Shown: positions 1 through 52,247 of the stretch, one piece after another
Layout of the letters: every line of letters begins with the position of its first letter
Position numbering within the stretch: position 1 is the stretch's first letter
IMG/VR virus record: IMGVR_UViG_3300033463_000196
Span: 1-52,247 of that record
Origin: a virus
Length of the DNA stretch: 52,247 nt
Direction: 5' to 3' (one strand)
Translations under genes and position numbers: made by a program
The notes under the pieces: model-generated
Database searches by the model: none
What the model was told of the DNA's origin: nothing
The model's input: only the letters and a program-made list of their open reading frames with translations

Positions 1-556
1 TCCAAAGGTATTTCTTTGTTGCCGTAACGCTCTGAACGCTCGTAGTCCATCCCGACGTAGAGCGCGTAACGCCTGACGATGCAGACGTAGCAAGGTAGTA
101 TTCAGTTATAGACGAAATGCCTACGCCTTTGTCGCCGTATGTACCTATTATTACGGGTGTCGTAGTAGTCGTAGTGCCATCGGTATAGGTCACTACTTCA
201 TAGTTCCAAAGATACTTGTTAGTAGCCGTAACACTTTGAACGGCCTTAGTCCATCCCTGCGTAGCCGTTGTTACGCCTGACGATGCCGACGTAGCAAGGT
301 AATATTCTTCAATCTTGGAAATACCCTTACCGCCTGAAAGACAAACCGGGTTACTATAACCGTCTGTGCCGTCGGTATAGATAAACCTTACCCGCTGCCA
401 AATGTAATGCCCGTTTTGCCATGCCGGGGCGTTTGTAGTCCATCCCGACGTAGGGGCTACGGAATTACTCGTACTATCTGCGTACTCCACATCGGTACGG
501 GAAATTCCCGTACCTTTGCGGATAAACTTAACTACTCGTGTTACTGCTACTCCCAT
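1..556 (-). CDS. Tail fibre protein, N-terminal segment (continues across the window junction)
   Basis: ATG at 556, 16 nt after the stop of the upstream gene. Translates MGVAVTRVVKFIRKG..., then ~70-aa repeats (EYYLATSASSGVT..GWT..VQSVTATxKYLWNYExVTYTDG). Open to nt 1 and in phase with ORF 49738-52247 once the 57-nt overlap is removed (about 1002 aa in total). Confidence 0.75.
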   Translation of the reverse strand, partial: MGVAVTRVVKFIRKGTGISRTDVEYADSTSNSVAPTSGWTTNAPAWQNGHYIWQRVRFIYTDGTDGYSNPVCLSGGKGISKIEEYYLATSASSGVTTATQGWTKAVQSVTATNKYLWNYEVVTYTDGTTTTTTPVIIGTYGDKGVGISSITEYYLATSASSGVTRSTSGWTTSVQSVTATKKYLW

Positions 557-572
557 AGTGCTAAACGATTTT

Positions 573-1721
573 TTAACTTGCTGCCTGAATGGTTATTGAA
601 ATGTCACCGCCTCCGGCTTGGCATTGCTCACGGGTAACGGTGTACGATGCCATCGCGTTAGTTGAAAGTTCCATCGGGTCGCTACCGTTTACGGCGGCGT
701 TACCGTCTCTGTACTTATTCAACACAACGCCCGCCGCGTCTCTCACTAAGAAATAGTAGAGGGGGTTAGGCGAAACGGCTGTGCCGCCTCTCGTAACCAA
801 TACCGGCGTATAAGTCACATGGTCGCGGCTGCTGCTCGTATCTTCGTCTATCGTTTCATCTTCGGGGCTGGGGTGCGGGTCTATGTCGTAGGGGTCTGAC
901 TTATCGACAACGCCCTGCACGTCCATACCGTAGAATGAGCCGTTACGTTTAACGGTTAGCCTGAACTCGCCGTAGGTGTCTATCATGCTTTCCGTTACGG
1001 TAAGGGTTGCGGAATTACCAAAGCCCTCGTTATCCGAACTGCCTAACAACTTCCAACCGTCCACGTTTCCGGCTGCTGACGGGTCGAACTGCTCCCACTT
1101 GTAGGTAAGGCCAACGGATAGTGCGCCCTCGTTGCTGTAGGCTTTAGCCTGCAAAATACAACTGTCGCCCTTGCTGCTAATAACGAAACTCTTATTATCG
1201 CCCGCAACGATAGTAACCTTACCGGCAAACTGCGCCTTTTGCTGAATGGGTATAGTGTAGTCGGCTGAAATGCTATCCTCCTGTGTACCGTAGTAGATAG
1301 TGGCTACCATCTTGATAGTAACGGGTAGGTAACTTGCAAGGGCCGCGATATTCTTCAATATCTGCAAACCGGGGTACAGATTCGTACTACCGTCGGCGGC
1401 GTACTTCTTAAAGTAACTGCCCGCTGCCGTGCCGTCACCAAACAGGCCGGTACTATAGCCGCTTGCGTTAAACGTAATCTCTGTGCCGCCGAAATAGTAG
1501 CGCATTGAGGCTATAGTTGCTATGCCCTCGGCTACGCGGCTCGACGTGCAAATGAAATTCAACTTAGGTTGCATCGTGGCAAAGTTGGGGAAAACGGTTT
1601 GGTCTGCCCCTGTGCCATCCCAATACTGGAACAAATCGCCGTCCGGGCACATGATAGTAGCCATGTACGTACCGGCTTTGCTTATGAACTTAATAGTTCT
1701 GGTTGTTGACGCGCTACTCAT
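573..1721 (-). CDS. Tail-tip/fibre-module structural protein, function unknown
   Basis: 382-aa ORF packed between tail genes and the fibre gene. No catalytic motif seen. Assignment is by position only. Confidence 0.45.
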   Translation of the reverse strand: MSSASTTRTIKFISKAGTYMATIMCPDGDLFQYWDGTGADQTVFPNFATMQPKLNFICTSSRVAEGIATIASMRYYFGGTEITFNASGYSTGLFGDGTAAGSYFKKYAADGSTNLYPGLQILKNIAALASYLPVTIKMVATIYYGTQEDSISADYTIPIQQKAQFAGKVTIVAGDNKSFVISSKGDSCILQAKAYSNEGALSVGLTYKWEQFDPSAAGNVDGWKLLGSSDNEGFGNSATLTVTESMIDTYGEFRLTVKRNGSFYGMDVQGVVDKSDPYDIDPHPSPEDETIDEDTSSSRDHVTYTPVLVTRGGTAVSPNPLYYFLVRDAAGVVLNKYRDGNAAVNGSDPMELSTNAMASYTVTREQCQAGGGDISITIQAAS

Positions 1722-1724
1722 AGT

Positions 1725-2351
1725 TTATTCCTCCTCATTGTTAGGGTTTAACACATCTTCTACGTCGCCAACGTCGCCGCTGTCGATGCTCTCCGTTTCC
1801 TCGTTAGATTCCTCGGTTTCCTCTCCGGGGGTCTCGGTCTCGCCGTTGGTAGGCGTTTCCGTTTCACCCTCTCCGGGTTGGTCGCCGTTGGCCGGTGTCT
1901 CGGTCTCGCCATTGGTAGGCGTTTCCGTTTCCTCGGCGGGTGTCTCTGCGGGCGTTTCGGTTTCGCCTGTACCCTCGCCTGGTTCCTCTGCGGGTGTCTC
2001 GCTCTCGCCTGTACCCTCGCCGCCTGTCGGGGTCTCTGTCTCACCGTTGCCGTCGCCTGATTCCCCGGCGGGTGTTTCGGTTTCGGCCTCCGGCTCTTCT
2101 ATGATAAATTCCGGGTCGGTGGCTACAGGTAGCGGGCGCGTAGATATACCGTACTGCTCTTCGCGGGCTTCGTGGGGCAAAAGCGCAATAGCACCGATAC
2201 GCTGTAGGGTGTCGGCCAAACGCGGTAGCGGGCCAAAGGCCATCATGTCTTGCAACCAAAGAATATAGTTGCCATCCTTTAACTTGTTTCTGTCGTTTTC
2301 CAAATGCAGATAACTAACTACTTTTGGATTTGCTTTAATGTAACGTGCCAT
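1725..2351 (-). CDS. Hypothetical tail-module protein with acidic E/T/P/G low-complexity C-terminal half
   Basis: 208 aa. The C-terminal ~115 aa are built of ETETP(T/A)NG-like units. Tightly packed with flanking tail genes. Confidence 0.5.
   Translation of the reverse strand: MARYIKANPKVVSYLHLENDRNKLKDGNYILWLQDMMAFGPLPRLADTLQRIGAIALLPHEAREEQYGISTRPLPVATDPEFIIEEPEAETETPAGESGDGNGETETPTGGEGTGESETPAEEPGEGTGETETPAETPAEETETPTNGETETPANGDQPGEGETETPTNGETETPGEETEESNEETESIDSGDVGDVEDVLNPNNEEE
1795..2095. repeat. Imperfect tandem repeat region encoding the ETETP low-complexity tract
   Basis: The 35-mer gtctcggtctcgcc(g/a)ttggtaggcgtttccgtttc occurs at 1831-1865 and 1897-1931 (34/35 identical, 66-nt period), flanked by degenerate copies. 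Confidence 0.8.
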
Positions 2352-2368
2352 AATCGAAAGTTTTAATG

Positions 2369-3556
2369 TTATTTGAATAATAATATTTTTCCGTCGCTGT
2401 CGGTAAATACCTTGCCGTCGCTATCTTCCATAGCGCACGTAGGGCCGCAATCCTTAACGTCTAAGCCAAATACTGCGCCGTACTGCTGGCTCATAGCCTT
2501 GGTAGGCAAAACAGGGCTTACGCCGTGTCCTACCTGCGTGTACGATAAGCTGCCCGATGCCTTGTTGGTAGCAACGTACCAAAGCGGCAATAGTTCCCTT
2601 TCGGGGTTGTCAATGGGGCCGTTTACATCCCATATTGAGGCGTTGGGCGCAATCGAAACTATTTCGGGTATATTGGTAGGTACGCCCGCAATATCAAACT
2701 CAAATTTCGGGATTCTACGGATAAACGAAATAACCTTTGAGGGGCTACCGTCTGTCAGGGTAACGCTTGCCGGGTTGCCGTAAACGTCATATTTGGCCCT
2801 GCAACGTAGGTACAACTCGCTACCCATCTTACTACGGTCTACGGTAACGCTCAAACCGTCGTTTGCTACGGTAACGTCGTAATCCAAAGTTTCGTCCGTG
2901 CCTACCTGTGACCATGAGCCATCACTACGGTACTTTTCCCATACAAAGATACGACGCGCTGCCAATACCTCGTTACCGCCTAATTTCAGGCTCGCTTTCA
3001 CTACCTGCGTATCTTCATGCACAAGCGGGTTATACAGGGTTTGGTCGGCTGCATCTAAGAACAATTCAGGAAAACCAACCGTCGCGTTATCGCAATAGAC
3101 GGGATAGGTTTTTTGTATTGTGTGTATCTGATTAGTACGGGGGTCTACGTACTGCGCGTTAAACTCCAACGTAAGCACGGTGTTTACGGTGGCGTTGCGC
3201 TTTACCTTGATACGCCCGGCGTTGCTGCCGCTCGTAGTCATTTCGTAGTTTTCGTTAGCGGCTGCAATCAGGGTGCGCGTACCGTTGTCAATCTCGTACC
3301 ATGCTATATTAGTCAAACTTTGGTTTACGCGCCCGGCCTGTAGCACTTCGTCTTTGTCTATTACGCTGACTTCGGGCTGGATAATAAGCGGCGTAAGCGT
3401 GAAATCGGGCGTGTACTCTCCCGTTGCCGCGTCGTAGTTCTGCCTGTTGGGTATGCTTCCCGACGTAGTAAAACTTATGTCTACTTGCAGCGGTCGAAAA
3501 TTGAAATCAAATCTTTTAATCTTCATTGCCTTTGTCGTTTTATTGTTAATACTCAA
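2369..3556 (-). CDS. Tail-tip/baseplate-region structural protein, function unknown
   Basis: 395-aa ORF whose start overlaps the upstream ORF by 11 nt. Position downstream of the tape measure block. Confidence 0.45.
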   Translation of the reverse strand: MSINNKTTKAMKIKRFDFNFRPLQVDISFTTSGSIPNRQNYDAATGEYTPDFTLTPLIIQPEVSVIDKDEVLQAGRVNQSLTNIAWYEIDNGTRTLIAAANENYEMTTSGSNAGRIKVKRNATVNTVLTLEFNAQYVDPRTNQIHTIQKTYPVYCDNATVGFPELFLDAADQTLYNPLVHEDTQVVKASLKLGGNEVLAARRIFVWEKYRSDGSWSQVGTDETLDYDVTVANDGLSVTVDRSKMGSELYLRCRAKYDVYGNPASVTLTDGSPSKVISFIRRIPKFEFDIAGVPTNIPEIVSIAPNASIWDVNGPIDNPERELLPLWYVATNKASGSLSYTQVGHGVSPVLPTKAMSQQYGAVFGLDVKDCGPTCAMEDSDGKVFTDSDGKILLFK

Positions 3557-5279
3557 ATACTGCTCTGTCCTGCGCGGCGGCGTTGTTCATACCGTCGCGT
3601 AGTGTCACGGTAGCCGTAAAGCGTACCACTTTAGGCACGTAGCCGTTAAAATCTATGTCCTCGGCTGTCAGGTGTATAGACTTACCCGCGTTGCCTCTGC
3701 GTATAGCCCATGCGTTATCGCTTGCCACTCGCTCTACGCCGTTAGCATCTTCACTATAGCGCGTCCAAACTACATCTTGGGCCAATATGTCGGCGGTAAC
3801 GTCCTGATTATAGATTTTAGCGATAATCTGTAAAGTCAGGTCGAAACGGTCGGGGTCGAAAAGCACGTCTGTATCGTTGAACTCCACCGTAAAGCCGGGG
3901 TTGCCCTCCAACATAGCCCAATGGGTATTATTCCAACGCGGGGCCGTCGTAGTCAGGTTGCGACAACACCGCCACTTGCAACCGCAATACCATACGTCGG
4001 AAATCTCGTAAACGCCTGTGTCGGGGTTTAGGGCCTCAAAGTAATACAGGCCGTCGGGTTGCCATTCTCCCCGGTCTACGTACTCGCAAATAGGCTTCAT
4101 AGTCCATTTGTTGAGGCGTATAATATCCATCGTAACTATGCCGGGGATATACATATAGTCCAAACCCTCACGGATAGGTAACAGGTTGCCGTCATCATCC
4201 GTTAAGGCCCTGACGAAATCGGGTAGGCTTCCAAAGGTTGCGCCGTAGTTGGTAGCGTCAATAATAGGCTTAGTAACGCCCGTTAGTTTGACAATACGGC
4301 CCTCTGTACTCGATAGGTAGATGCAGCTTTGGCGCGTGGTGTCTGTCTGATTACCCCAACGGGCAATCTTCATCAACTCGCACGGCGGGAAATTATGCCC
4401 GGCGGGTGTATCTTCGTCGGGGTACAACGTAACTTCGATAGTGTTGTTTGCGGGGTTTACGCTATTTACCCGCATCCAACTTGTGTACATAGCGGCGTTA
4501 GTTCCGGGGCTTGTATAGCCTAAAGCCGTTGCGCCTAAGTTGTTAATGATACCCTTTAAGACGTTGTTCTGTGCCTGTGCGGTAAAATAGCCCTCCCACT
4601 TGCTATGCAGTTTCAGGCGGTAGCAATTATCGCCTATGTCGGTAACGCTTTCTATGGTGTCGGCCTCTGTAAGTAGTTGGTCGCCCTCGATAGCCGATAG
4701 GCGGTTAATAATCAATTCTACGGCCTCAAAATATGTGCGTACCCTGACGCTTTCAAACTCGGCGTTACCTAAGTTGTCAATACCTGCACCACTACCGGCG
4801 TAGAGCGATTTAACGAAAGTACCAAACTGCGCCTCACCTCCGAAATGAGCGATACCCAAAACGTGTATAGCCTGTTGGAAAGTGATATTACCGGCTGCAA
4901 CGTCGTTATAGAGGCGGCTAAGAAACTGATTACGTACCGGGCTGTTAGGGTCTAAGTCGTAAGCCATATCAGCGTAACCGGCTTTGACCTTTTCCGTTAC
5001 TTTCTGATAAGCCGTAACCTCTTCGCCTGTTTCGGGGTCTGTGGTTATTACCTCTTTAAGATAAGTCAGGTACTCGTAACCTTGGCTGTCCGTTGTAATC
5101 TGGTCTAACGCTGCTTTGTTGGCGTGGGTGTGGCCGTCGCCGGGTGTAACGCTACTGCCTCCCGTGTCGGCGTTCAATACTACGACGCTATTTGCGCTAC
5201 CAATACCCTGCTCACGTAGTCTTTTACTGCGTGGGCGCGGTGTCCTGTTGGTAACTACTGACGTATAATGTTTATCCAT
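3546..5279 (-). CDS. Tail-tip protein (Tal-like position), function unknown
   Basis: 577-aa ORF, second gene after the tape measure. Synteny only. Confidence 0.45.
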   Translation of the reverse strand: MDKHYTSVVTNRTPRPRSKRLREQGIGSANSVVVLNADTGGSSVTPGDGHTHANKAALDQITTDSQGYEYLTYLKEVITTDPETGEEVTAYQKVTEKVKAGYADMAYDLDPNSPVRNQFLSRLYNDVAAGNITFQQAIHVLGIAHFGGEAQFGTFVKSLYAGSGAGIDNLGNAEFESVRVRTYFEAVELIINRLSAIEGDQLLTEADTIESVTDIGDNCYRLKLHSKWEGYFTAQAQNNVLKGIINNLGATALGYTSPGTNAAMYTSWMRVNSVNPANNTIEVTLYPDEDTPAGHNFPPCELMKIARWGNQTDTTRQSCIYLSSTEGRIVKLTGVTKPIIDATNYGATFGSLPDFVRALTDDDGNLLPIREGLDYMYIPGIVTMDIIRLNKWTMKPICEYVDRGEWQPDGLYYFEALNPDTGVYEISDVWYCGCKWRCCRNLTTTAPRWNNTHWAMLEGNPGFTVEFNDTDVLFDPDRFDLTLQIIAKIYNQDVTADILAQDVVWTRYSEDANGVERVASDNAWAIRRGNAGKSIHLTAEDIDFNGYVPKVVRFTATVTLRDGMNNAAAQDRAVFEY

Positions 5280-5283
5280 ACCC

Positions 5284-7545
5284 TTAGTTATTAACCTCTT
5301 CTATTGCGTCGTATTCGTCGGCGTTGAACTCTGTATAAAGCGCGTCGGCGGTGTCCATAATTACGTTTTGTTGCTCGCTACTCATCATAAAGACTTTGCC
5401 CGCCTGGTTCCTTTCGGTGTAAACGCAAAGGTCGCCGGGGTCTAATACGGCTTCGCCTGATAGCGTGGTTTTACGGGCTGCGAACTGGCTGTAGAGCGTA
5501 CCGATAAGCAACTTTTCGGGGTGGTCTGTAACGCCCGCCCTTTTGAGTTTTTGGATTTGCAGACTATCGGATGCCCGGCAATAGATACCCTTTGCCGTCG
5601 GGCAAGTCGTGTTTGCCGTACCGCACGTAGTATCTATGCTTATTTCCTCTTTGGCGTGTTTGTTTATATAGCCTGAATACTCTACATCGTCTAACTCGGC
5701 TGCATCGAATATCAGGTTATTTTTCACCAACTCCACTTTAGGGGCCTTGTATAACAGCCATCGGACTTGGTTATAGCGGCCATCGTCTACCCAATAACGC
5801 GGGCTATTCCACGGCGTTTGCACTAAGCCGAAACTACCGGCTATTACTTCGTCCATATCAAAGCATTGCACCCCGGCGTAAACGGTCACTTCCAAATAAC
5901 CGCCCTGCGTTGGGTAGGGCATATATTGGCCGTCGGCCATCTGCTTAAAACTATCGTAAATCATTACGTCTACGTTACCCCTGCCCGGTCTGCCTATACA
6001 ATGGCGGTTTTTCTTCCATCCCAATATACCGGCACTTTCCCAAAGGTCGCTGGGGTCGTAGTATTCCAAATAGGCACTACCAAAGCCGCCTGCACCTGAT
6101 ACCCAACTGCCTTTGCAATATGCCAAATGGCCTTTCGTACCTCCCTTGGCTATACTGCTATTGTCATAGTGACAAACGGCGTTACCGTTGCTGTCGTACA
6201 TATTGATAGCAACAGGCACAAAGGCGTAGCCGGTACGGGTTTTCATGCGGTCGTAGTTGCCGCCCTCGTTACCATCGTTACCCTCTGTAAACGGGTTGTA
6301 TCTTGCATCCAACAGCATTTCAAGCGTAAGGCGTACATAATACGACTTTTGGCCCTCTGACGTTAGCGTAGGTAAGAATACTTTGTGTGTCTGCATCACC
6401 TGCATACCGCTTTCTTGGGTAACGGTGTTAAGTATGCGTTTCGGCCATCCCGTATCTAACCCGCCGTGTCCTCCTGAATGAAACGCCCATGCTATCGCGG
6501 TACATTCTGACGGCCCGCCTACCAATGGCAATATATGGCAATATCTCGCGTTGGGATTCAGGTAGCGTAAGCCCTTACCCTGCGTACTGATAAAGATAGT
6601 AAAGTTAATTAGGTTGTAATCCCAATTACTGCCCTGCCGGTGGTCTTCGCTATAATCGGGATAATAAGAGTAATACGACGCTCCGGGGGCGGCTACCAAA
6701 TTAACCTGTTCTACGGAATAGTCGCCGCCGTATTCCAATTCACCGTTAAGCAACTCTGCCGACGAATAGGGCGAAAAGTTTACTTTCACGTTGTTTGCTA
6801 CCTTATCTACGCCCATCGTCTGGCTGTCACCATCCCACGTTATAGCCCTACGCGCTGCGCTGTGCAAACCGTTCAAATCGAATACGTAGACTTTGCCGTT
6901 ACGCTGTATCATCTTCAACGCCAACGGCTGCAAAATACCCTCTATCGTTTCTTTTAGCGTGCTTGGCTCTGCATCTTCATCAAAGAAATTTTCACTACGC
7001 ACGGCCAACGCTGCCGGGTTCGCCTTGGTGTTCGTACCCTCGAAATAGGTAGTGCAATAGGTGTCAGCATCTAAGTAGGCGTAGTTAATGGTGCTACGCT
7101 GCAAAGCATTAAGCAAAATGGATTGTAGCGTTTGCATACCCGATAAGTTGTACTTTAGTCTATCCAATATACCAAAGTCGCTAAACGTAAGCGTTACGAC
7201 GTACTTACGGGCTTTCTCGTAAGGTTCTTCGTAAAACTCCGGGTCTAACGCGCCACTCCAATAGAGGGCGTTGTTACGGTAAACGTCCATCCTAATACGG
7301 CCTACCTCAATAGTGTATAAATCTTCGTAGGTTCTATCGCCTGGGCTTTCTAACTTCAACGTGGCTTCGCTGCCACAAATCACCTCTTCTTTGTCGGCGT
7401 GTTTCCAATCAATTACTAACGCTTCGTCGGCCTCAAAGTCCAATACGCCCACGTTACCGCTGTAGCCCTCTTGCAGTATCTCAACGCGCCAAACCACGTT
7501 TGCGCGGCTAAGAAACTCGCCCATGTATCTTAATACCTTTGCCAT
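5284..7545 (-). CDS. Distal tail protein (Dit-like position), function unknown
   Basis: 753-aa ORF starting 2 nt after the tape measure stop. Synteny only. Confidence 0.45.
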   Translation of the reverse strand: MAKVLRYMGEFLSRANVVWRVEILQEGYSGNVGVLDFEADEALVIDWKHADKEEVICGSEATLKLESPGDRTYEDLYTIEVGRIRMDVYRNNALYWSGALDPEFYEEPYEKARKYVVTLTFSDFGILDRLKYNLSGMQTLQSILLNALQRSTINYAYLDADTYCTTYFEGTNTKANPAALAVRSENFFDEDAEPSTLKETIEGILQPLALKMIQRNGKVYVFDLNGLHSAARRAITWDGDSQTMGVDKVANNVKVNFSPYSSAELLNGELEYGGDYSVEQVNLVAAPGASYYSYYPDYSEDHRQGSNWDYNLINFTIFISTQGKGLRYLNPNARYCHILPLVGGPSECTAIAWAFHSGGHGGLDTGWPKRILNTVTQESGMQVMQTHKVFLPTLTSEGQKSYYVRLTLEMLLDARYNPFTEGNDGNEGGNYDRMKTRTGYAFVPVAINMYDSNGNAVCHYDNSSIAKGGTKGHLAYCKGSWVSGAGGFGSAYLEYYDPSDLWESAGILGWKKNRHCIGRPGRGNVDVMIYDSFKQMADGQYMPYPTQGGYLEVTVYAGVQCFDMDEVIAGSFGLVQTPWNSPRYWVDDGRYNQVRWLLYKAPKVELVKNNLIFDAAELDDVEYSGYINKHAKEEISIDTTCGTANTTCPTAKGIYCRASDSLQIQKLKRAGVTDHPEKLLIGTLYSQFAARKTTLSGEAVLDPGDLCVYTERNQAGKVFMMSSEQQNVIMDTADALYTEFNADEYDAIEEVNN

Positions 7546-7547
7546 AC

Positions 7548-10500
7548 TTAACTACGCTTTTTGTGGTTGTACTCTCTTTCGATAACTCCTACCAATTTCC
7601 GGCCCTCCAACTCAAAGCGGACTTTGCCGAAAATCTCACCTTGCGGCTCTACCATTTCGCGCAACTTATCTAACGGGGCCACTACTTCGGGGTTGTTGGT
7701 TGCCCCGGCGTACTCGCCAATAAGTGCCATCGTGGGGCCTGAAACAATACCGCCCTCTGCAAACGGCATTAACCCGATAGCCTGTACCATTGCAACGGCG
7801 GCGGCTGAAAAACCTGCACCGATACCAAAACCGGCAAACGGTATATAGGCGTGTGCGGCCATATACATAGCGGATGCAAGTTGTACGTAACTTGCGGTCA
7901 AAGCCTTATTTGCAATAATAGTCGGTATCGCTGCGGCGGCTGCAACCTCTTGCGCTGCGGCCTCAACGCCCTGTGTCGTAGTGGCCGTTACAATGGCTGC
8001 ACTCTCTGCGCCCTTGGCTATGGTGTGCGCTGTGGTGGCCGTCGTAAGCATATCTATAATACCTATTACGGTATTGATACCCTCGACTATCTGTATAAAG
8101 CCGTCCACGAAAGCCGTAACTTTCTGCCATGCGTTACCGTTGCCCTCTAAGGCGTTGCTTATGCTCTCGATACCGCTACCGATACCCTTAATACCATTCC
8201 AGCCGTCGCGTAGACTACCAAACGCGGAAATAGACTGCTTACGCCATTGCTCATAGACGGCAATCATACCCTCTATGTCTCGGCGCTGGCTGTCAGTAAC
8301 CGGGTTTTTGGTGTCGGCCAAAATCCTTTGCAGTTCCCGGATTTTCTTAGTAAGTTCATCAAAGCCGTAGCCCTTAATCCTTACTTTGTACTCACGACCT
8401 GAAAGCGCGTTTACCTCGGCTATCTCGCGTTGCATTTCGGGTAACTCGATACCCAACTGCAAAGACTTCTTTTTGGCTGTCAGTTCGTCGATAATGCGCT
8501 GTGTCTTTTGTATCTGGTCGGCATCTTCTTTTTGCTGACGTGCTGAATAGAACGAAATAGCCGCGTCTATGTCTTTGATGTTATTCGTAGTTGTCGGCAA
8601 ACTCATTGCCGCCAAAGCATCATCCCACTTTTCTTGCAACTCATTCAGGCGGTTAATACCGTTCTGTGCAAATTCCCGCTGTGCTTCGTCGCCTGACTTC
8701 AACAGGCGGTTATAGTATGCAAGTTTCTTGTTTAGTTGGTCGTAGGTTCGTATCTCTTCATCTTGCAACGCGGCTACGCTTTCATCTTCCAAAGCCTGTT
8801 TAGCGGCCTCTATGCGCTCTATTTCCGCGTCAATTTGTGCGATATTCTCCTTACTTGCCGTCCTGCGCTGATTACGTAGGGCCTGCAATTTCTTATCGTA
8901 ATCGTCTAAGGTGTTTAACTCTGTCGGCATCATTGCCGCGTCGGTCATATCCTTAAACGCCTTAACTGCATCCTCGGCGGCTTTCTTTGCCCGTGCAAGG
9001 GTCATAATGCGGTTAGTGTCGGTAATATCGCATTTCTCTAACTCCTGCTGATAATAAGCGACGTTATTAGTTAAGTCCTTATACGTCCGGGCGTTCTCAA
9101 TAAGCTGCTTATCTTCCTTGCCGCTCTTAGTCGGTTTGGTAGTCGTAGGATTAGGCCGGGTAGCACTACCTCTTACGCTAAAGTTAAGTTGGCTTGCCTC
9201 CTTAACCGCGTCCTGCATCTGCTCTTGTAAATGTGCAACAGCCGCCCGGTTATCCGCGATTTGTTGGTTTACCTTATCTAACTCACTCGTACCGGGTATC
9301 TCGAAATATTCTATGCTATTAACACCGCTATTCTGCAAAGCGTTCATAGCGTTACTGTTGCCGGTACGCTTAATTTGGCGTTGGCCTATTTCGCGTTCTG
9401 TACTATATAGTTTCTTCTTACCGCTTTCGTCGTAAATCAGGTTATGGGTTTCGGCCTCCTTTGCTGCAATCTGATTTGCAAGTGTACGGGTCTTAGCCTC
9501 CAAAACCATCTGTTTGCAATAGTCCTCGCTATTGGCTATCAGGGCTTCGTACCATGACGAAACGCTGGCAAAGTAGCCCATCGTATCGCCGTAGGTATCG
9601 TTAAGTTCGCCAACAAGTTTCTTTTCTTCCTTAGTAATGTCGGCCCCTGTAGCCTTTTTGTCTATCAGGTCTTTTAATTTCTTCTGATAGATATTTAGGG
9701 TAGATGCGGCGTTAGTATAAGCGTCGGCGGTTGCGCTTTCCAATTCACTTAACCGGCCCGCCTCTTCCTCGGCCAAACGTGCCTCCCGGTTAGCGGCTTT
9801 CATGCTATCGGTTGCATCGTCTGTTTTGCTTGCAAACAAAGAAACGATACCGGCTACCGCTGCGATAGCAAGGCCAACGCCTGTAACGGCCATAAGGCCC
9901 AAAATAGCGGCTCGCATTGCTATAGCCTGAACGGTGGCCAACTTCGCGCCAAACGTCCATGCGTACATAGCAACTTTGCCGTAATATAATTGTTTGGCCC
10001 AAAGGGCTTGCACGGCGGCGGCTACCTTACCGGCTGCGGACTGCGCCACCGTTACTACGGTCATACTCTTAATAGCACCTGTAGCCGCTACGACGGCTAC
10101 GTAGATACCTTTAATACCCTGCACCGTAGTACCAATGGCCATCAAAGCCATACCCATTTCACCGATAGCGACAATAGTAGGCTCTACGCTTCTAAACAAC
10201 GCGCCTACCTGCTCTTTTATATCGCCTATAGCGTTGGCGGCTTGCTTGGCCTTACCCGCGTCTGTCTTGGCTAACTCTTCATTCATGCCGCCTACGGCAC
10301 TACTTACTACCTCTGCTAAGACGGCGGCGCGTTCCGATTCCGTACCAAACTTTAGTATTTGCTCCTGGGCTTCGTCGAATTTGTAACCGTAGCGGGAAAG
10401 TGCGCCTACCTGTCCGTCCATCACCTTACCCAACATGGTAGCGATTTGCGCGGCTGCTTCGCTCGTAGCGTTCAAACCGTACTGCTGCGCTAACATATCG

Positions 10501-10946
10501 TTCATAACAGGTATGAGCGTTTCCAAACTTGTTTTCTTTTCAAGGTAGGTGGCTAACTCCTGTGCGCCCGCTAACTGCACTTCGTCACCGATAACGCCTA
10601 ACTGCTGCTGCGCTGCGCAAAGGTCTTTGATACTCTGTATTTCCTCTTCCCTTGCGCCCATCGTGTTACGCATATTGTTAGCCAACTTCGTTTCGGCCTC
10701 AACCTGCATAGCATTAGCGGCGGTAAACGTGCGCATAAGCCCGGTAAGCTGCTGCACACCTGTCAAAGCGTTTTGGAAAGACGCGCCTACTTGGGTAATC
10801 TTTAACAAATCATCCCTAAGTTTCGTCGATTCGGTACGGGCAATCTCCAACTCTTGCGCAAATTGCTTTACGTTGGTAGACGCGGTAACGATTTGCTCCT
10901 TACCGTCAATCGTTAGTCGTATGTTAAATTTTACGTCTTTTGACAT
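7548..10946 (-). CDS. Tail tape measure protein
   Basis: Largest ORF (1132 aa), directly after the G/GT chaperone pair. Long A/E/K/Q-rich helical stretches and Gly/Ala-rich hydrophobic segments (AIGTTVQGIKGIYVAVVAATGAIK, AAIPTIIANKALTASYV). Confidence 0.85.
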   Translation of the reverse strand: MSKDVKFNIRLTIDGKEQIVTASTNVKQFAQELEIARTESTKLRDDLLKITQVGASFQNALTGVQQLTGLMRTFTAANAMQVEAETKLANNMRNTMGAREEEIQSIKDLCAAQQQLGVIGDEVQLAGAQELATYLEKKTSLETLIPVMNDMLAQQYGLNATSEAAAQIATMLGKVMDGQVGALSRYGYKFDEAQEQILKFGTESERAAVLAEVVSSAVGGMNEELAKTDAGKAKQAANAIGDIKEQVGALFRSVEPTIVAIGEMGMALMAIGTTVQGIKGIYVAVVAATGAIKSMTVVTVAQSAAGKVAAAVQALWAKQLYYGKVAMYAWTFGAKLATVQAIAMRAAILGLMAVTGVGLAIAAVAGIVSLFASKTDDATDSMKAANREARLAEEEAGRLSELESATADAYTNAASTLNIYQKKLKDLIDKKATGADITKEEKKLVGELNDTYGDTMGYFASVSSWYEALIANSEDYCKQMVLEAKTRTLANQIAAKEAETHNLIYDESGKKKLYSTEREIGQRQIKRTGNSNAMNALQNSGVNSIEYFEIPGTSELDKVNQQIADNRAAVAHLQEQMQDAVKEASQLNFSVRGSATRPNPTTTKPTKSGKEDKQLIENARTYKDLTNNVAYYQQELEKCDITDTNRIMTLARAKKAAEDAVKAFKDMTDAAMMPTELNTLDDYDKKLQALRNQRRTASKENIAQIDAEIERIEAAKQALEDESVAALQDEEIRTYDQLNKKLAYYNRLLKSGDEAQREFAQNGINRLNELQEKWDDALAAMSLPTTTNNIKDIDAAISFYSARQQKEDADQIQKTQRIIDELTAKKKSLQLGIELPEMQREIAEVNALSGREYKVRIKGYGFDELTKKIRELQRILADTKNPVTDSQRRDIEGMIAVYEQWRKQSISAFGSLRDGWNGIKGIGSGIESISNALEGNGNAWQKVTAFVDGFIQIVEGINTVIGIIDMLTTATTAHTIAKGAESAAIVTATTTQGVEAAAQEVAAAAAIPTIIANKALTASYVQLASAMYMAAHAYIPFAGFGIGAGFSAAAVAMVQAIGLMPFAEGGIVSGPTMALIGEYAGATNNPEVVAPLDKLREMVEPQGEIFGKVRFELEGRKLVGVIEREYNHKKRS

Positions 10947-10958
10947 TTTTAACGCTTC

Positions 10959-10994
10959 GTTACTTACTTATATCGGTTTTTATTCTTATCTTTG
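10959..10994 (+). promoter_or_regulatory. Operator-like 18-mer plus Bacteroidota-type -7 box upstream of the plus-strand moron
   Basis: GTTACTTACTTATATCGG at 10959-10976 is identical to 41737-41754 in the lysogeny switch region. TAtcTTTG at 10987-10994 ends 4 nt before the ATG at 10999. No TTTG -33 box at the expected spacing. Confidence 0.45.
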
Positions 10995-10998
10995 CAGC

Positions 10999-11202
10999 AT
11001 GAAAGGTATAAAAAGCATAATAGCCACCGGGTCGCTTCTGACTTTCGTAGTGTCCTTTGCTGTTTTCGTAATCAGCATCTTAGCCGGATTCTACGCTAAC
11101 TTAGCGTTGTCAGGGCTTACCGCTGTTGTGGCTTTTATTTTCTATATCGCTTCGGGCAATCCTGATAATGCTACTTATCTTCGCCATTGTCAGCGTTCAT
11201 AA
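10999..11202 (+). CDS. Small membrane protein with two predicted TM helices (moron, opposite strand to the tail operon)
   Basis: 67 aa: MKGIKSIIATGSLLTFVVSFAVFVISILAGFYANLALSGLTAVVAFIFYIASGNPDNATYLRHCQRS. Sits in the only gap of the tail operon, has its own -7 box, and its 3' end overlaps the T ORF by 32 nt. Confidence 0.5.
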   Translation: MKGIKSIIATGSLLTFVVSFAVFVISILAGFYANLALSGLTAVVAFIFYIASGNPDNATYLRHCQRS

Positions 11203-11838
11203 CCCTTGCTACTAACTTTTCAAACCTCGCTTTGCTTTCCTCTGCCGTTAGCGGCTTCGGGGCTTTCTTTTGTGGGGTCTTTGGCTTATCCCACGGCAAC
11301 GGGTAGACTTTTCGCGCTGTTGGCCGTCCTTTCAGGTGTGGCCGTAGGGTAGCAACTATTATCGCCCTTGCGCGTTCCCACCCGTCTTTGTAATCGGCTT
11401 CGCGTTGGTCGTGGTACGCCTTGCAAATGCTCTCAAATTCCTTTGGGGTACACCTGCAAAAATCGTCAAACGATAGGTGTATGCAGCCCAACGCAAAGCC
11501 TAAGTAGTCGTTAATCCCTAAGTTTTTTTTTCTTCGGGTGTCTCGCTGTTTTCTGTATTCTCACCGTCTGACGGCTCTTTGTTGGCCTCGGCCCATTCCG
11601 TAGCCTCTTCGGGTGTAACATTGTCGGCAAAGTCCATAAGCGACAAACTGAAATCTAAGCCGTCGGCCTTGGATGCTGATTTTACACAACACCAAAGGTA
11701 CGTACAAAGGTCGCTGAAACTTCCGGGGTCTATCTCTGTAACCTCCTTGCCGGTTTCCTGTTTGAAACGTAGCATAGCCCCCATAGTCTGCCTACAGGGG
11801 TACGCTACGCCATTGATAGTAATTTCTACTTTCGCCAT
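11171..11838 (-). CDS. Tail assembly chaperone GT, produced by -1 programmed frameshift
   Basis: The -1 frame entered at the A9 run (GAA GAA AAA AAA ACT) reads KNLGINDYLGFALGCIHLSFDD..., contains no stop, and runs into ORF 11171-11491. Confidence 0.65.
11518..11838 (-). CDS. Tail assembly chaperone G
   Basis: 106-aa ORF between the major tail protein and the tape measure. Ends ...PEEKKT with an A9 run at the 3' end. Confidence 0.7.
   Translation of the reverse strand: MAKVEITINGVAYPCRQTMGAMLRFKQETGKEVTEIDPGSFSDLCTYLWCCVKSASKADGLDFSLSLMDFADNVTPEEATEWAEANKEPSDGENTENSETPEEKKT
11523..11531 (-). promoter_or_regulatory. Slippery A AAA AAA site for the G/GT -1 frameshift
   Basis: Nine consecutive T on the plus strand (A9 on the coding strand), 2 codons before the G stop. 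Confidence 0.65.
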
Positions 11839-11849
11839 GATTGTAGGAA

Positions 11850-12308
11850 TTATTCGTTACCGTTTGCCTTACCGGGGTAGTTGGTAGGCTCGCCGTCGCT
11901 CTCCAGACTGATAGAGAAAGTTGCATCGTCCTGCGCGGGGCTTGTTTCCTCTAAAGAGGTGATAACAAAGTTACCCTGCACGTAGGGGTTAGCGTCGCCC
12001 TCACGTTGGAAAGCCTTAACCTGAATAGAAGCACCTGCGCCCCACAAAGCGGACAACTCGGCATAGCCGTTTTCGCTCTCGCCGTAGTAACGCAAGCCCT
12101 CGGCACTAATTGAGATACTAAGGCCGGTAACGCCCTTGCCTTTCCACAAACCGGCTGAATAACCTTGGCTTGCGGCGGGCTTTACGGCTCTGTCCTTGGT
12201 CTCGCTGTTGAAAGTAATCGTGTGGGTAGTGCAATGGCCAATAGCCTTGCCGCCAACGCTCAACAGAATGTCGCTACCGTTAATGTAGCCTGAACTTGGT
12301 ACTGCCAT
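11850..12308 (-). CDS. Major tail (tube) protein
   Basis: 152 aa, immediately upstream of the chaperone pair. Size and position typical of siphovirus major tail proteins. Confidence 0.65.
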   Translation of the reverse strand: MAVPSSGYINGSDILLSVGGKAIGHCTTHTITFNSETKDRAVKPAASQGYSAGLWKGKGVTGLSISISAEGLRYYGESENGYAELSALWGAGASIQVKAFQREGDANPYVQGNFVITSLEETSPAQDDATFSISLESDGEPTNYPGKANGNE

Positions 12309-12314
12309 AATCTA

Positions 12315-12704
12315 TTATACTTTAATGGTAAAATTTAACTCCTGTATATAAGCATCGTTTTCGTAGTATTCTTCGCCTCCGGCAATCGTACAACTCCGCA
12401 TAATCAGGGTGTCTTTTGTGGCTTGCTTACCGTCTAAAGCCTGTCTGACGGCTTCGGCTAACTGCACCCCGTCGCCATATTTGGCGGCAAAGCAAAGTAC
12501 ATCTATTTGCACGGTGTCCGCTCCCTGCGTACCCTTGGCCGGGTTATGCTCCAGATGTGAACGGCGATACGCTACATACGGTAACGTGGCTTTGTCCGTG
12601 ACAACGGGAAAAACCTTATTTGCCCGTGCCATAACCTCCGCGTCGTTTGTCAGAACGTCGTAGATAATTTCGCCAACGCTTAACGATGTCTTATTTACTG
12701 CCAT
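12315..12704 (-). CDS. Tail terminator/tail completion protein (by position)
   Basis: 129-aa ORF directly upstream of the major tail gene. Confidence 0.4.
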   Translation of the reverse strand: MAVNKTSLSVGEIIYDVLTNDAEVMARANKVFPVVTDKATLPYVAYRRSHLEHNPAKGTQGADTVQIDVLCFAAKYGDGVQLAEAVRQALDGKQATKDTLIMRSCTIAGGEEYYENDAYIQELNFTIKV

Positions 12705-12722
12705 AACTTAATACTCTTAGCG

Positions 12723-13307
12723 TTAAACAAATCCGCATTTCTTAGCCACTTTCTCTACGGCTACCCCTACTTCTGTACCTAAATCGTGTTCTACGGTTTG
12801 GAACATTTCGGGTGTCGCTCTTTCAAGAAATCCGTAAGCACCCATTTGGCCCGTCGGTATTCCATCCTTACGTATGGTTTCCGTCCAATAGCGCGTTTTG
12901 CCGCTTCGGTGTGTGCCATAGATACCGTGCTTTATACGTATTTTCTTGCCGCCTCGCTGACGTTCCTTTGTACCCTCTTCAGCCCACATAAGTACAGGTT
13001 TCTTAAAGCCCTTACGGTTTTCGTGCATTGACTTTTCGCCCTGCCCTTTCAGGTTAGCCCGGTGGGCCTTGACGGTAATCATAAAGCCACCGCCTCGGCT
13101 GTAGATGTGGCTACGTATGCCCTTATCCCAATCGCTTTTATTTCCCTGAACTTGCAGCCCGCTTGTACCTAAGTATTTCCGGGCTATGCCTAACGCCTTT
13201 TTTGCCTCGGCGCGATATGAGCGTTTCAGGGCGTTACGTAGTTGGCGTGGCGTTAGTTCCTTGGCTAACTCTTTCCACTCGCTGCCTGTGTATTCGTTGG
13301 GTTGCAT
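12723..13307 (-). CDS. Neck/head-tail joining protein (HK97 gp10-like position)
   Basis: 194-aa basic ORF in the connector block. Synteny only. Confidence 0.35.
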   Translation of the reverse strand: MQPNEYTGSEWKELAKELTPRQLRNALKRSYRAEAKKALGIARKYLGTSGLQVQGNKSDWDKGIRSHIYSRGGGFMITVKAHRANLKGQGEKSMHENRKGFKKPVLMWAEEGTKERQRGGKKIRIKHGIYGTHRSGKTRYWTETIRKDGIPTGQMGAYGFLERATPEMFQTVEHDLGTEVGVAVEKVAKKCGFV

Positions 13308-13329
13308 ACGCTGTGCGGTTTATTCGTTG

Positions 13330-13785
13330 TTACTTTCGCTGTGCCATTACCCATCGTTTCCACTTGCCGGGCGCGTACATCTGATTATCGGTACTTTTGG
13401 CTTGGTCGGATAGTCGTAGGTAGCATCTTCGATTGTCAGGAAATAAGTAGGTGTTAGCCTGTCTAAATCGTTGGTGCGCCTGTGCGAAAGTCATTACATC
13501 TTTGCAAGCATCGGCAAAGCCTGATAACGCAACGGTGTACGTATCGGCTACAAAGTCGGTGCGTAGTGTTACCTGATTAACAGGCATAACGAAATCTACG
13601 CCCTGTACTACGTCGTAGGTGGTAATCATGTACTCACCGGGTACGTCGAAAATAGGCTGCTGGGCCTTTTCGGTTACTACTACGTCGCCGTAGGTAGGCG
13701 GCTGCTCTACCGTTCCACCGGCAAACGCGCAAAGCGATACACTAAAGATTAGTGCCAACGCTGATAAAATAATTTTGGATTTCAT
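13330..13785 (-). CDS. Secreted protein with N-terminal signal peptide, embedded in the connector block
   Basis: MKSKIILSALALIFSVSLCAFAGG is a hydrophobic signal-like N-terminus. 151 aa. Confidence 0.5.
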   Translation of the reverse strand: MKSKIILSALALIFSVSLCAFAGGTVEQPPTYGDVVVTEKAQQPIFDVPGEYMITTYDVVQGVDFVMPVNQVTLRTDFVADTYTVALSGFADACKDVMTFAQAHQRFRQANTYLFPDNRRCYLRLSDQAKSTDNQMYAPGKWKRWVMAQRK

Positions 13786-13808
13786 ACCTTTTTTTGTTTT
13801 TGGGGTTG

Positions 13809-14129
13809 TTACTCGTTTACTCTCTCACAAATCAGGGTCTTATAACCTCTATCAATATTCGGCTCAATGGCTACAACGGTATAGAGATACCCGCCCAACT
13901 GCTGTACGCGCCAATTCTCGGCTACCGTGTGCGCGTCGCGGATATTCCACGAAACGCGATAATCCGGAAAATGCTCGCCTACCTCTTCGCTACGGTTGCC
14001 CGTGTGCTTTACGCGCTCGGCGTGTACGGTCACGGTGTCGGTATAGGTCGTAACCTCTTCGCCAAAGTCGTTAGTGGTCTGCGTAGGCTCTAACAGCGTA
14101 AGTTTGTATTTCATCCGTCCGGCTATCAT
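13809..14129 (-). CDS. Head closure/head-tail adaptor protein
   Basis: 106 aa. Overlaps the upstream connector gene by 4 nt. Size, position and pattern (KLTLLEP...NDFGEEV...V.AE) typical of the head-tail joining family. Confidence 0.5.
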   Translation of the reverse strand: MIAGRMKYKLTLLEPTQTTNDFGEEVTTYTDTVTVHAERVKHTGNRSEEVGEHFPDYRVSWNIRDAHTVAENWRVQQLGGYLYTVVAIEPNIDRGYKTLICERVNE

Positions 14130-14437
14130 CTTGCCAACTTTCTAAAGGGTTTCATTAAGGCTAATAGTGCGTTTGGAACACTATGGTACTGCACTTGTGC
14201 GTCGCTCTCACGTTGGTTATACCAATGTGCGCCAATGAGTAAGACGGCCTGTTTCAGTTCGTCGGGGAAATTCCCGGATTCGTCCATTTCGGCCAATTCC
14301 TCACGGGTACGACGGGTATAGCGGATAACGTACTTTTCGGCACTATTCAAATAATGCTGCAAAAGCGTATCGTCTGCCGTAAACTCGTCGGCGTTGCACT
14401 GCTTCTTAAAGAGTTCCAAACTCACTACATTAGCCAT
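14126..14437 (-). CDS. Head-tail connector (gp6-like) protein
   Basis: 103 aa immediately after the capsid gene. N-terminal LELFKKQCNAD..DDTLLQHYLNSAEKYV resembles gp6-like connectors. Confidence 0.5.
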   Translation of the reverse strand: MANVVSLELFKKQCNADEFTADDTLLQHYLNSAEKYVIRYTRRTREELAEMDESGNFPDELKQAVLLIGAHWYNQRESDAQVQYHSVPNALLALMKPFRKLAR

Positions 14438-14468
14438 AACTTAAAGCACCTGATTAGTTACACAATCT

Positions 14469-15869
14469 TTAGCCTGCGGCCTGAACGGTCACGGCGCAAG
14501 TTGCGGTGTAGGTCTGACCGCCAAACGTGAACGATGCGGTTACGTTAGACGTACCGGCTGCAACGGCTGTTACCTTACCATTTGCAACGGTGGCCTTTGC
14601 GGTTGCGCTACTTGCCCACGTAACGGCTGTGCCTACGGGGAATACGGTAGCCGTCAGGTCGTAGGTGTCGCCAACGGTCAAAGTCAACTCGGACTTATCA
14701 AGGAAAACGCCAATCTGCGAAAGAACGGCGAAAGCCTCCTGACGCAATACGCTAATAGCGTAGTCCACGTTAAGCACAAAGTCGATAGCGTTCTTTCGTG
14801 CCTGGCTGTAGGGGTCTACGATAAACACCATGTCACCAAACAGGCCCTGCGGTGCGTACTTAAACGCGCCGACGAAAATCTGGCCGTCGGGTACTTCGTT
14901 GGTGGTGAATACGGGTACACCGTTAATCTTACCGTTTTCGTCAACGATAGCAGAGTTTGCGCCCTGCCACTTCGGGGTAGCCTCCAAATTGCCCTTAGTT
15001 ACGTCGCTCATAACGTAGCAAAGGCCCTCGCCCTTGATGTTGTGCGAAAGGATAGCAGACTTAACGCCTACAAGTTCCATCAGGGTAGGAGTTGCGCCGG
15101 TGTAGGTCTTTTTGTTCTTAGCCACCATATTGGCGGGAATGAACGGGCCTACAAGGTCGGTAGCACCGTTTACCTTGGTCTGACTGAACATAATCTTATT
15201 CATCAGTTCGGCAATGGCTACCGGCATATACTGCGTAGCCACCAACTGCACAAGGTTGTCGGTCTCATTCAGGGCCTCGCGGGTGATAGGCACGGCGATA
15301 CCCAAACGCTCCGGCTTCGCAATGAGTTTGTTAATAGGTATCTTGGTGTCGCCCAACTCTGCGCCCTCATCGTTAATTGTGGCGTGGAAAGCCTCAACGA
15401 TAGGCCACTGGTGATTACCTTTCAGGCCGGTAAGCAACGGTGCGCCAATGGCCGAAAGAATAGTCTTGTTATAAAGTGGCTCTACGATGTCGTGCGTAGT
15501 CAGCCCGGCGGGGTTCGTACCTGCAAGGCCGCTGGCGTAAGTAGAGGTGTTGCCGCCGAAAGACTGTGCTACGGCGCGGCTAATCTTCAACTCGAAACGC
15601 TGGCCCTTGTCTAAGCACTCGCGTACCTTGGCGTTTGCGTAGGGTATATCTTCCTCGCGCATTACCTCAATAGTCGGGGTGTTGGCCTTAATCTTCATTT
15701 CGAGAATATCCAACTCACGGGAAAGCTGCTTAATTTCGCCCTGCTCGGCCTCGGTGTATGCCTCGCGCTCCTTATCACTTTCGAGATTCTCCGCCATCTC
15801 GTTAAGGCGGCCTTTGATTTGACTAATCCGCTCGTAGGCTTCGCGGAAATTGAACTTTGGCTTACTCAT
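14469..15869 (-). CDS. Major capsid protein (HK97 fold) with C-terminal Ig-like domain
   Basis: 466 aa following the prohead protease. N-terminal coiled-coil scaffold-like region. The C-terminal ~85 aa (LTLTVGDTYDLTATVFPVGTAVTWASSATAKATVANGKVTAVAAGTSNVTA) look like a Big_2-type Ig domain. Confidence 0.8.
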   Translation of the reverse strand: MSKPKFNFREAYERISQIKGRLNEMAENLESDKEREAYTEAEQGEIKQLSRELDILEMKIKANTPTIEVMREEDIPYANAKVRECLDKGQRFELKISRAVAQSFGGNTSTYASGLAGTNPAGLTTHDIVEPLYNKTILSAIGAPLLTGLKGNHQWPIVEAFHATINDEGAELGDTKIPINKLIAKPERLGIAVPITREALNETDNLVQLVATQYMPVAIAELMNKIMFSQTKVNGATDLVGPFIPANMVAKNKKTYTGATPTLMELVGVKSAILSHNIKGEGLCYVMSDVTKGNLEATPKWQGANSAIVDENGKINGVPVFTTNEVPDGQIFVGAFKYAPQGLFGDMVFIVDPYSQARKNAIDFVLNVDYAISVLRQEAFAVLSQIGVFLDKSELTLTVGDTYDLTATVFPVGTAVTWASSATAKATVANGKVTAVAAGTSNVTASFTFGGQTYTATCAVTVQAAG

Positions 15870-15908
15870 AACTTTTTTGCCTTGGTTAAATTAAACAATA
15901 TGCGCCGC

Positions 15909-16601
15909 CTAAACGGTGCGGTTTATTCTCTCTTTCAATACCCGGATAGCCTCGCGTTTCTTTGCAAGGTCTATCGTCTTAGGCTCTTCAACCTTGGGAG
16001 TTTTCGGTTTGTCGAATACTACCCCGGCTTCCTCGACTTCGCGCTTACTTACCGTTGTCTGCTCGTAAGCGGGCTTTGGTGTAATCGTAAAGTCGTACAC
16101 CTTATCAATACGCTTAACGTGACGCAACAGAATATCGTCGCCGTCCTCTGTCTTTTCACCTGACAACTCGTAACTAACGGCGTTCTCGCTATCCCGTTCA
16201 TCGGTAGAGTAGATAAACGAGCATCCCGAAATGTCGCCGCGTGAAATCAATTCCAACGCCTTATCGCCGTCGGCTGTCTTGGGTACTTCACACCAAAACT
16301 TAACACCTATTTCGTCGATTTCGTAGTGCAACGTGCCAACGCCCATCTTACTACGGCCTAAGATAAGTTGGCGGTCGTGGAACATCGTAAGCATGATGTC
16401 GCAAGCGTCCAACGTCTCACGGGTAATACAACCGGGTTCTAATACCTCGTAGTAGTTTTCCCACCAATCGCACAAAAGACGGCTGCGCACACCGAATTTA
16501 AGCGCGTAGCCCTCAATTATACGGCTCTCGCCGCCCTCGGCGGCTTCCCGGATTTGCAGCCTAACGTCAAATCCGATACTCCTTTTGTTAATCTTCGTCA
16601 T
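15909..16601 (-). CDS. Prohead maturation protease (HK97 family)
   Basis: 230 aa between portal and capsid, overlapping the portal 3' end. Region MFHDRQLILGRS is compatible with the protease His motif. Confidence 0.7.
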   Translation of the reverse strand: MTKINKRSIGFDVRLQIREAAEGGESRIIEGYALKFGVRSRLLCDWWENYYEVLEPGCITRETLDACDIMLTMFHDRQLILGRSKMGVGTLHYEIDEIGVKFWCEVPKTADGDKALELISRGDISGCSFIYSTDERDSENAVSYELSGEKTEDGDDILLRHVKRIDKVYDFTITPKPAYEQTTVSKREVEEAGVVFDKPKTPKVEEPKTIDLAKKREAIRVLKERINRTV

Positions 16602-17877
16602 CTTCTTCGCTTGGTTTTGTTTCTTCTATATTCGTTGTACCGCCTCCGGGCTTGAACTTGTCGCCGTTCAACGGTATAAGATTTGCAGATACTAACGTAA
16701 TTTCGCCGCCCTCGACTGCGGGCTGGTTCTCGATGTGTCGCCAATCGTTTACGGTGTAGATGCCGCTTGCAATGGTCATTGTCTGGTACTTCGCCAACGA
16801 AAGCAAATCAAGGCTGTAGATGCCTTTACGGTCAAACTTGAAAATACGTTTGCAGCAAAGCGACTGCGGTATAAGTTTGCGTGTAAACTCGGCCTCAATA
16901 CGTTTCAGGATAGGGTCTAACGAAAACGACAAATACGTTATATTGGCCATTTCAGCCGATTTGTAGTTATTGCTCGTATCGTCAAACACAAACGACGGGT
17001 GTACGCCAAAGAAACGGCAAAGTTCACGGACGGTAAACTTACGGGTTTCCAAAAACTGCATATCAGTAGAGGAAAGCGAAATTTGCTTAAAGTCGGACTG
17101 ACCGGGCAAACTTACGATATGCTCACCGTTCATAAACCTTTCGTCTAAGTTGGCGGCTGTCTTTTCCAACTCTTCATCTGCATACTCGCCAAAGCCTACT
17201 ACCGATTTGTCGTTGCTGACAATACCCCGGACGTTACCGCCATTGATAAAACGGTTTGCCGTCTCAACGTCGCCCGCCTGTGCAATAGTAAGAGTATTGC
17301 GGGCGTGGCTTAGTACGCTCTCGCCTGTACGCCCATCTGACGAATGTAAATACAGGTGTATAACTTCGGATTCCTTAAACGTACCGTAAACGCCGTTATA
17401 TGCGTCGCAAATGGTGTACGTACCATTCAAAGCGTCGTGGCCTACCGTGTTGCGCCCGCAAAGCACTAAGTCGGTAATCTCTCCCCTGACTTTGCGCGGG
17501 TAGATGTAGGCGTTACCGTCTAAAAGCATCATCTTAACGGCCATACTCCAAAAGTCGAAAATTGACATTTCGGGTTGAGGCTGTACGGTAAGTAAATAAT
17601 GTAGGTCGTTGTTTTTGTCCTCTTGGTAGCGGTCTCCCTTTAACTTCATGTACTGCAAATGCAAACCGGCTACGCTATCACTAAGCAACTGCACACAACG
17701 GTAAACGGTGGCTACGGCTGTCGCGGTGTCAGTAGAGGCGTAGAAAAATTGCAGCCCTGCACCTGTGCGCGGGGTTGTACGTTGCGTGGTTTTGGCTTGC
17801 GGCGCGGGTGCGGCCTGTTGCTCTACCACTTCATCGCGTTGTTTCCAAATACGGGAAATATCCCACCATTTAGCCAT
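16588..17877 (-). CDS. Portal protein (HK97 family)
   Basis: About 429 aa from the ATG at 17877 (MAKWWDISRIW...). The track start at 17910 is a non-ATG codon upstream of the predicted transcription start. Followed by protease and capsid. Confidence 0.8.
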   Translation of the reverse strand: MAKWWDISRIWKQRDEVVEQQAAPAPQAKTTQRTTPRTGAGLQFFYASTDTATAVATVYRCVQLLSDSVAGLHLQYMKLKGDRYQEDKNNDLHYLLTVQPQPEMSIFDFWSMAVKMMLLDGNAYIYPRKVRGEITDLVLCGRNTVGHDALNGTYTICDAYNGVYGTFKESEVIHLYLHSSDGRTGESVLSHARNTLTIAQAGDVETANRFINGGNVRGIVSNDKSVVGFGEYADEELEKTAANLDERFMNGEHIVSLPGQSDFKQISLSSTDMQFLETRKFTVRELCRFFGVHPSFVFDDTSNNYKSAEMANITYLSFSLDPILKRIEAEFTRKLIPQSLCCKRIFKFDRKGIYSLDLLSLAKYQTMTIASGIYTVNDWRHIENQPAVEGGEITLVSANLIPLNGDKFKPGGGTTNIEETKPSEEDDED

Positions 17878-17899
17878 AAAAATAGATATATCTTTTCGG

Positions 17900-17930
17900 C
17901 AAAGATACACCTATTTTATGGGCGTTCAAA
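17900..17930 (-). promoter_or_regulatory. Consensus Bacteroidota promoter upstream of the portal gene
   Basis: Minus strand: TTTG (17930-17927), 19-nt spacer, TAtcTTTG (17907-17900), 22 nt before the ATG at 17877. Confidence 0.6.
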
Positions 17931-17995
17931 ATCGGATAAGGTGCATCGTGGTACACCTTGGCGCAACGTGGTAAAATTTTGAGTTTGTTAAGAAT

Positions 17996-18376
17996 TTAAT
18001 TTTTTCCGGCGGTCACAATTTCGTTAATTTTCTCTGCAAATGCTATCGTAAAATCTGCGCTCGTACCGTCGTAGTCGAAATCGTAAGGCACGTCGGCACT
18101 ACCTATCTGTCCTTTGTCGTTTAGTGTCAGGATAGAGCAAACGCAATTCGTGGCCCAAAAATCGTCGGCGTTATCGTAGAACTCCACAATAAAGAACTTT
18201 ACCGTATCTTCGTCTACGCCGTAATCGTCGTAGTCGCTCTTAGGTATTGCCCGGCTCGTAGCCCTGACTTTCAGGCCCCGGACTTTGAACTTTTCCGTAC
18301 CAAAGTCTACGGTCTTATTCAGGTAGGCGGCTTTCGCCTGGTCGCTGATTACCCGCTTAATCTCATTCTCGCTCAT
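17996..18376 (-). CDS. Hypothetical protein (acidic)
   Basis: 126-aa ORF overlapping the upstream ORF by 4 nt. Confidence 0.5.
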   Translation of the reverse strand: MSENEIKRVISDQAKAAYLNKTVDFGTEKFKVRGLKVRATSRAIPKSDYDDYGVDEDTVKFFIVEFYDNADDFWATNCVCSILTLNDKGQIGSADVPYDFDYDGTSADFTIAFAEKINEIVTAGKN

Positions 18377-18597
18377 ACCGTCGCCTTTTTAATTTGCTCT
18401 ACCAATTCCTGACGGCTTCCGTATAACAGCCCGCCTTTCTTCAATCTCGCTTCGTATAGGTAGCGTTCTTGTATTTCGTGGGTATTACCCATGTGTTCCT
18501 TAACGCTAACGCGCTTCCATGTGCCTACGACGCGGGGGCAAAAGGCCCCTGCCTTAACTTCTATATCGCCATTCTGCTTTAGCGTTACCTTTGCCAT
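18373..18597 (-). CDS. Hypothetical protein
   Basis: ATG at 18597 (MAKVTLKQNGD...). The longer track start would read through an intergenic hairpin. Confidence 0.5.
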   Translation of the reverse strand: MAKVTLKQNGDIEVKAGAFCPRVVGTWKRVSVKEHMGNTHEIQERYLYEARLKKGGLLYGSRQELVEQIKKATV

Positions 18598-18613
18598 AAT
18601 GTTACGTTTTTGT

Positions 18614-18633
18614 GGCGGGGCTTGCACCCCGCC
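18614..18633. other. GC-rich intergenic stem-loop
   Basis: GGCGGGG-cttgca-CCCCGCC between two same-strand genes. Confidence 0.6.
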
Positions 18634-18643
18634 GGGTTAATAC

Positions 18644-19030
18644 TCAAATCTTGAAAATGCCAATACTCTTAATCAGGGCTATAACCTCTTTCTTAGTGTT
18701 GAGGCGGTTAGGTATCTCTACACCGTTGCGGCTCTTACCGTACTGCTTGCCGTTGCAAAGTTCGTAAGCCTTGCCGCCCAACGGGTCTTTACGTGTCTGC
18801 CATTGTACGGCCCCGTACCTGATAGTCCAATACGTACCGCCTCCAAATGGCATAGCGCGGCCCTTATCGTCGTTCCATGACTTGCAGCACCTCGCGGCCT
18901 CAATGTAGCGCGTACCGTCTGCGTTGTATAACTCTACCCGGTAGGCGGTGTTAATGCGCTTACCTGCTAACTCTGCCCTCTGTTGGGCTAACTGCTGCTG
19001 TACCTCTGCGGGTAATTCTTCAAACTTCAT
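18644..19030 (-). CDS. Hypothetical protein
   Basis: 128-aa ORF with ATG start. Confidence 0.5.
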   Translation of the reverse strand: MKFEELPAEVQQQLAQQRAELAGKRINTAYRVELYNADGTRYIEAARCCKSWNDDKGRAMPFGGGTYWTIRYGAVQWQTRKDPLGGKAYELCNGKQYGKSRNGVEIPNRLNTKKEVIALIKSIGIFKI

Positions 19031-19047
19031 ATCTCTTTGGGTTTTGT

Positions 19048-19069
19048 GGCCGGGGTACAGGCCCCGGCC
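19048..19069. other. GC-rich intergenic stem-loop
   Basis: GGCCGGGG-tacagg-CCCCGGCC between two same-strand genes. Confidence 0.6.
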
Positions 19070-19075
19070 CGGTTA

Positions 19076-19426
19076 CTACTTGGATAACTCCTTAACTAAC
19101 TCTATATTCTTTTCAAGGTCTGCGTATATCTTGGCAAAGTACGCGGATGCCTCTACTACTTTAAGTATCACAACGTCGCCCCGGCCATTCCTGTACGTAC
19201 CGTTATTGGCTTCGTACTTCGCGGCTTTCTCGGTGTCGAATATTACAGGGTTGCCGCTTACAGGTGTCAGGGCTGCACCCTGAAAACCCTTACCCTCACC
19301 GACAAAAGCGTAGTAGGTATCGCCGCCGTAACCGGCTACTACGTAACCTTTGCTGCCTAACTTCTCGCCGATAGCGGCCTTTGCGCTCTCTAACTGCTCA
19401 ACGATTGAGGTTATTTTCTCTGTCAT
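19076..19426 (-). CDS. Hypothetical protein
   Basis: 116-aa ORF, first gene downstream of a consensus promoter. Confidence 0.5.
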   Translation of the reverse strand: MTEKITSIVEQLESAKAAIGEKLGSKGYVVAGYGGDTYYAFVGEGKGFQGAALTPVSGNPVIFDTEKAAKYEANNGTYRNGRGDVVILKVVEASAYFAKIYADLEKNIELVKELSK

Positions 19427-19476
19427 ATCTACCGGCTTAACCGTGTTGCCGTAGGGCTTAATAATTTAATCTGCTG

Positions 19477-19508
19477 CAAAGGTATAGTTTTTTCTGTACT
19501 CTTGCAAA
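19477..19508 (-). promoter_or_regulatory. Consensus Bacteroidota promoter (leftward)
   Basis: Minus strand: TTTG (19508-19505), 20-nt spacer, TAccTTTG (19484-19477), about 50 nt before the ATG at 19426. Confidence 0.55.
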
Positions 19509-19580
19509 TTTTTAGGTAACTTTTTTCTGTCTATTAACATAATTTAGTACAGAAAACGCTATACTTTGAGAAAAAAGCCG

Positions 19581-19588
19581 TATTTTTG
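19581..19588 (+). promoter_or_regulatory. Candidate -7 box for the plus-strand HTH gene
   Basis: TAttTTTG, 27 nt upstream of the ATG at 19616. No TTTG at the canonical -33 spacing. Confidence 0.35.
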
Positions 19589-19615
19589 CACCAAAATTCA
19601 AAATATTTGCAGAAA

Positions 19616-19873
19616 ATGAGAATAAAACAGGTTTTGAAAGAAAAGCACCTTACCCAACCTGAATTAGCCGCCAAAATGGGCGTAAGCCTGTCAGCGGTTA
19701 AACAAATGGTTAAGGCTGATTCCCTGACTACGGCCACACTTGAAAAAATTGCGATAGCCTTGGGCGTACCCGTTTGGCAATTACTCGTTAGCCCTGCCGA
19801 CGTTATACCGGCTACGGGCGTTACTATAAGCTGCCCGCATTGTGGCAAACCACTTAAAATTACAGGTGTATGA
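19616..19873 (+). CDS. XRE/Cro-type helix-turn-helix regulator with C-terminal CxxC
   Basis: MRIKQVLKEKHLTQPELAAKMGVSLSAVKQMVKADSLTTATLEKIAIALGVPVWQLL is a classic HTH_XRE pattern. Ends in CPHCGKPLKITGV. Confidence 0.7.
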   Translation: MRIKQVLKEKHLTQPELAAKMGVSLSAVKQMVKADSLTTATLEKIAIALGVPVWQLLVSPADVIPATGVTISCPHCGKPLKITGV

Positions 19874-20016
19874 AAAGGATAGACGAATTAAGGCAAAGAT
19901 TGGATGCCGTGTTAGACGAATTTAGCGACGTACCTTTAGAGGAAATCGCCGACGAATTAGACTACCGGGCTTCGGAATATCAGCGCAAAGCAAATCTTAG
20001 CGACTGCCAACAATAA
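19870..20016 (+). CDS. Small hypothetical protein
   Basis: 48-aa ORF (MKRIDELRQRLDAVLDEFSD...) whose ATG overlaps the HTH stop (ATGA). Confidence 0.35.
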   Translation: MKRIDELRQRLDAVLDEFSDVPLEEIADELDYRASEYQRKANLSDCQQ

Positions 20017-20022
20017 GCGCGT

Positions 20023-20268
20023 ATGAGTAGTGAATTACTGCAATATCGTTACGACGTGCTGGCCTCCCTGTATTGGATTCCCTGCACCCTGCAAGAATTA
20101 GCGGAAAGGGATTTTTGTAAGAACTTGCCAACTTGGTATATTGACCAAATACTACTAAAGTTGGAAAGCCTCGGACTTGTCGTTAAACGCAAAGACGGCG
20201 TTTATAAGGCCATCAAAGGCAAAGCCAAAAAGGTACTAAACCAACGGGGCTACGAAATAGACGATTAA
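20023..20268 (+). CDS. Small winged-helix-like DNA-binding protein (tentative)
   Basis: 81 aa. LQELAERDF...ILLKLESLGLVVKRKDGVYKAI resembles a winged-helix recognition helix plus wing. Confidence 0.35.
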   Translation: MSSELLQYRYDVLASLYWIPCTLQELAERDFCKNLPTWYIDQILLKLESLGLVVKRKDGVYKAIKGKAKKVLNQRGYEIDD

Positions 20269-20270
20269 AG

Positions 20271-20293
20271 ACGGCGGGTTAGATGCCCGCCGT
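20271..20293. terminator. Bidirectional terminator-like hairpin between convergent genes
   Basis: ACGGCGGG-ttagatg-CCCGCCGT lies between the plus-strand island (stop at 20268) and the TerL stop (20299). Confidence 0.55.
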
Positions 20294-20298
20294 TCCTG

Positions 20299-22044
20299 TT
20301 ATCGCTCATAAGAATAAAGTTGCCCTAAAGTCATTAGCATAGTTATCGTACCGTCTATTTTGCGGTACTGCGAAATCTTCAAAGGCTTTTTGTTTTCCAA
20401 CCTATCTTCATCTATAACGCAATTAGTCAGGCAATAGACGTTAATAGGGTTGTTGTTAAAGACTATCTGCGCCGGTTCTGCGTAGGCTAACATTTCAAAC
20501 GATTCTACGGGTAGGTTAAAATTGCCGTAGGTCTGGCCGTAAGGTATCAGCACCCCGGACGCTCCGGCGGTAGATAGGATATTAACTAAGTCCTTTGCCT
20601 TATACCCGTCGTAGCCTATACGGATAATCTTAACCAACTTAGTACGCCGTATAATATCGTCGGCAATACGTCTAACGTCTATGCGCTTTCCCTTGGTAAA
20701 TATCAGGTGGCCCGCTTCGTGCCAAATACGGTATAGTTGTTCGTTGGGATGCCCCTTTAACGCGCCAATGGGAAAATAGTAGTCTGTGTGGCAATAGAAA
20801 CGCTTTGTTTCCTTGGAATAGACGGTATAAGATACTGCGCTGAAATCATCATGCACGGATAGGTCAAAGGCTACGGCGCAATCAGGATGCCCGGTTACGT
20901 GGTCTATATCAAAGTCGCCTAACAGGTCGTTAGCATCTTCAAAGCCAAACCATGTTTTAACCTCGTTAATGGTAAATATGTTAAGCAACTTGGTACGGAA
21001 AACCAACATATTTTCGGCTGATAGTTGGGCGTTCTTCCATTCTATTTCGTAGTAATCATCTTGCACCGTAATACCCAAATGGGGCTGCACCTTTGACCAT
21101 GTGGCCGGGTCGCCCTCTTCATCGTCTACGTCGGGCATAAACAAGTCGGCAAACATATAGTCGTTTTCGCCCTCGCCCTCTAATATCTTCTTAACGCCCT
21201 CCAATTCATTGTAGCACGGCCCCTCTATTACGTCGCTGGCCGTCGTAATGATAACCGTTAGCGGGTTACGGCGTGGCCCCATAGAGGACGTAAGCGTATT
21301 CTTTAGGTCTGCGCCTGACTTGTTGGCCGTGTCTCTCGCCTGTGAATATTCATCTATAATGGCCAACGATGCAAACAGGCCGTCTTTGGTCTGCGCGTTG
21401 GACGTAAGGCACTGCGCTAAACTCTCCCGGCCCCGGTCTCTGAACGTCACCGTTTCACGGTTAATTCTGAAATGCCTTTGGCGCGGGTCTAAGTCAAACA
21501 TTATGTGCCTGACTTCGTTAAAGCATTTTTTCGCCTGGTCGTAAGAGTTGGCCCCTACGTAGGCTTCTGCGTTATAGTCACCAAACAGCATATCGTCAAC
21601 GGCCAAAAACGCCGCAAATGTCGTTTTACTGAACTTTCGCGGTACGAATATGTAGACGATACGGATAAGCCTACGGCCATCAGGACGGGCAAAGCCGAAA
21701 ATATTAGCCATCTGAAAGACTTGCACCGGCGTTAGTTTGTAACGCCTACGCCCGGACGTTCCGCTAAACTTCAATTTCTCGTAAAGCCTGATTTTCTTCT
21801 TTACGCGCTTGGGCTTCCAAACCCACTTATCGAGCATTTGAAAAAACCGGCGTATCTTCAATAACTCGTAGAGGTTATGGCCGTCGGGATTATCTATAAC
21901 GCTCAAAACGTAGTCTGTCATACGCTTGTCGGTCTCTGTAAGCGCATAACTATAGCGGGTAAGGTAATTATCGCGGTTAGCCTGTAACTCGGCGGCTACT
22001 TCGTCTTTAAGTTGCCTTTTCTTGGCTTTCTCTTCCTGTGTCAT
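20299..22044 (-). CDS. terL: Terminase large subunit
   Basis: 581 aa. ATPase-like PRKFSKTT (Walker A-like) and LAIIDEYSQ (Walker B-like), with a C-terminal nuclease-sized domain. Follows the small-subunit candidate. Confidence 0.8.
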   Translation of the reverse strand: MTQEEKAKKRQLKDEVAAELQANRDNYLTRYSYALTETDKRMTDYVLSVIDNPDGHNLYELLKIRRFFQMLDKWVWKPKRVKKKIRLYEKLKFSGTSGRRRYKLTPVQVFQMANIFGFARPDGRRLIRIVYIFVPRKFSKTTFAAFLAVDDMLFGDYNAEAYVGANSYDQAKKCFNEVRHIMFDLDPRQRHFRINRETVTFRDRGRESLAQCLTSNAQTKDGLFASLAIIDEYSQARDTANKSGADLKNTLTSSMGPRRNPLTVIITTASDVIEGPCYNELEGVKKILEGEGENDYMFADLFMPDVDDEEGDPATWSKVQPHLGITVQDDYYEIEWKNAQLSAENMLVFRTKLLNIFTINEVKTWFGFEDANDLLGDFDIDHVTGHPDCAVAFDLSVHDDFSAVSYTVYSKETKRFYCHTDYYFPIGALKGHPNEQLYRIWHEAGHLIFTKGKRIDVRRIADDIIRRTKLVKIIRIGYDGYKAKDLVNILSTAGASGVLIPYGQTYGNFNLPVESFEMLAYAEPAQIVFNNNPINVYCLTNCVIDEDRLENKKPLKISQYRKIDGTITMLMTLGQLYSYER

Positions 22045-22048
22045 ACTC

Positions 22049-22456
22049 TTATTTTATTTCAGGTCTTGGTATATCAGGCGCAATTATTTTGCTCTTTTCG
22101 CGCCGGGCTATCCACTTGGCCATTTTCAGGTCTACCGGCTTACGCTCCTTTTCAGTCAGGCGGTAAACGCCAATATGCCATGCAAAGAAACTTTCGATAG
22201 TTGCGCCTTTGCTGTCTTTCCAACCGGGCAAAAGGTAGATGTAATCGCAACGGGAAAGCTGCCAAAGGTCGTAGCATAATGCGACGTTGTAACCTACCAA
22301 CCTGTAAAGCCATTGCCAACGGCAAACCAAAAACTTACAGGGATTCACTACCCGGTAGCCGTTATCGGCCAACAGGCTTTCGGCCTTGGCAAAACGTGCC
22401 AAATACTCGCTGCGTTCTAATCCGCTAATCGGGCCGCTAATATATATTTTCTTCAT
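22049..22456 (-). CDS. DUF4406 / nucleoside 2-deoxyribosyltransferase-like protein
   Basis: MKKIYISGPISG...YRVVNP...CDYIYLLPGWKDSKGATIE matches the pattern I recall for DUF4406. Confidence 0.45.
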   Translation of the reverse strand: MKKIYISGPISGLERSEYLARFAKAESLLADNGYRVVNPCKFLVCRWQWLYRLVGYNVALCYDLWQLSRCDYIYLLPGWKDSKGATIESFFAWHIGVYRLTEKERKPVDLKMAKWIARREKSKIIAPDIPRPEIK

Positions 22457-22458
22457 AT

Positions 22459-23250
22459 TTAATCGTCGTTATCGTTAGAAAATTCTTCCATGAGTTTAGT
22501 AAGGCCGTCGCTCTCCGGGGTCTTACGGTCTTTGCTATCGGTATTCATACCTAAAGCCCTCAACGCCTTTTGCGTCTGCGTTGTCAGGTCTAAGTATAGT
22601 TTTTCCTTGGGGCTGATACTCTCGCGGTTGTTACCCTCGCGGGAAATCTCTACGTTTACGGCTTTGTGACCACAACTAAAAATTTCCTCTGCAAGTATTT
22701 CAGTCCTTACCATGAGTTGCGCCGTAATGGTGGCTTGCAAAGCCATTTCAGACGTGTATTTGCCTTGCTTTTTGAGCAACTTAACAATATACTGCTTTTT
22801 ATACCCGATACGCTTCTGAATAGCCGCCGTAGCCTCTGCCGTTCCGCTGTCGTAGGCCAAATCTACGCTGCCGCTTTCCTTGGCTCTGTTTTGCTCTGAA
22901 CGGTTATTTATGCGGTCTACCATCTTATCCACCGTCGTAGTGCGCCCGGCGTTCATATCGGCTACCATTGCGCGGGCGTAGGTCTTTACAAACATCGGTA
23001 CTTCGGCGTTGCTCTCTAAGTCTTTCAGTTCGTCAATATTCAGGGCTAACAGGGTTTCGTACCACGAAAAATATTCATCGCGGCTAATACCCTGAAACGC
23101 CTTGGCCTTATCAGGCCCCATAAGTTTTTCCCGGTATTCAGGTACGCGGTTTCGGGGTCTGCCTTTCGGGTTGGTAATCTGGCCTTTCTGAAAAGGCTTG
23201 CGCTTTTCCAAATTTGCCAAACTATTAGGGTTCATCTTACGTTTCGCCAT
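22459..23250 (-). CDS. Terminase small subunit (candidate)
   Basis: 263 aa, two genes upstream of TerL. Basic N-terminus NPNSLANLEKRKPFQKGQITNPKGRPRN is typical of phage small terminase/DUF5681-like proteins. Confidence 0.5.
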   Translation of the reverse strand: MAKRKMNPNSLANLEKRKPFQKGQITNPKGRPRNRVPEYREKLMGPDKAKAFQGISRDEYFSWYETLLALNIDELKDLESNAEVPMFVKTYARAMVADMNAGRTTTVDKMVDRINNRSEQNRAKESGSVDLAYDSGTAEATAAIQKRIGYKKQYIVKLLKKQGKYTSEMALQATITAQLMVRTEILAEEIFSCGHKAVNVEISREGNNRESISPKEKLYLDLTTQTQKALRALGMNTDSKDRKTPESDGLTKLMEEFSNDNDD

Positions 23251-23288
23251 ATCAATTATATTTTGCTACTTATTCAACTATTAAGGGT

Positions 23289-23307
23289 GCGGGCGTATTA
23301 GGCCCGC
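23289..23307. other. GC-rich intergenic stem-loop
   Basis: GCGGGC-gtattag-GCCCGC, just 3' of the 41-codon ORF on the minus strand. Confidence 0.55.
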
Positions 23308-23315
23308 TCCCCGGA

Positions 23316-23441
23316 TTAAAACGGCACGTCTGCGCCTCCACCTGACGGCGCGGCAAACGGCATATCGTCGTAACGATTTGACGCTGCGCTGCCGCCACTC
23401 CCACCGCTGCCGGTGTGTCCGTTTCCTGCTTGGTTGCTCAT
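23316..23441 (-). CDS. 41-codon ORF encoding an SSB C-terminal-tail-like peptide (free-standing, or a frameshift extension of the PLD-like gene)
   Basis: MSNQAGNGHTGSGGSGGSAASNRYDDMPFAAPSGGGADVPF: a Gly/Ser linker plus two D-x-P-F tips, the second at the C-terminus. Lies in the -1 frame of the upstream ORF with no intervening stop after the A8 run. Confidence 0.4.
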   Translation of the reverse strand: MSNQAGNGHTGSGGSGGSAASNRYDDMPFAAPSGGGADVPF

Positions 23442-23446
23442 AGCGT

Positions 23447-24235
23447 TTACGGATTTTTTTTGTTAGACTTTTCGCCTCCTATCTCCTGCCAAAGTTCCCG
23501 GCGATTAGAAACTTTATTAACGGTGGCATACCGCTCTATTATACCGTCGTAGATGCCTACGTAGAAATCGTATAACTCCGGGTTTTCTTCGATGGTGAAA
23601 GCCTCTACGTTACCGCTACTGCGCAAATTCGCGCTACCGTGTATCACTATCTTACGGCCTCCGCGTGTCTCAAAGGCTATCACCTTGGTATGAACGAAAG
23701 CGACGGCCATTTGAAATTTATCGTCTATATCCAAACGCTTGTAGACGTAAGGAATTAACTTATATCTTTCGTGGCTATAGAAATAGTGGCTAATCACTAA
23801 GTCTAATCGCTCTATCCAACCTTTAGCCATCAGGTTATGAAAACTATCGACGTTGTTTTCTGATAGCGAAAGCGTAGATACTATCATGCGTTTGCAGACG
23901 GCTTTCTGTGCTATCAAATAGGCTTCTATAAAGTCGCCAAATATGAAACTGCCATTAACCACTACGTCGGCACGCTCTCCAAAGTCTAACCGCAATTCAC
24001 GGGCAAGTTTGACCGCGTTTTCGCAGGCGTAAAACCCTTTGGGCTTAACGTACACTTTCGGTTTCAGGTAGCGGGTTTCCTCTGAATACTTTTGTTTCCC
24101 GTTCACGTCGAAGAAATTTAGGTTAAGGTCTTTCAACTCTAACCCAACGTCGCCAAAGTCCAGGCTTTGCAGTTGTATTTCTTCAACGGCCATAACCGAA
24201 ACGTCGGCCTTGCTTATTCTACGTCTTTTTTCCAT
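23447..24235 (-). CDS. Phospholipase D-like (HKD-motif) nuclease family protein
   Basis: Single HxK...GSxN-type motif: VHTKVIAFETRGGRKIVIHGSANLRSSGN. 262 aa. Confidence 0.45.
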   Translation of the reverse strand: MEKRRRISKADVSVMAVEEIQLQSLDFGDVGLELKDLNLNFFDVNGKQKYSEETRYLKPKVYVKPKGFYACENAVKLARELRLDFGERADVVVNGSFIFGDFIEAYLIAQKAVCKRMIVSTLSLSENNVDSFHNLMAKGWIERLDLVISHYFYSHERYKLIPYVYKRLDIDDKFQMAVAFVHTKVIAFETRGGRKIVIHGSANLRSSGNVEAFTIEENPELYDFYVGIYDGIIERYATVNKVSNRRELWQEIGGEKSNKKNP

Positions 24236-24338
24236 AATTCAAAATCGTACTAACTAAAACCGGCTTACCCCCACAGCCTCAAAAAACTACTCACGCATGG
24301 AGAAAGGGATGGGCGAGGTTCGACCGGGGTAGGGAGTG

Positions 24339-24713
24339 TTAAAAAATGACCGCCCCCTTTAACATTTTTAACAATATTAAACAAATGAGAAATTTTTTAC
24401 AAAAACGCGCCATCTGCTCGGATGCCCGACGTTTCGCGTGTGCCTTACCACTACGGCCCATTTCAGTATGAGTAAGTACGTGGCAATCGTGGCACAAACT
24501 CCGTAAATTGTGAATATCGTACATAAGCGTTTCTTTCTCTCGCTGTGTCAATCCATCTTCTACGGGCGTTACGTGGTGTACTTCGGTAGCCTCTTTGGTT
24601 ATGCCGTTTTCCTTACACCTCTCGCAAAGCGGGTTACTCGTAAGTTTGGCCTTACGCAATCGTAGCCACCTGTTTTTGTGTATCATGCTAACGTAGTCTT
24701 TATCTTTCGCCAT
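24339..24713 (-). CDS. HNH endonuclease
   Basis: CERC...EVHHVTPVE...NLRSLCHDCHVLTH (CxxC, HH, N, CxxCH). Confidence 0.8.
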   Translation of the reverse strand: MAKDKDYVSMIHKNRWLRLRKAKLTSNPLCERCKENGITKEATEVHHVTPVEDGLTQREKETLMYDIHNLRSLCHDCHVLTHTEMGRSGKAHAKRRASEQMARFCKKFLICLILLKMLKGAVIF

Positions 24714-24733
24714 CGTCGTATATTGTTTAGTTG

Positions 24734-26119
24734 TTACTTAACTGCTGCACTATGCTTTCTTATCAGGTAATTAAGACTATCCAACAAACTTTGTTGTACG
24801 CCTTTCTTATTTTCCAAAGCGGCTACGGCTCTTTCGTCTACGGTGTTGGCACAAACCAACTTGTAGACTTGTACCGGGTACTGCTGGCCCTGACGGTGTA
24901 GGCGGGCGTTGGCCTGTTGGAATAACTCTAAGTTCCAACCTGTACCGTACCAAACTATGTAGTGGCCACCGGCTTGCATATTCAGGCCAAAGGCCGTAGA
25001 TGCCGGGTGCGCTAATAGTACGTCAATCTTTCCCGCGTTCCATTCCTTTAACTCCGATTCGTCTTTGTAGACTTTCACGGTATAGCCTTTCAGTTTCTTA
25101 ACGATGCGGTCTACGTCGTGTTTGAACTGATAGAAAACCAATACGCTGTTACCGTTGGCCGCTTCTATTATCTCGGCTAACCTGTCTAACTTTTCGTCGT
25201 GTACTTCATGCACGTTTCTATCTTCGTCGTATATTGCACCGTTGGCAAACTGACTTAACTTATTCATTAAGCCCGCTGCGCTGTTGGCTAAGATGTTTGC
25301 GGATTCCCCGGCGTGTTCGTCTTGAAACTCCAAAACCTTTTCCCGTTCAAACTTCGTGTACGCTGTCATAACAGACGGCGAAAGCTGCACCCGGATAGTA
25401 TGCACTAACAGGTCGGGTAATTGCAGATAGTCTTTGGCCTGCATCGACAAACATATATCGGCAATCTTACGCCGTATAATATCGTCGCAACCTTTCTTAA
25501 TGTCGCAACGTAGGGTAATGCCATTTCGGTTATAGGTATCAAAGTACGTTTCCCGGTACTTAGTTACTGACTTACCCAAACGCTCGCCCATATCCAAACA
25601 ATACATCTGCGCCCAAAGGTCTATCAGGCCGTTAGGTGCTGGTGTACCTGTCAGGCCGATAACGCGGCTAACGGTAGGCGTGGCCATACGCATAGCCTTA
25701 AAGCGATTCGACTTACTGCTTTTGAAACTCGTAAGTTCGTCTATAACCAAAACGTCAAAGGGTAGATTACCACCGTAGAGGCCAACCAACCAAACGAAAC
25801 TATCACGGCCTATAACGTAAACGTCTGCCTTGGATGCCAACGCCATCTTACGTTGTTTCTCCGTACCCATCACCTTTGCAACCGTTAAGCCTTTCAGGTG
25901 TTCCCATTTCTCGGCCTCTGTAGTCCATGTGGTTTCGGCTACTTTCTTAGGTGCTACGACTAAGGTACGGCTAATCTCGCAATCGTCTATAAGTTCCTGA
26001 ATAGCGGTTAGGGTGCTAACCGTCTTACCCAAACCCATATCAAGGAATAGGCCGCAACGCGGATTTTTCAAAATCCACTTTATCGCTGTTTGCTGATATT
26101 CGTAAGGTCTGAAAATCAT
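24734..26119 (-). CDS. SNF2-family helicase/ATPase
   Basis: LDMGLGKT (motif I), VIDELTSFK (DExx motif II), LTGTP (III), QQANARLHRQGQ (VI). ATG at 26119, 4 nt after the VRR-NUC stop. Confidence 0.8.
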   Translation of the reverse strand: MIFRPYEYQQTAIKWILKNPRCGLFLDMGLGKTVSTLTAIQELIDDCEISRTLVVAPKKVAETTWTTEAEKWEHLKGLTVAKVMGTEKQRKMALASKADVYVIGRDSFVWLVGLYGGNLPFDVLVIDELTSFKSSKSNRFKAMRMATPTVSRVIGLTGTPAPNGLIDLWAQMYCLDMGERLGKSVTKYRETYFDTYNRNGITLRCDIKKGCDDIIRRKIADICLSMQAKDYLQLPDLLVHTIRVQLSPSVMTAYTKFEREKVLEFQDEHAGESANILANSAAGLMNKLSQFANGAIYDEDRNVHEVHDEKLDRLAEIIEAANGNSVLVFYQFKHDVDRIVKKLKGYTVKVYKDESELKEWNAGKIDVLLAHPASTAFGLNMQAGGHYIVWYGTGWNLELFQQANARLHRQGQQYPVQVYKLVCANTVDERAVAALENKKGVQQSLLDSLNYLIRKHSAAVK

Positions 26120-26123
26120 AACG

Positions 26124-26504
26124 CTAATTTTGGGTTTGTATTTTTTTTGTCTCGTACTTTTCAAACTCGGCCTCGTTGTCGGCTAACCACTTCTTTAGTT
26201 CCTCTGTCAATTCATCGACTAAGGGCTTATTATCAATCACCCAAACAACGTGCTTTAGTTTCTTCAACTCTGCTATACGTAGTTCCTGAACTTTAGACGG
26301 CTTGCGCCCTTTGCTCTTCAACTCTACCCACATACATTGTGAGGCCGGTAACACTATCACCCTGTCCGGGTAGCCGGTTTCATTCGGGTTTGAATATTTG
26401 AGGCATAGCAAACCAATTTCTTTCATTCGCTTGCACAAATATTTCTCTATTTCCTTTTCCGATACCTCGGAATGTCTGACTATGTTTTCAATACCTTTTT
26501 TCAT
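26124..26504 (-). CDS. VRR-NUC domain nuclease
   Basis: GYPDRVIVLP...WVELKSKGRKPSKVQ (PD...ExK core). 126 aa, the typical partner of SNF2 in this phage replication module. Confidence 0.7.
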   Translation of the reverse strand: MKKGIENIVRHSEVSEKEIEKYLCKRMKEIGLLCLKYSNPNETGYPDRVIVLPASQCMWVELKSKGRKPSKVQELRIAELKKLKHVVWVIDNKPLVDELTEELKKWLADNEAEFEKYETKKIQTQN

Positions 26505-26630
26505 ACTATAAACCGTAAACTTAAACTCTATAACATTATACGTAATATTAGTTTGGTCTCGCGCACGCGCTCGCGTTAATGCTCTTATTCCCGTTTAATA
26601 CTATAATCACAAACTCTTTTATAAACTCTT

Positions 26631-26787
26631 GGTTTACTTGGTTTACTTTTATTAAACCGCCTTTATACAAAGGTGTTTCGCGGTAAACTAAACGGTAAAC
26701 CAAAGGTAAACCGAAATTTTTTGGTTTACCGGCATTAACATTTTTTGGTAAACCGAAACTCAAAGGTAAACCAAAGTTCGGTTTACC
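26631..26787. repeat. Iteron array: 9 copies of GGTAAAC(C)/GGTTTAC(C), candidate replication origin
   Basis: GGTTTAC at 26631, 26640, 26723 and 26780. GGTAAAC at 26682, 26694, 26705, 26747 and 26765. Larger unit caaaggtaaacc at 26701 and 26761. An AT-rich tract follows at 26505-26630. Confidence 0.6.
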
Positions 26788-26797
26788 GATTCCGGGG

Positions 26798-29239
26798 TTA
26801 AATATCGTCGTTTTCTTCATAATCGAATAACTTTCTAAATGACTTCTGTACTCCATAAATCGCGGCGGCGTGTTTCGATACGCCCATACGCTCCCAACCG
26901 GGTAAATCGTCTATGAGGCGGCAAACCCTACGGGCTAAGTATTTGTATTCCTTATCGCCCATATCGCGGCCTAACCTCTCGCAAATGAACTCTGCGGCGC
27001 AAACTCTGGTACGCTCTTCCGTGCCGGTTTGGTCTAACGGGTCGGGGTCGGTAATGTAGGCGCGTCGGCGTTTCAAATCCCACGTCTGCCACTCTCCCGG
27101 TAACTTCATGTCAAGGTAAGCCAAAAGCATATCCTTAACCGGGTCGTCTGCATCGTCGTTATACTCGGCTTGCCTGTGCCTTGCCTCCGTTTCCATGTCG
27201 GCGGGTAGGTAGAGTTTTTCGCCCTCTTTCCAACGCTCTACGGCCTCGGCCCAAACTTGGTCACGCTCTGCCATCAGGTCGGCTTTAACGTCGTTATGCT
27301 TACGCCTGTCAGCATCAGCGGCCATAACCCAAAAGCGGCGGTTTCCCGTGTCGCCTTTCAGGAAATACGTTTCGTTGGTCGTACCGCAAAATATACATTG
27401 GCGCGGGTGCTTTTCCGTTACCGTACCGTAGGCGGGCCGGTAGGTATCATCCTGACGGCTTATATAGGCTTTCACCTGCTCTACGTCGCTTCGTTTGATA
27501 CTACCCAATTCGGGCAACTCTATTACCCAACCGCCTCGCGCTTGTTCCATACCGCTTTTACCCTCCATCGTTACCAGGCTGTCGTTAAACCACTCGCCGC
27601 CCATCACGCTAAACAGGGTAGATTTGCCTATGCCCTCGGCCCCGGTCACAATCAGGCAATAGTCGTACTTACAACCGGGATTCATAACGCGGGCTACGGC
27701 GGCGGTAAAGTGTTTTCGGGTCATAGCCCTGTTAAGCGCGGTATCTTCAACGCCTAAGTAGTCTACTATAAGCGTATCAAGGCGCGGCGTACCATCCCAC
27801 GTTAGACTATTCAGGTAGTCGCGTATCGGATGCACCCGGCGGCGGGTAAATACCGCGTCCTTTGCATCCTTAATCTTATCTTTGCCGGTTACGCCGTAGT
27901 TCTCTTCTAAGTAGATGCGTAAGTTAGCATCGTCGCGGTTTCCCCATTGGGTCGCTTTCTTATCCCACGGCAAACCGCCCTTAACCAAATCAAAGCCGCT
28001 AAACAGGTCGTGCCAAAGATGCCCTTTTAGGCGCGGGTCATTCTCGATAATGCAGATAATGTTTTTGGCCGTAGACTTAATCGCTCCCTTACGGTCGTAC
28101 TCTAAATCTGCCATCCAATCCGTGTTAGCCTCTTCCGGGGTTTCCGCTTCGTCTAAATCCACGTCGGCAAAATCGCTTTCAGCATCGGCGCGGCGTTCCT
28201 TGGTAAGCAATACGCGCACGGTCTTATCTTTGGCCGCGAAATCCTGCATTTTCAGGTACGACGGCAAACGGGTTATGTCAGTTACCCGGCTACCCTCGTC
28301 GTGTACGCCGAAAAGGTGAATACGGCAAAGGTCGAAAGCGTTGCAAAGCTGCATACTCGCCGGGTCTGTCTCGTGGTGGCTGTAGGCAAACTTTCCCTCG
28401 TAGCAAACCAAACCGGCGGCAACGCTACCCAACTTGTACGTATAGCGGCCATCTGTACCCGTCTTTACGTAAGCATCTTGCAGAAACGTATCTATAGCAT
28501 CTTCTATGGTGTAGGCCCTGCAAAACGCGCCGATAAGTCCGGGCTTTTCCAACGGGTCGCCCGCCTTGCGTAGTTCGTGGGCTACGGCTTCGGTCTCACG
28601 GCTACCCATCGGCCATTCTGATACGTCAAACGGGTTTACGTAGGTCTTTAGTATCGCGTCCACGTCGCAAGCGGGGCCGTCCTGATACTCAAATATAAAC
28701 TCACCGTCTCGGCTCGTACTCGGCCAATAGAATAGGCGCGGTAACTGATACGTCGTTATGTCGAATAGGTCTATACCCAACGTGTCGGCTATCTTTCTGC
28801 AAAGCGGCTCGTATTCGTTTGGCTTTACGTTCCGGGATAGAGGAAACACCAACCTTAGACGCGGCTTTTCCGGGGTGTGCTTGTGGGTGCTGTATAGCAT
28901 AGCGGCAAAGCCAAACTGCATCGTGAAATCATCCCAAACGCTGGCCGTGCCGTAGTCTATATCAAGCGTGGCCACACTACGCCACATCACGTTAGCCGTT
29001 TTGCGTGTACCGCCTGAAAGATAACCGCCCACAAAGCCGCCCACGTCTTTAATGTCGGCTTGTTCCTGTTTGGTCATTTTCAGGTATTCACCTACGCTTT
29101 CGTCGGTGCGCTTCGTCTGGCTGCATCGGCGTACTAAGTCGCTCCATTGCCACTTTTTGTTTTTCCACTTCTTAGATAGGCGGCTGTGCGCTGTCGCTAT
29201 ATCCAAAGCGAAATCGTGGCTAAGTTCAATCGTACCCAT
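26798..29239 (-). CDS. DNA primase/helicase (VirE-type P-loop NTPase with N-terminal primase-polymerase-like domain)
   Basis: Walker A TGAEGIGKST and VIELPELG (Walker B-like). N-terminal DIDYG...LYSTHKHTPEKPRLRLVFPL resembles the primase domains of Bacteroides VirE proteins. ATG at 29239 overlaps the upstream stop (TAATG). Confidence 0.7.
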   Translation of the reverse strand: MGTIELSHDFALDIATAHSRLSKKWKNKKWQWSDLVRRCSQTKRTDESVGEYLKMTKQEQADIKDVGGFVGGYLSGGTRKTANVMWRSVATLDIDYGTASVWDDFTMQFGFAAMLYSTHKHTPEKPRLRLVFPLSRNVKPNEYEPLCRKIADTLGIDLFDITTYQLPRLFYWPSTSRDGEFIFEYQDGPACDVDAILKTYVNPFDVSEWPMGSRETEAVAHELRKAGDPLEKPGLIGAFCRAYTIEDAIDTFLQDAYVKTGTDGRYTYKLGSVAAGLVCYEGKFAYSHHETDPASMQLCNAFDLCRIHLFGVHDEGSRVTDITRLPSYLKMQDFAAKDKTVRVLLTKERRADAESDFADVDLDEAETPEEANTDWMADLEYDRKGAIKSTAKNIICIIENDPRLKGHLWHDLFSGFDLVKGGLPWDKKATQWGNRDDANLRIYLEENYGVTGKDKIKDAKDAVFTRRRVHPIRDYLNSLTWDGTPRLDTLIVDYLGVEDTALNRAMTRKHFTAAVARVMNPGCKYDYCLIVTGAEGIGKSTLFSVMGGEWFNDSLVTMEGKSGMEQARGGWVIELPELGSIKRSDVEQVKAYISRQDDTYRPAYGTVTEKHPRQCIFCGTTNETYFLKGDTGNRRFWVMAADADRRKHNDVKADLMAERDQVWAEAVERWKEGEKLYLPADMETEARHRQAEYNDDADDPVKDMLLAYLDMKLPGEWQTWDLKRRRAYITDPDPLDQTGTEERTRVCAAEFICERLGRDMGDKEYKYLARRVCRLIDDLPGWERMGVSKHAAAIYGVQKSFRKLFDYEENDDI

Positions 29240-29442
29240 TACACTAACTCCTTTAACAAGTTCCTGAAATGTTGGTAGTTCTCGCCGTCGGTGTATATTT
29301 CCACTTCCCAAATACCGCTTACGATTCTGCGCATACGCATTTCAAACGGTCTTTCTTCGTTCATCAACTTATCTTGCAGTATTTTGACAAAACCGCTATT
29401 CATTGATTCACTTATTTTGTGACTAAAAACTATCTCTTTCAT
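29239..29442 (-). CDS. Hypothetical protein
   Basis: 67-aa ORF, translationally coupled to the primase gene. Confidence 0.45.
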   Translation of the reverse strand: MKEIVFSHKISESMNSGFVKILQDKLMNEERPFEMRMRRIVSGIWEVEIYTDGENYQHFRNLLKELV

Positions 29443-29448
29443 AAGCCA

Positions 29449-30099
29449 TCACTTTTTTAGGTTTTCAGGTAGAAACGAAAGTATATGCTTTATAACCTCA
29501 ACCGTCCAACCGTTACCTAACATTTTGTATTGCTGTGTCTCGGAAACTTCCCATTTGTACCAATCCGGGATAGTCTGCAATCGCGCACATTCCGTAGGGG
29601 TTAGCCGTCTTATGACTGCTTCGGTTGCATCCCCCCCCACTAATACGTTAATGGTTCTGCCGCCGTGGCCCTCCATCAACGCCGGGGCCTGCCCGTCTGC
29701 ATCATATACGCGGTTTTGCTGCCGGGGCTGTGTACCTCCACTTTCCCGGCTTGGGTTTATCTGCTTTACACTTTCTTCTTTCATCTGCACCACTAAATTA
29801 TTTTGTTCCCATGCGTTAGCGGATAACGTCGGCGATTTGTCTACGTGTAAGCCGCCTTTGTTCGCTCCGCGTGGCCGTTGTAATATCAAGTTGTCTTTTG
29901 CTACCGTCGTAAGGCAATTCGTCTTACCGGGTTGGGTACTGGGTATAAAGTGCGCGGGTTCGCCTCTGTACTCATGTCCTCTTTGGGCTACACAAATCAA
30001 ATCCATGTCGCTATGATAGTTCTTAGTCGATAGGCAATTTGCTTTGTCCTGGTTCGGTGAAACTCTGCCTTTGTAGTCCATCTTTACAAACTCTTTCAT
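29449..30099 (-). CDS. DNA (cytosine-5) methyltransferase, C-terminal half (motifs VIII-X plus target recognition region)
   Basis: LQRPRG (QxRxR, motif VIII), TNCLTT/SPTLSA (TRD-like), RRLTPTECARLQTIPDWY (IX), MLGNGWTVEVI (X). ATG at 30099, or TTG at 30105. Confidence 0.7.
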   Translation of the reverse strand: MKEFVKMDYKGRVSPNQDKANCLSTKNYHSDMDLICVAQRGHEYRGEPAHFIPSTQPGKTNCLTTVAKDNLILQRPRGANKGGLHVDKSPTLSANAWEQNNLVVQMKEESVKQINPSRESGGTQPRQQNRVYDADGQAPALMEGHGGRTINVLVGGDATEAVIRRLTPTECARLQTIPDWYKWEVSETQQYKMLGNGWTVEVIKHILSFLPENLKK

Positions 30100-30150
30100 G
30101 TTCAACTAATACTAAGTCGTAAACATATCTGCCGCCAACTCTAAGAGCGT

Positions 30151-30903
30151 TCATTTTCTCCCCCCCCCGCGTGGCTTCATACCAAAGCCGTTACCGGCCT
30201 CTTTGTTCCTCTCGCTGTGGGCTAAGAGTTTCTGCACTACTTCGGGTTTCAGGTAGTAGCGTTGCGGTACGTCTGTTTCTAAGATGTCCTTTAGCAAAAT
30301 ACCCCTGTCTTTTGGTTGCGGTATCGCGCTGTCAGGCGGTACAAACATCGTACTTTGGAATGTACGTATATTAGTCCAATAGATACGCTTTCTTACCTGT
30401 GCCGATACTAACGCGCTGTTAATGTGTACGCCTCTAACGCCTATCGCTTCGTCTATGACGCTTTCCCACCGTTTACCCATTTCCACGTTTTCGAGCATGA
30501 AGAAAACGCCGGGGTTGGTCTGCCTGACTTGCTGTAGGATTCTGATATATTCCCAAAACAGGTAACTTTGGCCCTCAAACTCAAAGCCTTGTTTCTTCAA
30601 CTCCAGGTATCTGTCTAAAGTCAGTATCTTTTCGTTAGTCTTGGTACTCATACCGGCGCGTTTCCCGGCAAAGGAAAAACTTTGGCACGGGCTACCGCCT
30701 ATCAGTAAGTCGATATGTCCTAACGCCGTAGCGTCAATATCTCGCACGTCACCTAACTGCACCGTGTCGGGAAAGTTGGCCATCGTGTTAGCAATAGCAA
30801 ACTTATCTACCTCGCTTGCGTAGTATTTTTCTATCGTAACGCCCAATTCGCGCAAAGCGATTTGTCCGCAACTCATGCCGTCGAATAAACTAAGTACAAT
30901 CAT
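30151..30903 (-). CDS. DNA (cytosine-5) methyltransferase, N-terminal half (motifs I-VI)
   Basis: LFDGMSCG (motif I), GGSPCQSFSFAGK (IV, catalytic Cys), MLENV (VI). Ends ...MKPRGGGRK across a G9 run. Confidence 0.7.
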   Translation of the reverse strand: MIVLSLFDGMSCGQIALRELGVTIEKYYASEVDKFAIANTMANFPDTVQLGDVRDIDATALGHIDLLIGGSPCQSFSFAGKRAGMSTKTNEKILTLDRYLELKKQGFEFEGQSYLFWEYIRILQQVRQTNPGVFFMLENVEMGKRWESVIDEAIGVRGVHINSALVSAQVRKRIYWTNIRTFQSTMFVPPDSAIPQPKDRGILLKDILETDVPQRYYLKPEVVQKLLAHSERNKEAGNGFGMKPRGGGRK

Positions 30904-31178
30904 CTTTCGTTATAGGGATAAGGGTAAATCTTCTTTATTTCTTCCATCTGCTCCGCTGCTGTCATAGCCGCCCAACGCGGCGTTAGGTACATATAACCTA
31001 CCGTGCCGTGCAATATGCCATTTACCTTTAGTTCGTTGGTCAAAGATTCCCAACCTATACCAAATCTTTCTTCAAGGGCTTTCCACGTAATATGGCCCCG
31101 GCCATCATTCTTACGGCCTATTGTTACGCAATATATCGCGCAACTCCTGTAACGGCGGTTTATATCTACTTTACGCAT
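30900..31178 (-). CDS. Hypothetical protein
   Basis: 92-aa ORF with a 4-nt overlap with the downstream gene. Confidence 0.45.
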   Translation of the reverse strand: MRKVDINRRYRSCAIYCVTIGRKNDGRGHITWKALEERFGIGWESLTNELKVNGILHGTVGYMYLTPRWAAMTAAEQMEEIKKIYPYPYNER

Positions 31179-31190
31179 ACGCTCCGGGGA

Positions 31191-32387
31191 TTAGTCTCTT
31201 ATTAACATTGGCATTAACAGCATAGTTATTTCTTCGCTCAATGGCTGCACTCCCGGCTCAATGATAATCGCCCGGCTTTGGTCTACGATTCTAAACGTAG
31301 CCTCTGTAGCCGCAACTATGCTTTTTAGCAACTTGATTAAACGGAAATCTTGCAAACCAAATTTGAACGGCTCGCCGTAGTAACTACAGGGCAAAACCTC
31401 GGTAGCCGAAAGTGAAAAATCGTAATCGGCTGCATCCATCTTTACGCTGCCATTATTCAGGTATATAGTAATTAGCCCTGAATTGTTCGTGAATTGGCTA
31501 AGTCGCTCTAACGACTTTATCAGGGCTACGCGGTCGGTAGTAAAACCTTTGCTAAACTGCGTAGGTATCACGCTGTCGTAGTTAGGGTAGCGGCCTTCTA
31601 TCGGTCGGCCTACAATGGTCAAACCGTCTACGATAATCTGATATACCGGGGCGGGCTGTGGCTCTTTGCTGTCGGTTGGCCAATTCACATCGAAAGCGTT
31701 AAAGTCCATTTCGACAAAGCCGGTAGTCGGTAGTACCTTTTGCAAAATACCGATAATACGGCGCGGCAAAACAACGTCTGCCGGTTTCTCTGTCGTAATA
31801 GACTGCTTACGGATTTTCGCTAATACGTGGCCGTCGGATGCTACGAAATCGGTATGCTCCTTTTTCATGCTAATTATTATACCGTTCATTACCGGGCGTA
31901 AATCATCGTCGGCCATTGCAAACGCAAGGCGATTCAGGATAGAGCGTAACCCCGGTGCTTCCATTTCGATATGCTGCGCCGTGTCGTAGTTAATGGCCGG
32001 TTTTCTTCGTGCGCTGTAGTCCTCGATGCCCTCAAATATAGGCAAAGCAAAACTACCTATTGAGTGCCTGACGATAACCTGGTATTCCAATACGTCAAAC
32101 TCTAAACTCTGGCCGTCTAACGACTTAATGGCCGATATAAGTTGCTTGGCATTAACGGCAAACGTCTTTTTATCCGCTGTCGGGTTTCCTATGCTTACCG
32201 TCTCGCGCATATAAATTTCGCTGTTGCTCGTTTCTATAGTGAGTTGGTCGCAATCAGCCGTAAATATGTAGCACTTAAACACATCAAACCAACCGCCTTG
32301 CTTATAAGTTTCGCGGTATGTGATTACGGCGTTACGTGTCCGTTCCAACGCTCGTAATAGTGTATTCCTGTCTATCTGAAAATTCAT
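31191..32387 (-). CDS. dnaN: DNA polymerase III beta sliding clamp
   Basis: 398 aa. N-terminus MNFQIDRNTLLRALERTRNAVI and overall length typical of DnaN. Confidence 0.65.
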   Translation of the reverse strand: MNFQIDRNTLLRALERTRNAVITYRETYKQGGWFDVFKCYIFTADCDQLTIETSNSEIYMRETVSIGNPTADKKTFAVNAKQLISAIKSLDGQSLEFDVLEYQVIVRHSIGSFALPIFEGIEDYSARRKPAINYDTAQHIEMEAPGLRSILNRLAFAMADDDLRPVMNGIIISMKKEHTDFVASDGHVLAKIRKQSITTEKPADVVLPRRIIGILQKVLPTTGFVEMDFNAFDVNWPTDSKEPQPAPVYQIIVDGLTIVGRPIEGRYPNYDSVIPTQFSKGFTTDRVALIKSLERLSQFTNNSGLITIYLNNGSVKMDAADYDFSLSATEVLPCSYYGEPFKFGLQDFRLIKLLKSIVAATEATFRIVDQSRAIIIEPGVQPLSEEITMLLMPMLIRD

Positions 32388-32593
32388 AAATCTAACTGCT
32401 TTGTAAATAAATTAAGTTGTTTCGGGTACTCTACCGTTAGCGGGTAGGTGTAGGGTCTCTTTCCCGGCTTAGTGGCCATCATGCGGGCGCGGATAGCATC
32501 GGCGTTTTCCTTGCTACAGGCCCCGGATATGATTTCACGTTGGCCGGTTAGTCTGTTAATTGCCGTTACGCAATACTTTTTGTTCTCGTTCAT
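32384..32593 (-). CDS. Hypothetical protein
   Basis: 69-aa ORF with a 4-nt overlap with dnaN. Confidence 0.45.
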   Translation of the reverse strand: MNENKKYCVTAINRLTGQREIISGACSKENADAIRARMMATKPGKRPYTYPLTVEYPKQLNLFTKQLDL

Positions 32594-32735
32594 AGTCAGG
32601 CCCTCCGTTACGCCAATCTATGCAACTTTGTTGGCACTCGCATACCTGACAACCTGATATTATGCACTCTCCTACGCCGGTTCTTGCCTTATCCGGCTCG
32701 TAAGATATACAAGTGCCGCAAAGTTCATTATCCAT
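32556..32735 (-). CDS. Small Cys-rich protein (tentative)
   Basis: 59 aa: MDNELCGTCISYEPDKARTGVGECIISGCQVCECQQSCIDW... Below the ORF-track cutoff. Found by hand translation. Confidence 0.3.
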   Translation of the reverse strand: MDNELCGTCISYEPDKARTGVGECIISGCQVCECQQSCIDWRNGGPDYEREQKVLRNGN

Positions 32736-32836
32736 TGGCGGTTTTACTTTTGTTGGTTACTGACTGCTCCCCCCCCTGTGGGGTTTTCATTTCGGGGAAT
32801 AATTCTAACTGCACCCACTCCGGGCGTTTCTTCTGC

Positions 32837-33115
32837 TTATCCATGTTCTTTGCCCTCCAAAATTCTGTGCAATCGGTTTGCACGTTTAAGAATGTGTGGC
32901 CGCGTGTCTCCGTCGGTTATGTCGCAACTTTCAGCCCATACCGTAACCCAAACAAACGCTACCTTTACCTGAACTTTCACGGTTAAGTAAACCGGGTAGT
33001 CCGTATCTGTCTGCGGTACGTGGTATTCGGCTTCCTGTGCTGCCTGCAAATACCGGGTGTCGCAAACTTCCTCTACGATACGGGCTTTTCTTCTGAATTG
33101 GTTTATTATGTTCAT
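32837..33115 (-). CDS. Hypothetical protein
   Basis: 92-aa ORF. Confidence 0.45.
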   Translation of the reverse strand: MNIINQFRRKARIVEEVCDTRYLQAAQEAEYHVPQTDTDYPVYLTVKVQVKVAFVWVTVWAESCDITDGDTRPHILKRANRLHRILEGKEHG

Positions 33116-33134
33116 ACGATTTTGCTTTTTAGTG

Positions 33135-33152
33135 GCCCGGCTTTCGCCGGGC
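33135..33152 (-). promoter_or_regulatory. GC stem with GAAA tetraloop 3' of VR2 (DGR target-site hairpin candidate)
   Basis: Coding strand GCCCGGC-GAAA-GCCGGGC, 38 nt beyond the VR2 3' boundary. Confidence 0.6.
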
Positions 33153-33178
33153 TAAGATTAAAGTGTAACAATTAAGAA

Positions 33179-33907
33179 CTAACTAATAAATGCTGAGACG
33201 GGCCGAACGTGAAGCGTGTACGAAGCCTTAGTGCCGCTGAAGGCGCCGCCGTAGTTGAGGTACAGAAGCCAGGCGCCCGACGCGCTGAGCTCGGTAGAAG
33301 TCCAATACCAATCGCCTTTAATCGGGTCGCTGCCTATCAGTTCCAAAGCCTGATTAAGTGCCTTACGATTCAGATAGATAAGGTACATTTCGCCCAAACT
33401 TGGGATATACTCGCCGTCGGCCAAAACGATTTCCTTATTAAGTCCAATGGCTTTCAGGTGTTCGGTATTGGCTTTGCCGTTCCAATCGGCTACCGCGTCC
33501 AAATAGTTATCTTTGTAACCGTCGTATTTGGTTATGTCCTTACCTGACGTTAGCGTAATCTCTTCGCCATCTGCTGCGTCGTGCAAAGCCACTTTGAGGC
33601 TACGGCTACCCCACTTAATACCTACGTATCTTACTTGGCTACCGTCTAAGCTGCCATCTACGCCCATATCGGGAATGAACGGTACTACGCTGCCGTCGGC
33701 CAAAACGTAGTAGATGCCATCGGGTAACTCTTCCATGATACCGCAAGGGCCGTTGGCTATTCCATCCCTTACCGGGGCCTTTGGCTTTGCTATCGGCTCT
33801 TCGGTTATCCAATCGAAAGCGGCCTTACAAAAGTCTACCGTTTCCGGCTTTTCGATGTTTGCGAACTTATCCAAAAGTTGCAACTTTAATTCTTGGTTCT
33901 CTGTCAT
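33179..33907 (-). CDS. DGR variable protein 2 (C-terminal DUF1566/C-type-lectin-like variable domain)
   Basis: 242 aa. C-terminus PSLGEMYLIY...WYWTSTELSASGAWLLYLNYGGAFSGTKASYTLHVRPVSAFIS carries VR2. Confidence 0.85.
   Translation of the reverse strand: MTENQELKLQLLDKFANIEKPETVDFCKAAFDWITEEPIAKPKAPVRDGIANGPCGIMEELPDGIYYVLADGSVVPFIPDMGVDGSLDGSQVRYVGIKWGSRSLKVALHDAADGEEITLTSGKDITKYDGYKDNYLDAVADWNGKANTEHLKAIGLNKEIVLADGEYIPSLGEMYLIYLNRKALNQALELIGSDPIKGDWYWTSTELSASGAWLLYLNYGGAFSGTKASYTLHVRPVSAFIS
33191..33297 (-). repeat. DGR variable repeat VR2
   Basis: 107 nt, colinear with the TR. 21 differences, all at TR plus-strand T (coding-strand A). Confidence 0.9.
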
Positions 33908-33913
33908 AATGCT

Positions 33914-34192
33914 TTATTCTTTAGGGTTTTGTTTCTCTGCTGTCTCTTCCGTGTCTACCATCTTAGCCGCTGCACCGATAGCAATAGCCGCAAAGGTAAA
34001 TCGCATTTCCTTGCTTTTATCTTCATCGTCTATCATTGCTTCGTCTAAGACAATTTCGTTACCCATCTTTTCGAGCAACTTGTTAGCGGCCTTGGGGTCG
34101 GCGGCTGTAATGCCTACCGCTACCATGACTTCGCGGATAAACTGCTTATTAACTTCTACGCAAACTTTTACTTTTTCTTCCATATCTTCCAA
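33914..34192 (-). CDS. Hypothetical protein
   Basis: 92-aa ORF. Confidence 0.45.
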   Translation of the reverse strand: MEDMEEKVKVCVEVNKQFIREVMVAVGITAADPKAANKLLEKMGNEIVLDEAMIDDEDKSKEMRFTFAAIAIGAAAKMVDTEETAEKQNPKE

Positions 34193-34204
34193 ATTTAGAG
34201 GGTT

Positions 34205-34498
34205 TCAAAAATCGCTTTCCGAAAGATGCCTTACGGCCTTGCTTGGTGTGCCATCGTTCTTAACCGGGTGGCAAAAGATAACCACAAATCCGATAGCGTC
34301 AATACCGAAACTATCATAGTAGTATGCTTCGCCTTTTTTGGTTTGGATTCTGTCGCCTGACTTAACGCCGTGCTGTGCCTCAAACTCTACCTGCTTGGCC
34401 TCTTTGAGTTGGCGCAACAGGTCTGCTTTTTTGCCTCGCAAATCGTTAATCTGCGCGTTTGTCTGCTCAATTTGAGCCTCAATTTCCTTTGATTCCAT
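34205..34498 (-). CDS. Hypothetical protein (N-terminal coiled coil)
   Basis: 97-aa ORF. Confidence 0.45.
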   Translation of the reverse strand: MESKEIEAQIEQTNAQINDLRGKKADLLRQLKEAKQVEFEAQHGVKSGDRIQTKKGEAYYYDSFGIDAIGFVVIFCHPVKNDGTPSKAVRHLSESDF

Positions 34499-34543
34499 TC
34501 TTTCAGGGTGTTTAATTGTTAATATTTCGTTAAATTCTCGCTC

Positions 34544-34574
34544 TAAGCGCGTTTCTCGCGTCGGGTGTATAGTT
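34544..34574. repeat. 31-bp perfect direct repeat, copy 1 (core of a ~110-bp homologous element)
   Basis: taagcgcgtttctcgcgtcgggtgtatagtt is identical to 44826-44856. Flanks are about 70 percent similar, including the shared tttctaccgt. Confidence 0.9.
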
Positions 34575-34773
34575 TATCACCTTGCGGCTTTTCTCGCGGC
34601 CTACGTCGTTTCTACCGTTTTACGTCTACAAATTCCAAAGCCATATAGCGGACTTGATACCCAAAACGATTAAGTCTACGACTATCAGGGCAGCGATAAT
34701 AACGCCGAAACAGCCTAAACTACAACCGGCCAAATCTTTTGCATCTTCTTTCATATTTCCTAAGTTTTAATTG

Positions 34774-36729
34774 TTAGTCTTTCAGATAGTACGGTGTAGT
34801 GTACCCTGCGCCTTTCAGGGGTAGGTCTCTGCACCATTCAATCGGTTTGCTAAACAGGGCCTCAACGTCGGCCAAAGTTTGGTCGGGCGTGGCCTCTACT
34901 ACTATTTCATCGTGAATGTGGAAAACCACGTTAAGCCCTGCGGCCTTGGCGCGTAGTATTACGATGCCTAAGATGTCACGGGCTACGGCCTGTACTATGT
35001 TCTCGGTAAGTTTACCGCCGTAGGTACGTACCTTGCCCCATTTCTTCGTAGTCTGGTTAAGGCCCTCGTACTCTATTATTTCGTGGTCGCCTCGCCATCC
35101 ATCGTTATACTCTGTGCCTATTTCAGCGCGTGGGTAACAGATAGTGCGCCCTGACGGTAACGTAATAGTAAGCATACCCCAACGCTTGCCGATAACGATA
35201 TTACGATATACCGTTACGCTCTCGCCGGTCTTAATGGCCGTCAAAGCCGCCCTTTCTATAACGCTCCACATCTTGACTATACGCGGGTTGCTGTCACGCC
35301 AAAGGGCTACAATCTGTTTTTCTTCGGCTTCGGTAAGTCCTAACCGGCTACCGCCCATCGCTTCCAAAGCCGAAACGCCGCCACCGTAGCCCAAAGCCAA
35401 AGTAGCAATCTTTCCCTTTTGGCGTAGTTCCGCGTTTTGTCCGTGCTTCTCTACGGGTACTTTGAACATCTTAGAGGCGTTGGCGCAATAGATGTCGCCG
35501 TTAGTCCTGAAAACGTCTAATACCCATTCTTCACCGGCCAACCATGCAATAACCCTGCACTCGATAGCCGAAAAGTCGCAAACGTGGAAAGTGTGGCCGG
35601 GCGCGGCAATAAACGCCGTGCGTATCAACTCGCTAAGTACGAAAGTGACGTTACCGTAGTTTAGTTCAAACTCTTCTAAGTCGCCCTGACGTACTAAACT
35701 GCGGGCGTAGTCCAAACTCTCCAAATGGTTTTGCGGTAGGTTCTGCACCTGTACCAACCTACCGGCCCATCGGCCTGTACGTGCTGCGCCGCAAAACTGC
35801 AAAAGTCCATGTATTCGGCCATCGTTGCAGACGCATTTCTGCATAGCCTCGTATTTCTTGTTAGAGGTCTTACCCATTTCCCGGCGTATAGCCAAAACCT
35901 GCTGCGCCTTGGGCCAATAGATAAGTTTCTTATCCAAATCGTCTAAGTTGGCTTTGTTGAGGCTTGCAACGGTAAAGCCCGTTACCTTGTGTAGCCAATC
36001 CTTAATCTGCGCCGGGCTGTTGGGGTTATCCATGCCGGTAAGCTGCTGCGCCTGTTTCAGTAGTTCGGCCTTATACTCTTCGTCAAACCGGGCGGCTGCA
36101 TCTACCAAAACGCGGTCTATCATCACGCCCCGGTCGTTAATTTCTTGGTCGGCTACGTACAAATCTTCGTCAAAGGCGGCGGGCTTTAGACGCTGTACCT
36201 TTTTCTTAATGGCTTGTTCTACCTCAACGTCTCTAATATTGTACTCTTTGAATACCTGCCACCTGTCGGGCGCGTCGCTTGGTAGATGCCGTTTGCCTGT
36301 CTTTGGCGCGGGTACGCTAAAGTATCTAATCAGGGCTTTACCCTCTGTCATTTTGCCCTCTGCCAAACGTAGCACCTCGCCGCATTGCCCCAACGAAAGC
36401 GGTAAGCCCATCCGGGCGGCTAATACCATCGTGCAACGCCATTGCGCCGGGTCTAAGAGTTTACCCCCAAAGAAATAGACGCTAATACAGATTCTTTCAA
36501 AGGCGGCGTTAAACGCGGTCTTGATAACGTCCGGGTCTGTCAGGGCTGCAAATACATCGTCGGGCAATTTCTCGCCCTGTGCTAAGTCAACGCAAAGCAC
36601 CGGCCCGCCATCAACACTATACGCGAAAAGCAATATAGCAAAGTCCGGGGCCTCAACGTACTTGTAAACGCCACAATTAACCAAATCGTTACTGCTGTAC
36701 GTTTCTATGTCTATTCCTAATTCTCGCAT
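34774..36729 (-). CDS. Family A DNA polymerase with N-terminal 3'-5' exonuclease domain
   Basis: 651 aa. GIDIETYS (Exo I-like), RQKGKIATLALGYGGG (motif B-like), HIHDEIVVE (motif C). Confidence 0.85.
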   Translation of the reverse strand: MRELGIDIETYSSNDLVNCGVYKYVEAPDFAILLFAYSVDGGPVLCVDLAQGEKLPDDVFAALTDPDVIKTAFNAAFERICISVYFFGGKLLDPAQWRCTMVLAARMGLPLSLGQCGEVLRLAEGKMTEGKALIRYFSVPAPKTGKRHLPSDAPDRWQVFKEYNIRDVEVEQAIKKKVQRLKPAAFDEDLYVADQEINDRGVMIDRVLVDAAARFDEEYKAELLKQAQQLTGMDNPNSPAQIKDWLHKVTGFTVASLNKANLDDLDKKLIYWPKAQQVLAIRREMGKTSNKKYEAMQKCVCNDGRIHGLLQFCGAARTGRWAGRLVQVQNLPQNHLESLDYARSLVRQGDLEEFELNYGNVTFVLSELIRTAFIAAPGHTFHVCDFSAIECRVIAWLAGEEWVLDVFRTNGDIYCANASKMFKVPVEKHGQNAELRQKGKIATLALGYGGGVSALEAMGGSRLGLTEAEEKQIVALWRDSNPRIVKMWSVIERAALTAIKTGESVTVYRNIVIGKRWGMLTITLPSGRTICYPRAEIGTEYNDGWRGDHEIIEYEGLNQTTKKWGKVRTYGGKLTENIVQAVARDILGIVILRAKAAGLNVVFHIHDEIVVEATPDQTLADVEALFSKPIEWCRDLPLKGAGYTTPYYLKD

Positions 36730-37130
36730 TACTTCTTTGCTTTAGGGGTTGCTTTCTTGGTTCTCTTTTTCTTTTGGATTCCGGGCTTAACCTCTCCGGC
36801 CTTTCTCGCCTCGTCAATCTTACGGGCAAAGACGGTACGCATAGCCGTTTCTACGATGCCACAAATAACCTCTCTCTCGGATGCCGACAAACGCGATTCC
36901 CGGTTTTGGATTCTTTGATATTCGTCGTACATCGTCTTAGGGTCTAAGTAGCCCTTTTCCTCGATAGCCTCAAAGGGTGTGCGCTTTAGTCTACGGCCTT
37001 TCTCCAGTTTGTCGGATGCCGCCTTACGCTCCTTTTTCCATAACTCGACGGTAACGCCTATTTCCGCTTCTACGGCTTCGGTCGCAACGTCTATAGTCAA
37101 CGGCTCGTTATTGTCTGTTTTCTGTGTCAT
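36729..37130 (-). CDS. Hypothetical protein (basic C-terminus)
   Basis: 133-aa ORF whose stop overlaps the polymerase start. Confidence 0.45.
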   Translation of the reverse strand: MTQKTDNNEPLTIDVATEAVEAEIGVTVELWKKERKAASDKLEKGRRLKRTPFEAIEEKGYLDPKTMYDEYQRIQNRESRLSASEREVICGIVETAMRTVFARKIDEARKAGEVKPGIQKKKRTKKATPKAKK

Positions 37131-37136
37131 AGTGCT

Positions 37137-37469
37137 TTATTTGTAAATGATGCCGTTAGCGTCTAATACTTTTTTATTGTAGTAGAAATGGGGCCTATTA
37201 TTGCCGTTTTCGTCTATATCAATGTAACCGTTAAAGATTACCTGATTATCGTAGATAACTTCAATGTCTGCGCCCTCTGTCTGTACTAAGTCCATGACGA
37301 TATTAACCGCCTTAATAAAGTTCTGCTGCGTAAGCCTGGTAATAATATACCGGCTTATCAGTTCGTCGCCCTTGGGCTTCGTGTCCTTTACGGGCTGCTG
37401 CTTTTGCCTTACTACGGTAACAAGTGCAACCGATAACAGGATTATGATACTTAAAAGTACGATAGTCAT
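37137..37469 (-). CDS. Hypothetical membrane-anchored protein
   Basis: 110 aa. N-terminal TM segment MTIVLLSIIILLSVALVTVV. Confidence 0.45.
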   Translation of the reverse strand: MTIVLLSIIILLSVALVTVVRQKQQPVKDTKPKGDELISRYIITRLTQQNFIKAVNIVMDLVQTEGADIEVIYDNQVIFNGYIDIDENGNNRPHFYYNKKVLDANGIIYK

Positions 37470-37489
37470 ACGCTTTTCTTTTTTTTACT

Positions 37490-37523
37490 GCCCCGGCTAC
37501 CACATCTTCCCGGTAGCCGGGGC
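37490..37523. other. Strong 12-bp stem-loop
   Basis: GCCCCGGCTACC-acatcttccc-GGTAGCCGGGGC, preceded on the plus strand by a T-rich run. Confidence 0.6.
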
Positions 37524-37565
37524 GCGTCTTAAAATCTAAACCTTATGGCAAACAACTAAAAAGGC

Positions 37566-38126
37566 TTACAAATCTTCGTCGTCCTCGTTGTCTAACTCAA
37601 CGTCGCCAAAGTCGCTTTCGGCTGAAACTCTGCCGCCAAAGTGTTCATCGTCCTTAAACTTCATAATGTTGTTAAGGCCGCAAGCAACGCCCTTGTTACC
37701 GTTCTTGTCATAGCCAAAGAACGTAACGGAAACGATAGCCCAAACGCCGCTGTAAACTTCTTCTTCGTCTACGATAGGCACTTTCTTACGGTCAACGATG
37801 CCGGGGCGCGTGTTGCTCTTCGCATTGACGAAAAGCATACCGTCGTAGTTTTCATCGTCTTTTTCGTCGCCGTCGCGCAAAGGCATATCAAGTTTCTTTG
37901 GCTCTTTGCCTCCCCACTTGGAAACGATAGCGGCTTTCTTGGCCTCTTCGATAGCCTTTTTAATGGCTTCGATAGTTTCCTTTTCATCCTTGGGGATTAA
38001 GACGTTTGTCATAAACTTGCCCTCTTCCTGCGGGCCATCAGGGTTATACCTGTTGAAAACGTGAGTGTAGGAAAGACGGCACGGGCCGAAAATAACCTTA
38101 CTCTCTTTAACTTGTGGTGTAATCAT
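37566..38126 (-). CDS. DUF2815-type ssDNA-binding protein (candidate)
   Basis: 186 aa with an acidic C-terminal tail (DVELDNEDDEDL). GPCRLSYTHVF near the N-terminus. Canonical neighbour of DUF2800 and PolA in this module. Confidence 0.5.
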   Translation of the reverse strand: MITPQVKESKVIFGPCRLSYTHVFNRYNPDGPQEEGKFMTNVLIPKDEKETIEAIKKAIEEAKKAAIVSKWGGKEPKKLDMPLRDGDEKDDENYDGMLFVNAKSNTRPGIVDRKKVPIVDEEEVYSGVWAIVSVTFFGYDKNGNKGVACGLNNIMKFKDDEHFGGRVSAESDFGDVELDNEDDEDL

Positions 38127-38177
38127 AATTACTTTGTTTTTGAATGTGAATAACTATTGTTAATACTCTCTTAGTGC

Positions 38178-38648
38178 TTACTCGCTCGTTTCCGATTCGT
38201 CTTTGCTGACGTACTCGTAAACGTCCATAATCTTAGTTTCTTCAATCTTAGCCGTAACGTAGTCTATCATCGTACCGCCCATAACCTCGTTTACGCTTTT
38301 CAGGGCGTTGTCGAAAGTACCGGCCTGAACTAAGTACGTTACTGCGCTGCGCTTTTCCTTTTCGGTCTTTTCGTCAATGGTGATAAACTCCAACTTAGCG
38401 TTATACCATCTGTCGGCGGTCTCTTCGTCGCTAAAGAAAATTTCCTTAAAGGCGGCGCGGCTAATATCCTGCACCTCAAATTCGCCGTTAATGTACGCGG
38501 CCATGTATTCCGTTATCCGGGTTTCGGCCTCTCCGAAACTAACAGCATCCACTACGTAGATTTCCGTTACTTTCTTCTGTAGCCCGTCCTCTCCCGTTTT
38601 CTCGTAACGGATTTTGACGATAAACCAATTTGCTGTCTTACTTCTCAT
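38178..38648 (-). CDS. DUF4494-like protein
   Basis: 156 aa. WFIVKIRYEKTGEDGLQKKVTEIYVVDAVSFGEAETRITEYM matches my recollection of the Bacteroidota DUF4494 pattern. Confidence 0.4.
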   Translation of the reverse strand: MRSKTANWFIVKIRYEKTGEDGLQKKVTEIYVVDAVSFGEAETRITEYMAAYINGEFEVQDISRAAFKEIFFSDEETADRWYNAKLEFITIDEKTEKEKRSAVTYLVQAGTFDNALKSVNEVMGGTMIDYVTAKIEETKIMDVYEYVSKDESETSE

Positions 38649-38657
38649 ATTACTTGT

Positions 38658-38807
38658 TTATAAGGGTTTTACTTTTCTTAGTATCTGGCGTAAGTCGTTG
38701 GTCGGTATGTCTGAAAGCATTTGGGCCAACGCCTCCGGCTCAACCTGTAGCGTGTAGTTATTGCAAACTACCTGCTCTACCTTACTAACTCGTAGCCTGA
38801 CAATCAT
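38658..38807 (-). CDS. Small hypothetical protein
   Basis: 49-aa ORF whose ATG overlaps the upstream stop (ATGA). Hand translated. Confidence 0.3.
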   Translation of the reverse strand: MIVRLRVSKVEQVVCNNYTLQVEPEALAQMLSDIPTNDLRQILRKVKPL

Positions 38808-39961
38808 ACATCAATACCGCTAAAATCGTCTGCCGCTGCATTGAAAGCCGGGCGTTTGTCGCTCTCCGGGGCTAACGTCGGTTTGCCCTGCGGCTTCTCT
38901 ATGTAGTCGTTACACAACTCGCCAAAGCGTTTCTTACCAATCAACTTTTCAAGGTCGGTAATGGTACGTAGTTCCGTTGGCTTTACAAAGGTATCGCGGG
39001 CAAAACCGTTATCCTCTAAAAGTTTCATCACGGCTTCGGGGTCGGTAATCTTACGAATACTGCGCCCGGCCACAATCTTATAGCCCGGATAGTTCGTACC
39101 GTCTAAGGCTTGCTGTAGTGCGTATTCCTCGATACCTGTTAGCCATGTCTTAATAGTGGCTATCTGTGGCAAAATGATAGTAGCCATTTCCTCGATGCTG
39201 ACTAACTTAGGGTCGGGGTGTTCGGTGGCTGTCTTGATACAGGTAGCGGCCAACGCCTTGCATTGTGCCTTAACCTTGCAGAATTGACACCATTCGCCGG
39301 GTAACTGCTTACCGTCGGGGCCAAAGGCTTCTTTCGCCTTGGGTGCAAGTTCGTTGGTAGCCCATGCCTCCAAATCTGCTACGGATAGTTCAAACTCTGA
39401 AAGATTATCTATACGTGGCTGTACGATAGTCATTTTAACCCGGTCTATGTTATATTCAAAGTTGTACGCCTCGTATGCTCCCAAAGCGTAAATCTTCATT
39501 TGTGGGTTTTCGACTGCGCTAACCTTAACGCCTTTGCCGTATTTGAAATCTATAATTTCCAAACAGCCATCGGCAATAATTATAGCGTCGCCTGTGCCAA
39601 AGCCATCGGGGATATACTTAGAAAAGTCCAAACGTACCTCTACCAATAACTGCGCGTCGCGGGTCTTTTGGCGGGCTGCATTGTACTTTTCCATGACGAT
39701 AGTAAAGTACGTATCTGTGTACTCGTCCATTTCGCCGGTGTGGTACTTCTCGTTAAGTTCGTCTATCTCGGCGTGTTCGCCTGACGTATCGCGGCCCAAA
39801 AACTCTTTCAGTTTCAGGGCGCAATAGGCGTGCGCTAACGTACCCTCTTCGGCGTAGGTGCTGCCCTTATCCTCGGCCTTTTCTTCCAACCGGGGCGCGG
39901 CGGTGCAATTCATCCACCTGTGGGCTGCACTTGGGCTTAATATAGCGTGTACTCCGGGCAT
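38804..39961 (-). CDS. DUF2800 / Cas4-like PD-(D/E)xK exonuclease
   Basis: SPSAAHRWMNC N-terminus, GDAIIIADGCLEIIDFKYGKG (D...ExK) and a C-terminal CQFCKVKAQC (Cx2Cx5C) cluster. Confidence 0.65.
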   Translation of the reverse strand: MPGVHAILSPSAAHRWMNCTAAPRLEEKAEDKGSTYAEEGTLAHAYCALKLKEFLGRDTSGEHAEIDELNEKYHTGEMDEYTDTYFTIVMEKYNAARQKTRDAQLLVEVRLDFSKYIPDGFGTGDAIIIADGCLEIIDFKYGKGVKVSAVENPQMKIYALGAYEAYNFEYNIDRVKMTIVQPRIDNLSEFELSVADLEAWATNELAPKAKEAFGPDGKQLPGEWCQFCKVKAQCKALAATCIKTATEHPDPKLVSIEEMATIILPQIATIKTWLTGIEEYALQQALDGTNYPGYKIVAGRSIRKITDPEAVMKLLEDNGFARDTFVKPTELRTITDLEKLIGKKRFGELCNDYIEKPQGKPTLAPESDKRPAFNAAADDFSGIDV

Positions 39962-39962
39962 A

Positions 39963-40541
39963 TCAGTACGGTACTTTAGTGGTTATTTCTCCATTCTCTA
40001 CTATCAGTTCGTCGCATTGCTTAATGAACGATGCGCGTTGCTCGGCGGGTAGGGTGCTGGGCTTATCGCTACCTAACAGGGCGGCGATATTCTTAAACGT
40101 GGCCGTAAGTTGCTTGTGATACTTCTTATAGCCCTCGCCGTCGGTGTTGTTCTTGTAGTCCTCGCCCTCGATGCGTCGGCGCGTCTTATCCATTGCGGCC
40201 CTTACGTCTTCTTCGGTAAGTTCCTTGCCCTCTGCTTGTGCTTCGGGTTGCGGCTCTTCGGTTTCCGGGGCTGCATCGGCGGCGGGCGCGGCCTCCTGTG
40301 CCTGTGCCTGTGCTGATTCCTCGGCGGGTGCTTCGGGCGCGTCGGCGGTTTTAGCCTTACCGCGTCCTTTCTTCGCCGGTGTGGGCGTTGGGGCCTCGGC
40401 TTCGGGCTGTGGTTGTTCACTTGACGGGGCCGGTATTACTACCGCCGTCGGTTGCTTGGTCAGGATAGCCGTAACAAGCTGCACGACTTCGGGCGTTACT
40501 CCGATATTGACCTGTACGCTAATACAAAAATCTGTTTTCAT
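39963..40541 (-). CDS. Hypothetical protein with A/P/E-rich disordered centre
   Basis: 192-aa ORF. The central ~75 aa are PQPEAEAPTPTPAKK...AAPETEEPQPEAQAEG. Confidence 0.45.
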   Translation of the reverse strand: MKTDFCISVQVNIGVTPEVVQLVTAILTKQPTAVVIPAPSSEQPQPEAEAPTPTPAKKGRGKAKTADAPEAPAEESAQAQAQEAAPAADAAPETEEPQPEAQAEGKELTEEDVRAAMDKTRRRIEGEDYKNNTDGEGYKKYHKQLTATFKNIAALLGSDKPSTLPAEQRASFIKQCDELIVENGEITTKVPY

Positions 40542-40560
40542 AACTAATAGTGCTTAAAAG

Positions 40561-40776
40561 TTATCTAATACGTTTGCAAATTCCCTCTTTAACCAAACCG
40601 CGTAAAGCCTCAACGCATATTTCATCGAATTTCTCTACGGGTAGTTTGTACAAACAGGCGTGTACCTGCCTTTTCTCGCATACCTTTTTGTAGGTATCGG
40701 GGTAAATCTTGGCCATGCGCTGCAACGCCATTGCCTGACTACCTAACCTTTCCTTATTGGGGTCGTACTTTGCCAT
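40561..40776 (-). CDS. Hypothetical protein
   Basis: 71-aa ORF. Confidence 0.45.
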   Translation of the reverse strand: MAKYDPNKERLGSQAMALQRMAKIYPDTYKKVCEKRQVHACLYKLPVEKFDEICVEALRGLVKEGICKRIR

Positions 40777-40782
40777 ATTACT

Positions 40783-40890
40783 TTACTCCCCCCCCATTTC
40801 TTCGGCAATCGCCTTAATGTCCTTTGCCACTATGATAAGCGAAACGATGCAAAGCGCGGATAGCGCAACGGTAATTACAATCTGTGCCAT
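40783..40890 (-). CDS. Small single-pass membrane protein (tentative)
   Basis: 35 aa: MAQIVITVALSALCIVSLIIVAKDIKAIAEEMGGE. Hand translated. The 3' end contains a G8 run. Confidence 0.3.
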   Translation of the reverse strand: MAQIVITVALSALCIVSLIIVAKDIKAIAEEMGGE

Positions 40891-40898
40891 AATCTTAG

Positions 40899-41105
40899 TT
40901 ATTTAATTGTGTACATTCCTTGCCAACACTTGATAATATCGGCCCCGGTAGTAACCTTTGCCTTACCTGCCTTACGGATGCGAAACTTAATAATTCCGTC
41001 GGCCTCGTAACGGGCTACGGTGTGCCGGTCTATGTGTAGAGCGGCGGCGGTCTGCTTTTGATTATACAGGCCATCAGGGTTTACTATCGGCTTGTCTATT
41101 ATCAT
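40899..41105 (-). CDS. Excisionase-like helix-turn-helix DNA-binding protein
   Basis: 68 aa. LYNQKQTAAALHIDRHTVARYEADGIIKF is a MerR/Xis-type HTH. Confidence 0.5.
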   Translation of the reverse strand: MIIDKPIVNPDGLYNQKQTAAALHIDRHTVARYEADGIIKFRIRKAGKAKVTTGADIIKCWQGMYTIK

Positions 41106-41302
41106 AAAGCGTTCTTAGTGATAGTGAGTTTGTTTGCGGTGTAGTCAGTCGTTACACTAAACTTGCACCCCAAAAGATTCTGCATTTGGTAGGCAACGGC
41201 CTTACCGTTGTCGCAAGCCTGGGCGTTTGGTAGTTCAAACGTCCGGCTCTCTCCCATTTCCATACTGCGCAATTCCTCGCGTGTTACCTTTTCTGTTTTC
41301 AT
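41102..41302 (-). CDS. Hypothetical protein
   Basis: 66-aa ORF with a 4-nt overlap. Confidence 0.45.
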   Translation of the reverse strand: MKTEKVTREELRSMEMGESRTFELPNAQACDNGKAVAYQMQNLLGCKFSVTTDYTANKLTITKNAL

Positions 41303-41332
41303 TTGTGCTACTTGTTATTTTTGGGTGAATAA

Positions 41333-41596
41333 TCAACGTGGAAAGAAAACTACCTGCATACCCTTACCTGCGCCCATGCTGAAACGTGGTGCGGTCTCTT
41401 TGCTGCTTAACGCTTTCTTGGCGTAGTGTTCGGCGTGTAGGTCGCCGATTATGAGGCAAAGGCGCGTAAAGCCTACCAACTGACTTTTACCCTCTTTGGG
41501 CTGTAGTCTAATCAGGAACTCCCGGTTAATCTTTGCACGTAAGGCGGGTAACTCCTTGACTGCATATTTTCCGTTTTTGATGCTCTTTTGTGCCAT
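41333..41596 (-). CDS. First early-operon protein, function unknown
   Basis: ATG at 41596 (MAQKSIKNGKY...). First ORF downstream of the leftward consensus promoter. Confidence 0.45.
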   Translation of the reverse strand: MAQKSIKNGKYAVKELPALRAKINREFLIRLQPKEGKSQLVGFTRLCLIIGDLHAEHYAKKALSSKETAPRFSMGAGKGMQVVFFPR

Positions 41597-41626
41597 AATC
41601 GACAAATTTTAGTTAAAATTACTTAT

Positions 41627-41639
41627 TTACTTACTTATA
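41627..41639 (+). promoter_or_regulatory. Operator-like repeat TTACTTACTTATA, copy A
   Basis: 13-mer shared with 41738-41750 and 10960-10972. Abuts the -33 box of the rightward promoter. Confidence 0.45.
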
Positions 41640-41641
41640 CC

Positions 41642-41673
41642 TTTGGCGGAAAAGAAAAACTGCCGTATCTTTG
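41642..41673 (+). promoter_or_regulatory. Consensus Bacteroidota promoter, rightward (towards the repressor gene)
   Basis: TTTG (41642-41645), 20-nt spacer, TAtcTTTG (41666-41673). Confidence 0.55.
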
Positions 41674-41737
41674 CAGTTGGTTATTATTCGATAGTTGGGC
41701 TTAGATGTCCGACAGCCTTTCTTGTACCGCTACTTAG

Positions 41738-41750
41738 TTACTTACTTATA
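41738..41750 (+). promoter_or_regulatory. Operator-like repeat TTACTTACTTATA, copy B
   Basis: Lies over the predicted start site of the leftward promoter. The extended 18-mer is identical to 10959-10976. Confidence 0.45.
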
Positions 41751-41757
41751 TCGGGTG

Positions 41758-41789
41758 CAAAGATAGACGTTTTCGGGTAAACTACCAAA
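41758..41789 (-). promoter_or_regulatory. Consensus Bacteroidota promoter, leftward (early lytic operon)
   Basis: Minus strand: TTTG (41789-41786), 20-nt spacer, TAtcTTTG (41765-41758). Confidence 0.55.
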
Positions 41790-41847
41790 CATTTTAGGCG
41801 AAAACGTCTAATCTTTAACTTTTTATAACAATTAAGGGTGTTAGGTT

Positions 41848-42222
41848 ATGCAGACAGAAAACGACGTAAGACAAAGAATTTCAGCGGTTTTTGCCGAATT
41901 TGCGGAAACGGAAAACGGTTTGGCCAACGGTGATAAGGCTACCCAAAAACGTCTAAACCGGCAAATCTCCCACGACGGCGCGATAACGGTAGATACCTTG
42001 TTGCTGATTCTTAACGCCCATACCGACGTATCGGCTGAATGGCTGTTGCGTGGCGTTGGGGATATGCGCGTATTACCTGACGGGATGGATAGCCCGGAAG
42101 ATGTCGAAATAGCCAAACTTGAAACTACTATTGAAACCCTGTTGGATAGAATAGTAAAGTACAAAGCCCGTATCTCTGAACTTGAAAGGCTATTGCCTGA
42201 ACAAAAAAGAAATGTCGGATAG
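41848..42222 (+). CDS. CI-like repressor (HTH plus C-terminal coiled coil)
   Basis: 124 aa. ...QISHDGAITVDTLLLILNAHTDVSAEWLLRGVG is typical of Bacteroides phage repressor HTH ends. C-terminal heptad-like region. Divergent from the early operon. Confidence 0.6.
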   Translation: MQTENDVRQRISAVFAEFAETENGLANGDKATQKRLNRQISHDGAITVDTLLLILNAHTDVSAEWLLRGVGDMRVLPDGMDSPEDVEIAKLETTIETLLDRIVKYKARISELERLLPEQKRNVG

Positions 42223-42247
42223 TGGCGTTAATTCCTGATTACTAACT

Positions 42248-42676
42248 ATGAAAAGGTACTTATTTTGGCTTACAGGGCTTTTGTTACTCGCCGGGTGTTC
42301 ATCTGACGGCGACGATAAGGAAAGTACGCCTACAGGCCATTATATAGCCTCAACGGGTACGGTAATGCTAAGTGTAGAGGTAGCCAACGGCAAATGTTGG
42401 CGGGTAACGGCCTTTGATGCCGGTAGCCTCGTTGGCCAACTAACGGAAATCTCGACTACAGGGCAATACCCAAACTACACCTATCAGGGCGACGGCCTGA
42501 CGCTTACCTGTGCTTTCGTAGATGCTAACCGATTCGACGCTACGGCTACGGGTAGACTGCAAAGGCGATTTTCGGGCGACGGCTACGTAGATATATCAGG
42601 CCGCTATCAGTTTGCCCGCTACGATGGTGTGTTAGATGCCAACGGCGACGGGATATTAGATACCTATAATAAATAA
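42248..42676 (+). CDS. Lipoprotein (lysogeny-module cargo)
   Basis: Signal peptide plus lipobox: MKRYLFWLTGLLLLAGCSSDGDD. Confidence 0.7.
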   Translation: MKRYLFWLTGLLLLAGCSSDGDDKESTPTGHYIASTGTVMLSVEVANGKCWRVTAFDAGSLVGQLTEISTTGQYPNYTYQGDGLTLTCAFVDANRFDATATGRLQRRFSGDGYVDISGRYQFARYDGVLDANGDGILDTYNK

Positions 42677-42685
42677 CGTGCGCGT

Positions 42686-43255
42686 ATGAAAAGACTTTGC
42701 TTTATCTTGGTGTGTCTGTCCTACCTGACGGCTACCGCACAAGTTCCCGCCGATTCTGTGGGTATCTTTGCCCTCGTAGATAGTCAGGCGGTTAGGATGG
42801 ATAAGATAACCCACAACGCTATTAAGGGTAGCGGTGGTTTGGCTTCTGCCGCTACTTTCGGAATGGCTAAGATTAAATCTAAGCTGCAATTCAAAGGCAA
42901 TACAAGCCCAAACCATTTCAAAGGTACGGCTACGTTCCGTATGTACTTCGGTACGCCTCAAACAACGGATATTGTAAACCTCTATCAGTTTTCGGCCAAC
43001 TATTCAGCAAAGGACTTTGAGGTAGCCCGATTCGACGTTAAGAAGAATACCAGAACACTAACGGGCGTTTCTGTTAGTTTGCTCGGTTCGTCTGTTGGTG
43101 TTTCCTCTGCTGACGATTTGAACATAGCCGTAAAAGAATTACGGCCAAAGGTGTACGATATTACGGTTACGGGTAAGCCCGGCGAATACTGCTTTGCGTT
43201 TGTGGCTAACGGTACAATGGGCTTTGGCGGGGTCTACGACTTCACTATAGAATAA
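42686..43255 (+). CDS. Secreted protein (lysogeny-module cargo)
   Basis: Signal peptide MKRLCFILVCLSYLTATAQ. 189 aa. Confidence 0.6.
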   Translation: MKRLCFILVCLSYLTATAQVPADSVGIFALVDSQAVRMDKITHNAIKGSGGLASAATFGMAKIKSKLQFKGNTSPNHFKGTATFRMYFGTPQTTDIVNLYQFSANYSAKDFEVARFDVKKNTRTLTGVSVSLLGSSVGVSSADDLNIAVKELRPKVYDITVTGKPGEYCFAFVANGTMGFGGVYDFTIE

Positions 43256-43256
43256 T

Positions 43257-43481
43257 GCAAATTTTCAGCAAATCAAATTCACGAATATATAACTAAATGA
43301 AAATCAATAGAGTATGAACACAACAAAATTATTAGAAGGAAATAGCGGCCTAACCGCTCAAACCCCGCGTATTCAAGCGGTTTGCGCTATTCCTGACGTT
43401 TCCCAAACCCTCAAAAAGCGGGCAAAATAGGGCGCGAAATGGCGTTATATGGTACATAATTCAGCAAATTTTCAGCAAATC
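43257..43481 (+). repeat. 18-bp perfect direct repeats flanking the int-upstream intergenic region (candidate arm sites/attP region)
   Basis: gcaaattttcagcaaatc at 43257-43274 and 43464-43481. ttcagcaaat occurs three times. Internal inverted repeat aaccgct...agcggtt. Confidence 0.4.
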
Positions 43482-43483
43482 TT

Positions 43484-44695
43484 ATGGCAAAATCTACCTT
43501 ACGACTTGATACCCGCCGCCCTTTGAAAGATGGTACTTACCCGGTGCAAATCGTTGTCGGCTACGGTACAAACATCTATCTAAGCACCGGGATATACATA
43601 GCCCCTGACGAATGGGATAGCGTTACGAAACGCTGCACCGGCAAAGGCGCAAAGAAACTTAACGACGTGCTTACTACCCTGCTAACGTCTGTTGGTAGCC
43701 GTATTTTTGACTTGATGGAAAACGGGCAATGGCGTAAACTCACGCGCCCGCAAATTAAGGAAATGCTTACCAACTTGGACTTAGACAAACCTACTATCGG
43801 CGTACCGTCTATCTACGACCTTATACAGAAAACTTTAGAGGGCCGGGCAAGCGGTACAAAGTACATAGCCAAAACCGCTATTATCAGGCTTAACAAATTC
43901 TGTGGGGATTCCACAAAACTATATTGCGAACAAATAACCCCGGTGTGGATAGACGATTATTATACGTCGCTCTCTGACTTGGCCGTTAATACCCGTGCCG
44001 CCTATATCAAAGTCCTACGCCGGGCGTTTAACTATGCCCTCGACCATGATATTACGACTAATAACCCATTCAGGCACTACAAAGTCAAAACAGAAGAAAC
44101 GCGGATGCGCGTATTACCTGTAGAGAAAATGCGCCAACTCGTAAACCTCGAAACGCGCTACCATTATACAGAATACCGCGATTTGTTCATGCTTTCTTTC
44201 TATCTTATCGGTATCAACTTGGCCGATTTGTCGAAACTCACCCCGGAAAGCATCGTAAACGGGCGTATAGAATACCGGCGGGCAAAGACGGGCAAACTCT
44301 ATAGCATTAAGATAGAGCCGGAGGCGCAAGCCATTTTGGATAAGTACAAAGGCGAAAAATATCTGCTAAGTATGTTTGACCGCTGCACCAACGCCAAAGC
44401 CTATCAGGGTACGTTAGACAATGCGCTGGCGCGTATAGGGCCACCGATAGACGAAAAGCATAAGAACGGCCAACCGAAACTAAAACCGATAGACAAGAAA
44501 CTAAGTTGGTATTGGGCGCGTTATTCGTGGGCCACCTATGCCGCTGAATTGGATATACCAAAGGACACTATCAGCGAAGCGTTAGGCCACTCTCACGGCG
44601 CAAGGGTAACGGGTATCTACATTAAGTACAACCGGGATAAGGTAGACGCGGCAAACCGCAAAGTCATAGACTACGTGTTAGGAAATGGCAAATAA
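43484..44695 (+). CDS. int: Tyrosine recombinase/integrase
   Basis: 403 aa. N-terminal arm-binding-like domain, RRAKTGK (catalytic Arg region), ALGHSHGARVTGIYIKY (HxxR...Y). Confidence 0.85.
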   Translation: MAKSTLRLDTRRPLKDGTYPVQIVVGYGTNIYLSTGIYIAPDEWDSVTKRCTGKGAKKLNDVLTTLLTSVGSRIFDLMENGQWRKLTRPQIKEMLTNLDLDKPTIGVPSIYDLIQKTLEGRASGTKYIAKTAIIRLNKFCGDSTKLYCEQITPVWIDDYYTSLSDLAVNTRAAYIKVLRRAFNYALDHDITTNNPFRHYKVKTEETRMRVLPVEKMRQLVNLETRYHYTEYRDLFMLSFYLIGINLADLSKLTPESIVNGRIEYRRAKTGKLYSIKIEPEAQAILDKYKGEKYLLSMFDRCTNAKAYQGTLDNALARIGPPIDEKHKNGQPKLKPIDKKLSWYWARYSWATYAAELDIPKDTISEALGHSHGARVTGIYIKYNRDKVDAANRKVIDYVLGNGK

Positions 44696-44825
44696 CTTAC
44701 CATGTCCTGATAACGTGTTAAGAAATCGCGTTTTTCTTGTTATATTTGGCCGTCGGCGGCAAAAAGTGGCGTTTGTCGCCGATTTAGGCGTTACTAAGTG
44801 TTAAAATTTCGCCGAAAATCGTTTT

Positions 44826-44856
44826 TAAGCGCGTTTCTCGCGTCGGGTGTATAGTT
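44826..44856. repeat. 31-bp perfect direct repeat, copy 2
   Basis: Identical to 34544-34574. Lies 130 nt past the int stop, between the convergent int and lysis genes. Confidence 0.9.
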
Positions 44857-44977
44857 ATAACCCCAACGGCCTTTAACGCGCTCTACGGCCATTTCTACCG
44901 TCTTAGGTTTGAAAAATGCCTGCTCTATCCTCTCGGACTGCGCGGGCAAAGCACTATATTACAGAAAACACTAATCA

Positions 44978-45562
44978 TTAAAACTTTCTTTTCAGGTACA
45001 GGAACAAAAGCCAAAGCAAAGCCGCAATGCAGCATAGCCCGCCAATCTTTGCTAAGATAGTCTGATACCAAACGGGCTTTTCTGCCTTTGTCTCTTTTTC
45101 TGTGTGGCTCGCGTGGCTCTCGTTATTGGTTATGCCGTTTTGCGTATCGGTGTGCATTTGCGTTACTTCGTTGGTCTGACTGATTCCGTTTTGTTGGTTG
45201 GTGTTCGTTGTCAGGTTTCCCGTAATGCTCTGCACCCCGGTTAGCGTAATGTTACCTGCGCTGTCAATGCTTACCGTGCCGCCACCGTCCACAAAGTTTA
45301 TTGTCGTGTTCTGCTCTGTGGTCGTAGTGGTCTGCGTCGTATCGGTAAACGTCTGCGTGGCTGTCAGGCTGTCCGTTTCCACTTGGGTAGTATCTACAAT
45401 AGATACCGTGCTGTTTTCGTCTGTAACGGCCTTGTGTGTCCTGCACCCGCCTAATACCAGGCACAACAGGGCAAAGGCCATCAGGAACAAATACGTACTG
45501 CAACCGTTACTATTGTTTTGCCTGAATTGGTGATACCAATACCTGTTATACTCGTTTCTCAT
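44978..45562 (-). CDS. Unimolecular spanin candidate (lipoprotein signal plus C-terminal TM)
   Basis: Lipobox LVLGGC after a hydrophobic N-terminus, T/Q/N-rich middle, C-terminal TM ILAKIGGLCCIAALLWLLFLYL. The start overlaps the endolysin stop. Confidence 0.5.
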   Translation of the reverse strand: MRNEYNRYWYHQFRQNNSNGCSTYLFLMAFALLCLVLGGCRTHKAVTDENSTVSIVDTTQVETDSLTATQTFTDTTQTTTTTEQNTTINFVDGGGTVSIDSAGNITLTGVQSITGNLTTNTNQQNGISQTNEVTQMHTDTQNGITNNESHASHTEKETKAEKPVWYQTILAKIGGLCCIAALLWLLFLYLKRKF

Positions 45563-46137
45563 ACGCCCGAAAATTTGATGTCGTTAAGACGGTTAAGCCA
45601 CCCGGTACGATACTTATAGTTCTTTGGCCGGGCTTTGCAAATGCGCTCAATATAGGCTAAACGCTCTTTCTTCAACAGGTCGAAAAGTTGGCGGGGGTCG
45701 CGGGCGTTAATGGCCGCTAACGTCTTGGGGCCTACTACGCCGTCGGCTGTTACGCCTATAGCCTTTTGCGGTACGGTTATCCCGTAACTACCGCTCGCCC
45801 AAACGAAATCGACAAGCATCAAGGCAATAGAGGCGTTAGTAATTTGGTCGGCTTTCCACCTATCCCAAAACATCGTTTTAAGGATTGCAAGCCAATCGGC
45901 GTACTTAATGGCCTTTAAGGCCGCTACGGATGGTTTCGGGTAGCCTTTCCTACGGCAATATTCCGTATAGGTTGCCAACGTAACGCCGCACATCGTGGCC
46001 CCTCCCAAATCGTCGGGGTCGTTTGCAAATCCGCGTTTCTTCGCTTTCTCAAAAAGCTGCTCGTTTGTCAGGGTTGCCCCTGTCGTGCCGGTTTCCCATT
46101 TCAGGATAAAAGGCACAATGCTTTCTACTTTAGCCAT
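45559..46137 (-). CDS. Endolysin (GH108-like lysozyme plus peptidoglycan-binding domain)
   Basis: ILKWETG...FANDPDDLGGATMCGVT matches the GH108 E...D.GG.T.GI signature. ATG at 46137 (MAKVESIV...). Confidence 0.7.
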   Translation of the reverse strand: MAKVESIVPFILKWETGTTGATLTNEQLFEKAKKRGFANDPDDLGGATMCGVTLATYTEYCRRKGYPKPSVAALKAIKYADWLAILKTMFWDRWKADQITNASIALMLVDFVWASGSYGITVPQKAIGVTADGVVGPKTLAAINARDPRQLFDLLKKERLAYIERICKARPKNYKYRTGWLNRLNDIKFSGV

Positions 46138-46154
46138 AATCTGCGTTTTAGGGG

Positions 46155-46517
46155 TTAATATCCGTTTTGTGGTTCTCTTTGTGCGCACTTAGGGCGCACA
46201 CATCGAAAACGCTGTAAGTCCAATTCTGTTTGGGCGTTCTTTTTCATCAACTCGAAATAGTCATCTTGCACTTTGCGCAAGCGGTCTGTTTGGTCGCAAA
46301 ACCGCTCTTCTTTCTCCTTTAGTTGGGTCTGTAAAAACTCTATGGTTTCTTTCAAAACTCCAAACTCTACGCTATCGGCCTCGGCCTCTGCTTTATCTGC
46401 TTCGGCTCTCTCCTTGCGTTTGTTGGTACGAATATTAAGCATATACTTAATAAGTTCCCAACCGCCAATAGTGCCGCTTATAGTGGCCGCTAATTCAAGT
46501 ATCGTTGTATAGTCCAT
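46155..46517 (-). CDS. Lysis-cassette protein, holin candidate (N-terminal hydrophobic segment plus coiled coil)
   Basis: 120 aa. TILELAATISGTIGGWELI followed by a charged coiled coil. Immediately upstream of the endolysin. Confidence 0.3.
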   Translation of the reverse strand: MDYTTILELAATISGTIGGWELIKYMLNIRTNKRKERAEADKAEAEADSVEFGVLKETIEFLQTQLKEKEERFCDQTDRLRKVQDDYFELMKKNAQTELDLQRFRCVRPKCAQREPQNGY

Positions 46518-46521
46518 TGTC

Positions 46522-46671
46522 TCATTTCTTATATAGTTCTATTACTATGTCGTTATCGCGTTGCTCAATCAAAACCACATACCGGGTTTCTAATAAGTGC
46601 AAAAGGCCCATGTCTATTACATCAACGCGCAATGTAACTGGGTCTTTGGGCTGTACTTCAATAATCGCCAT
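46522..46671 (-). CDS. Small hypothetical protein
   Basis: 49-aa ORF (MAIIEVQPKDPVTLRVDVIDMG...) that exactly fills the RT-holin gap. Its start overlaps the RT 3' end. Hand translated. Confidence 0.3.
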   Translation of the reverse strand: MAIIEVQPKDPVTLRVDVIDMGLLHLLETRYVVLIEQRDNDIVIELYKK

Positions 46672-47848
46672 CACGTATTCTTTTATATGTCTGTATTCTC
46701 TTCTTATATTTGTTCTTTAGTGCCACTATCTCATAGCGGCCTTTTATGTAGATATATTCGTATGCAGGTCGCTCTATCATGCCTAAGACTTTCTTACGCA
46801 TACCGTATTCGTTGTGGTGTCGTAACAAGCCCAAATAACTGTTTATAGAGCAAACAGCGTGCTCAACTTGCCGTAATGTCTTGGCGTTGTTTAACCGCCT
46901 GACGGCTGCAATAAAGTTGGTTATTGTGCGGTTGCAACAATACGACGTTTTGGGCTTTACGACGGCCCCGGTAAACTCTACGCCCTTGGTGTAGTGCTGA
47001 AAGTAGAATTTCTTAGGATTCAGGGTTAGGCCAAATTCGGCCAACTTATCCCGTATCAATGGCACGGCGTTAAGTAGTACGGCCTTATCTTGGTGTATGC
47101 AATAGAAATCATCTACGTAGCGGCCATGATACTTAATGCCTATTTCTTCCAAAAACCAATCAAATTCATTTAACAGGAAATTGGCGAATAGTTGCGCAAA
47201 CAGGTTGCCGATAGCAACGCCTTTGCCCTCGCCGTTAGTGAATAGCGATTTATTGGCGGGTAGGTAATCCCAATAATGCGCCGGGCTGTGTTTCTCGCAA
47301 TTCTTTTCGGGGCAATGTAAAACGACTATTCGGCAAAGGTAGCGCAAATCGTCTATGTCGCTGCCGGTATAGTATTGAGTAATAAAGCGGTCTATCAGGT
47401 CGGCTAACAGGGCTTTGTCGATGCTCATAAAAAAGCCCTGTAGGTCTAATTTCATAATCCAACAAGTCCGGGTATAGTTCTCGCTGCAATCCCTAATATC
47501 CTGCTTTAGAATATTGATACCGTAAAGCTGCCCTTTCTCCTTACGGCAATTAAAAGTACGCGGACTAAACACCAACTCAAAAAGCGGCTCTAACCGTAGG
47601 GCTATATAGTGGTGTACTATTCTATCTTCAAAGGAGGCGGCAAACACTTCACGATACCGGGGCCGCGTTACGACAAAGCAAATAGACTTTCCGGGCTGAT
47701 AGACGCGGTTGTTAATCCTATCGCGTAAGGCGATAAGTTTAGTTTCGTAGTCCATTTCGTAGACTATCGCGCTTGCCGTGTGGCGTTTGCGCCGTCGGCA
47801 ATCGTAATACGCTTTTAAAAGTCCATCAGTCGTTACCATATCTGACAA
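46658..47848 (-). CDS. DGR reverse transcriptase
   Basis: 396 aa. GRYVDDFYCIH (YxDD catalytic box), LDLQGFFMSID (motif 2-like), VAIGNLFAQLFANF (resembles the DGR-RT IGxxxSQ motif). TTG at 47848, or ATG at 47839. Confidence 0.9.
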   Translation of the reverse strand: MSDMVTTDGLLKAYYDCRRRKRHTASAIVYEMDYETKLIALRDRINNRVYQPGKSICFVVTRPRYREVFAASFEDRIVHHYIALRLEPLFELVFSPRTFNCRKEKGQLYGINILKQDIRDCSENYTRTCWIMKLDLQGFFMSIDKALLADLIDRFITQYYTGSDIDDLRYLCRIVVLHCPEKNCEKHSPAHYWDYLPANKSLFTNGEGKGVAIGNLFAQLFANFLLNEFDWFLEEIGIKYHGRYVDDFYCIHQDKAVLLNAVPLIRDKLAEFGLTLNPKKFYFQHYTKGVEFTGAVVKPKTSYCCNRTITNFIAAVRRLNNAKTLRQVEHAVCSINSYLGLLRHHNEYGMRKKVLGMIERPAYEYIYIKGRYEIVALKNKYKKRIQTYKRIRDGDY

Positions 47849-47882
47849 TGTTTATATACTACGTTTCTGCTTCCGTAAGAAG

Positions 47883-47989
47883 TGCTGAGACGGGCCGAAC
47901 GTGATTCGTGTTCGATGCCTTAGTGTTGTTGTTGGCGTTGCCGTTGTTGAGGTTCAGATTCCAGGCGTTCGTCGCGCTGTTCTCGGTTG
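47883..47989 (-). repeat. DGR template repeat (TR), non-coding
   Basis: 107 nt between avd and RT. In the VR frame it reads PTENSATNAWNLNLNNGNANNNTKASNTNHVRPVSA (12 AAY codons, 37 adenines). No ORF covers it. Confidence 0.9.
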
Positions 47990-48079
47990 GCTCGCAATCT
48001 GTGGCCTATTAACTTGCTCTTAACCGTAAATGACGGTATAAGCCCCATTTATTACGGAAACTTGCACTCTCGGTTAGTC

Positions 48080-48469
48080 TTAACTTTCCGATTCCGGCTT
48101 ACTCGCTTTTGTAAGTGAGTTTTTCCACGCTGTACTTTGCTTTCCTATTGCGTCCATCAGTTCAATGATATGTGCGTGCCGCCCTATTCCCTTAATCCAA
48201 CGTCTTTCGCCCGCTACCCTGATTAGGGTTTTAAGCGTCTCGAATTTGGCTTTGAAACTCATTAAGTTTTGTACCCTGCCCGTCTTATCCATGTAGGCCG
48301 CTGCATCTAATTCTATCAGGCTAACAGATAGTCTTTGCATTTCTGCGCCGATAGTAAACTTATAGTCACGCGGAAAGTTGGGCGTAACGTCTAATATCTC
48401 ATTGAGTAACGCCCTGCAATCTAAGTATAGTTGCGTAGTAGATACTAACTTAATCGGTTTGTCTGCCAT
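48080..48469 (-). CDS. avd: DGR accessory variability determinant (Avd)
   Basis: 129-aa basic, helix-rich ORF in the canonical position between the target gene and the TR. Confidence 0.7.
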   Translation of the reverse strand: MADKPIKLVSTTQLYLDCRALLNEILDVTPNFPRDYKFTIGAEMQRLSVSLIELDAAAYMDKTGRVQNLMSFKAKFETLKTLIRVAGERRWIKGIGRHAHIIELMDAIGKQSTAWKNSLTKASKPESES

Positions 48470-48490
48470 TTCTGAAAATTACGTTGTAAT

Positions 48491-48512
48491 GTTCCCGGCT
48501 TTCGCCGGGAAC
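48491..48512 (-). promoter_or_regulatory. GC stem with GAAA tetraloop 3' of VR1 (DGR target-site hairpin candidate)
   Basis: Coding strand GTTCCCGGC-GAAA-GCCGGGAAC, 32 nt beyond the VR1 3' boundary. Confidence 0.6.
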
Positions 48513-48532
48513 TAAAGGTTAAAGAGTAAGAA

Positions 48533-49297
48533 TTAAGCAATAAATGCTGAGACGGGCCGAACGTGATACGTGGTCGATGCCTTAGGGTTGCGGTTGGCGC
48601 TGCCGAGGAGGCCCAGAAGCCAGGCGTTCGTCGCGCTGAACTCGGTCGAAGTCCAATAACCGGCCTCTGCCAACTGCGTTGCGCCACTAATCAGCGAAAG
48701 CGCGTAGTTAATCTTTGTCATGTTGGCGTAAATCATCATCATTTCGCCCAAAGATGGTAGCCACCACTTACCGGCTGTCAGGCCCTTAGAGTTGGCGTTT
48801 ACGCGGCTGTAGTTCGCACAATATCCGGGGGCGTAGGCGTTGCTACTACATTCGGCGTGCGTAATCTGTGCCGTCGTGTTTGCTTTACCGGCCCAATCGT
48901 TCAAAGCCGTAACGCGGTCTGACGTGGTTACGCCGCCACCGCTAACGGCTGCGCTACTCCATGTCATAGACGATTCGGTAGGCGCAACGATAAGGATTTT
49001 GCCACCCTCTACGATGGCTACGCCGTCGGCCACTTCGCCGCCACTCTGTAGGCTTGGCCACTTGTGGGGTTTTACCATTACGGGGTAATCGTCTTGTTTA
49101 CGATGGTACATAATGAAAACGCCGTCCATCTGTACGTTTTGGTCTACACCGCCATTCATAGCCGCTTTCAGGTTTGCAAGCGAAATGGGGATTAACTTAC
49201 CGCTGCTATCCCGCATAAGGATTCGGTCGGTGCTGTTGACGGTCGTAACGTCTGTTACGCTGCTGTCATTCAATTTTTTTGTTTGCTTAACTGCCAT
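48533..49297 (-). CDS. DGR variable protein 1 (C-terminal DUF1566/C-type-lectin-like variable domain)
   Basis: 254 aa. WWLPSLGEMMMIY...GYWTSTEFSATNAWLLGLLGSANRNPKASTTYHVRPVSAFIA carries VR1. Confidence 0.85.
   Translation of the reverse strand: MAVKQTKKLNDSSVTDVTTVNSTDRILMRDSSGKLIPISLANLKAAMNGGVDQNVQMDGVFIMYHRKQDDYPVMVKPHKWPSLQSGGEVADGVAIVEGGKILIVAPTESSMTWSSAAVSGGGVTTSDRVTALNDWAGKANTTAQITHAECSSNAYAPGYCANYSRVNANSKGLTAGKWWLPSLGEMMMIYANMTKINYALSLISGATQLAEAGYWTSTEFSATNAWLLGLLGSANRNPKASTTYHVRPVSAFIA
48545..48648 (-). repeat. DGR variable repeat VR1
   Basis: 104 nt. 15 substitutions relative to the TR, all at TR plus-strand T, plus loss of one TTG (coding CAA/AAC register) unit. Confidence 0.9.
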
Positions 49298-49321
49298 AAT
49301 ACTTAAAATTTAATGGGGTTA

Positions 49322-49726
49322 TTAAATGTGTAAATACTTAATCCATGCGAAACGCCTACGGTTGGTAAGGTAGGTTAAATCCTTTTCGTTGGCGTAGGCT
49401 TCCCGCTCTGTCGAAATGTTACGGTATGCCTTTTTGGTGTTGCGGTACTGACAAAGCCGGTACAGGTATTCGATACCGTACCACCAAAAGAATAGAGGCA
49501 CAAAGAGCAACGCCCAAAGCCCGACAAAGACGTAGCCGATAGCGGCTAATACGATGCCAACTAAAAGCATTTCCTTTTGTTGTTCCGCGTGTATGTGTTC
49601 GTGGTTGTTTGCCACCGTGTTATAATGGCTTGCCGCGTTATTCCTGACGAATATAAACGGCCACAAACACATAGCGATAAATCCCTTAAACGGGATAGTG
49701 TCGTTAAAGATTACTTTTGTTTTCAT
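49322..49726 (-). CDS. Membrane protein with HExxH motif (putative zinc metallopeptidase-like)
   Basis: ATG at 49726 (MKTKVIFNDT...). NNHEHIHAEQQ followed by two hydrophobic helices (MLLVGIVLAAIGYVFVGLWALLFVPLFFWWY). Confidence 0.4.
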   Translation of the reverse strand: MKTKVIFNDTIPFKGFIAMCLWPFIFVRNNAASHYNTVANNHEHIHAEQQKEMLLVGIVLAAIGYVFVGLWALLFVPLFFWWYGIEYLYRLCQYRNTKKAYRNISTEREAYANEKDLTYLTNRRRFAWIKYLHI

Positions 49727-49737
49727 ACGCTGTTGGT

Positions 49738-52247
49738 TTATAGGTAAATCCAATCGTTAAAGTTCATCAAGAAGAAATTAAACGCGCCGTCGTTTCGGCT
49801 ATCATCGTCTGCCGTCTGAACGGTTATAGACGTTTTCGTTTGCGATTTTACGGACGCATATAGCGGATTACTACCGCTGTCAATAACGCCGTAGCCGCAT
49901 ACCATTACAAAAACGTGTCCTGCATCTGCATACCAATTATTATTACTCCATGATAAGGTATAAATACCTTGGCCGTCTCTTGTAACTGACATTGTGCTAC
50001 CGTCGAAAGTATGATAAGATACGCTTGCCCCGCTACTTGAACCTGTAACGCGGCCAACGGCTAACATCTTCATGTGGTGGCCGTAGCGGGATTCTGTGCC
50101 TAAGTCTATTCGCTTTAGCACAATCCAACCGTAGAAACTATTATTATCGCCGTAACCTAACAACTCTACGGCCTCGCGGCTTAACTTGATAGTAGATTTC
50201 TGTATGCCATCTTCATAGAAATATTTACCCGTCGGGGCTGTTAGTTGAGCGTACCCGGATGCCGTCGAATAACTACCGTTCCAATAGTAGTTAGTGATAA
50301 CTACCTTACGGCCTGACTGGTCGGTAGTCCACGGCAAAGCGTAATCGGATGCCGACGCGCTGTAAACGGCTATGTTGTCCGAAAAGTCATTGCCAAACGT
50401 ACCGCCACGTCCTAAGTACGTGAACGGGCTACGCACACCGCCTCTTACATATACGTCGCCCTGATATGTTTTGCCGGTAAGCAAATCAAGCGCGTAGTAT
50501 GGGGCAAAATTCTTTTCTTCCAAAGTAACGGTGTTAACCGTACCTGATAGCCCGTTAGGGTTGTATATCTCCAAATAATACGTACCGCTTTCCGTTGGCT
50601 TAATGTAGCCTGCGCGTGTTACCGCCGACGTGCTGTTAATCAATACAGGCGAATAGGTAGTGCCGGTAGACGTGTTGCGTACTCTTATGTAATAGCCTGT
50701 TGAACTGCTGCCGTAGCCTTTGGCCGATAAGTAATAAACTTTTCCGGCCTCCAAAGTTAGCGTAGTCCATGACTTAGTAGTGTTACTGCTTGTAAATGAG
50801 TAATCGCTACCATAAGCATACTTTGCTAAGTATTTGCCTAACGGGTTGTTTGGATTAAACAGGGAATAAGCGGTAATACCCTGATAGGTTGCGCCGTTAT
50901 CGTAGGCCGTACCGTCTATAGTTCCGTTGGTGCTTATCATCCAATCGCCGCTAATTCTTGCACTACCAAAATAGCCGTGTTGGGCAAACAGGATATTAGC
51001 GGCTACTAATCCCATTTTCGTAGATAACTGCCAAAGGCCGTTATTGGTGTCGTAGGTACTACCCGGATAGTTTGAGGCGGTTTTTGTGTGCGTCTTAATA
51101 CACTTGTAGTAATTGCCGTTATATACTACAAAATCTTCGTAAGGCTCACCGTCTGCGCCTTTGTAAAATTGAAAATCCAACTCGGCTTGCGTCCAATCCT
51201 GCGGGCCGCGTAATCCGGGGCCTCTATAGCCTCGCGGGCCTTGGCTACCCGTGCCGCCCGTTGGCCCCTGTGGGCCTTGGGGGCCGGTGTTGCCCTGCTT
51301 CTTAACGATAATCTCACATTTGGCTAAGTACGCCTGCCCTGCCGGGTTTGTGTCGGTGTACGCGCTGCTAAACATGAAAATTACTACCGCGTCGTAGCCT
51401 GTATAGACGTTGGCCTTTATGTTTACGCCATCATCAAAGCCGTTATTTATGTAGGTACTATTATACATCGTTAAGAGCGCGTAAGTAGTACCCGTGCGGG
51501 AATAGACGGCAAAACGGCAAGTATGGGCCTGACGTGCCGCCGTTCCTGCCTTACGATAAAAGGCTGCTGAACAATTAAGCGTAGCACTATCAGCGTCGGA
51601 CGCTATAGTTACGTTTCCTACGGTGCAAGCGATTTCGTAGGTTACGCCGTCGTTACCATTTGGCCCCTGTGGGCCTTCTGGCCCTGTATCTCCATAAACA
51701 CCTATAATAACGGGGTCTGTGTTTGCCGTACTACCGTCTGTATAGGTTACGGTCTCATAGTTCCAAAGGTATTTCTTTGTTGCCGTAACGCTCTGAACGC
51801 TCGTAGTCCATCCCGACGTAGAGCGCGTAACGCCTGACGATGCAGACGTAGCAAGGTAGTATTCAGTTATAGACGAAATGCCTACGCCGGTATCACCAAA
51901 GCGGCCAATGATAGCGGGCGTTGTGTCTACGTGTGTACCGTCTGTGTAGTTTATGCGCTCGTAGTTCCAAAGGTACTTTTTCGTCTTGGTCATTGTGGCC
52001 GCTGTAGCCGTCGGGTCTGTAGTCCATCCCGTCGTAGATGTAGTAACGCCTGAACTTGACGAACTCGCTAAGTAGTATTCGACTACCGACGAAATACCGT
52101 TGCCGGTATCGCCCTTGTCACCATAAACACCTATAATAACGGGGTCTGTGTTTGCCGTACTACCGTCTGTATAGGTTACGGTCTCATAGTTCCAAAGGTA
52201 TTTCTTTGTTGCCGTAACGCTCTGAACGCTCGTAGTCCATCCCGACG
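49738..52247 (-). CDS. Tail fibre protein, C-terminal segment (collagen-like Gly-X-Y tracts plus large C-terminal domain)
   Basis: The frame is open from 52247 down to the stop at 49738. I translated 51994-52247 and found no stop. GDTGPEGPQGPNGNDG and GNTGPQGPQGPTGGTGSQGPRGYRGPGLRGPQ are collagen-like. Confidence 0.75.
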   Translation of the reverse strand, partial: SGWTTSVQSVTATKKYLWNYETVTYTDGSTANTDPVIIGVYGDKGDTGNGISSVVEYYLASSSSSGVTTSTTGWTTDPTATAATMTKTKKYLWNYERINYTDGTHVDTTPAIIGRFGDTGVGISSITEYYLATSASSGVTRSTSGWTTSVQSVTATKKYLWNYETVTYTDGSTANTDPVIIGVYGDTGPEGPQGPNGNDGVTYEIACTVGNVTIASDADSATLNCSAAFYRKAGTAARQAHTCRFAVYSRTGTTYALLTMYNSTYINNGFDDGVNIKANVYTGYDAVVIFMFSSAYTDTNPAGQAYLAKCEIIVKKQGNTGPQGPQGPTGGTGSQGPRGYRGPGLRGPQDWTQAELDFQFYKGADGEPYEDFVVYNGNYYKCIKTHTKTASNYPGSTYDTNNGLWQLSTKMGLVAANILFAQHGYFGSARISGDWMISTNGTIDGTAYDNGATYQGITAYSLFNPNNPLGKYLAKYAYGSDYSFTSSNTTKSWTTLTLEAGKVYYLSAKGYGSSSTGYYIRVRNTSTGTTYSPVLINSTSAVTRAGYIKPTESGTYYLEIYNPNGLSGTVNTVTLEEKNFAPYYALDLLTGKTYQGDVYVRGGVRSPFTYLGRGGTFGNDFSDNIAVYSASASDYALPWTTDQSGRKVVITNYYWNGSYSTASGYAQLTAPTGKYFYEDGIQKSTIKLSREAVELLGYGDNNSFYGWIVLKRIDLGTESRYGHHMKMLAVGRVTGSSSGASVSYHTFDGSTMSVTRDGQGIYTLSWSNNNWYADAGHVFVMVCGYGVIDSGSNPLYASVKSQTKTSITVQTADDDSRNDGAFNFFLMNFNDWIYL
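51692..51888. repeat. 197-bp perfect repeat inside the fibre gene (second copy spans the window junction)
   Basis: 51692-51818 equals 52121-52247, and 51762-51888 equals 1-127. Both copies encode the same ~66-aa fibre repeat. Confidence 0.9.

Follow-up and report, generated by a model that had tools for sequence, protein, structure and literature searches.

The replication module and the DGR cassette

The window analysed here, the whole stretch of 52,247 nucleotides of the IMG/VR record IMGVR_UViG_3300033463_000196, belongs to a temperate Bacteroidales phage, and its genome map, drawn with the help of PHROG scans of 30 further ORFs, reads as that of a temperate siphovirus-like phage. An early/replication block extends from ~41.6 kb down to 24.7 kb and comprises an exonuclease, a Gp2.5-like SSB, a family A DNA polymerase (PolA), the protein under study (VP2), a sliding clamp, two methyltransferases, a primase-helicase and an SNF2-type helicase. 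Beyond this block lie TerL, portal, protease, major capsid protein, major tail protein, an ORF of 1132 aa and distal tail proteins; the 1132-aa ORF (7548-10946), which has no PHROG match, is presumed on grounds of size and position to encode the tape measure. A tail-fibre gene stays open across the joined window ends and is followed by VP1 and the DGR and then by the endolysin, a gene order that places VP1 in the tail-fibre/lysis region. The DGR cassette is complete and is read on the minus strand in the order VP1, Avd, template repeat (TR) and reverse transcriptase (RT), the TR being located between the RT and Avd genes (Table 1). Rfam and tRNA scans detected no RNA genes in the window, and a composition check revealed no GC anomaly in VP2.

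A first-pass annotation of the sequence had placed the VP2 gene between the PolA and sliding-clamp genes, and this is borne out by the Pfam and PHROG matches of the two neighbours, both of which are on the minus strand. The start codon of VP2 lies 6 nt past the stop codon of the upstream ORF. Scanning for sigma-70 promoters and terminators around VP2 yielded no terminator on the minus strand and fewer sites than were obtained from shuffled sequence, while the Bacteroides consensus TTTG-N17-23-TAnnTTTG found no match near VP2 and was matched only in the early divergent region and in the packaging region. Near VP2 only lone -7 boxes occur, which were judged unconvincing as promoters.

Table 1. 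Features of the remote target, the DGR cassette and their neighbours in the window.
Feature	Position	Strand	Description
DnaN-type sliding clamp	31191..32387	-	Pfam DNA_pol3_beta domains; phrog_947; downstream of VP2
GC-rich hairpin 3' of VR2	33135..33152	-	GCCCGGC-GAAA-GCCGGGC on coding strand; 7-bp stem
VP2 gene, 242 aa	33179..33907	-	N-terminal two-helix segment, variable linker, predicted DUF1566/Lcl_C-type domain ending in VR2
IMH-like invariant 3' end of VR2	33191..33211	-	CACGTTCGGCCCGTCTCAGCA; identical in TR and VR1
VR2, variable repeat of remote target	33191..33297	-	107 nt colinear with TR; codes for last ~36 VP2 codons
Family A DNA polymerase (PolA)	34774..36729	-	Followed by three small ORFs, then the VP2 gene
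Integrase	43484-44695	+	PHROG scan
DGR reverse transcriptase	46658..47848	-	Pfam RVT_1, E=6e-17; phrog_1423, E=2.9e-76
TR (template repeat)	47883..47989	-	37 adenines; 10 AAC and 2 AAT codons in VR reading frame
Avd accessory protein	48080..48469	-	Pfam bAvd, E=1.3e-24; phrog_3206 'Avd protein of DGR'
Hairpin 3' of VR1	48491..48512	-	GTTCCCGGC-GAAA-GCCGGGAAC
VP1, cassette-proximal target, 254 aa	48533..49297	-	DUF1566/Lcl_C; directly after tail-fibre genes
VR1	48545..48648	-	104 nt; 3-nt deletion relative to TR; 15 mismatches, 15/15 at TR adenines

Repeats, hairpins and the VP2 protein

In a direct comparison, the variable repeat of VP2 (VR2) and the TR aligned without gaps at an offset of 14692, with 86 identities in 107 positions. 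All 21 mismatches are at TR adenines, each of which is a T on the plus strand and an A on the coding (minus) strand; since 37 of the 107 TR nucleotides are A, the hypergeometric probability that 21 of 21 mismatches fall on this base is 1.3e-12. The first-pass annotation had described the two repeats as colinear over 107 nt and had assigned 21 differences to individual TR adenines, and every one of those positions was recovered exactly. At the protein level 12 residues are changed between the sequences encoded by VR2 and by the TR, and the AAC-rich composition of the latter is a classic DGR design. The 21-mer CACGTTCGGCCCGTCTCAGCA is present in exactly three copies in the window (VR2, TR and VR1), with 0 expected from shuffles, and directly past it homology stops: both VRs read on TTTATT and the TR reads on CTTCTT. 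This segment is the unmutated GC-rich 3' boundary at which TR homology ends, and a putative IMH.

VP1 and VP2 are paralogous over ~150 aa, and the likeness of TR and VR2 could in principle have arisen by ordinary recombination or gene conversion between the two lectin domains, independently of reverse transcription. Such exchange would not limit 21 of 21 differences to the adenines of a non-coding template, would not end at the same 21-mer in all three copies and would not yield the A-only pattern again in independent genomes; the mismatch spectrum contradicts gene conversion, which is scarcely credible. The proposal that VR2 is a genuine second target of the single DGR of this phage, ~14.7 kb from the TR and inside the replication module, holds.

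GC hairpins with a GAAA loop follow both VRs at nearly equal distance, and none follows the TR. The VR2 hairpin begins 26 nt past the stop codon and 38 nt past the end of TR homology. Among the 87 homologous loci with enough downstream sequence it is kept in 72, at 14-34 nt past the stop codon, and 52 of these 72 have the GAAA loop; the stem shows compensatory changes (GCCCGGC/GCCGGGC, GCACGGC/GCCGTGC and GCCCGCC/GGCGGGC). A function as terminator was ruled out because no T-run follows the hairpin on either strand. A hairpin element of this kind was defined for the phage BPP-1 by Guo et al. (2011; PMC3240598), who described stems of 7-10 bp rich in GC, with GRNA loops and at 4-34 bp from the VRs, in other phage DGRs, and found that transplanting IMH and hairpin sufficed to retarget the DGR. 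The VR2 hairpin fits this experimentally defined GRNA-loop target element (PMC3240598).

VP2 is an acidic protein of 26.5 kDa (pI 4.65), and the ORF list and its translation confirm that VR2 ends this 242-aa ORF. By BLASTP, its residues 95-242 align with VP1 at 38% identity (E=5e-23), so that the VP1-like part comprises ~150 aa; the first-pass annotation had given ~100 aa for it, and the motifs quoted there are inside the alignment. The N-terminal half had been described as unrelated to VP1, and indeed the first ~94 aa match neither VP1 nor any other window ORF. A phmmer search with the N-terminal 100 aa detected no paralogue among all window ORFs and no similarity to any structural ORF among them, and a search of 1.84 billion representatives retrieved family members and spurious repeats only. 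The absence of a signal peptide was corroborated, with no transmembrane segment apparent either (maximal Kyte-Doolittle mean over 19 residues, 1.14; N-terminus, 0.07); this carries little information because virion proteins need no signal peptide.

Two AlphaFold models were obtained, with pLDDT values of 54.8 (64 sequences) and 69.9 (96 more diverse sequences) and with the VR region below 50 in both. The layout common to the better model and the family alignment comprises helices at about residues 3-15 and 24-35, a linker (residues 39-56) that is variable in length and rich in Pro, Ala and acidic residues, and a conserved domain that begins with DGIYY and ends in the VR. Some relatives of VP2 have no N-terminal helices and others carry a different N-terminal domain. 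A Foldseek search of the models, which are mediocre, against PDB gave nothing with E<1, and a lectin fold is therefore assigned from sequence profiles and from the homology with VP1. Pfam Lcl_C (PF07603) matches VP2 with E=0.004 and 17.9 bits and VP1 with 30.2 bits, the cut-off being 34.9 bits; many VP2 homologues have a precomputed PF07603 match. The VP2 family profile matches PDB 8q4e, a Lcl_C-type structure that originates from the Legionella Lcl study (E=1.2e-5), and the pilin-like Bacteroides protein 4eps (E=0.0095). The C-terminal domain of VP2 probably belongs to the DUF1566/Lcl_C group of C-type-lectin folds. Among PHROGs, VP2 matches phrog_4245, a family of unknown function, and no tail family. 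The motif QLLDKF, considered as a possible clamp-binding motif, was dropped because its residues vary in more distant family members. Homologues of VP2 are numerous (1170 at E<1e-5), and several clusters at 90% identity have dozens to hundreds of members.

Variation of the remote target among related phages

Five relatives (L002, L003, L151, L152 and L153), whose VP2 is 81-95% identical to that of the window (92-95% in four of them), differ from it at 15-24 of the 107 VR2 positions. Between 13 and 21 of these differences are at TR-adenine sites, and the other 622 nt carry 10-38 differences. In the same relatives VR1 shows 18-25 differences, 13-23 of them at adenine sites; the counts for VR1 and VR2 are alike and both targets are thus similarly heterogeneous across samples. 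Between VP2 protein variants that are 93-95% identical the differences are almost only in the last ~35 aa. The lectin core (residues 63-203) has a dN/dS of 0.07-0.18 and is under purifying selection, and the dN/dS of the VR is 1.1-3.0. Four further contigs contain both RT/TR and a remote VP2; when the VR of each is aligned to the TR of the same contig, the mismatches are predominantly at adenines.

The cultured Bacteroides phages Bacuni F1, F2 and F4, in which Hedzet et al. (2021; PMC8143477) described a 'distant' DGR target just downstream of PolA, allow the same comparison between isolates. F1 and F2 are separated by 16 substitutions in the 2190 nt that run from the 3' end of PolA through a small ORF and the remote target. 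Every one of them is at a TR adenine within the remote VR, and over this stretch F4 does not differ from F1. The authors reported 15 SNPs in the secondary VR of F2 relative to F1, the two phages infecting the same host, and a different cassette-proximal VR in F4, which infects another strain (PMC8143477).

These data bear on whether VR2 might be a fossil, a duplicated VP1 C-terminus or a copy of the TR that is no longer rewritten by the DGR. VR2 is far from the cassette and a single genome cannot reveal activity, which would suit such a relic. It had been anticipated that a relic would be monomorphic while VR1 varied; instead, VR2 varies between near-identical genomes to the extent that VR1 does, chiefly at TR-adenine sites, and the cultured isolates F1 and F2 differ in the remote VR alone. 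Moreover, a decaying copy would gather non-A mismatches to the TR, of which VR2 has 0, and the IMH-like end and the hairpin are intact, the latter being conserved with compensatory changes. A fossil VR2 is consequently very improbable. VR2 appears to be an active target, the variation being seen between genomes and activity in this particular genome being suggested by its relatives.

VR2 is very probably a working second target of the only DGR of this phage, and VP2 the orthologue of the Bacuni 'distant' target. On the model established for BPP-1, from which the following steps are inferred, the TR beside the RT would be transcribed, RT and Avd would copy it into cDNA with misincorporation opposite adenines, and this diffusible cDNA would replace one of two recipients, either the cassette-adjacent VR1 or VR2 at a distance of 14.7 kb. 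VR2 would be recognised in trans because it has the same cis signals as VR1, namely the GC-rich, IMH-like 3' segment, identical in the two, and, shortly downstream, a GAAA-loop hairpin with a 7-bp GC stem, and the last ~36 residues of VP2 would be rewritten by the DGR; the sequence signatures and the natural variation on which this scheme draws were observed directly. Action of a DGR in trans on a separated VR was demonstrated experimentally for BPP-1 (PMC5758913).

Conserved placement, role of VP2 and known systems

Loci anchored on VP2 read, in ~70 of 90 cases, exonuclease, SSB, PolA, 0-2 small ORFs, VP2, clamp and/or methyltransferases, primase-helicase and TerL. Anchoring on PolA, which does not presuppose VP2, gave the same picture: a VP2-family gene is present downstream of PolA in 72 of 79 informative contigs, at 25-1728 nt (median 351), and is absent from this place in the remaining 7. 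Across these contigs PolA identity drops to ~74% and VP2 identity to ~41%; the retention of the gene at such falling identities, and its absence from a few contigs, indicate that the position is old and stable and the gene dispensable. Conservation of the remote target at this position in related phages, which had been raised as a question by the first-pass annotation, is thereby established, and the synteny is also found in locus L001. In many relatives the VP2 gene adjoins DNA methyltransferases. The nearest relatives of the window are sheep-rumen contigs, and copies within prophages are present in genomes of Prevotella, Muribaculaceae and Bacteroides. The contig IMGVR_UViG_3300011002_000583, whose RT is 99% identical and which was covered in part, was not among the matches of the VP2, PolA and helicase scans.

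A second lineage is represented by BS-TP1 (PQ571274), a cultured 111-kb Bacteroides myovirus unrelated to the window phage. Its tail module contains a DGR, all on the minus strand, with a 6.5-kb target (gp27), a four-helix-bundle Avd (gp26), a TR and an RT (gp25). Away from the structural genes, ~50 kb from this TR and on the plus strand, opposite to them, BS-TP1 encodes gp76, which resembles VP2 (42% identity over residues 63-240) and lies in an arm that also carries genes for dUTPase, ligase and RNA ligase, a Lar-like anti-restriction gene and numerous small ORFs. At its 3' end gp76 matches the TR of the tail module, and within the repeat (ATTGGTCTTCC...CTGCTGTAGC) all mismatches are at TR adenines; judged by these repeats, gp76 is a remote target of the tail-fibre DGR. 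As in VP2, a GC hairpin follows the gene, although with the loop TTTTT and not GNRA. BS-TP1 differs from the window in phage type, in its replication genes and in an RT-like gene, gp79, beside gp76; no TR was found next to gp79, the matching TR being that of the tail module. In csAssE-Sib a VP2 homologue sits among early-type genes, and it was ruled out as a DGR target because that genome contains no second copy of its 3' end.

The PolA-adjacent conservation and the BS-TP1 remote target are additions of this analysis. Of more use than one further two-target genome is the wider pattern: throughout a large clade a small DUF1566 protein is retained immediately downstream of the DNA polymerase, and such a protein is met again, as a remote target, in an unrelated myovirus, where it is encoded in the non-structural arm. 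Phage DGRs diversify tail fibres as a rule, and this conserved non-structural placement is a specific exception to it that can be tested directly in the cultured phages Bacuni F1/F2 and BS-TP1.

Neither location nor tail homology marks VP2 as a tail fibre or receptor-binding protein, given that the gene is in the replication module and that no tail family is matched. A role as accessory ligand-binding protein acting with or on the virion is nevertheless a possibility that can be put forward tentatively. VP2 would then belong to the virion in the conventional way, as a second or accessory protein for receptor binding or adhesion that is attached via its N-terminal helices and encoded outside the structural module, a reading to which we give slightly less than an even chance. 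VP1, whose gene belongs to the tail-fibre module, has the same DUF1566 lectin scaffold and is served by the same TR, and the short helical N-terminus and flexible linker of VP2 would, as modelled, suit docking. The characterised phage DGR targets covered in two surveys are receptor-binding proteins (PMC8144416, PMC5758913), and the Bacuni authors treat both targets as adhesion proteins, modelled on a pilus-tip adhesin (PMC8143477). Against a place in the virion, the VP2 gene is next to PolA in most related contigs (72/79), the BS-TP1 gene is in a non-structural arm on the strand opposite the structural genes, neither a Bacteroides-type promoter nor a terminator separates VP2 from the replication genes, and the N-terminus is unlike any structural protein in the window. 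Furthermore, F1 and F2 share a host despite the 16 nt that differ in the remote VR, while F1 and F4, which have different hosts, are distinct in the proximal VR.

Action inside the infected cell or after release at lysis is rather unlikely, further roles accounting for the remainder. VP2 would in this case be a non-virion protein made with the replication (early/middle) genes, a diversified binder directed for example against variable host factors or defence proteins. Its place inside replication/early-type blocks is conserved in the Bacuni-like clade and in BS-TP1-like myoviruses, a non-diversified homologue is found in the early-like region of csAssE-Sib, many relatives have methyltransferase neighbours, the start codon is 6 nt from the stop codon of the upstream ORF, and no promoter or terminator was detected around the gene; that remote-VR changes left the host of F1/F2 unchanged also agrees with such a role. 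The evidence is, however, purely positional. The N-terminus offers no functional hint and the possible clamp-binding motif is not conserved. To our knowledge, there is no precedent for an intracellular phage DGR target, which counts against the non-virion reading. A non-structural role of VP2 would agree with where the gene lies in three phage lineages. A broader proposal is distinctly improbable, namely that the VP2 family forms a separate class of non-virion DGR targets, small lectin-fold binders encoded and expressed with replication/early genes in at least two unrelated Bacteroidales phage lineages, diversified in trans by the tail-fibre TR and directed, within the cell or at the inner side of its envelope, against host factors that vary, for example defence or restriction proteins. 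If true, this class would amount to a phage-side, antibody-like counter-defence repertoire.

Among known systems the closest are the Bacuni phages, which provide the best database matches of VP2 (44-46% identity over 90% of its length). The Bacuni F1 target (Bacuni_F1_00026, QMS42043.1) is 44% identical to VP2 over residues 24-241 (E=5e-55), and its surroundings have the order exonuclease, SSB, PolA, small ORF, DUF1566 target, methyltransferase and primase, as in the window. Both phages have a cassette with DUF1566 target, Avd, TR and RT beside tail and lysis genes, and the Bacuni remote VR, like VR2, shows A-only differences to the F1 TR; its GC hairpin has a GCAA loop, that of VR2 a GAAA loop. 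By sequence and synteny, VP2 is thus recognised as the orthologue of the 'distant' target of F1, F2 and F4. The two genomes share ~72% nucleotide identity over 37-42% of the replication region only, and the N-terminal ~60 aa of VP2 are almost unrelated in sequence to those of the Bacuni protein. Unlike Bacuni, which derives from human stool, the window phage is from rumen-type samples, and its VP2 and methyltransferase genes are separated by a sliding clamp and additional small ORFs.

The first-pass annotation had regarded a remote target as unusual, and this is not supported, an orthologue being known at the same place in Bacuni F1/F2/F4 (PMC8143477) and non-adjacent targets within prophages being reported as common (PMC5758913). 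Wu et al. (2018) mention 'many examples' of phage DGRs that serve, within 50 kb, a target beside the cassette and another apart from it (PMC5758913). Together with the Bacuni target they make the window one more, rumen-derived, case of a published two-target arrangement. The diversified protein had also been called unexplained, which remains apt for its biological role and no longer for the existence of remote targets. Roux et al. (2021) note that their own pipeline is blind to remote targets (PMC8144416). The prophages of the Wu et al. survey resemble the window in having two targets within 50 kb, one of them beside the cassette; the parts of the survey considered here state no genomic module or function for the non-adjacent ones (PMC5758913), whereas the window target has a fixed place after PolA.

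The prototype BPP-1 (mtd-avd-TR-brt) and the window have in common the adenine-specific transfer from TR to VR, the pairing of Avd with RT, a VR at the C-terminus of a C-type-lectin-fold protein and an IMH-type 3' boundary. Mtd of BPP-1 is a receptor-binding protein and a characterised phage DGR target. BPP-1 has one adjacent target, a tail-fibre tip protein with the Mtd fold, whereas the window has two DUF1566/Lcl_C-type targets, one of them 14.7 kb off among replication genes. In BPP-1, too, the VR is followed by a GC hairpin with a GAAA loop (PMC3240598).

The tentaclin DGRs, finally, resemble the window in serving two functionally different targets, the joint mutagenesis of which was described as unclear in a paper that also points to limited data on phages with more than one target (PMC10743442). 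They differ from it in that both targets are in the cassette, one VR is at the 5' end and the targets belong to unrelated protein families (PMC10743442).

Length variation and domain forms in the VP2 family

The variable repeats that end VP1 and VP2, the target genes of the diversity-generating retroelement (DGR), are not fixed in length with respect to the template repeat (TR). VR1 is shorter than the TR by 3 nt, that is, by one codon, and the VR2 copies of two relatives, L002 and L152, differ in length from the window's TR by 3 nt, seen as a gap in the alignment. Since some protein variants also carry one additional VR residue, codon-sized indels do occur in repeats of the VR1/VR2 type.

The family also varies at the other end of the protein. 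Alternative N-termini were found in some members (L098-L101, L004 and L015), and one 271-aa form has a different N-terminal domain of about 90 aa. The label DUF3310 was seen in the family only as a structure-alignment note on gp76, the remote target of the cultured Bacteroides myovirus BS-TP1, not on the 271-aa form. In several genomes a small Cys-rich ORF upstream of VP2 is in frame with it, giving ORFs of 292-310 aa, and there are also some protein clusters of 292-308 aa. A homologue (30% identity over aa 52-227) is located amid early-type genes in the 151-kb phage csAssE-Sib. A search of that genome for a second copy of the gene's 3' end found none; this protein is therefore related to the VP2 scaffold but not diversified.

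Small ORFs and intergenic elements of the window

The 69-aa ORF that overlaps the sliding-clamp gene ends in ...YPKQLNLFTKQLDL; in related contigs, homologues sit ahead of the clamp. The pentapeptide QLNLF is a canonical motif for beta-clamp binding, and on this basis the ORF may specify a small clamp-binding protein encoded together with the phage clamp. The unlisted 42-aa ORF near PolA contains one hydrophobic helix.

The two copies of a repeated intergenic element share 79% identity across 62 nt, and a folding energy of -32 kcal/mol was obtained for the copy next to the integrase. Both are conserved in the nearest relatives only, and an Rfam search with the element gave no match.

The window was also scanned for the Bacteroides promoter consensus TTTG-N-TAnnTTTG, with 5 matches observed versus 1.6 expected. 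Two full matches in the stretch that separates the lysogeny genes from the early operon point apart and resemble a divergent pair of early promoters.

Features of the window and of related genomes (L-numbers, own coordinates)
Feature	Location	Strand	Remarks
VR1	48545-48648		
69-aa ORF	32384-32593	-	directly upstream of sliding-clamp gene
42-aa ORF	34626-34754	-	closely downstream of PolA; MKEDAKDLAGCSLGCFGVIIAALIVVDLIVLGIKSAIWLWNL
Intergenic element (~60-90 nt)	34535-34625	-	between PolA and ORFs ahead of VP2; shared core TATACACCCGACGCGAGAAACGCGCTTA
Intergenic element, second copy	44817-44907	-	between integrase and lysis-side genes
Full promoter match	41642-41673	+	
Full promoter match	41758-41789	-	
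Two further promoter matches	19477-19508, 17900-17930	-	packaging/head region
ORF through joined ends	1-592 + 49738-52247	-	
Repeats flanking junction	1-367 and 51681-52247		~205-215 nt
Alternative N-termini	L098 1439-2254; L004 4914-5792; L015 8087-9019		examples
VP2 homologue	L018 6719-7555		csAssE-Sib, OR575929; annotated DUF3988
RT-like gene	L017 8338-9600; L011 11605-12933		BS-TP1 gp79 (L017); weak phrog_1423 match

Window ends and related retroelements

When the window ends are joined, an open reading frame runs through the junction, which has repeats on either side. Probably, the window represents a genome, circularly closed or permuted, that was cut within a long repetitive tail-fibre gene; this gene would then extend beyond the listed ORF of 751 aa.

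The contig L019 (IMGVR_UViG_3300011002_000583, 54.7 kb) encodes a reverse transcriptase (RT) 99% identical to that of the window and has a nearly identical TR; it was not among the matches of the VP2-, PolA- and helicase-based scans of related contigs. It may combine the window's DGR cassette with a replication module of another kind.

In BS-TP1-like phages the remote VP2-family target is followed, two genes downstream, by an RT-like gene. No TR was found near the latter, and the small gene between the two is not recognisable as the accessory protein Avd; the RT-like gene could be the remnant of a second DGR that has decayed, or could belong to another kind of retroelement.

Follow-up and report, generated by a model that had tools for sequence, protein, structure and literature searches.

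The minus-strand cassette at positions 46658-49297 raises the question of whether it forms a complete diversity-generating retroelement (DGR), and, if so, which genes it rewrites and whether it still operates. It lies in a window of 52,247 nt, the whole of the IMG/VR virus record analysed here (IMGVR_UViG_3300033463_000196), which represents a ~52-kb temperate phage of the rumen with Prevotella as its probable host. The cassette is a genuine, complete DGR, and a functional-looking DGR of a temperate tailed phage is the best explanation of the evidence, with a probability of roughly 0.93. On the minus strand, the components follow the order given in the original prediction: the target gene VP1 (ORF 48533-49297), the gene of the accessory variability determinant Avd (ORF 48080-48469), a non-coding 107-nt template repeat (TR) and the reverse transcriptase gene (RT; ORF 46658-47848). 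A tail-fiber-like gene (49738-51993) and an endolysin gene (45559-46188) lie on either side, as expected from the proposed setting between fiber and lysis genes. The claim of completeness also stands, since RT, Avd, non-coding TR, adenine-only changes between the TR and its variable repeat (VR), an IMH-like boundary and hairpins are all present.

The TR (47883..47989, minus strand) reads PTENSATNAWNLNLNNGNANNNTKASNTNHVRPVSA in the frame of the target (47989-47883), in which no ORF was called. Its 37 adenines and 12 AAY codons agree with the numbers predicted. VR1 (48545..48648, minus strand, 104 nt), which makes up the last ~35 codons of ORF 48533-49297, differs from the TR by exactly 15 substitutions, each at a TR adenine as had been claimed, and the chance probability of such a distribution is (37/107)^15 = 1.2e-7. 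By contrast, the statement that no other base differs did not survive gapped alignment, which revealed that VR1 is 3 nt short, a single AAC codon being absent where the TR has the tract CTC-AAC-AAC-GGC. This shortfall was already implied by the earlier coordinates, with a TR of 107 nt and a VR1 of 104 nt. In addition, a second full-length VR, overlooked in the earlier reading of the cassette, is located at 33191..33297 (minus strand, 107 nt), in the last ~35 codons of ORF 33179-33907. VR2 is collinear with the TR, has no indel, and carries 21 substitutions, all at TR adenines (chance probability 2e-10); the joint chance probability for 15/15 substitutions in VR1 and 21/21 in VR2 is ~2.5e-17. 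Both VRs occupy the 3' ends of their target genes, and the TR sits beside the RT gene, 43 nt upstream of its ATG. The present genome is one assembled sequence, so a single state each of VR1 and VR2 is represented.

At their 3' ends, the TR and VR1 show the predicted identity followed by abrupt divergence. The IMH-like boundary of VR1 (48533..48565, minus strand) consists of a 21-nt GC-rich block shared with the TR (CACGTTCGGCCCGTCTCAGCA, 48565-48545) and a VR1-specific flank, TTTATTGCTTAA (48544-48533), which includes the stop codon. Immediately after the block, the VR continues with TTTATT, compared to CTTCTT in the TR; the TTTATT flank is common to VR1, VR2 and the VRs of relatives, whereas the TRs carry CTTCTT-type flanks. 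Each VR is followed by a hairpin: GTTCCCGGC-GAAA-GCCGGGAAC (48491..48512, minus strand) lies 32 nt downstream of VR1, and GCCCGGC-GAAA-GCCGGGC (33135..33152, minus strand) lies 38 nt downstream of VR2. The core CCCGGCGAAAGCCGGG (CCCGGC-GAAA-GCCGGG) has exactly two copies in the window, one after each VR. With GC stems of 7-9 bp and GAAA loops, both hairpins fit the stem and loop of the published DGR hairpin (GC stem of 7-10 bp and GRNA loop, situated 4-34 bp from the VR; Guo 2011), the distance of 38 nt from VR2 being slightly above the reported range. Neither appeared among the predictions of a terminator scan, and no T-run follows hairpin 48491..48512; lacking a T-run, the post-VR hairpins are not canonical intrinsic terminators. 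Judged from its sequence, hairpin 48491..48512 would belong to the DGR target-recognition hairpin/cruciform type. An IMH/IMH*-type boundary and GC-rich GRNA-tetraloop hairpins of putative function are present.

Comparison with relatives revealed that, of 54 related IMG/VR loci, about 50 keep the VR-Avd-TR-RT order and the adenine-biased mismatches, as do seven genome loci. Lineage-specific non-adenine changes of the TR (GACG/GACC; CACG/CGAG/CAGAG) are copied in the VR1 and VR2 of the same lineage, demonstrating a flow of information from TR to VR. Among 40 VP1 homologues of 77-96% identity, columns of >2 bits entropy occur only at the TR AAY codons, and the VR alone varies in length. The heterogeneity at TR adenines and the TR-to-VR transfer that characterize retrohoming are therefore seen comparatively, across relatives. 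This flow of information is established, together with the anatomy, the adenine specificity and the protein family membership. The contig with an identical RT (P0001) is a 1.8-kb fragment that contains no VR.

The missing codon could be a sign that the rewriting of VR1 is not recent. A DGR in decay or at present inactive, with no retrohoming at least at VR1 and with VR differences that are fossils, would account for a VR1 shorter than its TR and for the one non-adenine TR/VR mismatch found in relative L084, but such a cassette is hard to reconcile with intact ORFs throughout, a catalytic YVDD, two perfect hairpins and 3' blocks, a fully collinear VR2 with adenine changes only, and cognate VRs that follow the lineage-specific TR changes. 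Moreover, active DGRs are known to yield codon indels opposite AAC as a by-product; indels were reported for ~7% of DGRs, with 74% of them adjoining AAC (PMC5758913), and they recur at AAC in six independent relatives (L004, L006, L014, L026, L046 and L056). We therefore regard inactivity as improbable, and the functional-looking DGR remains the preferred reading.

The RT (46658..47839, minus strand) has 393 residues when read from the ATG at 47839. The span originally proposed, 47848-46658, corresponds to a mechanical ORF of 396 residues starting from a TTG at 47848; the ORF holds, whereas its start does not. The ATG at 47839 is most likely the true start, since the 120 listed database homologues are all 369-395 residues long, mostly 393. 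Both predicted motifs, IGNLFAQ (residues 210-216) and GRYVDDF (YVDD at 241-244), are found in the protein, corresponding to the [I/L/V]GxxxSQ and YxDD motifs of the DGR clade, to which the RT is assigned by searches and motifs. IGNLFAQ departs from the canonical IGxxxSQ, with A in place of S; this variant is shared by 118 of the 120 close homologues among the listed matches, and IGNLFSQ occurs in the more distant RTs L021 and L050. Profile searches gave 62 bits for Pfam RVT_1 and 257 bits for PHROG 1423. Against the PDB, the best match is 8ub7 at 1.1e-21, the next being 4.5e-5. The 328-residue chain 8ub7_A is Bordetella phage bRT, as indicated by YMDD at residues 213-216 and by R74, I181 and Q187 at their published positions; the present RT keeps R, I, Q and YVDD aligned to these residues.

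A generic RVT_1 domain and weak matches such as PADLOC RT_UG4 (68.7 bits) leave room for an RT derived from a retron, a group II intron or an Abi/DRT defense system, in which case the TR and VRs would be an ordinary repeat among paralogues. Nevertheless, the scores of the RT fall far below the cut-offs of the models concerned (TIGR04416, 77 bits against 300; St85 retron model, 35 against 235; Drt2-5 models, <=34 bits against 200-550), and the check proposed earlier, namely whether the profile favors retrons or group II introns over DGRs, points to bRT, the best solved relative by 16 orders of magnitude. Furthermore, a bona fide Avd gene adjoins the RT gene, Rfam detected neither a group II intron nor a retron RNA within 46000-50000 (E <= 1), and ordinary divergence cannot produce adenine-only substitutions at p ~2.5e-17, making this origin very improbable. 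DNA-level gene conversion among the three repeats, without reverse transcription, is just as implausible: it would suit three copies of a ~107-nt repeat whose 3' blocks are long and identical, but it would not keep one copy pure A at the variable positions while two coding copies vary, with this directionality kept in ~50 related loci.

The accessory protein of a DGR, either Avd or HRDC, is here Avd (48080..48469, minus strand, 129 residues). The gene, singled out by its size in the original prediction, scores 87.2 bits against Pfam bAvd (cut-off 40), 67.7 bits against PHROG 3206 "Avd protein of DGR", and 42.6 bits against NCBIfam DivGenRetAVD, under the equivalog cut-off of 80; a phmmer search of Avd against the PDB yielded no match. 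Between avd and the TR lies a conserved 90-nt non-coding leader (47990..48079, minus strand) with a hairpin at 48037-48023, and a 43-nt spacer (47840..47882, minus strand) separates the TR from the RT, carrying the IMH*-like flank CTTCTT. The leader strand UUCCGUAA (48059-48052) pairs with UUACGGAA (47878-47871) in the spacer, forming a duplex that brackets the TR. In alignment A4, both sides have changed in 8 of 13 pairs and 91.7% of the cells are paired, compared to 26-47% in slid controls; none of 500 shuffles reached as high. Long-range pairings proposed by RNAalifold, of the leader with the TR interior and of the TR with the RT-coding region, lacked compensatory changes and were set aside. 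A priming duplex of the conserved AAAUGGG leader segment with the TR 3' end, sought by eye, was dropped as covariation was absent. An Rfam search of 46000-50000 at E <= 1 returned only a chance snoRNA-like match, and no RT-associated or DGR RNA motif. In this family of Bacteroidota phages, the DGR RNA seems to be arranged unlike that of BPP-1, and the combination of a 90-nt leader, a TR-bracketing duplex and only 43 nt downstream suggests that the priming and Avd-binding elements may sit elsewhere.

VP1 (48533..49297, minus strand) consists of 254 residues with a C-terminal DUF1566/Lcl_C-like variable domain. The proposed DUF1566/C-type-lectin identity of the target stands at the level of sequence profiles: VP1 itself scores 30.2 bits against Pfam Lcl_C, under the cut-off of 34.9, whereas its homologues carry PF07603, and Lcl_C is matched by 91 of 142 target-family members. 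The target-family profile A2 matches the Lcl C-terminal domain (PDB 8q4e) at 2.8e-5 and 4eps at 0.12; a phmmer search of VP1 against the PDB gave only 4eps, with E = 0.05. Folding VP1 had been suggested as a check of whether the variable residues lie together on a single face. The AlphaFold2 model of VP1 (91-sequence alignment) has a mean pLDDT of 52.8, compared to 61.3 for VP2 (142 sequences), and with the VR below 50 in both, the VP1 model is too poor for such a judgment. Foldseek searches of the PDB with these low-pLDDT models gave nothing at E <= 0.001 and were both disregarded.

VP2 (33179..33907, minus strand, 242 residues) is the second, non-adjacent target gene, situated in the replication module between polA and the sliding-clamp gene, 14.7 kb from the cassette. 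In its C-terminal domain it shares 38% identity with VP1, and Pfam gave no match to VP2. Judging from these sequences, the DGR rewrites the tips of two small putative binding proteins, whose diversified DUF1566/Lcl_C-like C-terminal domains most likely form ligand-binding surfaces. As it adjoins the tail-fiber genes, VP1 is probably a host-recognition protein. VP2 may be an early replication-module protein rather than a receptor-binding protein of the virion. Its gene comes immediately after polA and in the same orientation, a synteny kept in the Bacuni phages, and the protein lacks a signal peptide. If so, its hypervariable lectin-like tip might bind a variable molecule of the host or of a competitor in or on the infected cell, with a role in, e.g., superinfection exclusion or anti-defense. 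That VP2 is a non-virion replication-module protein and, at the same time, that the DGR RNA is organized unlike that of BPP-1 is a combination we put forward tentatively and consider rather unlikely to hold as a whole.

For the enzymology of the DGR, its mode of targeting and its role in the biology of the phage, we infer the following scheme. The avd-TR-RT transcript would supply the TR RNA, which RT and Avd would copy into cDNA with misincorporation opposite template adenines, as suggested by the homology to bRT and Avd and by the adenine-only pattern. The cDNA would then replace the 3' ends homologous to it in two genes of the phage, the adjacent VP1 and the distant VP2, guided by the shared GC-rich 3' block, the VR-specific IMH-like flank and the GC-stem/GAAA hairpin after each VR. 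The 12 AAY codons alone could generate ~15^12, or ~1e14, stop-free protein variants, and occasional slippage on AAC tracts would add or remove a codon, as in the present VR1.

Compared to the prototype mtd-avd-TR-brt of Bordetella phage BPP-1, the present DGR shares the gene order, Avd, a bRT-homologous RT with the aligned R74, I181, Q187 and YxDD conserved, adenine-specific mutagenesis, a GC-rich IMH-type 3' block and a GAAA-loop hairpin after the VR; the duplex of the upstream and downstream TR flanks also resembles the cPRT-Stop duplex. They differ in the target, which is of the DUF1566/CLec2 class here against Mtd/CLec1 in BPP-1, in the presence of two targets here, and in the IGNLFAQ motif, which is IGSLTSQ in BPP-1. 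Moreover, the TR of BPP-1 follows avd and is succeeded by a 140-nt spacer, whereas here a 90-nt structured leader precedes the TR and a 43-nt spacer follows. The leader and the covarying TR-bracketing duplex, with a downstream spacer far too short for BPP-1-type RNA elements, provide a lead for specialists. Among DGRs with CLec2/DUF1566 targets (category "d" of Wu et al. 2018, e.g. Legionella LdtA), the VR likewise overlaps a DUF1566/Lcl_C-type C-terminal domain, in short targets with little beyond it. LdtA, however, is a surface lipoprotein of an ICE element, whereas the present element is phage-borne and its targets lack lipoprotein signals. The survey of Wu et al. 2018 also includes both AAC-opposite codon indels and non-adjacent targets within a phage genome.

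The closest system is found in the Bacteroides uniformis phages Bacuni F1/F2/F4 (MT635598, MT806185 and MT806186; Hedzet et al. 2021), for which the same DGR family and two-target layout are already published (PMC8143477). These phages were found by protein-level searches; when the cassette was compared with the INPHARED phages by megablast, there was no match. Their orthologous RTs are 66-70% identical over the full length, and the order is again DUF1566 target, Avd, TR and RT, after which come lysis genes and a recombinase. The TR is near-identical, the VR forms the last ~35 codons, a GC-stem/GAAA hairpin follows the VR, and in Bacuni_F1 the replication module contains another DUF1566 target immediately downstream of polA. 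By contrast, the present genome is ~52 kb rather than 40 kb, its VP2 is only 44-46% identical, its VR1 has a one-codon deletion, and it comes from metagenomes of the rumen, its host probably being Prevotella as opposed to a human-gut Bacteroides. VR differences among the Bacuni phages have been linked to host range (PMC8143477). AAC-tract codon indels, targets that lie nearby without being adjacent, the hairpin and targets of the DUF1566 class are likewise all published, and the general understanding of DGRs is unchanged. The present element adds a rumen, Prevotella-associated member to a family characterized so far only in human-gut Bacteroides phages, with dozens of related loci in which the TR writes into two targets per lineage, one of them conserved inside the replication module, which is a further lead for specialists. 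A genome scan also recovered a prophage of Prevotella sp. P3-122 (L076) with an RT 78% identical to the present one; a related prophage in this strain is mentioned by Hedzet et al. 2021 (PMC8143477).

The element at 46658~49297 on the minus strand is, with a probability of about 0.93, a diversity-generating retroelement (DGR) working by adenine-mutagenic retrohoming. It comprises the target gene VP1 (48533~49297, 254 aa), an Avd gene (48080~48469, 129 aa), an intergenic template repeat (TR; 47989~47883, 107 nt with 37 adenines) and a reverse transcriptase (RT) gene (46658~47848), which encodes 396 aa from the mechanical TTG start. As the database homologues are nearly all 393 aa long, translation likely starts at the ATG at 47839. 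The variable repeat VR1 occupies the 3′ end of the VP1 ORF (48648~48545). A gapped alignment of TR against VR1 revealed exactly 15 substitutions, as originally counted, and all 15 fall on TR adenines, with a chance probability of 1.2e-7. Two further points of the original description hold as well, the 12 AAY codons in the translated TR and the 21-nt 3′ block identical in the two repeats. The claim that no other base differs needs correction, as VR1 has a 3-nt gap that removes one AAC codon opposite CTC-AAC-AAC-GGC.

A search for TR blocks on either strand, with adenines treated as wildcards, identified a third TR copy, termed VR2, at 33297~33191. VR2 is collinear with TR without any indel, and its 21 substitutions all reside at adenines (21/21), giving a joint chance probability of ~2.5e-17 for the adenine-only substitutions of VR1 and VR2. 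It forms the last ~35 codons of a second target gene, VP2 (33179~33907, 242 aa), which shares 38% identity with VP1 over its C-terminal 150 residues. VP2 is flanked by a family-A DNA polymerase (34774~36729) and a sliding-clamp homologue (31191~32387). A target in the replication module right downstream of polA, apart from the DGR cassette, is present both here (33179~33907) and in phage Bacuni_F1 (4438~5112); this conserved placement is odd for VP2, a presumed receptor-binding protein.

At the 3′ side of the shared block CACGTTCGGCCCGTCTCAGCA, both VR1 and VR2 continue with TTTATT, compared to CTTCTT in TR. Each VR is followed by a hairpin, GTTCCCGGC-GAAA-GCCGGGAAC at 48512~48491, 32 nt past VR1, and GCCCGGC-GAAA-GCCGGGC at 33152~33135, 38 nt past VR2. 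The 52-kb window has exactly two copies of the 16-nt hairpin core, one after VR1 and one after VR2, and no T-run was found at its 3′ side. Retrohoming of Bordetella phage BPP-1, which carries the prototype DGR, needs a hairpin that is conserved in phage DGRs, with a GC stem of 7-10 bp and a GRNA loop, at 4-34 bp from VR in the published cases (PMC3240598). Both hairpins in the window match this element in the GC stem and the GRNA loop.

The RT matches Pfam RVT_1, and the best hit among solved structures is chain 8ub7_A (1.1e-21, compared to 4.5e-5 for the next best). This chain was identified as the Bordetella phage RT (bRT), because it has 328 aa, YMDD at 213~216, and R74, I181 and Q187 at the positions known from the literature. 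The aligned R, I and Q, in addition to YVDD, are all kept in the window RT. Its motif 4 is IGNLFAQ, with an S-to-A change that 118 of 120 close homologues share; two loci of greater distance have IGNLFSQ. Assignment of the RT to a group II intron, retron or Drt system is disfavored by scores far under the curated cut-offs of these models, and PADLOC returned generic RT matches only. The 129-aa protein exceeds the Pfam bAvd cut-off (87 bits vs 40) and matches the PHROG entry “Avd protein of DGR”, but lies under the stricter NCBIfam equivalog cut-off. The original prediction of a DGR was correct.

VP1 scores 30.2 bits against Pfam Lcl_C (formerly DUF1566), just short of the 34.9 cut-off, and VP2 alone gave no Pfam match. 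Lcl_C is matched by 91 of the 142 members of the target family, and a profile of this family hits 8q4e, a solved structure of the Lcl C-terminal domain, at 2.8e-5. The AlphaFold2 models of VP1 and VP2 are both poor across the VR and fold searches on them were uninformative, so we infer a C-type-lectin fold of the two targets at the sequence level.

Relatives of the RT were found in IMG/VR (55) and in GTDB genomes (11). The VR-Avd-TR-RT layout with adenine-biased mismatches recurs in ~50 of the 54 IMG/VR loci tested, in addition to seven genome loci. A few non-adenine TR positions vary by lineage (GACG/GACC, and CACG/CGAG/CAGAG near the 3′ end), and the variant of each lineage is present in its own VR1, and in VR2 where available, which is what TR-to-VR copying would predict. 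One locus of 99% RT identity (L084) has a TR/VR pair (1081~1186 and 1743~1848) with a non-adenine mismatch, GACCAAC in TR vs GGCGAAC in VR, and the 5′ part of this VR matches the window-type TR, suggesting partial (3′-biased) homing or recombination between lineages. Among 40 VP1 homologues of 77-96% identity, the mean column entropy is 0.32 bits upstream of VR and 0.97 bits inside it; the columns above 2 bits fall on TR AAY codons, and length variation is confined to AAC tracts. In-frame TR/VR indels arise independently in loci L004, L006, L014, L026, L046 and L056, with differences of +3, +6 or -3 nt always in AAC/AAY tracts, and such in-frame differences explain the VP1 homologue lengths of 250-258 aa. 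Indels were reported in about 7% of DGRs, 74% of them beside AAC, and were proposed to result from RT slippage (PMC5758913). The window DGR seems to be intact, with recent activity in its lineage.

The 90-nt leader between avd and TR (47990~48079) is highly conserved across relatives. Covariation supports a leader hairpin (48037~48023) and an 8-bp duplex that brackets TR, formed by UUCCGUAA (48059~48052) and UUACGGAA (47878~47871). In the two helices, 8 of 13 pairs have changes on both sides and 91.7% of cells are paired, a level reached by none of 500 shuffles and compared to 26-47% in slid controls. This bracketing duplex is similar to the one termed “cPRT Stop” in the BPP-1 DGR RNA, which likewise pairs upstream with downstream sequence (bioRxiv 10.1101/2023.10.23.563531). 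The downstream spacer differs in length: the window has just 43 nt, most of them variable, between TR and RT, compared to 140 nt in BPP-1, where the spacer carries the primer and protein-binding elements (bioRxiv 10.1101/2023.10.23.563531). No Rfam match was found for this leader and duplex RNA. The heptamer AACCGAG at the TR 5′ start (47982~47988) has a second copy just past the avd stop (48069~48075), 87 nt upstream, and relatives retain both.

Among cultured phages, Bacuni F1, F2 and F4 of Bacteroides uniformis come closest, with RT identities of 66-70%. They share with the window the DGR gene order, a nearly identical TR, the GAAA hairpin and a second DUF1566 target right after polA. The published Bacuni DGR has two targets, adenine substitutions and VRs made up of the final 35 codons, and host range differs among these phages in step with VR (PMC8143477). 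Targets elsewhere in the same phage genome, not adjacent to the cassette, and DUF1566 (CLec2) targets both form standard categories in a large DGR survey (PMC5758913). The window DGR therefore belongs to an already described family. It stands out, mildly, in just two respects: VP2 is placed in the replication module, and the RNA architecture is upstream-heavy; published relatives share both traits.

The window holds the entire genome of a tailed phage, which encodes terminase, portal, major head and tail proteins, a primase-helicase, polA, an exonuclease and a tyrosine integrase, in addition to a GH108 endolysin and collagen-like fibre genes. Contigs nearly identical to it, 51.5-54.7 kb long, are present in sheep rumen and omasum data. 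Four near-identical contigs (L072, L074, L075 and L080) sit in GTDB MAGs labelled Elusimicrobiaceae, Elusimicrobium or Candidatus Saccharibacteria; they probably represent mis-binned phage genomes and not evidence of those hosts. A related prophage with 78% RT identity resides in an isolate, Prevotella sp. P3-122, and the homology of this prophage to the Bacuni phages was already reported (PMC8143477). Between the tail-fibre gene and VP1, a 143-aa ORF (49322~49753, minus strand) combines hydrophobic stretches with an HEHIH (HExxH) motif; it matches PHROG 15610 “protease” at 112 bits, and a Pfam search gave no match. Modules of ~100-200 nt are repeated with 60-99% identity at both ends of the window (1~367 and 51681~52247), inside tail-fibre-like genes with collagen G-X-Y runs, a pattern suggestive of repeated N-terminal modules in the fibres and of a genome that is complete and circularly permuted.
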